From Thermodesulfobacteriota bacterium (GTDB lineage Bacteria > Desulfobacterota > Binatia > Bin18), in NCBI GenBank assembly GCA_964291405.2, contig OZ219926.1, positions 2,912,001 through 2,976,000 on the forward strand: a stretch of DNA of 64,000 bases, in the 5' to 3' direction. Below are positions 1 to 64,000 of this stretch, one piece after another. Every line of letters starts with the position of its first letter. Position 1 is the first letter of the stretch. The notes beneath the pieces were generated by a model, which was not told the DNA's origin, did not search any database, and saw only the letters and a program-made list of their open reading frames with translations. The position numbers and the translations under genes were made by a program.

Positions 1-572
1 CCACGACCTTTGTGGCCTACGCCTTCATATCCATCCCCGGCTTCTTTCTGTCCTACCTTGCCATTCAATGGGTCGTGGAGCTCTTCAACGTCCCCATCAT
101 CGGCATGCGCACCTTTGGTATGGAAAACGCGCAGCCGGTCTTTCGCTGGATGGACCGGTTATGGCATCTGGTCGTGCCGTCCGTGATGTCGGCGATTGCC
201 GGCATTGCCATTCTGTCCCGCTACGTCCGGTCTCAGATGCTCGAAGTGGTGCGCCAGGACTATGTGCGCACCGCGCGGGCCAAGGGGTTGCCCGAAGAAA
301 GTGTGATCTACCGCCACGCCTTGCGTAACGCCCTGCTGCCGTTTGTGACGATGTTCGGCTTTTTGTTGCCGGGCCTGATCGGCGGCTCGGTGATCTTTGA
401 GCAGATCTTTGCCTGGCCGGGACTCGGGCGACTGGGCTATGAAGCGATTCTCGCCCGGGATTTTCCCGTTATCCTGACGATTAACTTTATTGCCGCCACG
501 CTGACACTGGCCGGTACCCTCGTCTCGGACATCCTCTACGCCGTGGTTGATCCACGTATCCGGTTGCAATGA
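1..572 (+). CDS. Oligopeptide/dipeptide ABC transporter permease (OppB/DppB family), 5' partial
   Basis: EAA-like loop DYVRTARAKGLPE...HALRNAL and the FAWPGLG...RDFPV C-terminus; the frame is open from the window edge. Confidence 0.92.
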   Translation, partial: TTFVAYAFISIPGFFLSYLAIQWVVELFNVPIIGMRTFGMENAQPVFRWMDRLWHLVVPSVMSAIAGIAILSRYVRSQMLEVVRQDYVRTARAKGLPEESVIYRHALRNALLPFVTMFGFLLPGLIGGSVIFEQIFAWPGLGRLGYEAILARDFPVILTINFIAATLTLAGTLVSDILYAVVDPRIRLQ

Positions 573-583
573 GCGAGGAAACA

Positions 584-695
584 GGGGTTAGGGACTAGGG
601 ATTTGGGGTTAGGGACTAGGGATTAGAGGAACGGAAAGAGTTCATGGCAACTGCTCGCACTACCCAACCCCCAACCCCCAACCCCCAACCCCCCC
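584..695. repeat. G-rich 21-bp tandem repeat plus a downstream C-rich heptamer repeat flanking the oppC start
   Basis: GGGGTTAGGGACTAGGGATT x2 (584-625) and (CCCCCAA)n (663-695); similar arrangement at 2618-2694. Confidence 0.8.
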
Positions 696-1642
696 TGGGG
701 GAGGCGGAGCTGCCGAAGCCCGAAACTCCGCTGCAGGAAGCCTGGCGCATCTTCCAGAAAGATCGGCTCGCCCTCAGCGGCCTGGTCGTACTTGTCCTGC
801 TGGTCGCGATGGCCGCCGCCGGGAAAGTGTTGACCGAGTGGGTGGTTGTTTTCGATCCGGCCACCGTTCGCTTGCCGGATAAATTCCTGCCGCCTTTCTC
901 CTCTGTCTCCCAAGCCCTCATTCCGGCTGCCCAGCATCCGCTCGGCGGGGTCTATCTGCTCGGGACGGACGAGCTGGGCCGGGACGTGTTTGCACGCATG
1001 TTGCAGGGCTCGTTTGTGTCCTTATCGATCGGCTTTATTGCGGTCGGCATCTCGGTCACGATCGGCATTATTCTCGGCGGCCTGTCCGGTTTCTACGGCA
1101 ACGTCAAGCTCGGCCTGATCTCGGTCGATACGCTCATCATGCGTTTTACCGACATCATGCTGTGCTTTCCGACGTTTTTTCTGATTCTGACCGTCGTGGC
1201 CCTCCTCCCGCCGAGCATTTACAACATCATGATCGTGATTGGTCTGACCAGTTGGATGGCGACGGCGCGTTTTGTGCGGGCCGAGTTTCTCGCCCTGCGG
1301 GAACAGGACTTTGTGGTGGCCGCCCAGGCCCTGGGCTTACCCGAGAGCCGGATCATCTTTCGGCATATGGTCCCGAACGCCATCGCCCCGGTACTGGTCT
1401 CGGCCACTATCGGCGTGGCCGGTGCCATTCTGACCGAGTCGGGTCTCAGCTTTCTCGGGTTTGGGGTGCAGCCGCCGTATGCGACCTGGGGCAATATCCT
1501 GTCCAGCGGCCGCGGATTTATCTTCGATGCGCCGTGGTTGTTCTTTATTCCCGGCCTCGCCATTTTTCTCGTGGTTCTGGCGTTTAATCTGGTTGGCGAA
1601 GGACTGCGCGAGGCCCTCAACCCGCGCCTGCGGAACCGCTGA
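644..1642 (+). CDS. Oligopeptide/dipeptide ABC transporter permease (OppC/DppC family)
   Basis: LGTDELGRD, EQDFVVAAQALG, ESGLSFLGFG and GEGLREALNP motifs. Confidence 0.93.
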   Translation: MATARTTQPPTPNPQPPLGEAELPKPETPLQEAWRIFQKDRLALSGLVVLVLLVAMAAAGKVLTEWVVVFDPATVRLPDKFLPPFSSVSQALIPAAQHPLGGVYLLGTDELGRDVFARMLQGSFVSLSIGFIAVGISVTIGIILGGLSGFYGNVKLGLISVDTLIMRFTDIMLCFPTFFLILTVVALLPPSIYNIMIVIGLTSWMATARFVRAEFLALREQDFVVAAQALGLPESRIIFRHMVPNAIAPVLVSATIGVAGAILTESGLSFLGFGVQPPYATWGNILSSGRGFIFDAPWLFFIPGLAIFLVVLAFNLVGEGLREALNPRLRNR

Positions 1643-1647
1643 ACGCC

Positions 1648-2632
1648 ATGGCCCAGCCACACTCTCACTATTTCCGATCTGCACGTCTCATTCTTCACCG
1701 AGCACGGCGAAGTCCGGGCGGTCCGGGGAATCGACCTTGAGATTCAGCCGGGCCAGACTCTGGCGCTTGTCGGTGAGTCGGGTTGTGGCAAATCGGCTAC
1801 GGCCTTGTCGATTATGCGCCTGATCGAATCTCCGGGGCGGATCGTCAGCGGCTCCCTGATGTACAACGGCCGTGACCTGGCGCAGTTATCCGAGGCAGAG
1901 CTGCGCTCCATCCGGGGAAAGTCCATCGGTATGATCTTCCAGGAGCCGATGACCTCGCTGAATCCGGTTTTCACTATCGGTCATCAGATCGGCGAGGTGT
2001 TTCGACTTCATCAGGGACTGTCGGTACGCGAGGCCAACCAGGAAGCCGGGCGCTTACTGGAAACCGTTGGGATTCCTTCTCCGCGGCAACGACTCGAACA
2101 CTATCCGCACGAGCTGTCCGGTGGAATGAAACAGCGGGTGATGATCGCCATGGCGCTGGCCTGTCGTCCGGACTTGCTCATTGCCGACGAACCGACCACT
2201 GCTCTGGATGTCACGGTTCAGGCGCAGATTCTCGATTTGCTCACCCGGCTCCAGGACGAGCTGGGTATGGCCATTCTGCTGATCACGCATAACCTCGGGG
2301 TGGTGGCGCAGTTCGCCCAGGATGTGGCGGTCATGTACGCGGGAAAAATTATCGAACGCGCCCAGGTTCGTCCGCTGTTTCACAACCCGCTGCACCCCTA
2401 CACCCAGGCGCTGCTCCACGCCGTGCCGCGTCGAGGTCACCGCTCCGAACGTCTGGCCGCGATCACCGGCAGTGTGCCTTCGCCTTTACAGTACCCGCCG
2501 GGTTGCGCCTTTGCCGCCCGCTGTCCGGCAAGGCTCGATGACTGCCCGACCAAACAGCCTTCGCTGGGCGTGATAGAGCCCGGTCACGAGGCCGCGTGCT
2601 GGTTGCATGAGGAGATAGGGGTTGGGGATTAG
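1648..2632 (+). CDS. Peptide ABC transporter ATP-binding subunit (OppD/DppD); apparent 1-nt frameshift just after the start
   Basis: Walker A GESGCGKS lies upstream of the called ORF in the same frame; LSGGM signature, DEPTTALD, C-terminal Cys motif. ATG 1648 is one base out of frame. Confidence 0.88.
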
Positions 2633-2657
2633 AAATCGGAGAAACGGAAAGAGCGCC

Positions 2658-3674
2658 ATGCCAACGGACAACACTCCCCAACCCCCAACCCCCCTCGTGG
2701 AACTCCGTAATCTCAAGAAATACTTTCCGGTCCGCAGCGGAGTCTTCTCGCGGGTCTCGGCCTGGGTCAAGGCGGTGGATGAGGTATCGTTTACCATTCA
2801 GCCCCGAGAAACGTTTGGTCTGGTCGGCGAGTCGGGCTGCGGCAAAACGACAGTCGGCCGGACGCTCCTGCGACTCATCGAACCCACCGGTGGTGAGGTG
2901 TTTTTCCAAGGTCAGGACTTCTGCCGGTTTTCTGGCGTACAGGTGCGTCAGGCCCGGCAACAGATGCAGATGATCTTCCAGGACCCGTACAGCTCGCTGA
3001 ATCCGCGTATGACGGTCGGCGCGATTATCGGCGAGGCGCTCAAGGTTCACGGTCTGGCGCAGGGAGAGGCGTTGGACCGTCAGGTCGGCGCGCTGTTGGA
3101 GCGGGTCGGCCTGTCAGCAACATATCGGTCCCGCTATCCGCACGAATTTTCAGGCGGACAGCGGCAACGCATCGGCATTGCGCGCGCGTTGGCCCTGGAG
3201 CCGCAGTTTATCGTGTGTGACGAGCCGGTCTCGGCGCTGGACGTTTCCATTCAGGCCCAGATTCTGAACCTGCTCCAGGACCTGCAAAACGATCTGGGAC
3301 TCTCGTATTTATTTATTTCCCACGACCTGAACGTAGTCGAATATATCGCCGACCGTGTGGCCGTGATGTACCTTGGCAAGCTGGTCGAGGTCGCTCCGGT
3401 CGACGAACTCTTTCGCAACCCCCAGCACCCGTACACCCTGGCGCTTATGTCGGCCAATCCCGTCCCCGACCCGACGGTCCAAACCCAACGGACCGTCCTG
3501 ACCGGCGATGTACCTTCTCCCCTGAATCCGCCATCAGGCTGCGCCTTTCACACCCGCTGTCCTCAGGCCCTGGAGCGCTGCAAGACTACACCGCCGCCGC
3601 TCGTCCGCAGCGGGCAGGGGACGGCTGAGCATAGCGTCTGGTGCCATTTATACGGGGAGGGAGCGACCGAGTAG
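2658..3674 (+). CDS. Peptide ABC transporter ATP-binding subunit (OppF/DppF)
   Basis: [24 protein letters not shown] and [12 protein letters not shown] motifs. Confidence 0.93.
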
Positions 3675-3679
3675 GGTGG

Positions 3680-4300
3680 CTACTTGCCTTTCTTATCCCC
3701 TTCCTCGTCGCCATCTTTCTTGCGACTGGAAATGACCTCGTCAATCACGCCGTAATCCAATGCCTGCTTGGAGGTCATGAACATATCCCGGTCTGTATCT
3801 TTTTCAATTTTCTTCATGGTCTGACCGGTATGCTTCATCAGAATGTTGTTGAGCTCTTCCCGGATGCGCAGCACTTCTCTGGCATGGATGTCGATGTCGG
3901 CCGCCTGTCCCTGCACGCCGCCGAGCGGTTGGTGCAACATGATCCGGGAATGCGGCAGGGCAAACCGTTTCCCCGGTGCTCCGGCGGTCAGGAGTACCGC
4001 GCCCATACTGGCCGCCTGGCCGACACACATGGTAGACACGTCGGGGGTGACGTATTGCATGGTGTCGTAGATAGCCAGCCCGGCCGTCACCGAGCCGCCC
4101 GGCGAGTTCACATACAGGTGAATATCCTGCTCGGGGTCTTCGGATTCGAGGAAAAGGAGTTGGGCCGCAATCACATCGGCAACCGCATCGTTGACCTCGG
4201 AGCCAAGAAAAATAATCCGGTCTTTCAGCAAGCGGGAATAAATATCATAGGTCCGTTCACCCCGACCGGTCTGCTCGATCACGTATGGTACATAGTTCAT
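3680..4300 (-). CDS. clpP: ATP-dependent Clp protease proteolytic subunit
   Basis: [22 protein letters not shown] catalytic Ser and IMLHQP. Confidence 0.97.
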
Positions 4301-4387
4301 GATAGACGCATCCTAATCATTTATAGGTGTCAGAGCAACTTCCCTGTCATTAGCAAAGCAGATGATCGAAGATTACAGGAAACGTCA

Positions 4388-4564
4388 ATGAAGGAGGCAT
4401 TTGACAAGATTATAGGCAGGCTGAAGGATGCCCGTGCCTACTTGAACGGCAAGCACGACGGTTTTGTGGTGCCTGAAGTCAAAGTGCCAGAGCCTGACAT
4501 GGCCACCATTTGGGCCACATGCAGGTGCAGACGACCGCGCGCTGTATGGACGACGGACAATTAG
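4388..4564 (+). pseudogene. Truncated XRE/HigA-like (NadS-like) antitoxin remnant
   Basis: MKEAFDKIIGRLKDARAYLNG...VPEVKVPEPDMATI resembles the N-terminus of NadS/HigA-type antitoxins; the HTH is missing. Confidence 0.45.
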
Positions 4565-4670
4565 GTCTACCCATTCAGCACTTTAATAAAAAATACGATT
4601 TAAACGAAACTCTCTTGATATTTTTCACTATAATATATATTTTCATCGTGTAATGAAAGTTGGATAAACA

Positions 4671-5765
4671 GTGAAAGAAATAGAAATCATGGTGGTGGAC
4701 GCTGTCCGCGACTTGCTCGGCCTTGTGCCGAACATAGACATCAGCGAGGTTCGCCAAGAGCAGATTCTGGCGTCCGACTACAGTATTTACCAGATTGATG
4801 AGTGGATTGCTTTTAGCCATGGCGGTATAAATTATGCGCTCGTCATAGAGATCAAAGCAAATGGGTCACCGCGCTTTGCCCGATCTGCCGTCTATCAACT
4901 CGAGAGCTTTATGGCGCGTTTGCATCGATCCGATCTCCAGGACGTCACCCGGCAGTTCATCCCAATGCTGGTCAGTTCTTACCTGTCTCCGGAGTCGCGG
5001 TCGATCTGCACCGATCACAATGTCGCTTATCTCGATCTTGTCGGTAACGCGCGCCTCTCTTTCGACAACGTCTATATAGATCGATCCGTCGCAGACAGAC
5101 CAAAGTCCGAAACCCGTGCTCTGCGGTCAATATTCACCCCGAAGGCAGCCGCTATCTTGCGGGTTCTCCTGCGAGATCCAGACCGGGCATGGCGTGTCAC
5201 CGACTTGGCCGAAGCAGCCAATGCGAGCCTCGGCCACGTGAGCAACGTTCGCAAAGCCCTGCTCGCACGGGAATGGATCGAAAAACAGCACGACGGCGTC
5301 GTCCTTGTCCAGCCGAATGCGCTATTGAAGACATGGCGCGAGAACTACCGCCAGCCGGCTGGTCAACGCATCAGCGGATATACGCATCTCCACGGGGAAC
5401 AACTCGGCAAGCGGTTGTCGGGAAAACTAAATCCACACCCACAGCATCCCCGCGCAATCTACTCGTCAAATTCGGCCGCTCAATGGCTTGCGCCTTTTGC
5501 CCGGAGCGGCACACATAGTTTCTACGGCGACGAACCCGGCGTTCGCATGCTGAAAGAGACGTTGAAGCTGACTCACACCGCAAAGGGGGCGAATGTCATC
5601 CTGCGTATCCCGAATGATGAGAGTCTGTTCGAAGACGCCGTTCAGCCGGTACCGGGCATTTTCTGCACCAGTCCGATCATTACCTACCTCGATCTGTGGA
5701 ACGGCAACGATAGAGACCGTGAGGCCGCCGACCATATAGCCACAAAGTGCTTTCCATGGTTATGA
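4671..5765 (+). CDS. Type IV TA AbiEi-family antitoxin-like protein (N-terminal PD-(D/E)xK-like region, winged HTH)
   Basis: LVIEIK motif, YLDLVGNARL, HTH WRVTDLAEAANASLGHVSNV, GANVIL and SPIITYLDLW...DREAA; AT-rich upstream region. Confidence 0.7.
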   Translation: MKEIEIMVVDAVRDLLGLVPNIDISEVRQEQILASDYSIYQIDEWIAFSHGGINYALVIEIKANGSPRFARSAVYQLESFMARLHRSDLQDVTRQFIPMLVSSYLSPESRSICTDHNVAYLDLVGNARLSFDNVYIDRSVADRPKSETRALRSIFTPKAAAILRVLLRDPDRAWRVTDLAEAANASLGHVSNVRKALLAREWIEKQHDGVVLVQPNALLKTWRENYRQPAGQRISGYTHLHGEQLGKRLSGKLNPHPQHPRAIYSSNSAAQWLAPFARSGTHSFYGDEPGVRMLKETLKLTHTAKGANVILRIPNDESLFEDAVQPVPGIFCTSPIITYLDLWNGNDRDREAADHIATKCFPWL

Positions 5766-6613
5766 GAGAACCTCAATCCGCCGCTGACTACGATGACCGA
5801 ACGACAACGGCGGTTAAATCCGTATTAATCGAGATCGGCCAGATCCTTGGCAGCTTTGAAGGCAAGTTTGCGATCATCGGCGGCGCTGTTCCCTGGCTGT
5901 TGTTGAGCGAGGCTGACATGCCCCATATCGGCACTGGTGACGTGGACCTCAGTCTTGACGCGTCTGCCCTGGGTGACGGCGAATACGCTCGACTTGTCGA
6001 GGCCCTTCAGGAACATGGATACAATCAACGGAGCAATTTACAGCGCTTTCAGCTCGTTCGCACCGTGCCCGCCAGAGACGACGGGCTCGACATCGATGTC
6101 GTCGTCGACTTCCTGATGCCACGCGACGCTGAAATCACAAAAAATACTCCACCGCTTATCAGCCAGTTTGCCGTACAGCGTGCCGACGGCGCCGACCTGG
6201 CGCTCAGGTTCTATCAGATGGTCGCCATCGAAGGCGATATGCCCGATGGTGGCAGCAATCGCGTTCGTATCGCTGTGGCGTCTATTCCTGCTCTGTTGGC
6301 CATGAAAGGTTACGCCATCACCAATCGCCTGAAACGTAAGGACGCTTACGACATCTACTACAGCATCCGAAATTTTCCGGGTGGCGTCGACGATCTCGTC
6401 GACGCCACCCGGTCATTTCTTAACGTTGAAACGGCCAGGCAAGGCTACTGTCTGATCTCGGACAAATTCCGCAACGTTGATGATTTCGGACCGACCAGTG
6501 TCAGAATATTCGTGGAAGGTTCCGACGTACTTGGTGATCGCACAGCGGATCAGTGGCAGCAGGACGCCTTTGGACAGGTTGACGCTTGGCTCAGAGGGCT
6601 TGGCTTGAGGTAA
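5762..6613 (+). CDS. AbiEii-like nucleotidyltransferase (putative type IV toxin)
   Basis: IIGGAVP...GTGDVDL Pol-beta-like NTase motif, LAMKG and RKDAYDIYY; ATGA overlap with the upstream gene. Confidence 0.75.
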   Translation: MREPQSAADYDDRTTTAVKSVLIEIGQILGSFEGKFAIIGGAVPWLLLSEADMPHIGTGDVDLSLDASALGDGEYARLVEALQEHGYNQRSNLQRFQLVRTVPARDDGLDIDVVVDFLMPRDAEITKNTPPLISQFAVQRADGADLALRFYQMVAIEGDMPDGGSNRVRIAVASIPALLAMKGYAITNRLKRKDAYDIYYSIRNFPGGVDDLVDATRSFLNVETARQGYCLISDKFRNVDDFGPTSVRIFVEGSDVLGDRTADQWQQDAFGQVDAWLRGLGLR

Positions 6614-6734
6614 TCCCTGCAAAAGGCGTCAAATAGCAGGATACGTAGTATGGACATGCCGATCATCGACAGGGTGTTCGGTTATGGAAGGCGGCTTTGT
6701 GCTCAATTTTTCCGATAGGCCCTCTTCTTCTCCA

Positions 6735-7664
6735 TTACTGCCATTCTCTCGTTCTCACATAACGAATTGCTGCAAGGGCGGCTGTGGCGCCATCGCCGGC
6801 CGCGGACACGAGTTGCCGTGAGGAATCGCTGCGGACATCGCCGGCGGCCAGGACGCCGGGCGTGGCCGTCCGCATCCAGAGATCGGTCATAATCTGCCCC
6901 TTCGCATTGAGCGGAACCAGGTCTCCCAGAAATTGCGTATTGGCCGTCAGGCCAATGTAAAGAAAGACGCCAGCGACATCCAGACTGGAAGGCTGCCCCG
7001 TTGTCACGTCTTCGAGCTGTATCCGTTCGACACCGGTGTCACCTTCGATCGCCCGCACGACACTGTTCCAGCAAAAGGAGAGCTTGTCGTTTGCCTGTGC
7101 CCGCTCCTGTAAAAGCTGACAGGCGCGCAGCGTCGCGCGCCGATGAATGACCGTGACGTGCGAGGCGTATTGGGTGAGATGGAGTCCTTCGTCAATCGCG
7201 GCATCCCCTCCTCCCACAACAGCCACCGGCTGGTCCATAAAAAACGCGCCGTCACAGGCCGCGCAGTGCGAGACGCCTTTACCGACAAATTCTTCTTCAC
7301 CCGGAATGTCGAGCGCTGAAAAACTCGATCCGGTGGCGACGATCAGTGCTTTGGTGTGCAAGGTTCCGCTGTCCGTTTGCAGCACGAGTACTTCGCCGTC
7401 CCGCCGGACGGCGCTGACCTCCGTCAGTTGCATCTCAAGCCCGAGGCTGGTGGCCTGCTGTTGCAGCAGCGGCCCTAGGGTATAGCCGGCGACGCCATCC
7501 GGAAATCCCGGATAGTTCTCGATATGCTCACAGTTGAGCACCTGCCCGCCGGCAGAAAAACGTTCGAGCAGAAGCGCCCGACAGCGGTCACGCGCCGCGT
7601 ACAGGCCGGCCGTGAAGCCGGCCGCACCGCCGCCAATGATAATGATGTCGTAGGGCTGTGGCAT
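6735..7664 (-). CDS. trxB: Thioredoxin-disulfide reductase
   Basis: GGGAAG FAD motif, GVSHCAACDG CxxC, GGGDAA and AAGDVR. Confidence 0.9.
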   Translation of the reverse strand: MPQPYDIIIIGGGAAGFTAGLYAARDRCRALLLERFSAGGQVLNCEHIENYPGFPDGVAGYTLGPLLQQQATSLGLEMQLTEVSAVRRDGEVLVLQTDSGTLHTKALIVATGSSFSALDIPGEEEFVGKGVSHCAACDGAFFMDQPVAVVGGGDAAIDEGLHLTQYASHVTVIHRRATLRACQLLQERAQANDKLSFCWNSVVRAIEGDTGVERIQLEDVTTGQPSSLDVAGVFLYIGLTANTQFLGDLVPLNAKGQIMTDLWMRTATPGVLAAGDVRSDSSRQLVSAAGDGATAALAAIRYVRTREWQ

Positions 7665-7747
7665 GGGTGTCTCCTCAAGTGTCGCGGTCAAAAAAGTGAC
7701 GGATATCATAGCTGAGCGCTTGGCGTTCAGCTATCTACTGAATATAA

Positions 7748-8031
<284 letters not shown>

Positions 8032-8032
<1 letters not shown>

Positions 8033-8406
8033 TGCGCTTTAAGGGTCGTTTTCGGCGTGCGATGGCGCATGCGTTTGCTACTGACCAGGCGGCACCATCA
8101 CTCTCTCCGCAGGACCTTCAGCTCCTGCAGAAAGTGGCCGACGCCATTGTGAGCCGGAGACTTGAGACGCCGGCGGTCCTCTTGCTAGAATCCAGCGAAC
8201 CGCTCAATTTTTTGAGCAGCCAGATCGTTCACGGGCTGCGGCCTTTTCTTGATCTGGTGTGTGCACCGACGGAAACGGAACGCTTGGCCGGCATACTGGA
8301 GCGGAGAGATGCCGTATCCCGGCTCGTTGGGCTTATTCACGCGGGGTCCACCCCGCCACGTTCAACCGGGAAATCCATCCCTCTGAAAACCGGGGTGTCA
8401 TCCTGA
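8032..8406 (+). CDS. Conserved hypothetical protein
   Basis: RRLETPAVLLLESSEPLNFLSSQ segment; first gene of a co-directional membrane-protein cluster. Confidence 0.7.
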
Positions 8407-8429
8407 CAACGCAGAACATCCCGGCCAGC

Positions 8430-9731
8430 ATGGGTATCTTGTTCAACACCCCTGACCCTTCTACTGGACCCCGGTACCGAAGCAATCACCCCGGTTCGCT
8501 TCTACTCTTTGGATTGGTGCTTGTCTTTTTGTTGGAGACGGGCTCGCTGGCCGCCAATCCTCTCCTGACCGGCGAAGCCTTTGATATGCCGGGAGACGGC
8601 GGGGGCAGCATCGGCCTGCGCTGGCAAGGAGATTTTGAAGAGACGGGAGAGGCTCATTACCAGATTGTACTCAGCGACCGGGAGCAGGGCGTATTTCAGC
8701 CGGTCGCAACGATTCCGGCCAATACTCACCACGAAAAGGACCGTGCGGCTCCGTGGTGGGTGATCGGCACCCCACAACCGCGGGTGCATTTCTTTCAGGT
8801 CAGCACGGTCGCCGATAGCCCGCTACTGGATGGGACGCGCTACTTTGTGAAAATCCGTGCGCTCATTGGAGACGAGCAACTCGAGAGTCCGGTGTTCTCC
8901 GCCGTGCCTCAGCCGAACTGGTTTCAGTGGGCCAAGCTCAATAATTTTCTCTTCATGCTCACCTTCGGTGCGGTCGTCCTGTTCTCGATTCGCTCGGCCC
9001 GGACGCAGCCCACGCTCTTTCTCCGCCGTATTCCCGGCATTGATGCCATTGAAGAAGCGATTGGCCGGGCCGCGGAAACGGACCGCCCGATTCTCTACCT
9101 GACCGGCAGCGGCGAGTTAACCGGTCGCGGCGACGCGTCCAATATGTCGACGATTGCGGCCACCGTTCTGCTGGGCGAGGTAGCGAAGCGGTCGGCCGTG
9201 TCCGGGACCGCCATCACAGTCCCGCACCGCTCGCCCATTGTCATGGCCATTGCCCAGGACATGGTCAAAGACGCCTACCGGACGGCTGGTCGACCGGATG
9301 CCTATGCTGACGAGAGCAATTTTTTTATTGCCGCCGACCAGTTTGCGTATACCGCGGCGGTTGACGGCATCATGTTGCGCGAGCGGCCCGCAGCGAATTT
9401 TTTCATTGGTTATTATTACGCGGAGTCGCTGTTATTGGCCGAGACCGGCGCCGCAACCGGCGCGATGCAGATTGCCGGGACGGATGCCGAGCACCAGTTG
9501 CCGTTTTTTGTTGCCACGTGTGATTACACCCTGATCGGTGAGGAGCTGTACGCTGCCAGCGCGTATCTTTCGCGCGACCCCGCGCTGGTCGGCACGCTGC
9601 GCGGCCAGGACTTGGGAAAGGGCTTCTTGCTCGTCGGTCTGGTGGTGGGAACAGGGCTGCTCACCCTCGGCGAGGTGACTGGTATGACCATCTGGGAGAC
9701 GGCCGTGCAGATATTGCACGATTTTCGTTAG
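8430..9731 (+). CDS. DUF6754-like membrane protein with an N-terminal FN3-like extracytoplasmic region (start uncertain)
   Basis: LRRIPGIDAIEEAIGRA, AESLLLAETG and QLPFF...CDYTLIGEELYAASAYL motifs; signal-like hydrophobic stretch and TM helices. Confidence 0.75.
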   Translation: MGILFNTPDPSTGPRYRSNHPGSLLLFGLVLVFLLETGSLAANPLLTGEAFDMPGDGGGSIGLRWQGDFEETGEAHYQIVLSDREQGVFQPVATIPANTHHEKDRAAPWWVIGTPQPRVHFFQVSTVADSPLLDGTRYFVKIRALIGDEQLESPVFSAVPQPNWFQWAKLNNFLFMLTFGAVVLFSIRSARTQPTLFLRRIPGIDAIEEAIGRAAETDRPILYLTGSGELTGRGDASNMSTIAATVLLGEVAKRSAVSGTAITVPHRSPIVMAIAQDMVKDAYRTAGRPDAYADESNFFIAADQFAYTAAVDGIMLRERPAANFFIGYYYAESLLLAETGAATGAMQIAGTDAEHQLPFFVATCDYTLIGEELYAASAYLSRDPALVGTLRGQDLGKGFLLVGLVVGTGLLTLGEVTGMTIWETAVQILHDFR

Positions 9732-9743
9732 GTTTGGAGAGAA

Positions 9744-9794
9744 AGAGTAAACGTATCCAGCATCTGCATGCCTAGTGGAGGACACGTTTACTCT
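9744..9794. repeat. About 55-bp palindromic repeat (GAGTAAACGT...ACGTTTACTC family), copy 1
   Basis: AGAGTAAACGTATCC-N-GGACACGTTTACTCT. Confidence 0.85.
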
Positions 9795-9803
9795 CTGAGG
9801 AAT

Positions 9804-10445
9804 ATGCGCTTCTGGCAACAGACCCTGCCCCTCTTGATCACGTTTGTGTTCGGGCTGGCGTTGGTTCTGCAATACTATGTGCCTCATCCGGCTTCGGAGC
9901 ATTTTCTGCAGGAGATTTCGCTCTGGAGTCAAATTATTGCCGGATTCGCCATTGTGCTTGGCGTCGGGAGCTTGCTGTCAGCCCACTACCAAAAAATTGC
10001 GCGTCAGGAGGCGGGCTGGGGCTATAGTGCCGTGCTGTTTGTGTCGCTGCTGACCGTATTCGGGGCCGGGCTGTGGGCTGAGGGAAAATCCGAGGGAACA
10101 TTCTTCGGCTGGCTGTACGACTATGTTCTGGTTGCGCTCCAGGGAACGATGTTCTCGCTGCTGGCTTTTTTTGTCGCGTCCGCGGCCTACCGGGCCTTTC
10201 GGGCGCGCACGCTTGAGGCGACGATTCTGCTCAGCGCGGCAGTCCTGGTTATGGCAGGTCGGGTGCCCCTGGGTGAGTCGTTACTCCCCGGGGTCGGCGC
10301 GCTTGCCGACTGGATCATGACTGTGCCGAACACGGCGGCACAACGCGGGATTCTGATTGGCGTCAGCTTGGGCGCCATTGCTACCTCGATCAAAATCATT
10401 TTTGGGATCGAGCGCGCCTATCTGAGCGGGGGTGACGATGCGTAA
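9804..10445 (+). CDS. Uncharacterised multi-pass membrane protein
   Basis: About 6 TM helices; TMFSLLAFFVASAAYRAFRAR and WIMTVPNTAAQRGILIG. Confidence 0.8.
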   Translation: MRFWQQTLPLLITFVFGLALVLQYYVPHPASEHFLQEISLWSQIIAGFAIVLGVGSLLSAHYQKIARQEAGWGYSAVLFVSLLTVFGAGLWAEGKSEGTFFGWLYDYVLVALQGTMFSLLAFFVASAAYRAFRARTLEATILLSAAVLVMAGRVPLGESLLPGVGALADWIMTVPNTAAQRGILIGVSLGAIATSIKIIFGIERAYLSGGDDA

Positions 10446-11262
10446 GTTTGCCGCCCGTCTGTTGCAATTGGACCGGCGTTTCATCTTTGTACTGATGAGC
10501 GTAGTGACCTTGCTGCCTCTGCTCTACCCGCTTGGTCTGCCCGTCCGCATTTCACCGGAAACGCAGCAGCTCTACGATACGCTGGAGCGCCTGCCCGAGC
10601 GCTCGGTGGTGCTCTTGTCGCTGGATTATGACCCTGCCTCAAAGCCCGAACTCTACCCCATGACCGTTTCTCTCCTCCGCCACGCTTTTGCCAGAAACCT
10701 GCGCGTTGTGGCCCTGACCCTGTGGCCGGCGGGCACGAGTATGGCGGAGTCTGCAGTCACGCACGGCGCCGAGGAGGCCGGAAAAACAGACGGGACGGAC
10801 TACGTCTTCCTCGGTTATGGACCTGGAGAAGCCAATGCCATTATCAGTTTGGGGCAGAGCCTGACCAATGCCTTTCCGACCGACTATGCGGACCGAAAAA
10901 CCGAAACGCTACCCGTGCTCGCAGGGGTCCGCAGCTTGCGTGATATTGACTACGCCATCAGCCTCAGCGCCGGCTTTCCCGGCCTCGACACCTGGTATGT
11001 CTACGGCAAGGAAAAATATGGCTTTGAGCTGGGCGGGGGCTGTACCGCGGTCAGCGCACCCAAGTTTTATCCCTTACTGCAAACCGGCCAAATCAACGGC
11101 CTGCTCGGCGGGCTCCGCGGCGCGGCCGAATATGAAACCCTCCTCAATCAGACCGGCAAAGCGACCGCGGGCATGGACGCGCAGTCAGCTACCCATTTTC
11201 TGATTATCGGTCTGCTCATTGTCTGTAACGTCTGCTACCTGCTGGGCGGGAGAAAAGAGTAA
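10438..11262 (+). CDS. Uncharacterised membrane-anchored protein (DUF6754-associated)
   Basis: N- and C-terminal TM segments; DYDPASKPEL, GTDYVFLGY, GLRGAAEYE and MDAQS. Confidence 0.8.
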   Translation: MRKFAARLLQLDRRFIFVLMSVVTLLPLLYPLGLPVRISPETQQLYDTLERLPERSVVLLSLDYDPASKPELYPMTVSLLRHAFARNLRVVALTLWPAGTSMAESAVTHGAEEAGKTDGTDYVFLGYGPGEANAIISLGQSLTNAFPTDYADRKTETLPVLAGVRSLRDIDYAISLSAGFPGLDTWYVYGKEKYGFELGGGCTAVSAPKFYPLLQTGQINGLLGGLRGAAEYETLLNQTGKATAGMDAQSATHFLIIGLLIVCNVCYLLGGRKE

Positions 11263-11308
11263 ACGTGTTCTCCACCAGACGTGCAGATGCTGGACATGTT
11301 GACTCTTT
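11254..11308. repeat. About 55-bp palindromic repeat, copy 2 (supplies the TAA stop of the upstream CDS)
   Basis: AAAGAGTAAACGTGTTC-N-GGACATGTTGACTCTTT. Confidence 0.8.
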
Positions 11309-11317
11309 AGGGCGCGT

Positions 11318-12064
11318 ATGACTCCTGAGACTCTGTGTGGTGCCTGGGTGGCCGCAGGTTTAAGCCTGTGTATCTATTCGTTTCTGTACCGGGATAATCC
11401 GTTCTTTAAGCTGGGCGAGCACATCTTTGTCGGCGCGTCGGTCGGCTATCTGCTGGTCATTACCTATCATGAGGTCATGCTCAAAAAGCTCGCCGTGCCG
11501 CTTATCGAGCAGCACGAATGGCGTCTGGTCATACCACTCGTCCTCGGCCTGTTGATGTTAGCCCGGTTTGTGCCCCGTCTCGCCTGGACCAGTCGTCTGG
11601 CGTTTGCCTTTATTCTCGGCGTGAGCTCAGGGGTCGCGATTCCACGCCTGCTATCCTCGTTCGTGCTACAGCAGGTCCAGGGGACCTTGAAGCCCCTCGT
11701 TGCGACCGGTCCCACAGGGGTCAGCTTCGGCCTGGCCGAATTGAACACCGTCCTCATCCTGATTGGTGTTGTCAGCGTCCTCGTCTATTTTTTCTTTTCC
11801 CTTGAACATACCGGGAGCGTGCGTCGCGTGGCCCGCCTTGGGATGTATTTTCTCATGATCTCCTTTGGCGCGGCCTTCGGCTACACTGTTATGGCGCGGA
11901 TGTCGCTGCTCATCGGTCGGTTTGACGAGCTGATTCTGTATGCGACGCCGGAGTATGGCCATGCAACGGTCTGGCTACTCGGCCTCGTAACGGGCGGGCT
12001 GGTCTGGTGGCAGCGACGTGTTCGCCAGGCGCAGACCCAGGCGCCACCTGACGGCGTGGAATAG
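11318..12064 (+). CDS. Uncharacterised multi-pass membrane protein
   Basis: YSFLYRDNPFFKLGEHIFVG and FLMISFGAAFGYTVMARMSLLIGR; about 7 TM. Confidence 0.8.
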   Translation: MTPETLCGAWVAAGLSLCIYSFLYRDNPFFKLGEHIFVGASVGYLLVITYHEVMLKKLAVPLIEQHEWRLVIPLVLGLLMLARFVPRLAWTSRLAFAFILGVSSGVAIPRLLSSFVLQQVQGTLKPLVATGPTGVSFGLAELNTVLILIGVVSVLVYFFFSLEHTGSVRRVARLGMYFLMISFGAAFGYTVMARMSLLIGRFDELILYATPEYGHATVWLLGLVTGGLVWWQRRVRQAQTQAPPDGVE

Positions 12065-12104
12065 ACAGATCGGCGGACACACGCGGGCCCGTCGCGGGCA
12101 AGGA

Positions 12105-12542
12105 TTATTTCTCGGCTTCTTCGGACTGGTCCGGTGTCTGCGCTTTTTCAGCCAGGGCAATGACCTCGCTCGTCGCGCCGACCTCGGGCGTTTGGAGACG
12201 GGTACCTTTGATACGGGCCGCCTTACCGGAGCGTTGACGCAGATAGTAGAGCTTGGCCCTCCGGACCCTTCCCCGAGCGATGACTTCGATCTTCTCAATG
12301 CGCGGGGAGTGCACGGGAAAAATACGCTCGACCCCGACCCCATAGGACACTTTCCGAACCGTAAAGGTCGCCCGGTTGCCCTTGCCGTTCGAGCGGCTGA
12401 TGACCGCTCCCTCAAAGACCTGAACCCGTTCTTTGTCGCCTTCAATAATCTTGGCATGGACGCGAACGGTATCCCCTGCCTTAAAATCCGGAATATCAGT
12501 CTTCTGCTGTTTGGCCTCAATGGCGGCAAGTAGGTTACTCAT
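12105..12542 (-). CDS. rplS: 50S ribosomal protein L19
   Basis: [28 protein letters not shown] and [12 protein letters not shown]. Confidence 0.97.
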
Positions 12543-12640
12543 GATGCTGTTCTCCTCCGCGCTCTTTGCGTACACTGTGCGGCAGGTGGGACGAACGATG
12601 AAGCTATGCCTCACCTGAGACAGAGAGGTGTAGTATTGCT

Positions 12641-12697
12641 AAAGAGTAAGCGTGTCCTCCAAATCATCGTGTACAAAGCTGGACACGTTTACTCTTT
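12641..12697. repeat. About 55-bp palindromic repeat, copy 3
   Basis: AAAGAGTAAGCGTGTCC-N-GGACACGTTTACTCTTT. Confidence 0.85.
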
Positions 12698-12772
12698 ACA
12701 GCCGTGTGTTTGCTGAGTACGGACGGCGAGGGCTTACTGCTCTTTTTGTACTACCCTGCTGCTGGCAGACGG

Positions 12773-13336
12773 TCAAGATGGCGTCCCCAGCAGGCGGTCA
12801 AGCATAATGGCCGCGGCCGCACGAACGGACAGATGGTTATACGCTTTACACCCTTGAATTGGCTCAAGAATTGCCTCTGCCTGGGCAAACACCTCCTGTG
12901 TCAGCCCCCAGCCGGTCCCCAAAAGCAGGAGGATGGGGCACTGCTCGCGTTTCAGACTTTCACGCAGGTCAGCAAAAGTCAGGCGGTCTTTTCCGCCCTT
13001 TGCCGATGTCGCAATAACGCGCGGCGGCTGGCCTGCGCTCCGGGTAATGACCGCCCGAACCTCCTCAAGAGAGTCAGCCAGAGAGACAATGGACAGAGCG
13101 TCTCTACGGGTCTCGTTATACACGCTGCCATGCCCGCTCTGCCAATGGTCGAGGATTTTCTCCGCCAGGGCCTGAAGCGCCCGGACCGGATGGACCACGA
13201 AATACCGTTTTACTCCGTAAGTTAAGGCCGACCGGGCAATATCGTGAATATCCATATTGGTAATGGAAGTGGTCACGACTTTCTGCGTTTTGTCGTACAC
13301 AGGGTGATGAATCAGTGCGATATAGACGTCGGCCAT
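12773..13336 (-). CDS. SPOUT-class RNA methyltransferase (TrmD-associated, Methyltrn_RNA_4-like)
   Basis: ALIHHPVY, DIHDIARS, GTGWGL and YNHLSVRAAAAIMLDRL. Confidence 0.88.
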   Translation of the reverse strand: MADVYIALIHHPVYDKTQKVVTTSITNMDIHDIARSALTYGVKRYFVVHPVRALQALAEKILDHWQSGHGSVYNETRRDALSIVSLADSLEEVRAVITRSAGQPPRVIATSAKGGKDRLTFADLRESLKREQCPILLLLGTGWGLTQEVFAQAEAILEPIQGCKAYNHLSVRAAAAIMLDRLLGTPS

Positions 13337-13374
13337 AAGCGCCTTCGCTGTGTGGTGCAGATCGGTCTGGGTTT

Positions 13375-14106
13375 CTACGTGTCCGTATCATCCATCTGCG
13401 TGAGCCAGCGGCGTTCTTCGGGGCTCAGGTCAGCCTTTTTAAGCAGGTCCGGCCGACGTGTACGGGTCCGGATAAGCGACTGTCTGCGTCGCCACCGGGT
13501 GATGTTCGCATGATGGCCGGATAACAGTACGTGTGGAACCGACATCCCGCGGAACTCTTCCGGCCGGGTATACTGCGGATATTCGAGCAGTCCCGTACTA
13601 AAAGACTCGTCTTCGGTTGATTCTTTCCGCCCGACCACACCCGGAATGAGCCGAGCAACGGCATCGATCAAGACGAGGGCCGCCACTTCTCCCCCGCTGA
13701 CAATATAGTCTCCAATGGAAATCTCTTCATCGACAAAGGCCAGAACCCGTTCGTCTACCCCTTCATAGCGGCCACACACCAGGACCAATGCTTCGCAGGC
13801 CGCCAGCTCGGCCGTTTTGGCCTGGGAAAGCGGCTGTCCTTGAGGAGAGAGGAAAATCCGCCTCGGATTGTTGAGGGGCACACTCACCGCTTCGATCGCA
13901 TTGACCAGGGGCTCAGGGGTCATCACCATACCCCATTCTCCACCATAGGGCGTATCGTCCGTTGAACGATGTTTGCCCGGTGCATAGTCACGCAGATTGT
14001 GCACGCAAAACGAGAGGATAGCCTTGTCCTGGGCTTTCTGTAACAAGCCGGTCGCCAGCGGCGAGGTAAACCATTCCGGGAAAATGGTAATAATGTGAAA
14101 CTGCAT
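13375..14106 (-). CDS. trmD: tRNA (guanine37-N1)-methyltransferase
   Basis: [28 protein letters not shown] and YPQYTRP. Confidence 0.97.
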
Positions 14107-14114
14107 ATGGCTAT

Positions 14115-14168
14115 AATGAGTAAACGTGTCCCCCAATCATTTATCAAGGCTGGATACGTTTACTCATT
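14115..14168. repeat. About 55-bp palindromic repeat, copy 4 (supplies the rimM stop)
   Basis: AATGAGTAAACGTGTCC-N-GGATACGTTTACTCATT. Confidence 0.85.
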
Positions 14169-14702
14169 TTCGAGCAATCCCTCGGGCGGGTCGATAATGA
14201 CCTGGCGATCTTCGATGGCGATCGTCCGTATCACCTCTTCAACAACCGGGATCAGGTATTCTTTTGCTCCATTCCGCACCACGAAGACATCATGGCCCGG
14301 GGTCGTAAGAACCTCCGCAATAGTCCCGATAGATTCTTGCGTCAGAGTTCGGATAGGCAGTCCGATCACCTGATAGTGGTAGAACTCACCCGCCTGAAGG
14401 TGGGGTAAGTCTGTCTCGTCCGCAAACAGGCTCGACCCGCGCAGTGCTTCGGCCCGATTGCGAGACTCTACCCCGACAAACTTCAAGAGGAGACAAGATG
14501 CGTGCGGCCGGACCTGTCTCAGTTCGAGGCTCTCTTCCGAGGCGTCCGTCTTTCGCAGCGTGACCCACAGGCCGGGCCGTAGCGTCGGGCAGGGGGAGGA
14601 GTGGGGGAGGAAGCGAACCTCTCCCCGAACACCATGCGTATTGACCACACGACCAAGTTCAATCCGTGTGGCTGGGCTCGGGCGACTATTTTTCTTCGAC
14701 AA
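14160..14702 (-). CDS. rimM: 16S rRNA processing protein RimM (TTG start inferred)
   Basis: GRVVNTHGVRGEV, EFYHYQVIGL, EYLIP and PPEGLL; operon context. Confidence 0.92.
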   Translation of the reverse strand: MSKKNSRPSPATRIELGRVVNTHGVRGEVRFLPHSSPCPTLRPGLWVTLRKTDASEESLELRQVRPHASCLLLKFVGVESRNRAEALRGSSLFADETDLPHLQAGEFYHYQVIGLPIRTLTQESIGTIAEVLTTPGHDVFVVRNGAKEYLIPVVEEVIRTIAIEDRQVIIDPPEGLLENE

Positions 14703-14922
14703 TCTCAAGGACAACTTTGCGGTTTGTACGGGAAGCCGCCGCATTGAGCAGGGTCCGAATCGACTTCGCCGTACGCCCCTGTTTGCCGATAATACGGCCC
14801 AGGTCTTCCTTAGCCACGCGCAACTCAAGGATGGCCGCGGTTTCTCCTTGGATTTCTGAGACCTCGACTTCATCCGGGTTGTTCACCAGCGCCTTGGCGA
14901 GGTATGTAACAAGGTCTTTCAT
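14686..14922 (-). CDS. khpA: KH domain RNA-binding protein
   Basis: DLGRIIGKQGRTAKSIR; lies between rpsP and rimM. Confidence 0.92.
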   Translation of the reverse strand: MKDLVTYLAKALVNNPDEVEVSEIQGETAAILELRVAKEDLGRIIGKQGRTAKSIRTLLNAAASRTNRKVVLEIVEEK

Positions 14923-14945
14923 AGTCTTCTCCCCGTACCCCAGAT

Positions 14946-15194
14946 TCAGGTTTCTTGTGCGCGCCCTGCCTTCTTGATGAGTCGAGCAACCGTCTCGGTC
15001 GGTTGAGCCCCGTTCTTCAGCCACTCTGTCAGCCGGTCCTGCTTAATCTCGATCAGCGCCGGGTCCTGAGTCGGATCATACGAGCCGAGCCGTTCGAGAA
15101 ACCGCCCGTCCCGGGGCGACCGTGAGTCCGCAGCAACAATACGATAGAAGGGGCGCTTTTTCGCCCCGTGCCGAGCCAGTCGAATTTTTACCAT
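14946..15194 (-). CDS. rpsP: 30S ribosomal protein S16
   Basis: [20 protein letters not shown]...[14 protein letters not shown]. Confidence 0.98.
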
Positions 15195-15200
15195 AGTTTT

Positions 15201-16559
15201 TTAGTGTCCCCAGGCCGGGAGGGAAAGGCGTTTCTTCATTTTCTTTCCTCCGCCGGCCCCGGAAAGCCTCCTCATCATCTTTTTCGCTTCGAGATATTGC
15301 TTGAGAAACCGATTCACTGCAACCACCGAGGTACCGCTGCCCTTGGCAATCCGTTTGCGGCGGCTGCCGTTCAGGAGCTCCGGCTTCCGACGCTCTTCTT
15401 TTGTCATGGAGCTGATGATTGCTTCAACATGTTTGAACTCTTTTTCTGCCCCGTCCATATCGGCACCCTTGAGCATTTTCTTCGCGCCAGGCAGCAGGCC
15501 CACCAAATCCGTGATGGAGCCCATTTGTCTGACCATGCGCATCTGCTCTTGAAAATCTTCCAGGGTAAACTGATTTTTCCGGAGTTTCTTTTCCAGGACC
15601 TCGGCCTGCTGTTGGTCGTAGACCTTTTCGGCCTTTTCGACCAACGACAGCACATCACCCATGCCGAGGATACGCGAGGCGATACGGTCCGGGTGAAAAG
15701 GTTCCAGGGCGTCGAGTTTCTCCCCAATACCGGCAAACAGAATGGGCGCGCCGGTGACGGAGCGTAAGGACAGGGCGGCCCCACCCCGGGCATCCCCTTC
15801 AATTTTGGTCAGGATGATGCCGTCAATGGAGAGCCGCTGGTGAAAGCCCTGCGCGACATTCACCGCTTCCTGGCCGGTCATGGCGTCGGCCACCAGCAGG
15901 GTTTGATGCGGCTGGAGCATCGTTTTCATCCGTTCCAGGTCGGCCATCAACTCGGCGTCGACCTGCAGACGACCGGCGGTATCAACCACCGCAACATCAC
16001 AGCCCCGTTTTTGCGCTTCGGCAATCCCGGCTTGGGCAACGACAATCGGGTCGGGAGCCGAGCCGTCGTTCGGGGTTGGATAGACCGGAACGCCGAGCTC
16101 TTGGGCGAGAATGGTGAGCTGATCGATAGCGGCCGGACGAAAGGTATCTGCCGGAATCAGGTAAGGAGTACGCTTCCGTTCGAGGGTCAGATAGCGGGCG
16201 AGTTTCCCCGCCGTCGTCGTTTTTCCGGAACCGTTCAGGCCAACGAGCAGAATGACGACCGGGGGTCGGGCCGACAGATTCAACTCGGTCTGCTCTCCGC
16301 CCAGGAGCGCGACCAACTCGGCATTGACGATTTTAATGAGCTGTTGGCCGGGCGACAGGCTGGCGAGCACGTCCTGACCAAGGGCCTGCGTCCGAATCCG
16401 TTCGATAAAGTCTTTGACCACGCGAAAATTGACATCGGCCTCCAGCAGGGCCAGCCGCACTTCGCGCAGCGCTTCATCAATGTTCTTTTCGGTCAGTCTG
16501 GTGTGTCCGCGCACCCGGCGCAACACCCCATCCAGCTTTTCTCCCAAGGCCTCAAACAT
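15201..16559 (-). CDS. ffh: Signal recognition particle protein
   Basis: GLNGSGKTT, DTAGR, DARGGAALS, RILGMGD and an M domain. Confidence 0.98.
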   Translation of the reverse strand: MFEALGEKLDGVLRRVRGHTRLTEKNIDEALREVRLALLEADVNFRVVKDFIERIRTQALGQDVLASLSPGQQLIKIVNAELVALLGGEQTELNLSARPPVVILLVGLNGSGKTTTAGKLARYLTLERKRTPYLIPADTFRPAAIDQLTILAQELGVPVYPTPNDGSAPDPIVVAQAGIAEAQKRGCDVAVVDTAGRLQVDAELMADLERMKTMLQPHQTLLVADAMTGQEAVNVAQGFHQRLSIDGIILTKIEGDARGGAALSLRSVTGAPILFAGIGEKLDALEPFHPDRIASRILGMGDVLSLVEKAEKVYDQQQAEVLEKKLRKNQFTLEDFQEQMRMVRQMGSITDLVGLLPGAKKMLKGADMDGAEKEFKHVEAIISSMTKEERRKPELLNGSRRKRIAKGSGTSVVAVNRFLKQYLEAKKMMRRLSGAGGGKKMKKRLSLPAWGH

Positions 16560-16681
16560 GCTGATTCACACCATTTTGTCCAATCTTCCCCACATACAGA
16601 AACAGGGGTGGAAAGTCAAATCAAACGCGCCTTACGAGGGCTTTGCTTGCGCAGGGTCTCGAAATCGGTTAGCTGTGAGGC

Positions 16682-17110
16682 ATGGCAGCAAAGCAAAGCA
16701 AATTCCTGATAGGAGCCCTGCTCATCGTCGGCGCGGTTGGCTATCTGATCTATACGAGCATACAGGAAACCAAAGTATATTACTTCACCATAGACGAGTT
16801 TCTCCTGAACCAGGAGGCGATGACCAATACCGACGTCCGGGTTGCCGGTCGGGTGCAGGCTGGCTCTATCCAGTGGGACCCGGCGGCGCTCACTCTGACG
16901 TTCAGGCTGACGCCCATTGAGCCGGGCACAATTCCCGTCGGCGCCATCCCGACAGGGGTTGCGGTTTCCTACCAGGGAATTTTGCCGGATATGTTTGCAG
17001 AGGGTCGAGACGTGATTGTCGAGGGCCTGTATACGCCGGACCAGCAGCTCGTTGCGTCGACGATCATGACGAGCTGTCCATCAAAGTATGAGCCTGAAAT
17101 CGAAGCCTGA
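16682..17110 (+). CDS. ccmE: Cytochrome c maturation heme chaperone CcmE (CxxxY variant)
   Basis: N-terminal TM, PDMFAEG and CPSKY heme-binding motif. Confidence 0.9.
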   Translation: MAAKQSKFLIGALLIVGAVGYLIYTSIQETKVYYFTIDEFLLNQEAMTNTDVRVAGRVQAGSIQWDPAALTLTFRLTPIEPGTIPVGAIPTGVAVSYQGILPDMFAEGRDVIVEGLYTPDQQLVASTIMTSCPSKYEPEIEA

Positions 17111-17186
17111 GCACTCTCTCGGCACCGAGCGACCGCGGTCCCTATTTTTCCGTTTCCAGTCCGGTCCCCTATAGAATAGTTTATCC

Positions 17187-19184
17187 ATGACCCATATTGG
17201 TACCCTTGCCCTCTATCTTGCGAGTTTATTAGCCGTCTACGCCATTGTAACCAGCCTGTGGGGCGTTCGGACACGGAGGACGGCGTGGATTGCCAGCGGA
17301 ACCCAGGCCGCCTATGCGGTCGGCGGTTGCGTGGTCGTGGCGTCAATCGCCCTGCTGCACGCCCTTCTGACGCGGGATTTTAACGTCGAATACGTGGCGA
17401 GCTACTCCAGCTCCACCCTCCCTCTGCATTATACGGTCGCCGCGTTTTGGGGCGGGCAAAAGGGCTCCCTCCTGTTTTGGGCGCTGATTCACTGCCTTTT
17501 TTCGGCGATCGTTCTCTTTCAGAATCGCACCAGAAACCAAGAGCTGATGCCGTATGTGACGGCGACGCTCATGATCATTGCCTTATTTTTCCTCGGCCTG
17601 TTGTGTTTCATTACCCCACCGTTTGAACGGCTGTCTTTCATCCCGGACGAGGGCTCGGATCTCAACCCACTACTCCAGAATTACTGGATGACCATTCATC
17701 CTCCGGCCCTGTATTTAGGATTTATCAGTGCGTCTGTCCCGTTCGCTTTCGCCATAGCCGCCCTGGCCACGGGGAAACTGGGTGACGTGTGGATCAGGAC
17801 CACCCGGCGCTGGGCCCTGACCTCCTGGTTTTTCCTGTCTTTGGGCAATTTGCTGGGCGGTCGTTGGGCCTATGAAGTGCTGGGATGGGGTGGCTATTGG
17901 GCGTGGGACCCGGTTGAGAACGCGGCGATTATGCCCTGGTTTACCGCAACCGCCTATCTCCACTCGGTCATGATCCAGGAAAAGAAAGACATGCTCAAGG
18001 TCTGGAATATGACCTTAGTCATCCTGACCTTTGTGCTGACGATTTTCGGAACCTTCCTGACGCGCAGCGGTGTGATCTCGTCCGTCCACTCTTTTACCCA
18101 GTCCGGTCTGGGACCGTATTTCCTGACCTTCCTGGCCTTTATCCTGACCGTTTCAATCGGGCTGCTGCTCTATCGTCTGCCGGACCTGAAGAGTGAGAAT
18201 GAGTTCGACTCCCTGTTATCCCGCGAGGCGGCCTTCCTGTTTAATAATCTCATCCTTGTCGGTCTTGCCTTTGCCACGTTCTGGGGAACCATTTTCCCCA
18301 TCCTGTCCGAGTGGGTCCGGGGCGTAAAAATTACGGTCGGTCCGCCGTTCTTCAATCAGGTGAACGGCCCGCTCGGGGTGCTGTTATTGTTCCTGACCGG
18401 TATCGGGCCGATTATTGCCTGGCGGCGGGCAAGCTGGAGCAGCCTCAGACGGCAGTTTGCCATTCCGCTTGTGGTCGGACTGGCCCTGGGCGGCCTGCTT
18501 TTTATGCTGGGCTACCGCAACTACTACGCGGTCGTGATTTTCTCTCTGGCCGGATTTGTCCTGGCCGGTATCCTGGCTGAATTCTCCCGCGGAACACGTG
18601 CCCGACAGGTGATGCTGCACGAAAGCCCGCCTCAAGCCCTGGGCCGTCTGGTCGGCAAAAACCCACGCCGGTACGGTGGCTATATTGTGCATGTTGGTGT
18701 GGTCCTGATTTTTTTCGGGGTGGCGGGCGCGCTCTTCACCATTGAAAAACAGATTACCGTGAGCGCGGAGCAGTCTTTTGAGGTGGGTCGCTATACCCTC
18801 CTCTACACGGGGATCACGGAACGGGAAGATGCGCATATTGCCGCCCAGGTTGCTACGGTAAACATTCTGGTTGACGGACAGCAGATCGATACCATGCATC
18901 CGGAAAAACGCTTCTACAAAAAACAAAACCAGCCTACCACCGAAGTCGATATTCGACCGACCCTGGTGGAGGACCTCTACCTGGTTCTCGGCAGCTACGA
19001 TGAGCCGTCGGGCCTGGCAACCTTTCAGGTCTTCATTAACCCGCTGGTGTCCTGGATTTGGATTGGGGGGCTGATCCTGATTCTGGGCACCTGTGTCATC
19101 ATGGCCCCGAATCCGGCGGAACGACAAGCCTTTGCCCTGGCGCGGGCATCGGAGGACATACGGGGGCAAGCCGTTGCGGAATAG
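17187..19184 (+). CDS. ccmF: Cytochrome c heme lyase CcmF
   Basis: IHPP, WGGYWAWDPVEN and SVHSF. Confidence 0.96.
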   Translation: MTHIGTLALYLASLLAVYAIVTSLWGVRTRRTAWIASGTQAAYAVGGCVVVASIALLHALLTRDFNVEYVASYSSSTLPLHYTVAAFWGGQKGSLLFWALIHCLFSAIVLFQNRTRNQELMPYVTATLMIIALFFLGLLCFITPPFERLSFIPDEGSDLNPLLQNYWMTIHPPALYLGFISASVPFAFAIAALATGKLGDVWIRTTRRWALTSWFFLSLGNLLGGRWAYEVLGWGGYWAWDPVENAAIMPWFTATAYLHSVMIQEKKDMLKVWNMTLVILTFVLTIFGTFLTRSGVISSVHSFTQSGLGPYFLTFLAFILTVSIGLLLYRLPDLKSENEFDSLLSREAAFLFNNLILVGLAFATFWGTIFPILSEWVRGVKITVGPPFFNQVNGPLGVLLLFLTGIGPIIAWRRASWSSLRRQFAIPLVVGLALGGLLFMLGYRNYYAVVIFSLAGFVLAGILAEFSRGTRARQVMLHESPPQALGRLVGKNPRRYGGYIVHVGVVLIFFGVAGALFTIEKQITVSAEQSFEVGRYTLLYTGITEREDAHIAAQVATVNILVDGQQIDTMHPEKRFYKKQNQPTTEVDIRPTLVEDLYLVLGSYDEPSGLATFQVFINPLVSWIWIGGLILILGTCVIMAPNPAERQAFALARASEDIRGQAVAE

Positions 19185-19665
19185 ACGCCTGTTCCGGGTA
19201 TGCCCGCCCGTTTGGGTCGCACTGATCGTCTGGAGTTTTTCCGTGGCCCAAGCGGCTCCTCCGACGAATCAGGAGATGGAGGCTGCGCTCACCTGCCAGT
19301 GCAGCTGTGGCCTGACCGTGCATAGCTGTAACCACTTGCAGTGTGGCTTTGCCATTCCGGCCAAAGAGCAGATTGCCGAGCAGCTTGAACAAGGCGCATC
19401 CCGCGAAGCCATTCTCGCCTCTTTTGTGACGCGGTATGGAGAAAAAGTGCTGTCCGCACCAACGGCCACGGGCTTCAATCTCACTGCCTGGGTAACACCT
19501 TTTCTGGTCGTTCTGATTGGCGCCGTGAGTATTGGCTTGATTGCGCGCCGCTGGACAAAAAATCGGCCCTCAGTCCAGGCTGCATCGTCTCCAGCCACCT
19601 CCGCACCAACCCCGAACCCGTATCAGGAACGACTCAAAAAAGAGCTTGAGACGTTCGAGAGCTAA
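19174..19665 (+). CDS. ccmH: Cytochrome c biogenesis protein CcmH
   Basis: Signal-like N-terminus, LTCQCSC, RYGEKVLSAP and WVTP TM. Confidence 0.85.
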   Translation: MRNRRLFRVCPPVWVALIVWSFSVAQAAPPTNQEMEAALTCQCSCGLTVHSCNHLQCGFAIPAKEQIAEQLEQGASREAILASFVTRYGEKVLSAPTATGFNLTAWVTPFLVVLIGAVSIGLIARRWTKNRPSVQAASSPATSAPTPNPYQERLKKELETFES

Positions 19666-19675
19666 ACGGAGAGCC

Positions 19676-20020
19676 ATGACCTTTGTGCTGTATGCCGCCG
19701 GAATTGTTTTGGTCGGGCTGATTGCCGTTCTGGTTGCCTGGCCCTTACTGGCTGCGCAGACAGAGTCCGTCCAGCCTCTCCCAGCCGCAGAGCACATCGT
19801 CCGCTGGGAAAAACAAAAAGCGGCTGCCTATGCCGCTATTAGAGAAGCGGAATTTGACAAACAAATGGGAAAGCTCACGGACGAAGATTATCAATTCATC
19901 CGGCAGAAATACGAAGCGCGAGCAGTTGAAGCGCTCGCGCGGCTCGACCAGCTCGCCGGGTCTATGGAGTCTATTGGGTCTATGGAGTCGGTTGAGTCCC
20001 GACCCAAAGAACCCAAATGA
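19676..20020 (+). CDS. CcmI-like short membrane protein
   Basis: TM then IREAEFDKQMGKLTDEDY; ccm operon position. Confidence 0.7.
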   Translation: MTFVLYAAGIVLVGLIAVLVAWPLLAAQTESVQPLPAAEHIVRWEKQKAAAYAAIREAEFDKQMGKLTDEDYQFIRQKYEARAVEALARLDQLAGSMESIGSMESVESRPKEPK

Positions 20021-20040
20021 CTCAACCGACCCAACAGACC
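19958..20040. repeat. 9-mer tandem/inverted repeat family (GGGTCTATG / GACCCAA)
   Basis: GGGTCTATG GAGTCTATT GGGTCTATG GAGTCGGTT ... GACTCAACC GACCCAACA GACC. Confidence 0.75.
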
Positions 20041-20736
20041 TCTTGGGTTGTTGAGGCGCGAAATCTCCACAAGACCTTTGCGTGGACGCCGGTTCTCAAT
20101 GACATATCGTGTCGCATTGCTCCTGCCGAGGTGGTCGGCATATTTGGTCCGAACGGGGCCGGCAAGACCACGCTGTTGCGGCTCTTGGCGACGCTGCTGA
20201 CACCCACCTCAGGCAGGCTGACCCTCTTTGGCTCAGCCTCTTCCGAGCTGGCGGTCCGGCGAAAAATAGGTTTTCTCGGCCACGAGAGCTATCTGTATCC
20301 TGACCTCACCCCGGAAGAGAATCTCACCTTTTACGGTCGCGCCTATCAGGTCCCGAACCTCAAAGACCGCATTGCCCAACAATTGGAATACGTCGGCCTC
20401 CAGGACTGGCGGACAATGCCGGTCCGTTATTTCTCGCGTGGGATGGAACAGCGCCTCAGCTTCGCCAGAGCCCTCCTGCACGACCCCACTCTTTTCCTCC
20501 TTGATGAGCCCGACACCGGCCTCGACCCCAGAGGGCTCTCGACCCTGCATGCCACCCTAACTCAGGCAAAAGACCAGAAGAAAACCGTTATTCTCACCTC
20601 GCACGATTTTGAACGCAGTCGGGAGCTGTGTACCCGTGCCCTCATCCTGCACCGCGGACGGATTGCCTGGCAATCCGAGGAAGCCCTCCCGTCTCCGCAA
20701 GGGTTTGTCGAACTCTATACCGCGTGTACGCGCTAG
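20017..20736 (+). CDS. ccmA: Heme ABC exporter ATP-binding protein CcmA
   Basis: GPNGAGKTT, FSRGM and LLDEP; ccm context. Confidence 0.92.
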   Translation: MTQPTQQTSWVVEARNLHKTFAWTPVLNDISCRIAPAEVVGIFGPNGAGKTTLLRLLATLLTPTSGRLTLFGSASSELAVRRKIGFLGHESYLYPDLTPEENLTFYGRAYQVPNLKDRIAQQLEYVGLQDWRTMPVRYFSRGMEQRLSFARALLHDPTLFLLDEPDTGLDPRGLSTLHATLTQAKDQKKTVILTSHDFERSRELCTRALILHRGRIAWQSEEALPSPQGFVELYTACTR

Positions 20737-20744
20737 GCTGTCCC

Positions 20745-21398
20745 ATGTGGGCGATTCTTTGGAAAGATCTTCTCCTTGAACTGCGCACCAAAGAACGGGT
20801 GTCCTCTCTGCTGGTCCTGGCCCTGCTGATTATCCTGGTGTTTGTTTTTGCCCTCACTCCGGAGCAATTGCACCAGCCCGCCTTTGGCTCTGCCCTGCTC
20901 TGGGTCGCGCTCGTTTTTGCCGGCATGTTGAGCATCCAGCGTGCGTTCATTCTTGAACAGGAACGCAACTGCTTTGCCGGCCTCCTACTCTGTCCGATTG
21001 ATCCCGGTCAGGTGTTTTTTGCAAAGTTCCTGAGCAATGTCTGCTTTCTGGTTATAGTGGAAGCCGTTGTGGCACCACTCACGCTTGCGCTGCTCGGTCT
21101 GTCCTTCTCGGTCTCTCTGTTTGGGCTGCTGCTCGTCCTGCTGTTCGGTATTGTGGGCTTCTCAGCCTTGGGGACGCTGTGCGCCGCGATTGCCGTGCGG
21201 ACGCGAGCGCGGGAAATCATTCTGCCGCTCATGCTCCTCCCTCTCCTGGTTCCACTCTTCATTGCGGCGGTGAATGTCACCGGAGCACTCCTGGCCGGAG
21301 AAGTCTGGACGGGGACGTGGTTCCGTGTGCTGGTGGCGTTTGATGTTATTTTTGTGGTGACCGGCTGGCTGACGTTTGGTTTTGTTGTGCAAGAATAG
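20745..21398 (+). CDS. ccmB: Heme exporter permease CcmB
   Basis: WKDLLLELR, FFAKFL and REIILPLMLLPL; 6 TM. Confidence 0.92.
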   Translation: MWAILWKDLLLELRTKERVSSLLVLALLIILVFVFALTPEQLHQPAFGSALLWVALVFAGMLSIQRAFILEQERNCFAGLLLCPIDPGQVFFAKFLSNVCFLVIVEAVVAPLTLALLGLSFSVSLFGLLLVLLFGIVGFSALGTLCAAIAVRTRAREIILPLMLLPLLVPLFIAAVNVTGALLAGEVWTGTWFRVLVAFDVIFVVTGWLTFGFVVQE

Positions 21399-21424
21399 GA
21401 GAGCCGCCTGTGGATGGAGTGCGT

Positions 21425-22107
21425 ATGAACACGGTGACGTCTCGTTCGGAGTTGGTTGACTCTTTTCTGCCGTGGCTGACGTGCGTGGCGATGTTGGCCG
21501 CTCTGGCCATGGTTTTTCTGTACGTCCCCAACGAACGGGTGCAGGGCGAGGTGCAGCGTATTTTTTATTTCCATCTGCCGTCAGCCTGGATGGCGTTTCT
21601 CGGCTTCTTTATTGTGGCCGGGGCGAGTGCGGCCTTCTTATGGCAAGGCAAGCGCTCGGCTGACCTGCTGGCCCGGGCCGCCGCCGAACTCGGCATGGTG
21701 TTCTGTTCGCTCGTCCTGCTGACCGGCCCCCTCTGGGCGCGTCCGATCTGGGGCGTGTGGTGGACCTGGGACCCCCGCCTCACCATGACGCTGGTGTTAT
21801 GGTTGATTTATGCCGCCTATGTTCTGCTGCGTGTTTTTGCCGGGGATAACGAGACGGTCGCGCGATATGCCGCCGTCCTGGGCATCGTTGGCGTGATCGA
21901 TATCCCGCTGCTCTATATTTCCATTCGTCTCTGGCGCGGCATTCATCCCAAGGTCGAACAGATGGCGCCGGAAATGGCCTGGACGCTGCTGGTGTGTACC
22001 GGGGCGTTTGTGTGTGTGTTTACCTGGTTGCTACGGCTCAGGTTACGCAGCTGCACTTGCGCGACGAAATCAGAGCCCTGCGCCAGTACGTGGTGGCGGC
22101 CTCATAG
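21425..22107 (+). CDS. ccmC: Heme exporter CcmC; apparent 1-nt frameshift near 22045
   Basis: RIFYFHLP and WARPIWGVWWTWDPRLT; a natural-looking C-terminus QLHLRDEIRALRQYVVAAS* lies in another frame ending at 22107. Confidence 0.88.
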
Positions 22108-22144
22108 TCCCGTCCTGAGCCGAGTCGAAGGGAAAGGAAAAAAT

Positions 22145-22294
22145 ATGCCGTATTTGTTTGCCGCGTTCAGCGTTGTGTGGCTTGTGATTTTTCTGTATGC
22201 GCTGTCGATCTCCCGCCAGCAGCGGGAGCTGTCCCGGGAGGTTGAAACGCTCCGGCGGATGACGGAAGAGAAGACGAATACGGAATCGTCGTGA
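22145..22294 (+). CDS. ccmD: CcmD family small membrane protein
   Basis: MPYLFAAFSVVWLVIFLY...RQQRELSREVETL; purine-rich RBS upstream. Confidence 0.82.
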   Translation: MPYLFAAFSVVWLVIFLYALSISRQQRELSREVETLRRMTEEKTNTESS

Positions 22295-22324
22295 GTGTGA
22301 GTCTACTATGAGCCGGAGGAGCCC

Positions 22325-22444
22325 TTGAACAAGATTCAGGCTACGGTGATCGACGCATTCCATACGATCTTAGGCGCAAAAAAAGCTCAGGCGCTCCTGC
22401 TAGAGTTTGACCTGTCACGGTTGAGAAATTCGATGAAGAAGTAG
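22325..22444 (+). CDS. Possible 39-aa small ORF
   Basis: GGAGGA at 22315-22320, TTG start, MNKIQATVIDAFHTILGAKKAQALLLEFDLSRLRNSMKK. Confidence 0.3.
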   Translation: MNKIQATVIDAFHTILGAKKAQALLLEFDLSRLRNSMKK

Positions 22445-22644
22445 ACGCCTGCCATGCAAGTCGGTGTGCCTCGCCGCCTTTGACTGCCGGCTCTGAACTT
22501 TGTAGGGTTTACCAGGGTCGCGGCTATGACAGCGGCGTTGATACGCCGGAGGGGACCGTGAAGTCTTGCTCCCGCCTGGCGCACCTCGGCCCAGGGCTGC
22601 GCTACGTTGCGCCCGCCGCCCTTGACTGTGGAGCCTCTTTTTTT
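22441..22644. ncRNA. Candidate structured non-coding RNA or leader
   Basis: Nested complementary segments (GGTGTGCC 22463/GGCGCACC 22578; CGCCGC 22472/GCGGCG 22532) followed by a T-tract; family not recognised. Confidence 0.3.
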
Positions 22645-22684
22645 GCTTTCCGGGTGAGCATATTGTGTCCGGAAGGAAGACGGT

Positions 22685-22894
22685 ATGGAACACGAAATCA
22701 TCACCGCGTGGGCGGGGGTCGGGATTGGGGTCGGGCAGTTGTTGCTGATCGCCTGGGGCTTGCGGCAGATAGGCAAAGCCTCCCAGGAGCGGAACCGACA
22801 ACTAGACATCATGGAGGCCGCCCAGCGCCGCCAGGGTGACGCGCTTGAGCGGCAAGGCGAAGTCTTAGCCGAGCTGTTACGGCGCACCGCCTAG
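22685..22894 (+). CDS. Small single-TM protein with coiled-coil tail
   Basis: 69 aa, hydrophobic N-terminus, GGAAGG RBS. Confidence 0.65.
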   Translation: MEHEIITAWAGVGIGVGQLLLIAWGLRQIGKASQERNRQLDIMEAAQRRQGDALERQGEVLAELLRRTA

Positions 22895-23023
22895 CCCCTC
22901 CCCACACCCCTGAACATTACCGGGGTTTCTGGCGGGGTATCAATCATGTTGCTGGGGTGTTCCCACGAGCCCAAAAGAGCCTTCTTTCGGGTATGATAGT
23001 CCTCTGCTTACAGGATTCGAGAT

Positions 23024-23051
23024 TTTCCTAGCTGCCTGTACGGCAGTGAAC
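23024..23051 (-). CRISPR. Solitary type I-F-like CRISPR repeat (28 bp)
   Basis: Minus strand GTTCACTGCCGTACAGGCAGCTAGGAAA versus canonical I-F GTTCACTGCCGTACAGGCAGCTTAGAAA; CTGCC/GGCAG hairpin intact. Confidence 0.85.
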
Positions 23052-23077
23052 ACGTAGATTGTATCGGCATTCAACTT

Positions 23078-23114
23078 GTTTCAATCCTCACTGGCCCGTT
23101 AGGGTCGGTGCTTC
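23078..23114 (-). CRISPR. Solitary 37-bp Class 1-like CRISPR repeat ending ATTGAAAC
   Basis: Minus strand GAAGCACCGACCCTAACGGGCCAGTGAGGATTGAAAC; imperfect internal hairpin and 3' ATTGAAAC handle. Confidence 0.7.
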
Positions 23115-23167
23115 CCTGTACGGAGTGAGAACGACCCTTTTCCCCCAGGAAAAGGGAGGATACGGGA

Positions 23168-23463
23168 GTGCTCAACGCCTTACGGCATCTGATAGGTCGT
23201 TACGAATATCAAGGCCAACCAAGACGGCGCGGAGCTATTAGTGCTCAACGCCTTACGGCATCTGATAGGTCGTTACAACTCCTCAAGAACGAAATCAAAG
23301 CCCTCGAAATAGTGTGCTCAACGCCTTACGGCATCTGATAGGTCGTTACTTCGGCCATTTTCCGTGCCTGAATTGTCGCTTCCGGTGCTCAACGCCTTAC
23401 GGCATCTGATAGGTCGTTACGCGAGAGTTTTTGTCGGACGGAACGCGAGCAATGTGTGCTCAA
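23168..23463 (-). CRISPR. CRISPR mini-array with type I-B (Myxan/Leptospira-like) repeat; 4 full repeats, 1 truncated repeat, 4 spacers
   Basis: Identical 36-bp GTGCTCAACGCCTTACGGCATCTGATAGGTCGTTAC at 23168, 23241, 23314 and 23385; spacers 37, 37, 35 and 35 bp; GTGCTCAA remnant at 23456. Strand inferred from known ...GTTGAGCAC repeats. Confidence 0.96.
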
Positions 23464-23508
23464 GAAAATCGAGCATCAGGGAGACACCCTCGAATATCCC
23501 CTTGAAAG

Positions 23509-23590
23509 TTACAATTGGCCGACCCCCAGCCTTACAATTGGCCGACCCCCAACCTTGCAATTGGCCGCCTATCACGCTTACAATTGGCCG
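23509..23590 (+). promoter_or_regulatory. Four 23-bp-periodic TT(A/G)CAATTGGCCG repeats overlapping a probable leaderless sigma70 promoter
   Basis: Cores at 23509, 23532, 23555 and 23578; TTGCAA(23555)-N18-TACAAT(23579); ATG at 23591. Confidence 0.7.
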
Positions 23591-24839
23591 ATGGCCACGA
23601 CTCCCCTCTACCCACGCTACGCCGAACGCCCTCTCACCGAGGCGCTGGCGGACTCGCCGGCGGTGCTTATCCACGGGCCACGCCAGTGCGGGAAGACCAC
23701 CCTGGCCCGCATGGTGGGCGAACCCCGGGGATACGCCTATATCAGCTTCGACGACAACGTGGCCCACGAGGCCGCCAAAGCCGACCCCGCGGGTTTTGTT
23801 GGCCGGCTGCCGGAGAGGGTCATCCTGGACGAAGTGCAGCGTGTGCCCGCCCTCTTCACCGTCTTGAAAACAGCAATCGATCGACGGCGCGTGCCGGGCC
23901 GATTCCTGCTGACCGGCTCTGCTCAGGTGCTGCTGTTGCCCCGTCTGTCCGAATCGCTGGCCGGCCGGATGGAAATACTGCGGCTGCATCCGCTGGCCCA
24001 GTGCGAGTTGGAACGGCAACCCCCAACCTTTCTTGACGCGCTGTTCTCAGGTGGATTCAGGACCATACACAGCGACCGGCTGGCAGACACGCTGGCCGAG
24101 CGGGTCGCGGCCGGAGGCTACCCCGCGGCCCTCGCCAGAAAAACCGGACGGCGACGAGCCAACTGGTACCGTGACTACGTTGACGCCCAGCTACAGCGGG
24201 ACGTGCGGGATATGGCCCGCATCACGGCCCTGGACGTTCTGCCGCGTCTCCTCAGCGCGGCGGCCTCACAGACGGCGAGACTGTACAACCTGTCCACCCT
24301 CGCTGCGCCCTTCCAACTGAGCCGCCCGACCATTGGCGATTACGTTGGACTCCTGGAGAAGGCCTTTCTCATCGACCGGCTCCCCCCGTGGCATAGCAAC
24401 CGACTCAGCCGCTTGGTCAAAACGCCCAAGCTGCACCTCGGAGACTCCGGCCTGGGCTGCGCTCTGATTGGGGCCGATACCGCGACCCTGACAAAGCACC
24501 GCTCCCTGTTGGGGCAGTTTCTGGAGACCTTTGTGTTGCAAGAGTTGAAGCGGCAGGCCAGTTGGCACGACGCGGCCCTGGCGTTCTATCACTTCCGGGA
24601 CAAGGACCGGGCCGAGGTGGATATCGTCATCGAACGCGGCGCGCTGGCGGTAGCCGGTGTTATCACGCTTACAAGTGAAAGCCGCGGCGACCGTAACGCC
24701 CTCCGACTTCGGCGGTCTGCGCAAGCTGCGAAAAGCTGCCGCCGAACGCTTCAGCAGCGGCGTGGTGCTCTACGACGGCGAGATTGGAGCCAGCTTCGGC
24801 GACGGCCTGTACGCTGTGCCGTTCGGAATGTTGTGGTAA
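23591..24839 (+). pseudogene. AAA+ ATPase (AAA_14) with DUF4143 and C-terminal PD-(D/E)xK domain, frameshifted near 24662
   Basis: GPRQCGKTT, LDEVQR, LTGS, ESLAGR, KTPKLHLGDSGL and EVDIVIE; C-terminus VKAAATV...YAVPFGMLW is in the +1 frame. Confidence 0.85.
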
Positions 24840-24935
24840 AAGTAACCCGGCCCAACAGGTCGGCACACCACAAACGACAATTGAAAATCTCTATATCGAA
24901 GGAGTAACCACTCAGCCTACGCCAAACCGCCAAGC

Positions 24936-25883
24936 TCAACTCCCGCTGGAAAGGGAGGCCAGGTGAGGCTCAAGAAACTCGAGCATCAGGGAGACGCACG
25001 CCTCCGGCTGCTCAAGTTGGAGAAAATGGGTCGTGTCGGGGATGAAGTCGTAGTCGAGAATGATGAGGTCGCTCAGGTCCACACTTGGTAAAAACGAGAA
25101 CGGCTGGGTGGGGTCGGCTCCGATGGCCTTGGTGGGACAGGAGAGACGGTCAAGGTTTACGGCGCACGCCCATTGATACCCCTCCTCGGATACCTGGGCT
25201 TCGTATTCGCGCGGGCAACGTAATGCGTACCCCGTTCCGTCGGCGTCCCGACGGAGCGTCGTCTGCGCGATCAGGTCCGCCACGCCGGGCCGCAAGAGCT
25301 TGAAGGTGGGCGTGCCACGGATACGCTCGGCGAATTCCTCCTGCGTCTCGAATCGTTCCTGACGCCTCCGGGCCGCCTTGCCCAGCCGGAGCATCGTCGC
25401 CTCCAGCTTCTTCAGGTCTTGTGGAGGCCGACCGGGCGGGCAGAGGACCGGATCGAACAACACCAGAACCGAGAACACCGCTCGCTCCGCTGCTTGCAGG
25501 ACTGCCGTCTGTGCCGACACCGAGTGAAAAATACCAATTTTTGATTTTGCACCGAAGTGCTGATCGATGCCCTGCGCGATGTGCTCGGTGTCCTGTACGA
25601 AGGTGGGAATGGTATGCGCTTTTTGCTCGCCGGTCGGGTTCCAACCGTGGTTACGAAGATCGTACAGGACCACGTCGAACCGGTCGATGAGCAGCGACCA
25701 GAACGGAAAGTAGGCGTCCGCAGAAAATCCGTTCGCGTGGCTGAGGACGAGCCGCGGCCCCTCCGGGTTGCCGTGCCGTCTGAGGATGATAGGAGTTCCG
25801 TCGGCCATGCGGACCTCGGCCACGGCCAGCGGCTCGGGGACCTCCCAGCGCCCGGAGTCGGTGGGGGAGGGGGATTGATTCAC
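24936..25883 (-). CDS. Alpha/beta fold hydrolase
   Basis: SHANGF, YDLRNHG, FHSVSA nucleophile elbow and THFLQLEQP. Confidence 0.85.
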   Translation of the reverse strand: MNQSPSPTDSGRWEVPEPLAVAEVRMADGTPIILRRHGNPEGPRLVLSHANGFSADAYFPFWSLLIDRFDVVLYDLRNHGWNPTGEQKAHTIPTFVQDTEHIAQGIDQHFGAKSKIGIFHSVSAQTAVLQAAERAVFSVLVLFDPVLCPPGRPPQDLKKLEATMLRLGKAARRRQERFETQEEFAERIRGTPTFKLLRPGVADLIAQTTLRRDADGTGYALRCPREYEAQVSEEGYQWACAVNLDRLSCPTKAIGADPTQPFSFLPSVDLSDLIILDYDFIPDTTHFLQLEQPEACVSLMLEFLEPHLASLSSGS

Positions 25884-27367
25884 TTCGATAAGGCCTCCTG
25901 CCCGAAGCGCTCAGTAGCCTCCAGGGTCTCACGCACATCGTTCCAGGTCGTGGTGTGGTTGAGTATGCACAGCCTGAGCGAAAACATTTTCCCGACGAGC
26001 GTTGATGACATGAGCGCGCGATCTTCCCAAAAGACACGGGCGAGCACATTCCGGTTGATCTCTTCCAGGACTTTCTCGTCGAGGTCGGTGCCCGTGGGGT
26101 TGATCCGGAAACATACGATTCCCAGCGATACGGGGGTCAATATCTCCAGGGTCGGGCTCTCCCGGACGTACGCCTCGGCCCGGTCGGCCAACTCCATCCC
26201 CTTTGAGACCGCCCGCCGGAACGCGCCCAGCCCGAAGGTCTGGATAGACATCCAGACCTTCAAAGCCCGAAGCGAGCGACTCAGTTGCAAGCCGCGATCT
26301 GCGAAATTGGGATGGTCCGCGCCCCATATCGTATCCTGGAGAACATCGTGATGGACCTCGAACGCGCGCTCAAGCGTGCGGCCGTCCTTCACCAGCAGGC
26401 AGCCCGCCTCGTAGGGCTGAAAGAACCACTTGTGCGCGTCCAGCCCGATCGAATCGGCGCGCTCAATTCCATGCAAGAGCCCTTTGCCCTGTTCGGTCAC
26501 GATCGCGAAGCCACCGTATGCGGCGTCAACATGCAGCCAGATTCCTTCCGCCTCACAGAAGTCCGCCATGGCTTCAAGCGGATCAATAGCCCCGGTGCTG
26601 GCCGCCCCGGCGTTGGCGCACACCGCGATGGGACTGAACCCCGCAGCGCGGTCCTCAGTCACGGCACGTGTGAGTGCCCCCATGTCCAGACGGGTGTGCG
26701 GGTCGCTCGGAACCATGCGAATACACTCCGGTCGGACACCGATAATCATTGCCGCGCGGCTGAGTACGCTATGGCTCTGGTCGCTCATATACACGGTCGC
26801 GCGCTCAGGGTGGCCGGCCGCCTCCCGGGCAGCAACGAGGGCGTCAAGGCTGGCAGCCGCACCCCCGCTCGTGAAAAGTCCGCCGGCGCTCTCGGGATAA
26901 TCGAGCCAGCGCCGAAACCAGTCGATGACAACCAACTCAAGCTGGCTCGGACCGCTCGCGACCAGCCAGGTGACGGTGTTGATGTTATATCCGGCGGCCA
27001 TAAAGTCGGCCAGCACACTCGGCCAGGTAGGGGACGACGGGATAAACGCGAAGCAACGCGGATGATCCAGGCGCGTCGCGAACGGGAGGACCTCACGCGC
27101 GACCTGTTCAAGGACCTCCGCCGCCGGTCGGCCGTCCTCGGGCGGGTCCTTCAGCAGTTCCTCCTCAAGCCCCTGCCGAAAATCCCCCTCCCAGGCATCT
27201 TCTCCGGGCAAGCGCTCATTCCGCTCGACCAGTATCTCCGCGGCCTTGCGGGCGAGATCACGCATCAGCTCGGGCGACATCTGGAGGTCGCCGCCCGCTC
27301 CCGACTCTTTCTCGCTCTCCGTTAGGGCGGAAGGTGTTTCTTTGCTTCTTTTTGAGTCTCCCGCCAT
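25880..27367 (-). CDS. PLP-dependent group II (aromatic-L-amino-acid-like) decarboxylase
   Basis: WLHVDAAYGG and DAHKWFFQP (PLP lysine). Confidence 0.9.
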   Translation of the reverse strand: MAGDSKRSKETPSALTESEKESGAGGDLQMSPELMRDLARKAAEILVERNERLPGEDAWEGDFRQGLEEELLKDPPEDGRPAAEVLEQVAREVLPFATRLDHPRCFAFIPSSPTWPSVLADFMAAGYNINTVTWLVASGPSQLELVVIDWFRRWLDYPESAGGLFTSGGAAASLDALVAAREAAGHPERATVYMSDQSHSVLSRAAMIIGVRPECIRMVPSDPHTRLDMGALTRAVTEDRAAGFSPIAVCANAGAASTGAIDPLEAMADFCEAEGIWLHVDAAYGGFAIVTEQGKGLLHGIERADSIGLDAHKWFFQPYEAGCLLVKDGRTLERAFEVHHDVLQDTIWGADHPNFADRGLQLSRSLRALKVWMSIQTFGLGAFRRAVSKGMELADRAEAYVRESPTLEILTPVSLGIVCFRINPTGTDLDEKVLEEINRNVLARVFWEDRALMSSTLVGKMFSLRLCILNHTTTWNDVRETLEATERFGQEALSK

Positions 27368-27693
27368 TGATATGCCCCTCTTTCTGATCTCCCTGTCGTG
27401 AGGGAGCCTGTATGATAGGGAGGGTAGCGGTCTTGGGTAGTGTCTCAGTTTACCATTTGTTCTTCATCCGCGTCCGGTCCGCCCTTCCCTCTCGTCTCAG
27501 GGCCTGCGGTGACCGGGCAGTCTTGCTCCCGCCGGACGTCCCGCGGCCTGGGGCCAAGCCGGAGCGGGGTCGCCCATCCTCATCATTTGCTCATAAATTA
27601 CTAGGTTTACTCAGAAATTACTAGGGACAACTGGCGCAGGTCCGATGGTCAAACTCCATCGTCTAGTTGTGGCTGGACCGTATCTGAAACACG

Positions 27694-28350
27694 CTAGCCC
27701 CTACCGGCCTTGGCGTTTTCCGCCCACTCCTGCATGGATATGGTGCCGCCCGCCTTTTCCGTCCGGCCCTGATCTTTCGGCGGCAGGACGTCCTGTAGCA
27801 TGTCGATACGTTTCCATTCCGCGAGCGGGGTTTCACCCGCCGCTCGCGGAACGTACCGGGACGGAGAAACTTTCTGGTAGCGATGGACATAGCGGGGACA
27901 GTTGGTCCAGATTTCGGACACCTGCACCCGAACGATCAGCTCGGCCTCTTTGTATTCGGCCATCAGCGCATCATCGGCCGAGACGCTTGCCCGGCCCTGC
28001 AGGCGGACCCGGTTCGGCGTCTCAAAGTCGATGAACAACAGGCCGACTTCGGCGTTGCCCGCGATATTCCCCATCGAGAAAAACATGCCGTTGCCGTCAT
28101 AGCTGGGGAACACGACCGTCTGCTCGTCAATCGCTTTGACAAAGCCGGGGTCGCCGCCTTTATACGAGACCGTGGGCCGGCCCTGATGGTCAATGCTTGA
28201 GAGGAAAAACATATCCCGCGACTCGATAAAGGCTTTATCGCCCTTGCCGATTGCGGTCTTGACCACCGCTTCTTCCACCCGGTCCGCCAGCTTGCGCGTT
28301 GCAAACCGGTCTTGCAGGGCGCGATGCCGCTCGCCGTACAGTCGGCTCAT
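27694..28350 (-). CDS. Pyridoxamine 5'-phosphate oxidase-like FMN-binding protein
   Basis: SYKGGDPGFV, YDGNGMFFSMGNI and NCPRY. Confidence 0.88.
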   Translation of the reverse strand: MSRLYGERHRALQDRFATRKLADRVEEAVVKTAIGKGDKAFIESRDMFFLSSIDHQGRPTVSYKGGDPGFVKAIDEQTVVFPSYDGNGMFFSMGNIAGNAEVGLLFIDFETPNRVRLQGRASVSADDALMAEYKEAELIVRVQVSEIWTNCPRYVHRYQKVSPSRYVPRAAGETPLAEWKRIDMLQDVLPPKDQGRTEKAGGTISMQEWAENAKAGRG

Positions 28351-28423
28351 CGTGTTTCTCCTCTCAAGAGCTGTGGCACCTTACTCAGGTATCGCCGTGA
28401 GCGCCCCTCGTGCAGGGAACGCC

Positions 28424-29308
28424 CTAGAGATTCGCCGCCGGTACCACAATCTGTTCGGCCAGTTTCTCAATATCGCTCTTGACGGCGTCCGCACTTTCGG
28501 GAAATCCCCCAACAATGATCTGATGCACGCCCAGGTCGCGGAACTGTTTGACCTCATCCAGGGTAATCGGCATGCCAATACCCGTGGAAACGGCATAGTG
28601 AAACTGACTGTGGTCGCGTCCGGCCGCTTCGGCATAGCCTTGCATCCGCTCGATATGCTCCTTGGCCGCTTCGGGTGTGACATTCACTCCAAACCAGCCA
28701 TCACCGACCTCTCCGACGCGCCGCAGAGCGGGTTTGCTCTCGCCCCCGAAAATAATCGGCGGATGCGGGGTCTGGACGGGCTTTGGGTAGGAGCGGACTT
28801 TAGGGAAGCTGCAAAACTCACCGCTGAATTCAGACTCTTCTTCGGTCCACAGCATTTTCATAACCTTGAGATACTCACGCGTGCGTTGCGCCCGGCGTTC
28901 CCAGGGGACGCCCACCGCGGTGAACTCTTCCGCCAGCCAGCCCACACCCACGCCGAAATCAAACCGTCCGCCCGACAGCTTATCCAAGCTGGCGACTTCT
29001 TTTGCGGTGACGACCGGATTGCGCTCGGGCACCAGACAAATGCCGGTTCCCAGGCGGATCGTTTTCGTTTGCGCGGCGGCATACGTCAACGCGGCAAATG
29101 GATCGAGAATATCGATCTGCGTGGTTGGCATGGGCAGTCGACCATCGGCTGAATACGGGTATTTCGAAGTGTACTGGTCGAGTAAAACCACATGTTCGGG
29201 TGCCCAGAGGGAATGAAAACCAGCTTGCTCAGCGGTCCGCGCCGTCACGCCGACCACCTCCGGGTCTGCACCCAGCCCAATACCAATCGCGAAATATCCA
29301 ACTTGCAT
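28424..29308 (-). CDS. LLM-class (probably F420-dependent, Rv2161c-like) oxidoreductase
   Basis: SLWAPEHVV, GVGVGWLAEEF and PKPVQTPHPPI. Confidence 0.88.
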   Translation of the reverse strand: MQVGYFAIGIGLGADPEVVGVTARTAEQAGFHSLWAPEHVVLLDQYTSKYPYSADGRLPMPTTQIDILDPFAALTYAAAQTKTIRLGTGICLVPERNPVVTAKEVASLDKLSGGRFDFGVGVGWLAEEFTAVGVPWERRAQRTREYLKVMKMLWTEEESEFSGEFCSFPKVRSYPKPVQTPHPPIIFGGESKPALRRVGEVGDGWFGVNVTPEAAKEHIERMQGYAEAAGRDHSQFHYAVSTGIGMPITLDEVKQFRDLGVHQIIVGGFPESADAVKSDIEKLAEQIVVPAANL

Positions 29309-29486
29309 ATCTGCTGTCCTCCTTTGTGAGATTCGAGCGCATGCTATACTAGGCCGCTCATTAGGCGCAAGGCGCGCGGCGATTGGCCTCTCAGATGAGT
29401 GTGGAGAGCAATATCTCCTTCCGGCATGGACTCTCAAATTCCGTGCCGGAGTCCCGCACTTCGTTTGTGACAGAGTGCTTTCGGCT

Positions 29487-31742
29487 ATGCTCTCGACTCT
29501 CTCAAATGTTCACGCGCGTCCATCGAAACAATCGGATGATCGCCCGACTTCACGCGTCGGCCTGCGTCTGATCTCACTCGGTGTCTTCCTGCTGCTGGGA
29601 GCTGCCACGTTGCCGGCGCCAACACATGCTCAGGATTTCGGCAAACCTGACCCGGCAAAAGGGGTCACGCGGCTGAAAGATATCCTTGTGACCGCCCAAA
29701 AGCGGGAGCAACTGATCCAAGACGTACCGCTACCGATTACCGCCTTCGACGCTGACCAGCTTGAGACTCTCAAGGTCCGTGACCTGGGTGACCTGACGGT
29801 TGGTATCCCCAATGTAGGGCTTGATGAAATCGGTACGTCGCGCGGGACGGCAAATTTTTCAATACGCGGCCTGGGCATCAACAGTTCGATTCCAACGATT
29901 GACCCGACGGTCGGCGTGTTCGTTGATGGCGTGTATATGGGGACCAACGCCATGGTGCTGTACGACGCATTCGACCTTGAAGGTATAGAGGTGTTACGTG
30001 GCCCGCAGGGCGTCCTGTTTGGTCGCAACGTCATGGGCGGTGCCGTTCTGCTGAACACCAAGGCTCCGACCGACCAGTATGAAGCGCGGGTACGCAGTGC
30101 CGTGGAAGGCGGCGGGAAGGCCCCCAATATATATGTGTCGGGCACGCTCAACGCCCCGCTGACCGACACCCTGCGCGCCCGTTTCACGATATATTCCAAT
30201 CAGGATCAGGGCTGGTTCGAGAACGAATACGACGACCGGGCGTTCGGCGCGCAGGACACCATCATGCTGCGGCCGGTCCTCTCCTGGCAACCTCTGGACA
30301 CGTTGAGTCTGACAGTCCGCTACGAGTATCAAGACCGCGACGGCGATGGCGCCGCGGTCCAGAACACCGTCCGCTTCGACCGCCGGAGTCATGACTTCTC
30401 CGTCAACAACGATGGCTTCCTGGACACGAGGACTCACGTTTTGAGTACGAGACTGGACTGGGACGTACCGTTGGGCAACGGGACCGTGACCAATATCTTT
30501 GGCTGGCGGGACGTGCAGGCCGACGCCCTGAGCTCCGTGGATGAGTTGGCTTCTACGACAGCCCTGCGCAACTTGGAGACCCTGCTCCGGGCGGAACAGT
30601 TCAGCAACGAGCTGCGCTACACCGGTGTGTTTTTCGATCGCCTGCAACTGGTCACCGGGTTATACTATTTTACCAATGCGAGCGATTACCATGAGCGGCG
30701 TCAGTTGGCGGACGATCCCCCAGGCAGAGCCAGAGTGCAGAACGGTGGTGGCCTGTACGATGTGGACACGCTGGGGGTGTTCATAGCTGGGGACTACGAC
30801 CTGACCAACTGGTTGACGCTGAACACCGGGCTACGCTTCAGCTATGAGGAGAAGGAAGTCAACGTCACCACCATTGCCCTGGACCTGGCCACCTGCAATA
30901 TCGTGCACGGTCCGGCCTGCCCGAGCGATTTCAAGGACAAGGAGAGCTGGCATACCCTGTCACCCAAGGTTGGGCTGAGCTATCGATACAACGACACCTT
31001 GCTCTATGCCCACTGGACGCGCGGCTTTCGTTCCGGCGGCTATAATCTACGCAACACCCATCCCGATATCGGCCCCGGTCCCTTTGACGAAGAGCAGATT
31101 GACAACTACGAACTGGGTTTCAAAAGCACCATCGGCGGACGCGCCCGCCTCAGCGGTGCTCTTTTCTTCAGTCAGGTTGAAGACATGCAGCGCGAAGTCG
31201 CATTCGGCCTGCCTGACGGAGGCTTCGCCCAGGTGGTGCGCAACACCGCGGACACCGACATCTTCGGTCTTGAACTCGAAGGCTCTCTTGTGCTGACCCA
31301 AGACCTCATGCTGCGCGCTGCGATGGGCTATATTGACACGGAATATACCGAGGTGAAATTCGACCTGAACCGCGATGGCGAGGTGGACCGGAAAGACAAG
31401 GCCCTGGAGCCGCCGCGCGCGCCGACCTGGACGTATAGCCTGGGTTTGCTCCACACGCTGGATATCGGCAGCCGCTACCGGTTGGTCTCTCGGGTCAATT
31501 ACGCCTACCGGGATAAGGAATATAATATCGACAGCAATCTCGGTTTCAACCGACAGTTGAAAATGCTGAAGGCCGGCGTGGATCTGCATGTCAACGACGG
31601 CCAGTGGGTGGTCGGCCTGTACGGTAAGAATCTGCTGGGCCAGGTCAGGCACGGCATCAATGGGCTAGGGGGCGCCTTCTCACCGTTGTCAAAAGGCCAG
31701 GTATATGGCCTGGAACTGACCTATTATTTTACAAGCGGCTGA
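29487..31742 (+). CDS. TonB-dependent receptor, paralog 1
   Basis: ILVTAQKRE, plug IEVLRGPQGVLFGRN and a beta-barrel C-terminus. Confidence 0.92.
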   Translation: MLSTLSNVHARPSKQSDDRPTSRVGLRLISLGVFLLLGAATLPAPTHAQDFGKPDPAKGVTRLKDILVTAQKREQLIQDVPLPITAFDADQLETLKVRDLGDLTVGIPNVGLDEIGTSRGTANFSIRGLGINSSIPTIDPTVGVFVDGVYMGTNAMVLYDAFDLEGIEVLRGPQGVLFGRNVMGGAVLLNTKAPTDQYEARVRSAVEGGGKAPNIYVSGTLNAPLTDTLRARFTIYSNQDQGWFENEYDDRAFGAQDTIMLRPVLSWQPLDTLSLTVRYEYQDRDGDGAAVQNTVRFDRRSHDFSVNNDGFLDTRTHVLSTRLDWDVPLGNGTVTNIFGWRDVQADALSSVDELASTTALRNLETLLRAEQFSNELRYTGVFFDRLQLVTGLYYFTNASDYHERRQLADDPPGRARVQNGGGLYDVDTLGVFIAGDYDLTNWLTLNTGLRFSYEEKEVNVTTIALDLATCNIVHGPACPSDFKDKESWHTLSPKVGLSYRYNDTLLYAHWTRGFRSGGYNLRNTHPDIGPGPFDEEQIDNYELGFKSTIGGRARLSGALFFSQVEDMQREVAFGLPDGGFAQVVRNTADTDIFGLELEGSLVLTQDLMLRAAMGYIDTEYTEVKFDLNRDGEVDRKDKALEPPRAPTWTYSLGLLHTLDIGSRYRLVSRVNYAYRDKEYNIDSNLGFNRQLKMLKAGVDLHVNDGQWVVGLYGKNLLGQVRHGINGLGGAFSPLSKGQVYGLELTYYFTSG

Positions 31743-32023
31743 TGGGGGTGTGGCGGTAGGTAGTAGTTCAGTTTGCATTTCTTTTTTCGCCGAGTTCGTC
31801 CCGCCCAGAGGTGCCGGTGCCCTTTCCTATAATTTTACTAGGGACAACCGGCCGGAGATGAGGTATGGAGAGGCCGGGAACATTGACAGGCAAGCTGCGC
31901 TTGGCTAGGCACTTTCGGATGCAAACAGCATGCATTATAGGAATAGTACAGAGAGGCTGTTGTTTGTCCTGGTCAGCATTTTTCAAACTGAGACACTACC
32001 GAAGCATATACCCCACTGCTGGA

Positions 32024-34327
32024 ATGGCTGAATATCAACCGAAACAATCAGACGAGCGCGTGACCGCGACGCGGGCCGCCCTGCGTCGGCTCGCGCTCGG
32101 CGTTGTCCTGCTGCTCGGGATCGTGGCGGTGCCGGCTATCGCTCAGGATTCCGCCCCTGCGGATCAAGTGGAGCCCGCCTCTGAAAGCGCTCCTATCGAA
32201 GACGCCCTGCTGCTGGGAGATCTCGTTGTCACCGCTCAGAAACGCGAGCAGTCCATTCAGGACGTGCCGGTGGCGATAACGGCCCTGGACGCTGAGCAGT
32301 TGGAAGCCGCCAGGGTGCGCGACCTGCGCGACCTGACCATCGGCATCCCCAATGTGGGTTTTGATGAAATCGGCACATCGCGCGGGACCGCAAACTTTTC
32401 GATACGCGGCATGGGCGTCAACGGTTCCGTGCCGTCCATTGACCCGACCGTGGGTGTGATTGTCGATGGCATCTATATGGGGACGAATTCGGTGATGCTG
32501 TACGATGCCTTCGACCTGGAGAGCATTGAGGTCTTGCGCGGACCGCAGGGCGTGCTGTTCGGTCGTAACGTGGTCGGCGGCGCGGTCCTGATTAACACTA
32601 AGACCCCCACCGACCAGTTTGAAGCCACGCTCCGCAACACCGTGGAAGGCGGCGGCAAAGCGCCCAATTTTTTTACATCAGCCACCCTCAACGCGCCACT
32701 GACCGATACGCTGGCCACGCGCTTCACCGTCTACTCCAACCAGGATCAGGGCTGGTTCAAGAACAAGCGTGATGGCAGGGCGTTCGGCGCACAGGATACG
32801 CTGATGCTGCGCCCGGTCGTTCGCTGGCGACCCACCGACACGCTGGACCTGACGCTGCGCTATGAATACCAGAGTCTGGACGCCGACGGAGCAGCGTCAC
32901 AGAATACGGCCATCTATGACCGACGCGACCATGACTTCTTTGTCGATGAGGACGGCTACCTCGATGCCGAGGTGCACTTCTTCAACGCCCGGTTGGACTG
33001 GGACGTGGCGTTCGGCAACGGCACGCTGACCGATATTTTCGGCTGGCGCGCCACGCAGAGCGACGCCATCAGCGATCTTGACGGCCTGCCGACGCACCAC
33101 CAAGCCGATTTCGCGCTGTCCAAATTCAACCTGGGTACCCAGCAGGAGTCGGAACAATTCAGCAATGAGTTGCGCTACACCGGGCGGTTTTTCAACCGGC
33201 TGCAATTGACCACCGGCGTCTATTATTTCACCAACGATCTCGACTATCACGAATGGCGCGAGTTTGAGGGAAGTGTCCCAGGCGCGACGCGAAACGAGTT
33301 TGGCGGCGGCTATTATGATGTGGACACGCTGGGTCTGTTCCTGAACATGGACTATGATCTGACCGACTGGCTGACCGTTACCGGCGGACTGCGCTATACC
33401 GATGAGGAAAAGGAGGCCGACGTCTCCTATATGCAGCGTAACAGCAAAACCGATCTGACCGATCCGGGCTGCAATATGGTGCGCGGCCCGACCTGCCCCA
33501 GCCATTTCAAGGATGACAAGAGTTGGACCAGTTTATCGCCCAAGATCGGCCTGACCCTTCGTCCCGCGGACGACCTACTGGTGTATTGGCACTGGACTCG
33601 GGGATTTCGGTCCGGCAACTATAATGTGCGCATCACAAAGGAGGGCACCGACCCCGGCCCGACCGACCAGGAGCAGGCCGACAATTTTGAACTCGGCTTC
33701 AAGAGCACCCTCGGCACGCGCGCGCGTCTTAACGGCGCGGTGTTTCTCAACATGATCCGGGACCTGCAACGTATCGTGCTGACAGGCGGAGCCGAAGGCG
33801 TGGTACAGGATTTTCTGAACACCGCGGATGTCGATATCTACGGCGTTGAACTGGACGGCTCTTTCGCGCTGCTGGACAATCTGGTGCTCCACGGGGCTGT
33901 GGGCTATCTCGACTCGAACCTGAACGAAGTCCGCTATGACCTCAGCGGTGACGGGGTGGTGGACGACAAAGACGAGAACCTTGACCTTATCCGCGCTCCC
34001 ACCTGGACGTATAGCTTCGGACTCCAGCACAGCCTCTCCATCGGCAACCGTCACCGCCTCGACTCGCGTATCAATTACACCTATCGGGACAAAGAATACC
34101 ATCAGGACGACAACAGCGGATTCCACCGGCAGCTCAAGAAGCTGGATGCCGGCATTGATTTGCATATGAATAACGGTCAGTGGGTGGTCGGCCTGTACGG
34201 TAAGAACCTGCTGCACGCGGTCTCCCACGGCATTCATTTCGTCAACCCCGGTTTCGGGAGTTTTTCGCCGCTCATGAAAGGCCGGACATATGGCCTGGAG
34301 CTGACCTATAATTATACAGGCGTCTGA
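32024..34327 (+). CDS. TonB-dependent receptor, paralog 2
   Basis: Signal peptide, VVTAQKRE and IEVLRGPQGVLFGRN. Confidence 0.92.
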   Translation: MAEYQPKQSDERVTATRAALRRLALGVVLLLGIVAVPAIAQDSAPADQVEPASESAPIEDALLLGDLVVTAQKREQSIQDVPVAITALDAEQLEAARVRDLRDLTIGIPNVGFDEIGTSRGTANFSIRGMGVNGSVPSIDPTVGVIVDGIYMGTNSVMLYDAFDLESIEVLRGPQGVLFGRNVVGGAVLINTKTPTDQFEATLRNTVEGGGKAPNFFTSATLNAPLTDTLATRFTVYSNQDQGWFKNKRDGRAFGAQDTLMLRPVVRWRPTDTLDLTLRYEYQSLDADGAASQNTAIYDRRDHDFFVDEDGYLDAEVHFFNARLDWDVAFGNGTLTDIFGWRATQSDAISDLDGLPTHHQADFALSKFNLGTQQESEQFSNELRYTGRFFNRLQLTTGVYYFTNDLDYHEWREFEGSVPGATRNEFGGGYYDVDTLGLFLNMDYDLTDWLTVTGGLRYTDEEKEADVSYMQRNSKTDLTDPGCNMVRGPTCPSHFKDDKSWTSLSPKIGLTLRPADDLLVYWHWTRGFRSGNYNVRITKEGTDPGPTDQEQADNFELGFKSTLGTRARLNGAVFLNMIRDLQRIVLTGGAEGVVQDFLNTADVDIYGVELDGSFALLDNLVLHGAVGYLDSNLNEVRYDLSGDGVVDDKDENLDLIRAPTWTYSFGLQHSLSIGNRHRLDSRINYTYRDKEYHQDDNSGFHRQLKKLDAGIDLHMNNGQWVVGLYGKNLLHAVSHGIHFVNPGFGSFSPLMKGRTYGLELTYNYTGV

Positions 34328-34394
34328 CATCGGCGTTTACAACCAGAAACCGGCACAGTAGAAGGGCTGATTTCCGTATGAGATCGGAGGATTT

Positions 34395-36722
34395 ATGAGC
34401 CTTACCAAAACATCCGCATTCCAACCGGCCAGCCTGTTCATCACCTTTATTCTGAGCGTTGGTTTTTCCCCACTCCCGGCTACAGCCCAGGAGACCGAGC
34501 CGGAAGAAGCGGCTTCCGCAAGCCCCATGCTCTTGGACGATATTGTTGTAACCGCCCAAAAGCGGGAGCAGCTGCTCCAGGATGTGCCGGTAGCGGTCAC
34601 GGCCTTCGACGCCGAACAGCTTGACGCCCTCAAGGTGCGCGACCTGACCAATCTGTCAATACGCATGCCGAACGTGTCTCTGGACGATGTCGGCACGGCA
34701 CGCGGGATTGCGAACTTCTCCATTCGCGGGTTGGGCATCAACAGTTCGATTCCGGGTATTGACCCGACGGTCGGCGTATTCATCGACGGCGTGTATATGG
34801 GCTCGAACGCGACGATGCTGTACGACACCTTCGACCTGGAGGCTGTCGAGGTGCTGCGTGGCCCGCAAGGTGTGTTGTTCGGCCGCAACGTCGTCGGTGG
34901 CGCGGTGCTGCTCAACACCAGAACGCCGACTGACCGCTACGAGGCTACGGTGCGCAGTGCAGTGGAAGGCGGGGGCAAGGCGCCCAACGTCTACGTCGCG
35001 GGTACGCTGAACGCCCCGCTGACCGAGACCCTGGGAGCACGCTTCACCGTGTATTCCAATCAGGATCAGGGTTGGTTCGAAAATGAACATACCGGTAAGG
35101 CGTTTGGCGTACAGGACACGTTGATGCTGCGGCCGGTCATCTCCTGGGAGCCTACGGACACCCTGCGTCTGACGCTCCGCTATGAATATCAGGACCTCGA
35201 CGGCGACGGACCCGCGGCCCAGAACCATACCGACGGTTCCGGCCGGGCCAACCCCTTTGCCAACTACGACCGCGACAGTCACGACTTCGCCATTGACGAA
35301 GAGGGCTTTCTCACATCGGAAATTCACTTTTTCAACACGCGTTTGGATTGGGATGTCCCGCTGGGTAACGGGACGGTCACCAATATCTTCGGCTGGCGAG
35401 ATGCGGGGGGGACCGCGCTCAGTGATATCGACGCGACACCCCTGCCGCTGTTTGCCGGCGGTGCCTTGCAACAATCGGAACAGTTCAGCAATGAGGTCCG
35501 GTATAGCGGCTTGTTTTTCAATCGGCTGTTCCTGACGACTGGCTTCTATTATTTCAATAATGACATCGGCTATCACGAGACTCGTTCCCTCGCCTTCGGA
35601 CAAGTCCGGCAAAGCGGTGGCGGCAACCTGGATGTCGAAACCTTCGGGTTGTTCATGAATGGGGACTACGACCTGACCGACTGGCTGACGCTGACTGCGG
35701 GGCTGCGCTATACCCACGAGGAAAAGGAAGCTGAAATCACCAATCTGACCCGAAACGGTGCAACGCCGTGCAACATCATTACCGGTCCGGACTGCCCCAG
35801 CCATTTCCGGGACAAAGAAACCTGGACCAATCTGTCGCCCAAGGTCGGGCTGAGCTATCGGCACGATGACGACACCTTGCTCTATGCCCACTGGACGCGC
35901 GGCTTCCGCTCTGGCGGCTATAATCTGCGCGACACGTTTTTCGGCCTGCCGGGCGACCCGCGTGACCTCGGCCCCGGTCCCTTTGACGAAGAGCAGATCG
36001 ACAACTTCGAGATCGGCTTCAAGAAAACCTTCGGGACCCGTGCTCGTCTCAACGCCGCGTTTTTCTATAATCTTATCGACGACCTGCAACGCGAACTGGT
36101 TTTCCCCGAAGAACTGCCGGTGCTCAATCCGGCGACCGGGGAACCGGTCATCGGCCCCGAAGGAAGACCCGTGACGCAGGGTAATATCGTACAGGTGATC
36201 CGCAATACGGCCGACGCGGACCTGTACGGCTTTGAGGTGGAGGGCAGTCTGGTCCTGACCCCCGGCCTGAGCCTGTTCGGTTCGGCCGGTTTTGTGGAGT
36301 CGGACTACACCACGGTCAAGTTTGACCTCAACAACGACGGCCGGGTGGACGGCAAGGATGAAGACCTGGACCCCCCCCGGGCCGCAAAGTGGACCTATAG
36401 CCTGGGCCTGCTGAACGACCTGCAACTCAGTCCCCGCATCCGGCTGGCCTCGCGGGTCATCTATGCCTACCGGGACAAATCATACTTAAACGATGACAAC
36501 CTCGGCTTCAACCGGCAACAGAAAAGGTTACAGGCCGGGGTGGACATTCACTTCAACGACAGTCAGTGGGTGGTCGGCCTGTACGGCAAGAACCTGCTGG
36601 GCTATAGCCTGTTCGGCGGTGATACGCAGTTACCGACGGCACTCGGCGGCGGCACCTTTTCTCCTTTGGCAAAGGGTCGTATCTTTGGCCTGGAGTTGAC
36701 GTATCATTTTACCGGCGTTTGA
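34395..36722 (+). CDS. TonB-dependent receptor, paralog 3
   Basis: GGAGG RBS, signal peptide and the same plug/barrel motifs. Confidence 0.93.
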   Translation: MSLTKTSAFQPASLFITFILSVGFSPLPATAQETEPEEAASASPMLLDDIVVTAQKREQLLQDVPVAVTAFDAEQLDALKVRDLTNLSIRMPNVSLDDVGTARGIANFSIRGLGINSSIPGIDPTVGVFIDGVYMGSNATMLYDTFDLEAVEVLRGPQGVLFGRNVVGGAVLLNTRTPTDRYEATVRSAVEGGGKAPNVYVAGTLNAPLTETLGARFTVYSNQDQGWFENEHTGKAFGVQDTLMLRPVISWEPTDTLRLTLRYEYQDLDGDGPAAQNHTDGSGRANPFANYDRDSHDFAIDEEGFLTSEIHFFNTRLDWDVPLGNGTVTNIFGWRDAGGTALSDIDATPLPLFAGGALQQSEQFSNEVRYSGLFFNRLFLTTGFYYFNNDIGYHETRSLAFGQVRQSGGGNLDVETFGLFMNGDYDLTDWLTLTAGLRYTHEEKEAEITNLTRNGATPCNIITGPDCPSHFRDKETWTNLSPKVGLSYRHDDDTLLYAHWTRGFRSGGYNLRDTFFGLPGDPRDLGPGPFDEEQIDNFEIGFKKTFGTRARLNAAFFYNLIDDLQRELVFPEELPVLNPATGEPVIGPEGRPVTQGNIVQVIRNTADADLYGFEVEGSLVLTPGLSLFGSAGFVESDYTTVKFDLNNDGRVDGKDEDLDPPRAAKWTYSLGLLNDLQLSPRIRLASRVIYAYRDKSYLNDDNLGFNRQQKRLQAGVDIHFNDSQWVVGLYGKNLLGYSLFGGDTQLPTALGGGTFSPLAKGRIFGLELTYHFTGV

Positions 36723-36848
36723 GAAGCGTGGCAGCATTCGGGACGAGCCGCTCCGAACGCGGGACGGCCTGGATGAGAGTCGCGACGCTTTACAATCAGT
36801 CAGAAATCCTCTCCGATAAGGATTATGATGCCTGAGATCGGAGGGCGC

Positions 36849-39275
36849 ATGCGCTTTATCAATAAAACTCCCAGGTTCTGGACGGCAAACTGGTCTGCTG
36901 TCCGGAACCTGACGTTTGTTACGGTACTGAGTGCCGTCTTCCTCACCCTCCCGGCAGTGGCCCAGGATGCGCCGCCGGCCGCCGGCAAGACCGCCCCGCA
37001 AGCATCTGCCCCAGCGACAGAGGTTACGCCTCTGGAAGGGATGGTGGTCACCGCCCTCAAGCGGGAGGCGATGATCCAGGACGTGCCGGTGTCGATGACG
37101 GCCTTCGATTCCGAACAGATTGACACTCTCAAGCTCCACGACCTGGGCGATCTGACGATCACCATGCCCAATGTGGCCTTCGATGACATCGGCCTGGCGC
37201 GCGGTTTCGCGAACTTCTCCATTCGCGGCCTGGGTATCAACAGCTCGATTCCGTCCATCGATCCGACGGTCGGCGTCTTCGTTGACGGCATCTACCTGGG
37301 AACGAACGCGGGGGTGCTGTACGATGCCTTCGATCTGGACAGCATCGAGGTCCTCCGTGGCCCGCAAGGGGTTCTGTTCGGGCGCAACGTGGTGGGCGGA
37401 GCCGTCTTGGTCAACACCAAAACTCCTACCGACCGCTATGAGGCCAAGGTCCGTAGCGCAGTCGAAGGCGGCGGCAAAGCCCCGAATATGTACGTCTCGG
37501 CTACGCTCAACGCCCCGCTGACCGACACCCTGCGTGCTCGCTTCACGATCTATTCCAATCAGGATCAGGGCTGGTTTGAGAACAAGTACAACGGCAAGGC
37601 CTTCGGCGCGCGAGATACGCTGATGGTGCGGCCGGTCGTCACCTGGCAGCCCTGGGACACACTGCGCTTTACGCTCCGTTACGAATATCAGGATCTCGAC
37701 GAAGACGGGCCCGCGGCTCAGACGCATACCAACGGTGCCGGCCTGTCCCATCCCCAGTTCAATTTCAAGCGCGACAGCCACGACTTCGCCGTCAACGAAG
37801 AGGGCTTTCTGAAGACGTATATCAACTTCTTTAACGCCCAGGCGGATTGGGACATCCCATTCGGTAACGGGACCATTACCAATATCTTCGGCTGGCGCGA
37901 GGGGATGGGAGATGGTCTGAGCGATACCGACGCGACGCCGCTGACCTTTTTCCATGGAGGCGGCACACAAGCCGCGGAGCAGTTCAGCAACGAACTGCGC
38001 TACAGCGGGATATTCTTCGACCGGCTCTTCCTGACGACCGGCTTCTACTATTTTCAGAACGATCTCTACTACCACGAACAGCGGCTGTTCGGTGACCCTA
38101 GTGGCGACATCTTGGAATTCAACGGCGGCGGTATCTATAACGTCGAGACGTTCGGGTTGTTCGCGGCCGGGGACTACGACCTGACCGACAGGCTGACGCT
38201 GACTCTGGGGCTGCGCTACACTCATGAAGAGAAAGCGGCCGAGATCACAAATATCCTCCGAACGAGGGATATCCAGTGTCACACGGTGTATGGCCCCGAC
38301 TGCCCTATCCATTTCAAAGACCAGGCAAGCTGGAACAGTCTGTCGCCCAAGATCGGGCTGACCTATCGGCTCGACGCCGAGACGCTGCTCTACGCCCATT
38401 GGACGCGCGGCTTCCGGTCCGGCGGCTATAATCTGCGCGACTCGTTTTTCGATCTGACCCAGGGGCTGTCGGACGCGGAGATTGCCGGGCTGGAGGCGCT
38501 CGGCCTGGAGATCGCTCGCGATCTTGGGACCGAGGGGTTTGGCGAAGAGCAGATCGACAATTTCGAGATTGGCATCAAGAAGACCTTTGGCGACCGTGTC
38601 CGCCTGAACGCGTCGTTTTTCTACAACTTCGTCGCGGACCTGCAACGTGAGCTGGCTTTCGGTGAGGACCTCCCCGCCCCGGACCCGATCACGGGCCGCC
38701 CCGTCATCATCTTTGTGGATAGGAGGCCGACCATACAGACGGTGCAGAACATCGTGCAGGTGATTCGGAATACGGCCGACGCCGAATTCTGGGGCCTGGA
38801 AATGGAGGGGATGGTGGTCCTCTCACCCGGCCTGGTCTTACTCGGCTCGCTCGGCTACGTCGAGCCGGACTACACCAAGGTCAAGTTCGACCTCAACCGG
38901 GACGGCAGGCTGGACGATAAGGACGAAGACCTCGAACCGCCACGGGCCGCGCACTGGACCTATAACCTGAGCCTGCTCCACAATCTCCACGTCGGTACCC
39001 GCGTCCGTCTCGCCTCGCGTGTCACCTACGCCTACCGCGACAAAGAGTATGTCAACGACGACAACACCGGATTCAACCGGCAGCAGAAGATGTTACAGGC
39101 CGGAGTGGATGTCCATATCGACAACAGTCAGTGGGTGGTCGGCCTGTACGGCAAGAACCTGCTGGACTACGCGCGGTTCGGGACGGACATTCAACTGCCC
39201 ACCGGCACCCTCTCGCCGTTGATGAGAGGGCGGGTGTTCGGTCTGGAATTGACGTATCACTTCACCGATAGCTGA
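36849..39275 (+). CDS. TonB-dependent receptor, paralog 4
   Basis: GGAGG RBS, signal peptide and the same plug/barrel motifs. Confidence 0.93.
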   Translation: MRFINKTPRFWTANWSAVRNLTFVTVLSAVFLTLPAVAQDAPPAAGKTAPQASAPATEVTPLEGMVVTALKREAMIQDVPVSMTAFDSEQIDTLKLHDLGDLTITMPNVAFDDIGLARGFANFSIRGLGINSSIPSIDPTVGVFVDGIYLGTNAGVLYDAFDLDSIEVLRGPQGVLFGRNVVGGAVLVNTKTPTDRYEAKVRSAVEGGGKAPNMYVSATLNAPLTDTLRARFTIYSNQDQGWFENKYNGKAFGARDTLMVRPVVTWQPWDTLRFTLRYEYQDLDEDGPAAQTHTNGAGLSHPQFNFKRDSHDFAVNEEGFLKTYINFFNAQADWDIPFGNGTITNIFGWREGMGDGLSDTDATPLTFFHGGGTQAAEQFSNELRYSGIFFDRLFLTTGFYYFQNDLYYHEQRLFGDPSGDILEFNGGGIYNVETFGLFAAGDYDLTDRLTLTLGLRYTHEEKAAEITNILRTRDIQCHTVYGPDCPIHFKDQASWNSLSPKIGLTYRLDAETLLYAHWTRGFRSGGYNLRDSFFDLTQGLSDAEIAGLEALGLEIARDLGTEGFGEEQIDNFEIGIKKTFGDRVRLNASFFYNFVADLQRELAFGEDLPAPDPITGRPVIIFVDRRPTIQTVQNIVQVIRNTADAEFWGLEMEGMVVLSPGLVLLGSLGYVEPDYTKVKFDLNRDGRLDDKDEDLEPPRAAHWTYNLSLLHNLHVGTRVRLASRVTYAYRDKEYVNDDNTGFNRQQKMLQAGVDVHIDNSQWVVGLYGKNLLDYARFGTDIQLPTGTLSPLMRGRVFGLELTYHFTDS

Positions 39276-39299
39276 TTGCTGCGGACCGGCCGTTTTCGG

Positions 39300-39689
39300 C
39301 TAGGATTTGTCGGCCAGCTCTCGACCCTTGTCCGGCGTCGGGTCTTTGACGAGGCCGTAGATTTGACGGCCCTCGTGGTCTTCGGGCAGATGCTCGGTAA
39401 TCGGCGTACCCTCGGGTGTCACGAACAGCAGGCAGTGGCAGTATTTCCATTTCTTCATTTCGTCACAGGCACAGACCCACTCGCGGCTGCGTTCGACCTC
39501 GGCTTTTTTGTCGGGATAAAAATTACACGGGCAGAGCGGCCGGCCGACCTCATCGATATTATTGGCCAGACCCAGAATTACCGATTCGGTCACCTCGGAC
39601 TCCGGATGGCCTGAGGTCCCGGTTTTCTGCATATATTTCTCAACGTAGACGCGCATGCGCTTAATGCTTTTCTCGGAGGGCTGGTCCAT
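39300..39689 (-). CDS. Ferredoxin:thioredoxin reductase catalytic subunit
   Basis: CPC, CAC and CHC motifs (LCPCNFY, WVCACDEM, YCHCLLF). Confidence 0.88.
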   Translation of the reverse strand: MDQPSEKSIKRMRVYVEKYMQKTGTSGHPESEVTESVILGLANNIDEVGRPLCPCNFYPDKKAEVERSREWVCACDEMKKWKYCHCLLFVTPEGTPITEHLPEDHEGRQIYGLVKDPTPDKGRELADKS

Positions 39690-39800
39690 TGCTTGACTCC
39701 TCAACTCTTTATTCATGACGAATCGGCGCTTCACCCCTAGTCTAGTATTTCAAGCGAGCCTATGCCACCCTGTGTGCTTCCGCTAGACGAGAGCATATCC

Positions 39801-40781
39801 ATGGCTCAGGACCCACCAAAAATTTATGTCACTCGCCAGCTTCCCGAAGCAGCGCTGACCCCGTTACGGAACTGCGGTGCCCTGTCTGTCTGGGCGTCCG
39901 ACCAGGCCGTTTCGCGCGAGACCTTGCTGCACGAACTGCGCGATACCGTGGCCCTGCTGAGCATGGTCACGGAACGCATTGACGACGATCTGCTCGACCA
40001 TGCACCGCAGCTCAGGATCGTCGCCAATATGGCCGTCGGGTATGACAATGTGGATGTTCCGGCGTTGACCCGTCGCAACATCGTCCTGACCAACACGCCG
40101 GGTGTTCTGACCGAAACCACGGCCGACCTCACCTTCGCGCTCATGCTGGGTATCGCCCGCCGTATCGGCGAAGGCGAACGCCGCGTGCGTACCGGCCAGT
40201 GGCCGGTGTGGAGCCCGTTTGTCTTTCTCGGGACGGACGTTCATCATGCCACGCTGGGCATTATCGGTCTGGGTCGCATTGGAGCCGCAGTCGCCAGGCG
40301 CGCACACGGCTTCGATATGCGGGTGATCTACCATAATCGCGGTCGGAACAAAGAGGCCGAAGAGCAACTCGGATGTACCTGGGTCGATATGGACACGCTG
40401 CTGAGCGAGTCGGATTTTGTGGTCGTGCTGGTTCCGCTCGGTCCGCAAACGCATCAACTCATCTCGACACCTCAACTCAAAAAAATGAAGCCGACCGCTT
40501 TTTTGGTGAACGCCGCGCGGGGGCCGATTGTTGATGCGCAGGCCCTGTATGCAGCCTTGAGGGACAAGGTCATTGCCGGGGCTGCACTTGATGTGACCGA
40601 CCCGGAACCGCTGCCCGCGGACGACCCCTTGCTGACGCTCGACAACTGCCTGGTTGTCCCCCACGTCGGCAGCGCCAGTATTGCCACCCGGACGCGTATG
40701 GCCACCCTGGCGGCAGAAAACGTTGCCGCCTTTCTCGGCGGCCGGCGTCCGCCCACGCCGGTGAATATGGAGGTCCTGTAA
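39801..40781 (+). CDS. D-2-hydroxyacid dehydrogenase (glyoxylate reductase/D-glycerate dehydrogenase)
   Basis: AVGYDNVD, GLGRIG, NAARG, LDVTDPEP and PHVGSA. Confidence 0.92.
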   Translation: MAQDPPKIYVTRQLPEAALTPLRNCGALSVWASDQAVSRETLLHELRDTVALLSMVTERIDDDLLDHAPQLRIVANMAVGYDNVDVPALTRRNIVLTNTPGVLTETTADLTFALMLGIARRIGEGERRVRTGQWPVWSPFVFLGTDVHHATLGIIGLGRIGAAVARRAHGFDMRVIYHNRGRNKEAEEQLGCTWVDMDTLLSESDFVVVLVPLGPQTHQLISTPQLKKMKPTAFLVNAARGPIVDAQALYAALRDKVIAGAALDVTDPEPLPADDPLLTLDNCLVVPHVGSASIATRTRMATLAAENVAAFLGGRRPPTPVNMEVL

Positions 40782-40825
40782 GCTGGCGCGTTTCATTCCA
40801 GGCTGTAGCCCTGCCGTTGCGCTCG

Positions 40826-40901
40826 CGTCATGCCGGACGTGATCCGGCATCCAGAGGCGGGGGGACGGGAAGCCTGGATTCCGGCTTGCGCCGGAATGAC
40901 G
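40826..40901. repeat. Paired REP-like hairpin repeats between convergent genes
   Basis: CGTCATGCCGGACGTGATCCGGCATCCAG ... CTGGATTCCGGCTTGCGCCGGAATGACG; related copy at 47869-47896. Confidence 0.75.
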
Positions 40902-40949
40902 GCAGGGATCGGCTGGCTATATGGAAGCGCCAAGCATTTTACGGCCACG

Positions 40950-42029
40950 TTATGACCGGAAATACGGGACCACATATTTCCCGAACAGGCGGATCGAATC
41001 CATGATGTTCTGGTGCGGAATACCGCCGAACTGCATAAAGCACAGCACCTGATCAACCCCGGCTGCCTCGTATTTCTTGAGCGTCCGAATGCAGCTGTCC
41101 GGATCGCCCATGCAGAACATCCCGCCTTCGATAAGCTCGTCCAACGACTTGCCCGAGCGCTCCCCGCGGACTGACTCCACTGCAAACTTGTACGAATCGG
41201 GCACTTTCGTCCCCTGTTCCTGCCAGGGCCGATAGAGTTGGAGCGTTTTATTGAGGAACCATTCGCCGGCCGGGCCTCCCACTTCTCGGGCCTGTTTGTC
41301 GCTCTCAGCACAGTGGACGATGCCGAGGGCGGCAACTTGGTCATTGACAAAGGCGCCAACAGGCTCGGCCTGCTCTATGCCTTCCCGGTAGAGTTGCACC
41401 CGGCGAGCGAGTTCCTCCGGTTGGCCGATATGAAAGCACAGCGCGCCAATACCTTTCTGACCGGCAGCGGTGAAGCTGGCGGGCTGAGCGCAGGCCACCC
41501 ACAGGGGAGGGTGGGGTTTCTGGACCGGCTTGGGAATGACCGAGCGGGGCGGAATCTTGAAGTACTGCCCTTCGTGCGAAAAAGGATCTTCGAGCCACAT
41601 TCGTGGGATAATCGAGACGGCTTCTTCCCACATGGGCTTGGTCTCTTCCGGATCAATACCGAAGCCTTCCATCTCGATCAGCGTGGTCGAGCGGCCCGTG
41701 CCGAGTTCGACCCGGCCGTCGCTCAACAGGTCGAGGACCGCCGCCCGCTCCGCTACACGGATCGGATGATTGTACTGGGGCGGCAGCAGCGCAACGGCAT
41801 GACCGATCCGGATGGTCTTGGTGCGCTGCGAGATCGCACCGTACAAGACCTCCGGAGCGGGACAGTAGGAAAACTCGGTGAGAAAATGATGCTCAACCGT
41901 CCAGAAATACTCAAATCCCATCTCCTCAGCCAGCATGACCTGGGCGATGACTTGTTTATAGGTGTCTTGCACAATATTGGGGGTGTGGGGCTCAGGGATC
42001 TGGATTTCATACATCATGCCGAACTTCAT
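40950..42029 (-). CDS. LLM-class flavin-dependent oxidoreductase
   Basis: WTVEHHF, HPIRVAERAAVLDLLSDGR and PKPVQKPHPP. Confidence 0.9.
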   Translation of the reverse strand: MKFGMMYEIQIPEPHTPNIVQDTYKQVIAQVMLAEEMGFEYFWTVEHHFLTEFSYCPAPEVLYGAISQRTKTIRIGHAVALLPPQYNHPIRVAERAAVLDLLSDGRVELGTGRSTTLIEMEGFGIDPEETKPMWEEAVSIIPRMWLEDPFSHEGQYFKIPPRSVIPKPVQKPHPPLWVACAQPASFTAAGQKGIGALCFHIGQPEELARRVQLYREGIEQAEPVGAFVNDQVAALGIVHCAESDKQAREVGGPAGEWFLNKTLQLYRPWQEQGTKVPDSYKFAVESVRGERSGKSLDELIEGGMFCMGDPDSCIRTLKKYEAAGVDQVLCFMQFGGIPHQNIMDSIRLFGKYVVPYFRS

Positions 42030-42169
42030 CTGGCAGCTCCCTTTTCTGTGTATGATCAGGACGCTTCGCGCTTCTGGAAAATGTCATAGTGCGGAAAAGT
42101 CTGCAACCTGGCACACTATGCACAACGTATTCCCTTGACAAAGAGACTATACATGATCCTGGTAAGACC

Positions 42170-42427
42170 ATGAAAAAGGTAATGGTGTCGGAGCTGAAGG
42201 CGAAGTTGAGTGCTTACCTGTCAGAGGTTCGCAAGGGAGAGACGGTGGTTGTTTATGATCGGAAAATGCCCATTGCTCGGCTGATTCCTTACGCGCAGGC
42301 TCCCGATGAACTCGGGATTGAAGAGCCCGTGATAACGGATCGCGGGCTCGCATGGCCGAAGCCGATCCGGCTTCGTAAAAAGGTCGATGTAGTGAAGCTG
42401 CTCAGAGAAGGCCGGGAGCAGCGTTGA
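42170..42427 (+). CDS. Phd/YefM (prevent-host-death) antitoxin
   Basis: VSELKAKLSAYLSEVRKGETVVVYDRKMPIARLIP. Confidence 0.88.
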   Translation: MKKVMVSELKAKLSAYLSEVRKGETVVVYDRKMPIARLIPYAQAPDELGIEEPVITDRGLAWPKPIRLRKKVDVVKLLREGREQR

Positions 42428-42431
42428 CCCT

Positions 42432-42587
42432 CTATTTTTTCGGACGAGGTGGTGGGGGTGGGGGTGGGGTTTTTGGCGGAGACTGAGGTTGTGCTGGTTC
42501 AAAACTCTCACGATATCTGCGTGGTGAAGAAGAACCTTGAGCAGGTCTACTTGGGGCTGGTCTGACAGGCTGATTCGATTTACTCAT
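42432..42587 (-). CDS. Small Pro-rich protein
   Basis: GAGAGGTG RBS; MSKSNQPVRPAPSRP...PPPPPPPRPKK. Confidence 0.45.
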   Translation of the reverse strand: MSKSNQPVRPAPSRPAQGSSSPRRYRESFEPAQPQSPPKTPPPPPPPRPKK

Positions 42588-43210
42588 GACACCTCTCCCT
42601 CTCCACTCTCCTTTCGGTATCGAGGTCCGGGTCATATACAACCGCGATTGAATAGATTGATGAGGCCGTAATAAACAAGTCTTGGTAAGCGAGAGACACA
42701 GTTGCCGGTATTCTCATCATAAATGAGATCATATCTCTCTTGTTAGGTGGCGCGGCAGTATCTGCTAGTGCATGCTTCGCCGTTACGAAGCGAAACGATA
42801 ACCCAGTGGTCAGGAATATGTCTCCTCAGGAACGTATCCCATGCAAAGGGATGTGGAGAATTCCCGGACCATTCCGCTAGGTATCCGAGACAGGACGGAA
42901 TAATGAGACCAATAATCGTGGCTCCTATGAGATGTCCTAAAAACGGGAGAAGAAGGACAGAATCAACGGTGGATGGATCAACCTTCTTGAGCAATTCCGG
43001 GAAAATATATGTGGGCTGTGGTAAGCACAGCGGCGTTGCAATTAGCCAATATAAGACAAGGCCCCCGACACTAAAGCTTATAATACGAAGGACACTTCTC
43101 CACTCTTTCTCTGTAGGATTAACACCGATCCTGAGATAAAATATGTAGTCAGCGACAATACCAGGTACTAAAGCGAAGATAATGACGAATATGCTATCGA
43201 GGGTTGGCAT
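42584..43210 (-). pseudogene. Lower-GC membrane protein (DUF6338-like), degraded in its 3' half
   Basis: Three TM segments then AWD...WVIVSLRNGE; continuation (YQDLFITASSIYSIAVV) in shifted frames. Confidence 0.5.
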
Positions 43211-43360
43211 CGTACACCCTTCTGAGTAATCTCACGGGTAAATCTTACAGTACCCAACAGCACCTCCACTGTCTATGGAACAATAGAGCTACAGACCATC
43301 TTCCAGAGGACAATGATATCTTAAATTATCTGGTTGATATTCTCTTCACAGAACCGCTGA

Positions 43361-44104
43361 CTACTCAACAAGGCGGGCGAGTTCCCCTTCCACGTCAGCC
43401 GTATCAAGTACCCAATGGCTCACGAGCGCAGCATCGACCTCTCCGAGCAGTGCCGCAGCTTCCTCGGGCGTGCTCAGTTCGTCCAGTGAGATGATGACTT
43501 TCTGTCGTGGAACCTGAGCGGCCAACGCTGAGACGTGGGCGACGTCGAGTTTCCCGTTTGGAGAAGCCAGACCGATGATGAAACTCTCGGTCGCCAGCGC
43601 CTGACGGAGTTCGTCGGATGTCCGGGCCATGACAACAGGGGACACGTGGATGGAACGGGCGGTGGTCATCAGACGCGCTAAGCTTGGCGCATCGACCGCG
43701 CCGGCCCACAGCAAAATCGCATCCGCCCCGCACAGCCGCGCCTGATGAATCTGACTGTCGTGCAGGACGAGGTCGAGGGCCAACAGCGGAGTGGTGACTC
43801 GCTCCGAAATCGCGCGCATATCGTCGCTCGACGTGCCGAACACGCTCGGTTCGGTATATACGCCAATGGCCCCGACTTCCGTATCGTCGCACGCTTGGGC
43901 GAGCGCCACGAGGTCCAGCTCGGGCCAGGCTTGACCCGTATCCGGGTCCACCCGTTTGAGCGCGGGGATAAGGCCGAGCTCTTGTTTCTGTGTCGTCACA
44001 AACTGCGCAAAATCACGAATGCTCGGTGTGACCTCGCTCAGCGGCGTAGCTGCACGTTGCTGAATATCGGTTTCTTTGGTCGCCCTCAGGGCTGTCCAGT
44101 CCAC
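43361..44104 (-). CDS. Indole-3-glycerol-phosphate synthase (TrpC)-like protein, catalytic residues substituted
   Basis: VYTEPSVFG and QIHQARLCGADAILL match the IGPS fold; E-x-K, RKDF and LVEV motifs are altered. Confidence 0.7.
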   Translation of the reverse strand: MDWTALRATKETDIQQRAATPLSEVTPSIRDFAQFVTTQKQELGLIPALKRVDPDTGQAWPELDLVALAQACDDTEVGAIGVYTEPSVFGTSSDDMRAISERVTTPLLALDLVLHDSQIHQARLCGADAILLWAGAVDAPSLARLMTTARSIHVSPVVMARTSDELRQALATESFIIGLASPNGKLDVAHVSALAAQVPRQKVIISLDELSTPEEAAALLGEVDAALVSHWVLDTADVEGELARLVE

Positions 44105-44138
44105 ACGCGCTCCCTCGGCTTTCTTGACGCCTTCCTGG

Positions 44139-44936
44139 CTAGCTTTCGCGGATGCTCAGCATATTCGGCAGTCCGGTATGTGAGGTCACGCCGCCGTCCA
44201 CGGCGAGTGCCTGACCGGTGATGAAGGAGGCTTCATCGGACGCGAGAAACAGGACGGTATTGGCAATTTCTTCCGACTCTCCCATGCGTCCGAGTGGATG
44301 CGCCTCGCCTTGGAGACGGCGGAATTCGTCGGCCCGGTCGCCCCCCAGGAGTTGCGCCGCGCGCGTGTTAATCGCGCCGGGGCAGACGCAGTTCACCCGG
44401 ATATTATATTGGGCGTTCTCAATCGCCGCCGAGCGGCTGAGGTTGATGACGCCGGCCTTGGCCGCGTTATACGCCGACATGCCATAGTCGCCGCCCAGGC
44501 CGGACACGGACGCCGTGTTGACGATAGCGCCCTTGGCCTGCTCCCGCATAATGGGCAGGCAGTACTTCATGCCCAGAAAGGTCCCGGTCAGCGTGACGGC
44601 AAGCGTCCGATTCCAGCTTTCGAGGGAGGTGTCCTCAAGCCGGGCCAGCTCTCCGAGTCCGGCATTATTGAACATGACATCGAGACGGCCATAGGTATCG
44701 AGCGCGAGCTGAATCGTGGCCTGGATGCCGTCCGGGTCGGCCACATCCATTTTGATCATGGTCGCCTTTCCGCCCGTGTCATTGATCTGTGCCGTGACCG
44801 CCGCCGCCCGTTTCCCGCTCAAATCCGCGACAATGACCGCCGCCCCTTCCTGGGCAAAGCGGACGGCTGACGCCGCCCCGATCCCGGAGCCACCAGCAGT
44901 GACAATCGCCACCTGTCCGTCGAGTTTCCCCGCCAT
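44139..44936 (-). CDS. Short-chain dehydrogenase/reductase
   Basis: TAGGSGIG, NNAG and YNAAK. Confidence 0.93.
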   Translation of the reverse strand: MAGKLDGQVAIVTAGGSGIGAASAVRFAQEGAAVIVADLSGKRAAAVTAQINDTGGKATMIKMDVADPDGIQATIQLALDTYGRLDVMFNNAGLGELARLEDTSLESWNRTLAVTLTGTFLGMKYCLPIMREQAKGAIVNTASVSGLGGDYGMSAYNAAKAGVINLSRSAAIENAQYNIRVNCVCPGAINTRAAQLLGGDRADEFRRLQGEAHPLGRMGESEEIANTVLFLASDEASFITGQALAVDGGVTSHTGLPNMLSIRES

Positions 44937-45054
44937 GACCGTTCTCCTCTCGTCTTTTTCTTTTGGATAGCACAGTACGAAAATGAGTAAATGTGTCCTC
45001 CAACAGAGCAGGGGTTGAGTCGTTTCCTCATCCTGGGCGAGGCGCCTCGTCCTT

Positions 45055-45984
45055 TCAGCGCGAGGAGCCTTGGGTCACAATGGGATCGAACGGCAGCTTC
45101 TCTTTGATTTGGCCACTGGTCTCGTAGGCGCTTCGGGCTGAAGAGAAGGGACCAATAAGAACCCGATGCCACTCTTGCTTCATTCTTGCCACCTCGGCAA
45201 TGGCGGGCGCATAGCCTTCCTGGTGCAAGAGCCGGGCCGCCCGTTGCGCCTTATCGTGCGAGCGAAAGGCCGCCACTTGAACCTGGTAGATTTGTGGTCG
45301 TCTTACAGGCCGAGCCGGTCGGGTCACGGCGGAGCCCTGTTTTTGAGAAGCCGTACTCGTGCTTGCACCAGTTTCGGGCAGGTCGGGCACGAGTGCGGCC
45401 AGATTGCGACTCAGGTCGTCGATGGCGCGCACAAATCGAATGTCGGTAAAGGTCCATAAATTTCGAACCATGCTGGCCACCAGGCCCACCGGGGAAAGCG
45501 GGAGTCCCATATCGTGTAAACGCGTCGTATAGGTCTCGTGGAGGAGAACATCACCGCTGGCTACCCCGACGACGCGGAGGGTCCCTATAAGCGCCAGTTG
45601 AGAATAGACACCGACATAGATATTGTCCGGTTTCGATACGAGGCCGTAGACGAGCACGTCACACTTGAGCTGGCGGCCGAGGTCTTGCGGCGTCAGTTTG
45701 TGCCAATTGTCTATGCCGGCCAGGCGTGCGTCTATTTCGTGCAGCTCAACGTCGGTAAAGCGCTTGACGCTCAGATGACCCGCGACACCCTGGCGCACCT
45801 TTTCATCCAGCCCGTCAATATGGCTGGTGTTTTCAAAGGGCAGGACGCACAGCTGTTTTCCGTGAGGAAGAGCCTGCTGGCTCCAGGTCATGAAATTCTG
45901 CGTTGGTGTTGGTGGCTTACGTGACGAGCAGGCCGGCAGTAGGAGACAGAGCATCACCCCACATATCCACATCCCTCTCCACAT
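45055..45984 (-). CDS. Putative lipoprotein with DUF799/CsgG-like domain and C-terminal SPOR domain
   Basis: Lipobox LPAC, VLPFEN, and YQVQVAAF...WHRVLIGPF SPOR motif. Confidence 0.75.
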   Translation of the reverse strand: MWRGMWICGVMLCLLLPACSSRKPPTPTQNFMTWSQQALPHGKQLCVLPFENTSHIDGLDEKVRQGVAGHLSVKRFTDVELHEIDARLAGIDNWHKLTPQDLGRQLKCDVLVYGLVSKPDNIYVGVYSQLALIGTLRVVGVASGDVLLHETYTTRLHDMGLPLSPVGLVASMVRNLWTFTDIRFVRAIDDLSRNLAALVPDLPETGASTSTASQKQGSAVTRPARPVRRPQIYQVQVAAFRSHDKAQRAARLLHQEGYAPAIAEVARMKQEWHRVLIGPFSSARSAYETSGQIKEKLPFDPIVTQGSSR

Positions 45985-46180
45985 CCCCAGCTCCTTCCAC
46001 ACTCAGGCCCGATCAAACGGGCTGAGCAACGCTCCCGGCGTTGTCAGTATATTCCGTATAGCAAATTTCCGGGTAAAGGAAAGGCTTGTTGTGTTGCTGG
46101 TGGCCCGAATCCTTGTCGGTTCCCAGGAAAGCCGATACAGTCCGGGTGCGAGGGATCGCCCAGACAAGGAGGGAGAGGGC

Positions 46181-47866
46181 ATGCAGTATGACCTGCTGAT
46201 TAAAAATGGATTGCTGGTCGATGGCTCGGGCCAGCCCGGCTATTACGGAGATGTGGCGGTTGCCCAGGGCCATATTGCGGCCATGGGCAAGGTCGACGGC
46301 CCGGCAACGGAGGTCATTGACGCCACAGGGCTGGTCGTCTCCCCCGGATTTATCGATGTGCATACCCACTACGACGCCCAGCTTTTCTGGGACCCGCTGG
46401 CAACGCCAAGCTCCTGGCACGGTTTCACCAGCGTCTTCATGACTAACTGTGGCTTTGGCCTGGCACCGTGCAAGCCGGAAGACCGCGACTATATCACCCG
46501 TATGCTGGGTAAAGTCGAAGGTATGCCGCTGGGCAGCCTCAAGGCTGGGGTGCCCTGGACGTGGGAATCGTACGGCGAATATCTCGACGCCCTCGACCAC
46601 CAACTGGGGGTGAACGTCATGGCCTTAGCCCCGCACTCAACCATTCGCTACAACGTGATGGGCGATGACGCCCGCAAACGGCCGGCCACCCCAGACGAAG
46701 TTCTGGCCATGCAGGCGGTGGTGAAAGAGTGCGTCACGGCTGGCGCCTTCGGTTTCTCGTCGTCATACGGACCGGTCCATTTTGACGGGGACGGTATCCC
46801 CGTGCCCAGCCGCTTTGCCGAAGAAGACGAAACCGTTGCGCTCGCCGCTACTCTGAAAGATTTTCACCGTGGTACGGTGTGTGTCATTCCGCCGGGTATT
46901 CCAACAGTGGGTCCCAAGGACATGGACTATCTGGCCCGCTTGTCACGGGAGAGCGGACGCCCGGTGCTGTGGAATCTCTTGTCTCAGACCTGGTCCGCCC
47001 CCGACCATTGGAAACAGGTCCTGGACTGGACGGCAGACGCCTTTCGGGAGGGCGCTCGGGTCCATCCCCTGTCTTTGTGCGAACGGTTCGATCTCACTTT
47101 TTCCCTGCGGGGAGCCGTGTTTGAGGACCTGCCGGCCTGGAAGGCCGCCATTCGGGGCCGCCGGCCTGAAAAAATCGCCAACCTCTCGGACCCGGCCCAC
47201 CGGGCCGCCATGCAGCGCGACCTGGACGACCCCTCGCCAAAGGTGTTCTCAAAGCGCATGCAGGACATCCTGGTGGACAGCGTTCGCCAGGACGAGCATC
47301 GGTCCCTGGTGGGCAAAGACCTGGTCACGATTGGCCAGGAGCAGGGCAAAACGCCGCTTGAAGCCATGCTCGACCTGGCGGTTGCCGAAAACCTGGACAC
47401 CCAGTTTCTGATCAAGGGCTTTCAGAATGGTGACGAGGAGGCCGTGCGCAATCTGGCCACCAACCCCTACGTGCTGACAGGCGGCTCGGACGGCGGCGCC
47501 CATATCTCGTTTCTGTGCCAGGTCACCTATCCCAGCTTTCTGTTGAGCCACTGGGTCAGAGAGAAAAAGGTGCTCAGTCTGGAACAGGCGGTCAACCGGC
47601 TGACCTTTACGCCAGCCCAACTCCTTGGCATCCCCAAGCGGGGTCTCCTCAAGCAGGGCATGGCCGCGGACCTGACTATCTTTGATCCCGATACTGTCGA
47701 GGCCAAGCCCAAGGAATTCGTCCAGGACTTTCCGGGTGGAGCCTCACGTCTGGTCGCGCGCTCCGAAGGCTATCGCTATACCGTTGTCAACGGACAGGTC
47801 CTGTTGCGCGACGGCGAGCCGACCGACGCCCGACCCGGCCGCGTGCTGCGAAGCTATGAACACTGA
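46181..47866 (+). CDS. N-acyl-D-amino-acid deacylase family amidohydrolase
   Basis: PGFIDVHTHYD, NCGF, SDGGAH and RPGRVLR. Confidence 0.9.
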   Translation: MQYDLLIKNGLLVDGSGQPGYYGDVAVAQGHIAAMGKVDGPATEVIDATGLVVSPGFIDVHTHYDAQLFWDPLATPSSWHGFTSVFMTNCGFGLAPCKPEDRDYITRMLGKVEGMPLGSLKAGVPWTWESYGEYLDALDHQLGVNVMALAPHSTIRYNVMGDDARKRPATPDEVLAMQAVVKECVTAGAFGFSSSYGPVHFDGDGIPVPSRFAEEDETVALAATLKDFHRGTVCVIPPGIPTVGPKDMDYLARLSRESGRPVLWNLLSQTWSAPDHWKQVLDWTADAFREGARVHPLSLCERFDLTFSLRGAVFEDLPAWKAAIRGRRPEKIANLSDPAHRAAMQRDLDDPSPKVFSKRMQDILVDSVRQDEHRSLVGKDLVTIGQEQGKTPLEAMLDLAVAENLDTQFLIKGFQNGDEEAVRNLATNPYVLTGGSDGGAHISFLCQVTYPSFLLSHWVREKKVLSLEQAVNRLTFTPAQLLGIPKRGLLKQGMAADLTIFDPDTVEAKPKEFVQDFPGGASRLVARSEGYRYTVVNGQVLLRDGEPTDARPGRVLRSYEH

Positions 47867-47900
47867 TTCTGGATGCCCGCCTGCGCGGGCATGACGGGCC

Positions 47901-48755
47901 ATGCTGAAGCAGACCTTCCGCCACATCCAGGGGATTGGCGAGAAAACGGAGCGGCGGTTATGGAAGGCTGGGGCTACTTGCTGGGAATATCTTCTGGACC
48001 ACCCGACCCTCGGCTCCCTGCCTCCCGGACTCCGGGACGAATCGCGTTTCGAACTTGAACGCTCGTTGACCGCGCTCGAAAAACGAGACGCCCGGTATTT
48101 CATCACCAAACTGCCCCACCAGCTCCATTGGCGCCTGTATCCTGAGTTTTCCGAGCGGGTTGCCTATCTGGACATTGAAACCACCGGCCTCGGCACCGAG
48201 GAATCCATGCTGACCGTTATTGGCCTATATGACGGCGAGCGGTCTCAGGTTTATGTGCACGGCCGGAACCTGGAACAGTTTGTGACGGACATTGACGCTT
48301 TTACCCTCCTGGTGACGTATAACGGCAAGCAATTTGACCTGCCCTTTCTGCGCACCAAACTCGGCATTCCGCTCAACCAGGCCCATATTGACCTGCGCTA
48401 TCCCCTCGCCACGCTGGGGTATAAGGGCGGTCTGAAAAAAATTGAAAAGCGCCTGGGTCTTGAGCGACCGGGTCTGGTCTCCCAGCTCGATGGCTGGTGC
48501 GCGGTCGTCTTGTGGCGCTACTACGAACGGGGCGAGAGCGGAGCGCTGGAAACGCTCCTCCACTACAATCTGGAGGATGTTGTGCATCTTCCGGCCTTAT
48601 TGGCCAAGGTGTATAACACGTCGATTCAACAGCTCCCGTTTCCGGTCGAGCCGGTGACGCTGCCAGACCCACCTCCCATTCCGTTTCAGCCTGACGAATC
48701 CATCATGTTGCGCGTTCTTGCCGACACGGGCCGTTTGCCCGAGGTGGACGCATAA
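47901..48755 (+). CDS. YprB-like RNase H-fold exonuclease
   Basis: IQGIGEKT HhH, LDIETTG, YNGKQFDLPFL and YNLEDV. Confidence 0.85.
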   Translation: MLKQTFRHIQGIGEKTERRLWKAGATCWEYLLDHPTLGSLPPGLRDESRFELERSLTALEKRDARYFITKLPHQLHWRLYPEFSERVAYLDIETTGLGTEESMLTVIGLYDGERSQVYVHGRNLEQFVTDIDAFTLLVTYNGKQFDLPFLRTKLGIPLNQAHIDLRYPLATLGYKGGLKKIEKRLGLERPGLVSQLDGWCAVVLWRYYERGESGALETLLHYNLEDVVHLPALLAKVYNTSIQQLPFPVEPVTLPDPPPIPFQPDESIMLRVLADTGRLPEVDA

Positions 48756-48761
48756 ACACGG

Positions 48762-49697
48762 CTATCGTGAGGTCTGAGCGTCCGAGGGCGCGATTGGGCC
48801 AACCTCAATCCAGCCCTCGCCGACCAGGACACAGGCTCCACCGATCCAGGTGTCCGTGACAACGCCCTGGCGTTTCTCCGCCCGCGCCTCAAGCAGACTG
48901 GGGCGGCCCAGTTCTACCCCTTGGCGAATGCGCCAGTTGCTCATGCCCTGCGAGTGTGCGTAGTGGCTGAGCAGACCGGCCAGGGCGCAGTTTGCACTGC
49001 CCGTGGCCGGGTCTTCAGGTACACCAAACAGGGGAGCGAATACGCGAGCTCGGATATCCGAGGCGGCATCATCACTCCTAGTGTATGCGTGAACGAGGGG
49101 AGGGAGGTCATCGGCGACCAGTGTCTCCAACTTCTCCCTATTCACCCGTATCCGCCCTAGCCCGGCACGGTCCCGGACCTCAACGAAGAGGAACGGCAGG
49201 CCAACCGAGGCGACTTGCGGCAGATGGGTTCGGGTTACGATATCGTCCGCGGTCAGAGACAGCATCGCCGCCACCGTTCCTACATTGACGGTCTTGCCCA
49301 GCGACAGGCGTTCCGGAGCGGTCAGCTCACACCAGACTGACTGGTCCGGCCGCTTGCGGATCGTGATCGGCACCAGTCCTGCCCGCTCTTCAAACGTCAC
49401 GCTGAGAGCGGCGTCGATCGTGCCCAGGCGGCCCGTCGCCGCCAGAACAAACGCCGTGCCGATATTGGGATGCCCGGCAAAGGGCACCTCCGCCATCGGC
49501 GTGAAGATGCGTACCTTATTCGTATGCCCCGCTTCTTCCGGCGGGAGTACAAAGGTCGTCTCAGAGAAATTAAACTCGCGCGCAACCTGCTGCATGCGCT
49601 CACTCGACAGGCCCGCCGCCTGGGGTAAAACCGCTAACTGATTGCCACCGAAGCGCGTATCCGTAAAAACGTCACACAGGTAATAGCGATACCGCAT
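48762..49697 (-). CDS. PhzF family isomerase
   Basis: DVFT...GGNQLAV, EVPFAGHP and EDPATGSA. Confidence 0.92.
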   Translation of the reverse strand: MRYRYYLCDVFTDTRFGGNQLAVLPQAAGLSSERMQQVAREFNFSETTFVLPPEEAGHTNKVRIFTPMAEVPFAGHPNIGTAFVLAATGRLGTIDAALSVTFEERAGLVPITIRKRPDQSVWCELTAPERLSLGKTVNVGTVAAMLSLTADDIVTRTHLPQVASVGLPFLFVEVRDRAGLGRIRVNREKLETLVADDLPPLVHAYTRSDDAASDIRARVFAPLFGVPEDPATGSANCALAGLLSHYAHSQGMSNWRIRQGVELGRPSLLEARAEKRQGVVTDTWIGGACVLVGEGWIEVGPIAPSDAQTSR

Positions 49698-49894
49698 AGC
49701 TGATCCTGCCCGCCCATCCCTGATAGGCAATCCAAAGCGATCTTTCAAGCGTCAGTCGTACTCCCGGCGTCCCGGACCCAGACAACAGATTGACAAGTTT
49801 CTCAGGAAGTTGACAATACAGTGGAAACCGGCGTCGCCTGTTTTCGCTTAGCGAGTCAAGGCGCCTGCCCGATCCGATATAAAGGAGGAAGAAT

Positions 49895-51337
49895 ATGCCA
49901 ACCCAAAAATTCGCACCCATGACCAAGGATTTCCCGACCTTTGACTGCGATGCGCATGTCACGGAGCCGCCCTGGATTTGGGAGCAGGCCAAGGACTGGC
50001 TGACCAGGGATGAGCTGGAAGCGCTCAAGACCACGATGTGGTTTGACCAGGAGACCAAACAGCTCATCGTCAACGGCCATGCCGGCGCGGGTCTGGGCTC
50101 ACAACGGATCGGTGGCACGCCCGGCGTTGTGAACATCCTCTCCCTGGCCGGACCGGGACTCAAGCATGACATCCAGCGCGCCATTAATGTCCGCAACCTG
50201 CACCCTGAGACGGCGATCTCTCAGGAGCAGGCCGCCTATCTGGACCACAAGGGCTCCTACGAGCCAACGGCCCGCCTGCGTGATATGGACGTGCAGGGCA
50301 TAGACCAGGTGATGATTATCCCGACCGATATCGACACCTATCCCTGGCTGCAAAACGCAGTTGGGGCCAAGGCCATGTGCAAAGCCTATAACGAATGGGC
50401 GCATGGGTATTGCCAAGCCGACCCCGAGCGGATCTTTTTTGCGGCCCTGCTGCCCCTGCAGGATCCGGTGTTTGCCACGGAAGAACTCTACCGGGTGGCG
50501 GACAAAGGCTGCCGGGTTGGCTTGGTTCGTCCGATTGACGCCATGGGCAACTATCCGCTCCAGCCCAAGTATGAGCCGCTGTGGCAGGCTATGGAGGAGA
50601 CCGGCGTGGTCTACGGCATGCACCCCTTCCCGGCCTTTGGCGCGCTGAAACCCCCAGGCTATACGGCCCAGTATTCCGGGGCGGAGTTGATCGCTCGCAC
50701 GGTCACCACCGCGGGCCTGCCCCACCAATTTTTGACCAACGTCCAAAACTTCCAGTCCGAGGCTGCGCTCTGGGTTGTCATGGTGCTCATGTCCGGCTTT
50801 TTTGAGAAATATCCCAAGCTCCGGGCTGCGGTATTTGAGGCCTCTTCGACCTGGCTGAGCTTCCTGCTGGACGAGTGCGACAAGATGTACAAGCTGTATC
50901 GCAACGAGCGCGAGTTGCCGCCGCTCAAGCGGCTGCCGAGCGAAACCTTTTTCAGCCATTGCGTGACCGGCTTTGAGGGCGATGAAGCCCCGCCGTCGCG
51001 CTTGCCGGACTTCTATGGCGATATTCTGGCTTGGTCGTCCGACGTCTACCACCATGATGGCGACGACGCCTGGCGGGCGATTGAAACGATGCGCGCGTGT
51101 AACCTGTCTGAGTCCCATCAGACACGGTTTCTCGGGGAAAACGCCCGCAAGCTGTACAATATAGAAGCCCCGAAGACCTTCATCCGTACACGGGTAACCG
51201 AGATCGAGCGGCCGGACTGGTGGCCGTCCGAGACGGAAATTCAACGCGCCCTGGAGCCCGAAGCCTCGCTGGTGCGTCCCTACGGCGAAGGCGCACACCG
51301 GGTCAACGGTCATGCGGTCGAAGGAGACCGGGCATGA
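49895..51337 (+). CDS. Amidohydrolase_2 family protein
   Basis: DCDAHVTEP, RLRDMDVQGID, AYNEW and WSSDVYHHD. Confidence 0.85.
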   Translation: MPTQKFAPMTKDFPTFDCDAHVTEPPWIWEQAKDWLTRDELEALKTTMWFDQETKQLIVNGHAGAGLGSQRIGGTPGVVNILSLAGPGLKHDIQRAINVRNLHPETAISQEQAAYLDHKGSYEPTARLRDMDVQGIDQVMIIPTDIDTYPWLQNAVGAKAMCKAYNEWAHGYCQADPERIFFAALLPLQDPVFATEELYRVADKGCRVGLVRPIDAMGNYPLQPKYEPLWQAMEETGVVYGMHPFPAFGALKPPGYTAQYSGAELIARTVTTAGLPHQFLTNVQNFQSEAALWVVMVLMSGFFEKYPKLRAAVFEASSTWLSFLLDECDKMYKLYRNERELPPLKRLPSETFFSHCVTGFEGDEAPPSRLPDFYGDILAWSSDVYHHDGDDAWRAIETMRACNLSESHQTRFLGENARKLYNIEAPKTFIRTRVTEIERPDWWPSETEIQRALEPEASLVRPYGEGAHRVNGHAVEGDRA

Positions 51338-52623
51338 CCAGGCCGTTTGCCGTTTTTGATAGCGACAGCCACGTCGTCGAGCCGCGGGCGGTCTGGGAGG
51401 AATATCTGGAGCCGGAGTTCCGCACGCTCGGCAAGACGGCCCTGTGGCGCGAGGAAGGCCAGTACGGATCGTATCTCAAGGTCAACGGCAAGATGTTCCG
51501 CGACCCCATGAATCCGAACATCCCGCGTCATGCCATCTGGAAGCCGGGCATGACCTGGGACCAGGTCGGCGACCTCGACCCCAATACCCCGCACGCCAAA
51601 AGCGCCGGCGCGTCAGACCCGCAGGCCCGGCTGGCCGACATGGACGCCATGGGCGTGGACCAGGCATTTCTCTACCCCACCTGGTTTGCCGAGGGCTTTC
51701 ATCTGGTCGAGGATCCGGATGTGGCGGCCGCCCTGGCCCGGGCCTATAACAACTGGCTGGCCGATTTCTGTCAGACGGCCCCAGCGCGGCTCTATGCCGC
51801 GGCCATGCTGCCGCTCCAAAACATGGACTTTGCCCTGGAAGAACTGCGACGGGTGGCCGCGCTGCCGCATTTCCGGGGCGCGTTCATTCGGCCCATGTTT
51901 ATTGAGGGGCATTATTTCACCCATCCGTACTACGATCCGCTCTGGGCCGAGTTGGAGCGCCTGGGCGTGACCGCGGTGGTCCACCCGACACCTGGGCTGT
52001 GGAATCCTGAGTGGACCTCGCACGGCCCGTTTATTGAAAAGATCAAAGATCGGCTGAATCAACAGACCCTGCTAAGCGAGGTCGGCGGGGGGCCCACTGC
52101 TGGTGGTGGCGATGGCCGGTCGAATTTTTCCTTTTTTGCCTCCCCGGCGGTCGGCCATCCGGTCTCTCCGATTCTCTCCGGTTGGCTCGATAACCATATG
52201 TTCGTGGCCTCGACCTTGATCGGCTTTGCGGTGATGCAGCGCTTTCCCGAGCTGAAAGTGGTGGTCGCGCACGGCAAGGCGTCGTGGATGGAAGAGGTGC
52301 TGGAAAAGATGGAGGCCTCGACCAAGACGATTCCGCTCCTCAACTACTATCCGGTGCGGACCGACCCCGAAGAACTGTGGGAAGAGGGCCGGGTGATGCT
52401 CGGCTTTGACGCGGAAGAGCGCATGATCCAGCGGTTACCCCACGCCTTTGCGGAAAAGGTCGTCTGGGGCTCGCGCTATCCCCATCACGATACCACCAGC
52501 GCCTGGGACGCGATCGAGGCCCTGACCCAGGCTGCCGTGGAAGAGCCGCTGATGGCCCGCATGTTGGGCGGCAACGCCGCAGCGCAGTTCGATATTCCGC
52601 TCACGCGGCACGTGAACGGGTAA
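51334..52623 (+). CDS. Amidohydrolase_2 family protein
   Basis: DSDSHVVEP, RLADMDAMGVD, AYNNW and WGSRYPHHD; ATGA overlap with the upstream gene. Confidence 0.85.
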   Translation: MTRPFAVFDSDSHVVEPRAVWEEYLEPEFRTLGKTALWREEGQYGSYLKVNGKMFRDPMNPNIPRHAIWKPGMTWDQVGDLDPNTPHAKSAGASDPQARLADMDAMGVDQAFLYPTWFAEGFHLVEDPDVAAALARAYNNWLADFCQTAPARLYAAAMLPLQNMDFALEELRRVAALPHFRGAFIRPMFIEGHYFTHPYYDPLWAELERLGVTAVVHPTPGLWNPEWTSHGPFIEKIKDRLNQQTLLSEVGGGPTAGGGDGRSNFSFFASPAVGHPVSPILSGWLDNHMFVASTLIGFAVMQRFPELKVVVAHGKASWMEEVLEKMEASTKTIPLLNYYPVRTDPEELWEEGRVMLGFDAEERMIQRLPHAFAEKVVWGSRYPHHDTTSAWDAIEALTQAAVEEPLMARMLGGNAAAQFDIPLTRHVNG

Positions 52624-52663
52624 ACGCGCCCTCCAATAGACAGGCGCGTTTGCTCGTTGAAGC

Positions 52664-53410
52664 CTACCCGCCGTTTATCACAGCTTGTTCGGATACCACC
52701 CACTCCGGCTCTTCCTCATCGGGCGGGTAGCGCCGGAGAATCTGATGCGGGCGATACTGCGCCTTGTAGGCCATGGAGGCGCTGCCCGCCACCCAATAGC
52801 CCAGATAGTGGTAACGCAGTCCCCGCTGCCGCGCGTAGGCGGCCTGACGCAAAATCGAAAAGACTCCGGGCGCGTGGGGCCGCCAGGCCGGGTCATGAAA
52901 GAAATAGATGCTCGATAGCGCCTCGTGTGTCACGTCCGCCAGACCCACCCCAACGAGACGCTCCTGGTCGTAGTACAGAAATTCTCGGGCAAAGCTCCAG
53001 TTTCCCAAGAGAAAGCTGCGGAAATACGCGCGTTCATGGGTTGTCTGGGAGGGCCAGCCGCGCTCGGCGTGCATATACGCATGGTAGGCGTTAAAGAGCC
53101 GAATGTGTTCAGAGGTCAGGGTCGGTTTTTGTACCACGACCCGAATCTCTACATTGCGACGCAGAGTGCGTTTCTGACTGCGAGACAGTCGAAAGTCGTC
53201 CAGCGGCAGACGGAGACTCCGGCACTGGACACACTGCGGGCAGGCGGGCCGAAAGAATTCACAGCCAAAGCGCCGCCAGCCGCGTCTGAGGAGTTCATTA
53301 TACTGTTGGGGTGTCAGGTCGCGGATAATGCGATAGGTCAGAGAGGCCGTTTCCGTCGGCAGATACAGACAGTGATAGGGAGGCGTGGAAAAGCGTTGCA
53401 GCTCGTCAAT
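52664..53410 (-). CDS. Arginyl-tRNA-protein transferase/Bpt family; no canonical start codon in frame
   Basis: In-frame upstream extension CLYLP...GWRRFG...RPACPQCVQC...RSQKR; C-terminal YLGYWV...MAYKAQYRP. Confidence 0.85.
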   Translation of the reverse strand: MDELQRFSTPPYHCLYLPTETASLTYRIIRDLTPQQYNELLRRGWRRFGCEFFRPACPQCVQCRSLRLPLDDFRLSRSQKRTLRRNVEIRVVVQKPTLTSEHIRLFNAYHAYMHAERGWPSQTTHERAYFRSFLLGNWSFAREFLYYDQERLVGVGLADVTHEALSSIYFFHDPAWRPHAPGVFSILRQAAYARQRGLRYHYLGYWVAGSASMAYKAQYRPHQILRRYPPDEEEPEWVVSEQAVINGG

Positions 53411-53470
53411 ACCGCGCGCCCAATGTGTAGGAGACGTTTTCAGCTTTCCTACCTGTAAGAATTTGCCGGC

Positions 53471-53803
53471 TTAATTCTCCAAGCGGGTGAAGCACTTCAC
53501 CCCGATCATTTCCATGATTTTACATTCAAGGACGCGGGTCTGGTTGCTGGGTGGGATCTGAATGACATAGGTTTCGCCCCCGGAGCACTCGGCATTCCAG
53601 TAGGCGGCCTGATTTTCTTTATCCGTACCTTGCAGAAACGAACGCGAGACCTCGGCGCACGGTTTGCCGCTCGTCTGCAAAATGCCCGCCAGCGTTGTGG
53701 CGCGTTCGGCCTTACTCTGGCTGAGTAAGAGTTGATGGCCTTCATTGGCAAAGGCGGGTACCGCAAGAACCAGACCGAGCAGGCATATCCATACTGTCTT
53801 CAT
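53471..53803 (-). CDS. Secreted small Cys-containing hypothetical protein
   Basis: Signal peptide ending AFA; four Cys in the mature part. Confidence 0.7.
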   Translation of the reverse strand: MKTVWICLLGLVLAVPAFANEGHQLLLSQSKAERATTLAGILQTSGKPCAEVSRSFLQGTDKENQAAYWNAECSGGETYVIQIPPSNQTRVLECKIMEMIGVKCFTRLEN

Positions 53804-53872
53804 GACTTCGACTCCAATCCTATTGATACCCTCTATATAAAAGATCGACACCTCAAAGAGGAAACGGGTCAA

Positions 53873-54202
53873 TTACGCTGTCCGGTCCTCTTGGTGCACA
53901 CTCTGATGTATTCTCACTTCCCGCTCAAGCCGTTTCGCTAGTTTATCGCTTGCTATATCCAGCTCATAATCAAGCTGGAGCCCGAGCCAAAACTGAGCGG
54001 ACATTCCAAAATACCGGGCGAGTCGAAGGGCAGTATCGGCAGTCACCCCACGTTTTCCAAGGACGATTTCGTTAATACGCCGGGCGGGAACGCCAATGTC
54101 TAAAGCTAATCGATTCTGGCTCAGGCCCATCGGCTTCAGAAACTCTTCCTGTAACACTTCCCCAGGGTGAGCAGGCTGCAATTTCCTCTTGCTCATTGTC
54201 AT
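53873..54202 (-). CDS. HigA family addiction module antitoxin
   Basis: HPGEVLQEEFL...RINEIVLGKRGVTADTALRLARYFG...FWLGLQ. Confidence 0.92.
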   Translation of the reverse strand: MTMSKRKLQPAHPGEVLQEEFLKPMGLSQNRLALDIGVPARRINEIVLGKRGVTADTALRLARYFGMSAQFWLGLQLDYELDIASDKLAKRLEREVRIHQSVHQEDRTA

Positions 54203-54364
54203 ATGCTCCCTCGCGGCAAGCGTCATAATATATGCTCAGAAAACATGCAGAAAGGTCTCAACACAGACGAGAGGCGATATGTCCTGTCCGCTCATCCTTG
54301 CGGGTCAGGGGCACAAGGGCTAGGCTAGGCCGCGCAAGATACGACCCGATTGGGGTGAGAAGAC

Positions 54365-55210
54365 ATGAAAAATATAAGCACAACACTGACTCGACGCGAA
54401 TTTGTGGTGTCCACCTTAGCCACGGGCTTTGCCCTGGCCGTTCGTCCGGTTTCGGCCCAAACGATAACCACCGATACCAGTGGCCTGGAAGCCGCGGAGG
54501 TCCAGATACCGGTGGGCGATATCACTATTCCCGCCTACCAGGCGTACCCCCAAACCGGCGGGCCCTTCCCGGTCGTGCTGGTCGTTCAGGAAATCTTTGG
54601 TGTGCACGAGCATATCAAAGACATATGCCGCCGCTTCGCCAAGCAGGGCTATCTCGCGGTTGCGCCGGAACTCTACGCCAGGCAGGGCGATGTGTCGCAG
54701 ATGACGGATATCGGTGAGATTATTCGGACGGTGGTGGCCAAGGTTCCGGATGCGCAGGTCATGTCCGACCTGGATGCAACCGTAGCCTGGGTCAAGTCGT
54801 CCGGCACCGGCGACGTGGCCAGACTCGGTATCACCGGCTTTTGCTGGGGCGGGCGTATCGTGTGGATGTATGCCGCCCACAGTCCGCAGGTCAAAGCCGG
54901 AGCGGCCTGGTATGGGCGTCTGGTCGGGCAGGCATCCGACCTCACCCCAAGCCATCCGGTCGATATTGCCGCGCAGCTCCACGCTCCGGTGCTCGGTTTG
55001 TACGGCGCCGCCGATAGCGGTATTCCAAACGAAACGGTCGAACAGATGCGCGCCGCGTTACAGGCGGCGGAAAGCCCCTCCGAGATTATTCTGTATCCCG
55101 ATACGCCCCACGGTTTTCACGCCGACTATCGGGCCAGCTATCGTCAGGAAACGGCCCGGGACGGCTGGCAACGTCTCCTGGCCTGGTTCAAAAGCAACGG
55201 GGTAGCCTAA
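54365..55210 (+). CDS. Dienelactone hydrolase family protein with Tat-like signal
   Basis: TRREFV, QEIFG, GFCWGG and HGFHADYR. Confidence 0.92.
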
Positions 55211-55266
55211 GAGCATCCGAACACAGCGGAGGCGGCCGGGCAGAAGCGGAACGGGACGTGCCGGTT

Positions 55267-55795
55267 CTACCCGGCCTGTGGTTCTATCAGCTCAAGCACG
55301 GCCGGCCACAACTCGCGGTCGTGGACATTATAGCGGTACTCCGCGTCGAGCTTTTCCAAGAGTCGGACGACCTGGGGATATGCCTCACGGTCCCCGTTCC
55401 AGTCGCCGGCCTGTTCGATAATTGCTTCGAGAAAGCCGTGGAGAATCCCCAGAATCCCACCGTGTCCCTGCGTCAGCACCTTGAGGAAAAACGCATGATT
55501 GAGCACAAAGCCCGGCCCCTCAATGAGCCAGCCGATAAATCCGGGCTCCTCTTCTGAGGACTGCTGCCACCAGTGGAGCCAGGCGAACGCCAGCAGCACC
55601 TGTTCCGTATGAGGCAACATATAGAACGTCGCGGCCCAACTCGACGGCAACCCGTCCTCGTGCGACACCTGCGGCAGCCCCGGCTGCGCCTGAGGAGTCG
55701 TGCTCGGCCACCAATTGCCGCCAGTGCTGTCGGGCCTGCGCCAGTAAGGCGTCGGTCCGCGCATGATCGGTCAGACGGGTCAGGAGATAGTGCAT
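55267..55795 (-). CDS. Hypothetical protein, apparently split by a frameshift near 55695
   Basis: N-terminus MHYLLTRLTDHAR... in one frame; C-terminus AQPGLPQV...ELIEPQAG in another. Confidence 0.5.
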
Positions 55796-55837
55796 GGCTC
55801 TTTCCCGACAGGGATGCCACGGTGGATGCCTTGCGTT

Positions 55838-57067
55838 CTAGGCCGAACCCAAAGCGTCCGAGACCCGCTGCAGGGCGGTCTCGACGTTCTCCCGGCTATT
55901 AAACGCGCTCAAGCGCACATAGCCCTCACCGCATTTCCCAAACCCGGCTCCTGGCGTGCAGACCACTCCGGCTTTTTGCAGCAAGCGGTCAAAGAACTCC
56001 CAGGAGTCCGTGTTGGTTTTAATCCACACATAGGGAGAATGCTCTCCGCCAACGCACGCATAACCCAAGCTCGTAATCGCCTCACGGATCAGGGCGGCAT
56101 TGCCGAGGTAGTAGTTGCTCAATTCTCGAATTTGTTTTTTGCCCTCAGGCGAGAAGGCGGCCTCGGCCGCACGCTGCACCGGATAGGAGACGCTGTTGAA
56201 TTTTGTTGACTGGCGCCGGTCCCAGAGCGCGTGGAGCGCATGAGCCGCGCCCTGGGAGTCGTACACCTGGCACTCTCTGGGCACGATGGTGTAGGCGCAG
56301 CGTGTTCCGGTAAAGCCGGCGGTCTTGGACAGACTCCGAAATTCGACCGCAACCTCTTTGGCTCCGTCGATCTCGTAAATGCTCTGCGGCAGGCTGTCGT
56401 CCCGGATAAACTCGACATAGGCCGCGTCATACAGAATGAGGGCTTTGTTCTCCCGCGCGTAGTCCACCCAAAGGCGCAACTGATCTGCGGTAATCATGCT
56501 GCCCGTGGGGTTATTGGGAAAACACAGATAAATGAGGTCAACCGCTTCCTGGGGGAGAGCCGGGATATACCGGTTGTCAGCCGTTGACTCCAGATAGACC
56601 AGCCCCTCATAGCGTCCGTCCCGCCAGGCCGTGGTTCGTCCGGCCATTACATTGGTATCGACATACACCGGGTAGACGGGGTCGGGTACGGCCACACGCG
56701 TGTCCAGGGAAAAAAGCTCCTGAAAATTGCCGGAGTCACACTTCGCGCCGTCACTCACAAAGACTTCGTCGGGCCTCAGCGTCACCCCGCGCGGCTGAAA
56801 ATCTCCGGCCACAATGGCTTCCTGCAAAAAATCATAGCCCAGTTCCGGGCCATAGCCCCGAAAGGTCGTGTCGTCCGCCATCTCATCTACGGCTCGATGA
56901 AAGGCGGTGACGCACGCATCGGGCAGCGCCCGCGTTACATCGCCAATTCCCAACCGAATAATGGCCTGACCCGGATTGTCGGCCTGATAGGCGTTGACCC
57001 GCTTGGCAATATCGGAAAACAGATATGAGGCCTGGAGCTTCAGGTAGTGTTCGTTCATCGTGATCAT
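55838..57067 (-). CDS. dapL: LL-diaminopimelate aminotransferase
   Basis: SYLF, LGIGDVT, GYGPELG, SDGAKCD and SKTAGFTGTRC. Confidence 0.95.
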   Translation of the reverse strand: MITMNEHYLKLQASYLFSDIAKRVNAYQADNPGQAIIRLGIGDVTRALPDACVTAFHRAVDEMADDTTFRGYGPELGYDFLQEAIVAGDFQPRGVTLRPDEVFVSDGAKCDSGNFQELFSLDTRVAVPDPVYPVYVDTNVMAGRTTAWRDGRYEGLVYLESTADNRYIPALPQEAVDLIYLCFPNNPTGSMITADQLRLWVDYARENKALILYDAAYVEFIRDDSLPQSIYEIDGAKEVAVEFRSLSKTAGFTGTRCAYTIVPRECQVYDSQGAAHALHALWDRRQSTKFNSVSYPVQRAAEAAFSPEGKKQIRELSNYYLGNAALIREAITSLGYACVGGEHSPYVWIKTNTDSWEFFDRLLQKAGVVCTPGAGFGKCGEGYVRLSAFNSRENVETALQRVSDALGSA

Positions 57068-57089
57068 GGGGGCTGTCTCCTTCCGGTCC

Positions 57090-58013
57090 TTAGAGTGCGG
57101 GAATGATCTCTTTTGCGCACATCTCCAGATGTTCCATGTCATCAAAAGACGGGTTGAGTAAGAGGTGTTCGGCCCCGGCCCGGACGATCTCGCCGATCTT
57201 ATTGCGGCATTCGTCCAGACTGCCCCAAATGGCGACCTGCGAGGCCATATCCGCATTTTTATACCGGATGCCAAACCACTCCCGTAGCCGCCGTTCCGCG
57301 CGTGCCCGGTCGTTGTCCACCGCGATATAGACCCGCTTGGAGATCGTAAACGTGGCCGGGTCACGATCGGCTTCGTCCAGAAACTGACGGATCAAATTCG
57401 ACTGTCTGATGAAATCCTTGGTTGAGCTTGATCCGGCGCCCATCCAGCCGTCCCCGTGCCGGACGGCGCGGCGGAGCGGTCTTTCCTCGCGCGCGCCAAA
57501 CCAGATAGGCGGGTGAGGTTTTTGCACCGGCTTGGGCTCCATAGCCACATTCTCGAAGTTCCAGAACGTTCCGCTGACCGTGGCCTTGGGCTCTGTCCAC
57601 AGCGCCTTGATGGCTTGAATGCCCTCCACAAAACGCCGGGCACGGAGTTCGCTGGAATAGCCAAAGATGGTCTCCGGAACGTGTCCGCCAACACCCAGAC
57701 CGAAGATGAGCCGGCCCTGACTCATCTGATCCAGGCTCGACAAACTCTTGGCCAGTTGCACCGGGTTGCGCAGTACCGTCAGCAGAACCGAGGTCCCGAG
57801 CCGTGCTTTTGAGGTAATAGCGGCGATATAGTTGAGCAGGGCCACGGGTTCGAGAATGGCAAAGTCACTGACAATACTCTCCTGCACCCACAAGCTTTCG
57901 TAATCGAGGGCTTCGGCGCGCTGAACGAAATCCCGGACGAACGACATATCAACCGGGGTATCGAGAAACACCTGGGGAACGGCAATCCCACACGGAATAG
58001 AGCCTGTAGCCAT
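57090..58013 (-). CDS. LLM-class flavin-dependent oxidoreductase
   Basis: RNPVQLAKSLSSLDQMSQGR, PKPVQKPHPPIWFG and GDGW. Confidence 0.88.
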   Translation of the reverse strand: MATGSIPCGIAVPQVFLDTPVDMSFVRDFVQRAEALDYESLWVQESIVSDFAILEPVALLNYIAAITSKARLGTSVLLTVLRNPVQLAKSLSSLDQMSQGRLIFGLGVGGHVPETIFGYSSELRARRFVEGIQAIKALWTEPKATVSGTFWNFENVAMEPKPVQKPHPPIWFGAREERPLRRAVRHGDGWMGAGSSSTKDFIRQSNLIRQFLDEADRDPATFTISKRVYIAVDNDRARAERRLREWFGIRYKNADMASQVAIWGSLDECRNKIGEIVRAGAEHLLLNPSFDDMEHLEMCAKEIIPAL

Positions 58014-58034
58014 GTCTTGTCTCCTTACATGAGT

Positions 58035-58122
58035 GGTCGGTTGGGTCCATTGGGTCGGTTGAGTCTTTGGGAGTCTTTGGGACCCAAGAAACCCTATAGA
58101 CCCAAGAAACTCAATAGACTCC
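58035..58122. repeat. 9-mer tandem/inverted repeat family copy
   Basis: GGTCGGTT GGGTCCATT GGGTCGGTT GAGTC...GACCCAAGA...GACCCAAGA AACTCAATA GACTC. Confidence 0.75.
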
Positions 58123-58123
58123 C

Positions 58124-59236
58124 CTATTTCCCCGCGATTTCGGCACGTACGATCTGCGCGCCTTTGACCATGGCGCGCAGTTTATTATAGGCGCAGAAAC
58201 GGGGCAGGGCGCGCAGACCGCAATCCGTGGTCAGCGTCACCCGCTCCGGCTCGATGAACTGAAGCACCTTGCGGATGCGCTCCGCCACCTGCTCCGGCGT
58301 CTCGACCTGGAGATTGCGCACATCAATCACCCCAACCGCCACTTCCTTGTCTGCGGGCAGATCTTTCAGAATATGCGCGTCTTCCATCTCGCGGACGGCA
58401 AAGTCGAGCACGTACTGTTCGATCCCGGTGTCGTGCAGGTGGGGCAGGATGGAGCCATAGCCCGCCCCGGACGGGAACAGGCCCTGCGAGGCATTCCCCC
58501 AGGCGGCGCCAAAGCAGAAATGCCAGGCGAGCTTGGCCTCCACACTGTCTATGGTTTTGTTGATGACATCCACCACCCAGCCGAAGTCGTCCGGGTTGCC
58601 GCTGAACAGGGGCAGCCACGCCCCCAGGTCTTCCAGTTGGAGGAAGGAGGCCCCGCTTGCCACCATGTCTTTCATCTCGGCATTAAAAATAGGCGCGAGG
58701 GCGTAGGCCAGGTCTTTCTGGGTTTTGTAGTATTCGAGATGAACGTGATAGGTCAGGTTGATCGGTCCCGCGCCCACGCTACACCGCACCGGTTTTTTGG
58801 TATTGCGCTGGGCAATATGGTATAGATCGGCCAACCGCAGCGGCCCGCGTTTGACCTCGTCGGTCACCGCAGTCGCGCCCCAGTCGGTCAGCCAGGCCGC
58901 ATCATTGGATGAGGCATCTCCGCCTTCAACAATCGGGTGACTGTGTTTTGTTGGCACAAAGCCGTGAATGCGCTCATACCAGTACCAGACAAAAGACCCG
59001 ATGCAGCCGCCGTAGTCGTCGAACCACATCTGACCGTCCGTCAGAATATCCAGCCCGGCCTGCTCCTGGTCTTGCAGCACGGTGCGGGTCGCGTCCTCAA
59101 ACGCCTCGGCATGGTTGACGTCCTTGAACGCCTCCCAGATGTCCCGCCCGTGTAACTGATAGGTAAACCAGTGCGGGCGGGGATACGAACCGACCATGGT
59201 CGTGGGTAGGAGCGTATCGACTATGCTATTCAACAT
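58124..59236 (-). CDS. Cobalamin-independent methionine synthase II (core MetE-like) family protein
   Basis: VGSYPRP, GLDILTDG, HFCFG Zn motif, GVIDV and TTDCG. Confidence 0.88.
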   Translation of the reverse strand: MLNSIVDTLLPTTMVGSYPRPHWFTYQLHGRDIWEAFKDVNHAEAFEDATRTVLQDQEQAGLDILTDGQMWFDDYGGCIGSFVWYWYERIHGFVPTKHSHPIVEGGDASSNDAAWLTDWGATAVTDEVKRGPLRLADLYHIAQRNTKKPVRCSVGAGPINLTYHVHLEYYKTQKDLAYALAPIFNAEMKDMVASGASFLQLEDLGAWLPLFSGNPDDFGWVVDVINKTIDSVEAKLAWHFCFGAAWGNASQGLFPSGAGYGSILPHLHDTGIEQYVLDFAVREMEDAHILKDLPADKEVAVGVIDVRNLQVETPEQVAERIRKVLQFIEPERVTLTTDCGLRALPRFCAYNKLRAMVKGAQIVRAEIAGK

Positions 59237-59252
59237 GGCTGCCTTCTCCTTC

Positions 59253-61199
59253 TTATTCGAGTCTGTTGGGTCTCAAAGACCCAACAGACTCTATCCTCTC
59301 CCGCCCCTTTTCCGAGAGCGTCAGCGCCCGCTCCCACACGCCCCGACCGCGAATATAGCCGAGTTGATCGAGGCGGTTGACGATCACGCTCAGCGGCGAG
59401 GCCGCCATGCCGGTGGCCGTACTGAGATCGCGCAAGCTTTTGTCTCCTCCCGCAAGCTGCTCCAGAATCGAGCGGCTGTCCGCGTCCAGACCGGCAAAAC
59501 CGTTCAGAGCCGAAGGCGCGTCGGGCAGGTCTGCGAGTACGCGGTCTCCCTGCGGTGTGAGGCCAAACGTGAAATAATCGAGCCCGCTCCTGCCCCAGCG
59601 CTGGACGAGCCCGGCCCGTTCGAGTTCTTCGATGAGACGATGGCACTCGGCAGAATTGAGCAGGGTGAAATCGCTCAGCTCAACCATGGTCGTATAGCCG
59701 GTTCGAATCAGAACCAGCAGTCGTTCCTGCTCCGGGCTGAGGCGCAGCGTTTGAGGCTGATCCGCAGTAGCGTCGTCCGGCTGCGTCAGCAAAGACAGGC
59801 CGAGCACGGTCGGGAAGGTAATGATGGAGCCAACCACCACCGTATGCATGGTGCCCAGCGGAACGTCCATAAACTTCAGGACTTCGTAGACGAGCATCGA
59901 GACCGTCCCGGCCAACGTTCCCCAAAACGCCCCCGTAGCGGTAATAAAGGCCCAGCGGTGTCCGAGGAGGAGGACACAGGCCGCGGGGCCGAGCATGGCA
60001 CAGCTCACCGCTAGCAGATAATACGGTCCGCCCGGATAAAAGCTCAGCAGCCAGATGGCAAAACCGGTCAGCAGGGTGAGCAGGCGGCTCATCCGCAAGA
60101 CCGCCTCCGGGGAGGCCTCGGGCCGTATAAAGCGCTGGTAGATGTCGCGGGAAAGCGAGGAAGTAATGCCCATATGCGCATTGCTGGTGGTGGAGATGGT
60201 GGCGGCCAGGGCCGCCACCAGACCCAATAAGGCCATCGCCGCGGGGAAGTCTCGCATGAGCAGGCCGTAGGCGCCCATGGGGTTGGCCGGATTTACGGGG
60301 TCCAGAAAAGCGGCGCTGTGGACACTGCCGGCGTACAGACCGAGCACGCCCATGGAAGCGTGGATCACCAGGACGAGCAGGCCGCCAATAATGAACTGCC
60401 AGCGGGCAATCGGTTCGGTCCGTGCGGCCGCGGCGCGCAGCCAATAATAATTGCCGCCCCACTGAATAAAAAAGCCGATGACGAGTGAAACCGTCAGCAC
60501 GCTCGGATAACTCAGCCGAAACCAGGGAAAAGAGCCGAGCACACCGGCTGAGAGGGGTGTGGCGGTCACGAAGCTCGTCTCGATCAACTCCCAGCCGCCA
60601 TAGCTGACAAGACAGTAGACGGCCAGGGCCGGCAGGAAGAGGAAGCCCAACAGGACCTGCACGACGTCGGTCAGCGTCAGCGCCCACATCCCGCCCAGAA
60701 AAATAAACGTCAGGTGCCCGCCCAGGACAATGGTAATCATGAGCCACAGCGGCGCGCCCAGGAAACCCTGCATGATCAAGGCCATGGCCACCACATTCAT
60801 GGCCACCACGCCGGTGACACCCAGCAGGGTGGCAATGCTGACCACGATCCGGGTGCGCGTGTCAAAGCGCATCTCCAGCCACTCGGGGATGGTGTACGCG
60901 CCACAGCGCCGAATATACGGGCCGGCATAGACGCCATACGCAATATAGCCGATCACCAGGGGCAGGCTGCCGCCCAGGATCCAGCCGAGAAAACCGTACT
61001 GTATGGTCAGGCCGGGGACGATGCTGGTCATGCTGCCGGCGAACGCAATGCCGCAAATACTGGCAATCCCCGGAATGAGACTGACCTGCCGGCCGGCCAG
61101 CAAAAAGTCGCCGTCGGTGCGCACCCAGCGTTTGGCATACCAGCCCAGCGCCCAGAGCAGGATAATCAAGGCCAGAACGGAGGCGATAAAGATCGGCAT
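59253..61199 (-). CDS. Sodium:solute symporter family protein with two C-terminal winged-HTH-like domains
   Basis: DFLLAGR, TIPEWLEMRF, TDVVQ and about 13 TM, then ECHRLIEELERAGLV...LTPQG and LSVIVNRLDQLGYI...LSEKG. Confidence 0.8.
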   Translation of the reverse strand: MPIFIASVLALIILLWALGWYAKRWVRTDGDFLLAGRQVSLIPGIASICGIAFAGSMTSIVPGLTIQYGFLGWILGGSLPLVIGYIAYGVYAGPYIRRCGAYTIPEWLEMRFDTRTRIVVSIATLLGVTGVVAMNVVAMALIMQGFLGAPLWLMITIVLGGHLTFIFLGGMWALTLTDVVQVLLGFLFLPALAVYCLVSYGGWELIETSFVTATPLSAGVLGSFPWFRLSYPSVLTVSLVIGFFIQWGGNYYWLRAAAARTEPIARWQFIIGGLLVLVIHASMGVLGLYAGSVHSAAFLDPVNPANPMGAYGLLMRDFPAAMALLGLVAALAATISTTSNAHMGITSSLSRDIYQRFIRPEASPEAVLRMSRLLTLLTGFAIWLLSFYPGGPYYLLAVSCAMLGPAACVLLLGHRWAFITATGAFWGTLAGTVSMLVYEVLKFMDVPLGTMHTVVVGSIITFPTVLGLSLLTQPDDATADQPQTLRLSPEQERLLVLIRTGYTTMVELSDFTLLNSAECHRLIEELERAGLVQRWGRSGLDYFTFGLTPQGDRVLADLPDAPSALNGFAGLDADSRSILEQLAGGDKSLRDLSTATGMAASPLSVIVNRLDQLGYIRGRGVWERALTLSEKGRERIESVGSLRPNRLE

Positions 61200-61206
61200 G
61201 GCTCGG

Positions 61207-61707
61207 TTATTCCGCAAGACCGGGCGGGCGCTCGTAGCGTCCGAACACGAACAACCCCAGAATCTGGAGGGCGTGAATGAGGACCATCAGGCACATGATG
61301 AGGGTGACGAAATCGGACAGGGAGGCGTAGTGCATATAGAAGTAGGACTCAAAACCGGCCACACCCACCAGGCCGAGGGCGGTCGGCAGGTTTTTGGTGC
61401 GCCCCAGAAAGAGACTGAGCCCCAGGAGGATGAGACAATCGAAAAACGGACTGCCAATCCAGAAAAAGGCGGTGAAATTCTTCGTATGCAGGCGGCCGTC
61501 AAGCTCGACAAAACTCGGAATCGCCAAAAAGAACAGGGCGAAGCCGGCCACGATAATATAGGCGGCTATCATCCGCACCGTCCGCTCTATCATCCGGGCG
61601 GCTTTCTCGGGGTCGGTGAGTTCTTCGGTCGATATGCCGGCCAGGAGACGCAGGAGTTTCTCCCCAGGCGTACCGGCCGCGTTTCTCTGTTGTGGGTGCT
61701 CTGCCAT
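61207..61707 (-). CDS. Hypothetical membrane protein
   Basis: About four hydrophobic helices; directly upstream of the symporter. Confidence 0.6.
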   Translation of the reverse strand: MAEHPQQRNAAGTPGEKLLRLLAGISTEELTDPEKAARMIERTVRMIAAYIIVAGFALFFLAIPSFVELDGRLHTKNFTAFFWIGSPFFDCLILLGLSLFLGRTKNLPTALGLVGVAGFESYFYMHYASLSDFVTLIMCLMVLIHALQILGLFVFGRYERPPGLAE

Positions 61708-61809
61708 GGCAACAGATTATACGAATAAGATGCTGGCAAGCTTACGCGGTGTTGCGCCGCAAGGCAAATCCGATCCTCCCTTTCATCCTGGTCCGGAACC
61801 CATCACAAT

Positions 61810-61864
61810 AATGAGTAAACGTGCCCTCCAACAGACATGAGAATGCTGGGTACGTTTACTCATT
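61810..61864. repeat. About 55-bp palindromic repeat, copy 5
   Basis: AATGAGTAAACGTGCCC-N-GGGTACGTTTACTCATT. Confidence 0.85.
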
Positions 61865-61884
61865 CTACACAGGAGGCGCGCGAT

Positions 61885-62268
61885 ATGGTCCTACACTCGT
61901 ATCTGCTCTGGCTTGCTCTGAGTCTCATCCTCGGACTGGTGTTTTCGCCATACACGAGAGCCCAGAACGGTCCCTCCGCCATTCCGGAAGGAAGCGGCAG
62001 CATTATCCAGCCGGTCTCGTGGGAATTGACCAGCGAGAACGCCGCCGACCTGACCGAGCAGGTCCGCGCGGTCGTTCAGCAATTCGAGGGCGCCATCCTG
62101 GTCAAGGATGAGAAAGATATCCTCGTCCTTTCTCTGCCCTCGGAAAAACTCACCGACCTGCATCAAGAGCTGTCCACTCTTGGAACGCTGACGAGTCCGG
62201 AAGCCACCGATGAATACCAGGCACCGACCACCCTGCTTCGACTGAAGCTGGGCTCCGCCTCTGAGTAG
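61885..62268 (+). CDS. Exported hypothetical protein
   Basis: AGGAGG RBS and signal peptide. Confidence 0.65.
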   Translation: MVLHSYLLWLALSLILGLVFSPYTRAQNGPSAIPEGSGSIIQPVSWELTSENAADLTEQVRAVVQQFEGAILVKDEKDILVLSLPSEKLTDLHQELSTLGTLTSPEATDEYQAPTTLLRLKLGSASE

Positions 62269-62387
62269 ATTGGGTCTATGGGGTCTATGGGGTCCGACTC
62301 AACAGACCTTCCCCTTGTCGGGGGCGATGGACACGGCCGCACGGTCGTGGCTATACTCACGGCACTTTTCCGAACGAGGAGTGTACC

Positions 62388-63833
62388 ATGAGTCTGCGCA
62401 CACCGGAGCAATATAAAGAGAGTCTGAAAGACGGCCGGGAAGTCTATTATCGTGGCGAAAAGGTTGACGATGTCACCACCCACCCGGTTATCGGCAAGGC
62501 GGTCCAGCATGCCTGCATCGACTACCAGATGGCCGAAGACCCACGTTACCGCGACCTGGCAGTTGTCACCGACCCTCAGACCGGACAGGAGTATTCCCGG
62601 TATTATCACCTGCCCCAGAATGCCGAAGACCTGCTCCAGCGTAGCCGTCTGATTGCCGCCAGTACCCGCGAGGGAGCCACACTGGTTATTTTGATCAAAG
62701 AAATCGGCACGGACGCGCTCCTGGCGCTGCATGTTGTTGCCGAAGAAATGGCCAAGCACGGCGCGGGACAATATCGCGAGCGGGTCAAAAAGTATTATGA
62801 GCTGTGCCGGGATAATGATTACGCGGTGGCCGTGGCCCAGAGCGATGTCAAAGGGGACCGCAGCATGGGGCCTCAGGGCCAGGAACACCCGGATTATTAT
62901 GTGCGCATTGTTGACCGGCGTGACGACGGCATCGTCGTCCGCGGCGCCAAGATTCACACCTCGGTTTCCACCAATACGGACGAAGTTATTGTCCTGCCGA
63001 CCAGGGCGATGCGCGAGGGCGATGAAGACTACGCCGTGGCCTTCGCCCTGCCTGTGGCCACCAAAGGGCTGAAACTTCTGGCCAGTTCCTATGGCGGTTT
63101 CCAAAGAAACGATTTTGAGTACCCCATCAGTGCCAAACATAAAATGATGGAGACGCTGACCGTCTTTGAAGACGTGTTTGTTCCCTGGGAGCGAGTGTTC
63201 CTGGCCGGCGAGGTCGCCGCGGCGGGTTTGATGGCCCTGACCTTTGTGAAATTCCACCGCTTCACCGCGGTGTCGTACAAACTGCCCCTTCTGGAACTCA
63301 TGGCCGGTGCGTCCCAGGCCATTGCGGAATACAACGGTATTGAGCGGGCCGGCCATATTCGTGAGAAGCTGACCAAGCTGGCCAGCTATCATGCCACCGT
63401 CCAGGGGCTGATTCTGGCCGCTGCCCAGCAACACACCGTTGTCCCGCCGGGTATCGCCGTGCCCAACACGCTGATGACCAATGTGGCCAAATACCAGTTT
63501 GCCTCCAATTACCATCAGGCCGTCCAGATGGTACAGGACGTGAGCGGCGGGCTCTTGGTGACCGGGCCGAGCCTGGAGGACTGGCGCAGCGAAGCGACCG
63601 GCCCCTACGTCCAGAAATATTTAGGCGGCAAGAAAGGCACCTCGACCGAGCACCGACTGCGGCTGATGAACCTGATTTCGGACCTGACCGCGGGCGACTT
63701 TGGCGGTTATCAGGAAGTGTTGGCCGTGCACGCCGAGGGCTCCCTCGAAGCCGAAAAGCTCCAGACCTATCGCGAGTACGATTTTGCGGCCGCGGCGGAG
63801 TACGCCCGCGAGTTGGCGGGGATTGCCAAATAG
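62388..63833 (+). CDS. 4-hydroxyphenylacetate 3-hydroxylase/4-hydroxybutyryl-CoA dehydratase family flavoprotein
   Basis: YKESLKDGREVYYRGE, SDVKGDRS, GIVVRGAK and FVPWERVF. Confidence 0.88.
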   Translation: MSLRTPEQYKESLKDGREVYYRGEKVDDVTTHPVIGKAVQHACIDYQMAEDPRYRDLAVVTDPQTGQEYSRYYHLPQNAEDLLQRSRLIAASTREGATLVILIKEIGTDALLALHVVAEEMAKHGAGQYRERVKKYYELCRDNDYAVAVAQSDVKGDRSMGPQGQEHPDYYVRIVDRRDDGIVVRGAKIHTSVSTNTDEVIVLPTRAMREGDEDYAVAFALPVATKGLKLLASSYGGFQRNDFEYPISAKHKMMETLTVFEDVFVPWERVFLAGEVAAAGLMALTFVKFHRFTAVSYKLPLLELMAGASQAIAEYNGIERAGHIREKLTKLASYHATVQGLILAAAQQHTVVPPGIAVPNTLMTNVAKYQFASNYHQAVQMVQDVSGGLLVTGPSLEDWRSEATGPYVQKYLGGKKGTSTEHRLRLMNLISDLTAGDFGGYQEVLAVHAEGSLEAEKLQTYREYDFAAAAEYARELAGIAK

Positions 63834-64000
63834 TCACCGACCCCGGTCGATCAGTTGTCGATACTCGTCGTGGCGGCCGATCCAGAACCACACAACGTCG
63901 GAGCCGTTTTCTACGGCGAGGACGCGGTAATGGATGCCTACCCGGGCGGACCAGAATCGGCCGACCTTCTTGAAGTGCAGCGACGGGTGGGAGGGGTCCT
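63834..64000 (-). CDS. RelE/ParE-superfamily toxin-like protein, 5' partial
   Basis: Manual translation DPSHPSLHFKKVGRFWSARVGIHYRVLAV...WFWIGRHDEY. Confidence 0.75.
   Translation of the reverse strand, partial: DPSHPSLHFKKVGRFWSARVGIHYRVLAVENGSDVVWFWIGRHDEYRQLIDRGR

What the first reader, a model, noticed from the sequence alone, without database searches (positions are those of the whole stretch)
23024..23051. Solitary type I-F repeat unit (Racr or regulatory crRNA-like candidate)
Seen: 26/28 match to the canonical I-F repeat, with the CTGCC-GTACA-GGCAG hairpin intact and no second full copy; a degenerate echo GCTTCCCTGTACGGAGTGA occurs at 23110-23128. Known: solitary repeat units can act as RNA anti-CRISPRs (Racrs), and degenerate mini-repeats act in CreTA/CreR autoregulation. 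Inference: it may sequester or redirect a Csy complex encoded elsewhere.
Basis: partly seen in the sequence, partly recalled or inferred. Interest (0 to 1): 0.7.

Follow-up and report, generated by a model that had tools for sequence, protein, structure and literature searches.

The report
Orphan I-F repeat in mixed-repeat relic
A genuine type I-F CRISPR repeat sits here, but it is one piece of a small patchwork of leftover repeats from three different CRISPR systems inside an inserted, variable DNA island, and is most likely a relic rather than a dedicated regulator.

Summary
The 28-nt type I-F repeat at 23024-23051 (minus strand) is real. It passes Rfam's CRISPR-DR4 threshold and is 27/28 identical to the genome's own 26-repeat I-F array. 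That array lies 161 kb away beside a complete cas1-cas2/3-csy1-4 operon.

It is not solitary. On the same strand a degenerate type I-C repeat lies 26 nt away, and four type I-MYXAN repeats lie 116 nt away. The genome lacks the effector genes tested for both of those subtypes.

The cluster lies in a 2.6-kb island (22299-24907) that is missing from five congeners. One congener has a related mosaic of orphan repeats at the same site, and none of 17 has an I-F array there. Co-oriented clusters of mixed repeat types recur in this genus (apparently Candidatus Binatia). They often lie next to a small membrane-protein gene that elsewhere travels with a tyrosine integrase.

Orphan I-F repeats also occur in four congeners in which no Cas6f gene was found. 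I found no promoter by the scan, no RNA data and no promoter target.

Best reading (about 0.6): a relic of CRISPR turnover and mobile-element traffic, which Cas6f would cut only incidentally. Racr-like or crRNA-like roles are not excluded.

The parts
23024..23051 (-). Single type I-F CRISPR repeat with an intact 5-bp stem. Its 8-nt handle differs by one base (A to G) from the genome's own I-F array repeat.
   Evidence: Rfam RF01317, 40.2 bits, above the gathering score of 35; 27/28 identical to the 26 array repeats
23052..23077 (-). 26-nt stretch between the I-C-type and I-F repeats, conserved in both G004 copies. With the end of the I-C-type repeat it forms a weak promoter-like TTGAAA(23084-23079)-15 nt-TACAAT(23063-23058), which would start RNA near the first base of the I-F repeat.
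   Evidence: The hexamers were read by eye. The scan (16-18 nt spacing) did not list this site. The G004 copies have a 1-nt deletion in the second hexamer.
23078..23114 (-). Single degenerate type I-C-type repeat (Rfam CRISPR-DR9-like, ends in ATTGAAAC). Two of the 8 stem pairs of the genus consensus are broken.
   Evidence: Typed as I-C because the same repeat forms an array of about 150 repeats beside cas3-cas5c-cas8c-cas7c-cas4-cas1c in G006.
23110..23132 (-). It may be a chimeric junction, but it is not above chance by score.
   Evidence: score 23, against 24 at two unrelated places; absent from the G004 copies
23168..23421 (-). Orphan mini-array of four 37-nt type I-MYXAN-type repeats (Rfam CRISPR-DR33-like) with three spacers of 34-36 nt.
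   Evidence: Typed as I-MYXAN because the same repeat forms a large array beside cmx6-cas3-cmx1-devR-devS-cas4/cas1-cas2 in G018. The spacers found no match in viral contigs.
23456..23492 (-). Degenerate fifth repeat position, 71 nt after the last full repeat. It contains a 30-nt copy (23458-23487) of the hydrolase gene's 3' part (24968-24997).
22956..23023 (-). 68-nt flank downstream of the I-F repeat, conserved with G004 (two copies) and partly with G010. The first 32 nt (23023-22992) occupy the place of a spacer. A 9-bp hairpin follows (22991-22970) and is specific to this genome.
   Evidence: In run X2 a contig matches up to 22955 and then diverges, which marks 22955/22956 as a junction.
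22685..22894 (+). 69-aa small membrane-protein gene, convergent with the repeats. It belongs to an unnamed family that elsewhere sits just downstream of a tyrosine integrase.
   Evidence: (200 relatives, no Pfam family, no name)
23509..23600 (.). Four tandem 23-nt units overlapping the only sigma-70-like promoter found (23555-23584, plus strand), in front of the ATPase gene.
   Evidence: also present in G004
23591..24907 (+). AAA_14/DUF4143 ATPase that matches the PADLOC candidate defence family PDC-S01.
   Evidence: E 5e-138
22299..24907 (.). 2.6-kb variable island between ccmC(+ccmD) (21410-22294, plus strand) and an alpha/beta hydrolase gene (24936-25883, minus strand). It is absent from five congeners.

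Best explanation
The I-F repeat is an orphan. It is one element of a co-oriented patchwork of leftover repeats from three CRISPR subtypes: I-MYXAN x4, I-C x1 and I-F x1. The patchwork lies in a 2.6-kb inserted island next to a small membrane-protein gene that belongs to an integrase-borne mobile element.

The patchwork most likely arose in a lineage where CRISPR-Cas modules often replace one another at the same sites, and where mobile elements insert into or next to arrays. Repeated replacement, deletion and recombination then reduce old arrays to one or a few repeats (inferred).

The repeat has no dedicated function. Because this genome encodes Cas6f and a full Csy complex, any minus-strand transcript crossing it would be bound and cut by Cas6f. 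That would give a Cas6f-bound 5' fragment without an I-F handle, and a 3' fragment with the handle CUAGGAAA but no downstream repeat (inferred from established I-F crRNA processing). Any effect on immunity would be incidental and would depend on dose.
For: (1) Not solitary. Three repeat kinds lie on one strand within 400 nt.

(2) Two of the three kinds are orphans.
- The genome has only I-F and I-E Cas1 genes.
- It gave no RAMP or Cas6_C match.
- It gave no Cas8c match, with G006 as positive control.
- Of Cmx6 it has only a 31-aa fragment, with G018 as positive control.

(3) The island is an insertion.
- ccmC and the hydrolase gene are 28-31 bp apart in 5 congeners (G001, G010, G011, G015, G018).
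- They are 0.96 kb apart in G023 and 5.3 kb apart in G004.
- Ten further congeners have no CRISPR repeat of the five kinds within 10.8 kb of ccmC.

(4) G004's island at the same site holds two copies of a module that is 83-85% identical to window 22956-23115. The flanking genes are 92.6-92.8% identical. Its I-F repeats are decayed (5 mismatches, or indels), and it also holds I-E-type, I-C-type and I-MYXAN-type single repeats.

(5) Mixed clusters recur. In 8 loci of 7 genomes, all 15 of 15 neighbouring pairs of unlike repeats are co-oriented, and they often sit at the trailer end of a real array.

(6) Orphan I-F repeats occur in G004, G005, G010 and G015, none of which gave a Cas6f match. Cas6f was found in 5 of 28 genomes. 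An intact repeat therefore does not need a resident I-F system.

(7) There are traces of module turnover.
- A Cmx6 fragment lies upstream of I-F cas1, and an I-C-type repeat lies after the I-F array, in this genome.
- The site next to modC holds a full I-MYXAN locus in G018. In G015 it holds I-E/I-F mini-clusters beside tRNA-Arg.

(8) In G017 the integrase/small-ORF element lies between the last repeat of a 16-repeat I-E array and a lone I-E repeat.
Against: - The repeat is 27/28 identical to the resident array, while its flanks differ by about 15% from G004. This fits selection or gene conversion as well as chance, since about 2 changes would be expected.
- The stem is unchanged in all three full copies.
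- A weak promoter-like pair ends just upstream of the repeat, and a hairpin specific to this genome begins exactly 32 nt after it. That is the layout of a single-repeat crRNA-like gene.
- The 32 nt have one PAM-flanked genomic match that is better than 100 of 100 shuffles.
- Co-orientation of 15 of 15 pairs suggests co-transcription or a directional process. The pairs are not independent, and simple decay does not by itself explain it.
- Expression was not measured.
Confidence: 0.6

Rival explanations
1. Racr-like decoy. The repeat is transcribed without an upstream I-F repeat, so Cas6f holds an RNA that lacks the I-F 5' handle. Csy3 (Cas7f) then polymerises on it without Csy1/Csy2. This titrates Csy subunits and dampens I-F immunity, to the benefit of the inserted element.
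For: - The subtype matches the host's, and the hairpin is intact.
- The island is an insertion at a site whose ccmC 3' end is duplicated beside other insertions and on a second contig of G004.
- The neighbouring small ORF belongs to an integrase-borne element.
- In RacrIF1 the active RNA is the part upstream of the Cas6f cut, which lacks a handle (passages of PMC10651486). Any read-through from the I-MYXAN-type repeats would produce the same kind of RNA here.
Against: - Another CRISPR repeat lies 26 nt away. By the SRUFinder rules read, full matches within 100 bp are clustered into arrays and discarded. Whether that applies across subtypes was not in the passages.
- There are no phage or plasmid genes in the island (PHROGs scan of the 2 island proteins submitted), and this genome has no integrase homologue at E 1e-30.
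- No strong promoter was found.
- The host keeps a 26-spacer I-F array and intact cas genes.
- Similar orphan repeats lie in genomes in which no Cas6f gene was found.
Confidence: 0.12
2. Single-repeat crRNA-like regulator (crlRNA/CreA-like). The repeat supplies the 8-nt handle. The next 32 nt guide Csy, by partial pairing, to repress a target such as the small membrane-protein gene or the PDC-S01 ATPase. The 9-bp hairpin ends the RNA.
For: - The layout is repeat, then 32 nt, then hairpin. It resembles the type I-C single-repeat units that give 49-50-nt crlRNAs with a 3' hairpin (section 5 of bioRxiv 10.1101/2024.12.27.630466).
- A possible toxin-like small ORF and a candidate defence ATPase are adjacent.
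- One CC-flanked match pairs at 18 of 20 positions, which 0 of 100 shuffles reach.
Against: - That match lies about 470 nt inside an ORF of unknown function at contig C3:2069241, not in a promoter.
- There is no match of 70% or better anywhere else in the genome, and none within 3 mismatches in 28 genus genomes.
- In G004 the stretch is 4 nt longer, so the 32-nt spacing is not conserved.
- The locus is 161 kb from the cas genes.
- The hairpin is not conserved.
Confidence: 0.06
3. Recombination handle. Single repeats of several subtypes carried by the integrase/small-ORF element act as homology or attachment sites. They let the element enter, or be captured from, CRISPR arrays of whatever subtype a host has. 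The window's cluster would be the scar of such traffic.
For: - In G017 the element (BrnT, integrase, small ORF) lies between direct I-E repeats at an array end.
- In G015 and G004 small ORFs lie between I-E repeats.
- 5 of 23 small-ORF places in the genus have CRISPR repeats within about 1.5 kb.
- Integration of elements into arrays is known for other element types (abstract of PMC11837452).
Against: - The intact integrase/small-ORF copies in G015:C2 and G006 have no repeat of the five kinds nearby.
- The window's island is at ccmC, not in an array.
- No att site was defined.
- The enrichment could simply reflect a shared preference for variable islands.
Confidence: 0.12
4. Live composite array. 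The whole cluster is transcribed from beyond 23421, and the I-F repeat yields one working I-F guide.
For: All repeats are co-oriented. The I-F repeat is nearly perfect.
Against: - There is only one I-F repeat, so no guide can have both the handle and the 3' hairpin.
- The matching Cas proteins for the other two repeat kinds were not found.
- A terminator-like site lies just upstream of the cluster on that strand.
- The sequences in spacer position are conserved between species, unlike acquired spacers.
Confidence: 0.05

Closest known systems
Orphan and degenerate CRISPR arrays (array remnants without adjacent cas genes)
   Same: There are no cas genes within the window's neighbourhood. Spacing is irregular and there are decayed copies. 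The cluster is absent from the orthologous site of most relatives.
   Different: Repeats of three subtypes (five in G004) are concatenated head to tail within a few hundred bases. Parts of the mosaic, including the sequences in spacer position, are conserved between species. Three full-text searches did not turn up a description of such mixed-subtype clusters. That is not proof that none exists.
Solitary repeat units / RNA anti-CRISPRs (RacrIF1; Camara-Wilpert et al. 2023, PMC10651486; passages read)
   Same: A single I-F repeat with an intact hairpin that matches the host's subtype, is not next to cas genes, and lies on inserted DNA.
   Different: It is not solitary, because another repeat lies 26 nt away. 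It is not on a recognisable virus or plasmid. No strong promoter was found, and expression and inhibition are untested.
CreA / crlRNA mini-arrays and single-repeat units that make Cascade repress toxins, cas genes or defence genes. Sources: bioRxiv 10.1101/2024.01.05.574328 (passages) and 10.1101/2024.12.27.630466 (abstract and sections 5 and 23).
   Same: A repeat-derived handle, a guide-length stretch and a 3' hairpin. A small, possibly toxic protein gene and a candidate defence gene are next door.
   Different: No PAM-flanked partial match in any nearby promoter. The locus is far from the cas operon. The spacing is not conserved in relatives. A better candidate of this kind in the same genome is the degenerate repeat in the cas2/3-csy1 spacer (see Noticed in passing).
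Mobile elements that insert into CRISPR arrays (Tn7-like array-targeting transposons, PMC11837452; abstract read)
   Same: A mobile element (tyrosine integrase plus small ORF) is found inside or at the end of an array in G017. Repeats flank small-ORF cassettes in G004 and G015.
   Different: The recombinase class is different. Most intact copies are not in arrays. The window's copy has no integrase and lies at the 3' end of ccmC.

Membership tests
Type I-F CRISPR repeat (Rfam RF01317, CRISPR-DR4) | Score at or above the family's gathering score, with the stem-loop | tested here: met
   40.2 bits against a gathering score of 35; all 5 stem pairs standard
Type I-F CRISPR repeat (Rfam RF01317, CRISPR-DR4) | Cognate I-F cas genes in the same genome | tested here: met
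   Cas1f, Cas3f, Csy1, Csy2, Csy3 and Csy4 are all above curated cut-offs at contig C3:2763900-2772200
Functional CRISPR array | At least two repeats of the same kind separated by a spacer of regular length | tested here: not met
   For I-F there is 1 copy in the window at up to 3 mismatches, and no second copy within 161 kb at up to 6 mismatches. The four I-MYXAN-type repeats do meet this feature, but no full cmx6 was found.
Racr / solitary repeat unit (PMC10651486) | Truly solitary: no other full or partial repeat match within 100 bp (SRUFinder rule, as read) | tested here: not met
   An I-C-type repeat lies 26 nt away and I-MYXAN-type repeats lie 116 nt away. Whether the rule applies across subtypes was not stated in the passages read.
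Racr / solitary repeat unit (PMC10651486) | Encoded on a virus, prophage or plasmid | tested here: inconclusive
   The island is an insertion, and its small ORF travels with an integrase elsewhere. However, neither of the 2 island proteins scanned matched a viral family beyond a clamp-loader-like hit at E 0.009, and this genome has no integrase homologue.
Racr / solitary repeat unit (PMC10651486) | Own promoter within 250 bp upstream; expressed as a small RNA | tested here: inconclusive
   The scan found no sigma-70-like site on the minus strand. By eye there is only TTGAAA-15-TACAAT. No RNA holder is listed.
Racr / solitary repeat unit (PMC10651486) | Inhibits interference or adaptation of the matching system | not testable with these tools
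   Needs an interference assay
CreA / crlRNA | Guide part partly complementary to a PAM-flanked site in a promoter | tested here: not met
   The best CC-flanked match (18 of 20 pairing positions) is inside an ORF. There is none in the island or the cas locus.
CreA / crlRNA | Lies within or beside the cas operon (the cas3-csy1 spacer for I-F CreA) | tested here: not met
   161 kb from the operon

The most novel reading that the evidence does not exclude
In this Binatia genus, co-oriented single repeats of up to five CRISPR subtypes (I-F, I-C, I-MYXAN and two I-E variants) may form a portable 'multi-subtype repeat cassette'. It would travel with an integrase/small-membrane-protein element. Once transcribed, it would offer a decoy hairpin to whichever Cas6/Cas5 nuclease the current host has, acting as a broad-spectrum RNA anti-CRISPR. 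Alternatively or in addition, it would give the element a homology handle for entering arrays of any subtype. The window's I-F unit would then be the member of the cassette that is active in this I-F host.
Probability: 0.12. Interest if true: 0.8.

Novelty: new variant of a known kind. Interest (0 to 1): 0.42.

Why it matters
For the finding as given: a single near-perfect repeat in a genome that holds the matching Cas proteins is a tempting Racr or crRNA-like candidate. This case shows that such units can arise as by-products of array turnover. Context therefore has to be checked before a function is assigned: neighbouring repeats of other subtypes, the state of the site in relatives, and orphan copies in genomes without the matching cas genes.

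More broadly, the genus offers an unusually dense record of CRISPR-Cas module replacement and of mobile elements lodged in arrays. There are 15 of 15 co-oriented mixed-type junctions, a Cmx6 stub in front of an I-F operon, and an integrase element between I-E repeats. This record could be used to study how arrays die, how solitary repeat units are born, and whether mobile elements exploit them.

Tried and rejected
- Spacer origin. 26-nt cores of the three I-MYXAN-type spacers gave 0 exact matches in viral contigs.
- The 32 nt after the I-F repeat and the 26 nt before it gave no match within 3 mismatches in 28 genus genomes, other than themselves.
- No match of 70% or better was found for any of the six sequences in spacer position elsewhere in the genome, except one 27/36 chance-level hit for one spacer.
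- A degenerate 18-nt core of the conserved flank gave 4 viral hits that do not extend. Of the 80 loci held, only the two Binatia records were related, and 0 of 80 carried an I-F repeat at up to 7 substitutions. The pattern was too short to be specific.
- RNA evidence: no RNA holder listed.
- Laying contigs of 4 runs gave no contig that bridges 22883-23387. The depth peaks at the repeat come from I-F array contigs.
- Small ORF: no Pfam, NCBIfam, PADLOC or PHROGs family.
- The degenerate repeat in the cas2/3-csy1 spacer has no PAM-flanked target above shuffles.
- Earlier findings of this scan: nothing returned.
- Rejected idea: that the two small-ORF loci of this genome are a segmental duplication. 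The order and orientation of the parts differ, and the two hydrolases are not close paralogues.
- Rejected idea: that the island is the target-site duplication of a cassette flanked by the 30-nt hydrolase-like repeat. The copies are not at the island's borders.

Full report
**What is at the coordinates**

Window 23024-23051 holds, on the minus strand, a 28-nt sequence that is the only match in the window to itself at up to 3 mismatches. None of 100 shuffles gave any match. Rfam's CRISPR-DR4 model (type I-F repeats) scores it at 40.2 bits, above the gathering score of 35, with all five stem pairs standard.

The window is contig C3:2912001-2976000 of a 4.95-Mb genome. Titles of two relatives' records call them uncultured Candidatus Binatia bacteria.

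**It is not solitary**

The same Rfam search shows further CRISPR repeats on the same strand:
- a 37-nt CRISPR-DR9-like repeat at 23078-23114, 26 nt upstream of the I-F repeat;
- four 37-nt CRISPR-DR33-like repeats at 23168-23421, with a period of 71-73 nt. A degenerate fifth position lies near 23456.

Both kinds score below their gathering scores. Both are nevertheless true CRISPR repeats in this genus:
- The DR9-like repeat forms an array of about 150 repeats in G006, next to cas3-cas5c-cas8c-cas7c-cas4-cas1c. It is therefore type I-C.
- The DR33-like repeat forms large arrays in G018 and G019. In G018 the array lies next to cmx6-cas3-cmx1-devR-devS-cas4/cas1-cas2, which is type I-MYXAN.
- In both genomes the cas operon runs in the direction that corresponds to the window's minus strand. 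All three repeat kinds in the window are therefore co-oriented.

It aligns to the I-F repeat with a score of 23, while two unrelated places in the window score 24. It is also missing from the homologous copies in G004. I cannot call it more than chance, although a chimeric I-F/I-C junction remains possible.

**The rest of the genome**

- A 26-repeat I-F array lies at C3:2772333-2773861. Its repeat differs from the window copy by one base in the 8-nt handle.
- Directly upstream of that array are Cas1f, Cas2/3f, Csy1, Csy2, Csy3 and Csy4, all above NCBIfam cut-offs.
- A 16-repeat I-E array with its own cas1 is the only other system.
- No RAMP or Cas6_C match was found.
- No Cas8c or Cas5c match was found (positive control in G006).
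- Of Cmx6 there is only a 31-aa N-terminal stub, just upstream of I-F cas1 (positive control in G018).

The I-C-type and I-MYXAN-type repeats in the window are therefore orphans. The I-F repeat is the only one whose processing enzyme is encoded in the genome.

**The cluster lies in an inserted, variable island**

Upstream is a ccm operon that ends with ccmC(+ccmD) at 22294. Downstream is an alpha/beta hydrolase gene (24936-25883, minus strand).

The state of this site in relatives:
- In five congeners (G001, G010, G011, G015, G018) these two genes are 28-31 bp apart.
- In G023 a 0.96-kb insertion is bordered by a 77-nt copy of the ccmC 3' end.
- In G004 there is a 5.3-kb island.
- In ten further congeners the 10.8 kb beside ccmC holds none of the five repeat kinds.

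The window's island (22299-24907) carries:
- a 69-aa small membrane-protein gene (22685-22894);
- the repeat cluster;
- four 23-nt tandem units that overlap the only sigma-70-like promoter found;
- a DUF4143 ATPase that matches the PADLOC candidate defence family PDC-S01 at E 5e-138.

A contig of run X2 matches 22762-22955 and then diverges. This marks 22955/22956 as a junction.

**Relatives show the same kind of mosaic**

G004's island at the same site contains two copies of a module of about 160 bp that is 83-85% identical to window 22956-23115. The module consists of the 68-nt flank, the I-F repeat, the 26-nt stretch and the I-C-type repeat. The flanking genes are 92.6-92.8% identical.
- In those copies the I-F repeat is decayed (5 mismatches in one, indels in the other), although the stem is kept.
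- The same island has single I-MYXAN-type repeats, repeats of two I-E variants, a small ORF lying between I-E repeats, a PIN gene, a DUF433 gene and a truncated HTH gene.
- G010 has a truncated piece of the module next to an I-E repeat.

Other loci:

| Genome | Order of elements (x = number of repeats) |
|---|---|
| G005 | I-F, spacer, I-F, I-MYXAN, I-C, small ORF |
| This genome, main array | I-F x26, I-C, small ORF |
| G015 | I-F, spacer, I-F, I-E, small ORF (antisense), I-E, spacer, I-E, tRNA-Arg |
| G002 | I-C x11, I-MYXAN |
| G041 | I-E x22, I-C x2 |
| G042 | I-E x24, I-C x2 |

Over these 8 loci in 7 genomes, all 15 of 15 neighbouring pairs of unlike repeats are co-oriented. The pairs are not independent, because G004's two modules are duplicates and are homologous to the window's.

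**Orphan I-F repeats do not need an I-F system**

Cas6f was found in 5 of 28 genus genomes: G000, G006, G017, G021 and G022. G004, G005, G010 and G015 carry I-F repeats but gave no Cas6f match. This includes two perfect repeats in G015. G004, G005 and G015 also gave no Cas8c or Cmx6 match. The good state of the window's repeat is therefore not evidence of selection by the resident system.

**Mobile-element link**

The small ORF is a real but unnamed family, with 200 relatives at E 1e-3 or better and no Pfam family.
- In the genus it lies 110-130 nt downstream of a tyrosine integrase at 5 of the integrase places found: G017, G015:C2, G006 (twice) and G007.
- In G017 a segment with BrnT, the integrase and the small ORF lies between the last repeat of a 16-repeat I-E array (beside I-E cas genes) and a lone I-E repeat.
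- Of 23 distinct small-ORF places in the genus, 5 have CRISPR repeats within about 1.5 kb.
- This genome has no integrase homologue at E 1e-30, so its copies are remnants.

**Signs of module turnover**

- A Cmx6 stub lies in front of the I-F operon, and an I-C-type repeat lies behind the I-F array, in this genome.
- In G018 a full I-MYXAN locus lies next to modC. The modC-side site of G015, beside tRNA-Arg, holds only I-E/I-F mini-clusters.

**Tests of a dedicated function**

(a) Promoter. The scan found none on the minus strand, and it found a terminator-like site just upstream of the cluster. By eye, the end of the I-C-type repeat and the 26-nt stretch give TTGAAA-15 nt-TACAAT, ending 6 nt before the I-F repeat. 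The spacing is short, and the second hexamer is broken in G004.

(b) Guide. The 32 nt after the repeat are followed by a 9-bp hairpin.
- In G004 the stretch is 4 nt longer and the hairpin is not formed.
- The best CC-flanked genomic match pairs at 18 of 20 positions in the first 24, which 0 of 100 shuffles reach.
- That match lies about 470 nt inside an ORF of unknown function. It could equally be a trace of the spacer's origin.

(c) Expression. No RNA holder is listed.

(d) Literature.
- By the SRUFinder rules (passages of PMC10651486), repeats with other matches within 100 bp are not counted as solitary.
- In RacrIF1 the active RNA is the 70-76 nt upstream of the Cas6f cut.
- I-F CreA genes lie in the cas3-csy1 spacer (passages of bioRxiv 10.1101/2024.01.05.574328).
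- Type I-C single-repeat units give crlRNAs that target promoters beside the genes they control (bioRxiv 10.1101/2024.12.27.630466, sections 5 and 23).
- Supplements of these papers were not seen.

**Conclusion**

The most economical reading is that the I-F repeat is a relic in a patchwork of array remnants on inserted DNA. This lineage swaps CRISPR-Cas modules and lodges mobile elements in arrays (confidence about 0.6).

What is shown:
- the anatomy of the cluster;
- the orphan status of two of the three repeat kinds;
- the insertion;
- the recurrence of mixed clusters in relatives;
- the independence of orphan I-F repeats from Cas6f.

What is inferred:
- the history of replacement, deletion and recombination;
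- that Cas6f would cut any transcript that crosses the repeat.

A transcript carrying this repeat without an upstream I-F repeat would have the form of a Racr. A weak decoy effect therefore cannot be excluded (about 0.12). The same holds for a crRNA-like role (about 0.06), a role as a recombination handle for the integrase element (about 0.12), and a live composite array (about 0.05).

Three full-text searches found no description of co-oriented mixed-subtype repeat clusters.

Noticed in passing
L001 12260-12287 (= G000 contig C3:2768259-2768286), between cas2/3 and csy1: A degenerate I-F repeat whose stem is changed on both sides (CTACC/GGTAG), so the hairpin is kept. It lies 35 nt before the csy1 start codon. 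This is the known position of I-F CreA/crlRNA genes. No CC-flanked target above shuffles was found (best 15 of 20; the shuffles reach 15-16).
   Followed up: partly
G000 contig C3:2763765-2763857 (L001 about 7766-7858): A 31-aa N-terminal stub of Cmx6 (type I-MYXAN Cas6) directly upstream of the I-F cas1 gene. This suggests that the I-F module replaced an I-MYXAN module there.
   Followed up: partly
G000 contig C3:4214353-4214389; L021, L025 and L032 at about 1501-1540; also L020, L023, L027: Single type I-C-type repeats with intact hairpins lie at many non-orthologous places in the genus. Several lie 0-12 nt upstream of a ribosome-binding site or start codon. They occur in genomes with no I-C array found in the genus repeat search (G005 and G015 also gave no Cas8c match). 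Why single repeats are dispersed in this way is unexplained.
   Followed up: partly
L078 9825-12198 (G017): A segment with BrnT, a tyrosine integrase and the small membrane-protein gene sits between the last repeat of a 16-repeat I-E array and a lone I-E repeat. A PIN gene lies just beyond. It looks like a mobile element inserted at an array end.
   Followed up: partly
window 22118-22298; L015 1782-1858; G007:C92:10056-10233; G004:C2:109529-109640: The 3' end of ccmC is duplicated beside insertions in two relatives and is present on a second contig of G004. This fits an attachment site for integrating elements.
   Followed up: no
window 23509-23600: Four 23-nt tandem units, each holding CAATTG, overlap the promoter-like site in front of the PDC-S01 ATPase gene. 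G004 has the same units without the ATPase. They may be operator sites.
   Followed up: no
window 23458-23487 and 24968-24997: A 30-nt direct repeat. One copy lies inside the 3' part of the hydrolase gene and the other at the degenerate fifth repeat position of the I-MYXAN-type mini-array. The hydrolase copy is also present in empty sites. Its origin is unexplained.
   Followed up: partly
window 22613-22699 and 22852-22899: The small-ORF cassettes of the genus have strongly conserved ends (88-96% identity). One end is the promoter and 5' leader, which has an 8-bp stem covering the ribosome-binding site. The other is the last codons plus the 3' flank. The middle is variable and internally repetitive. 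This resembles the layout of type I toxin genes, but that is speculation.
   Followed up: no
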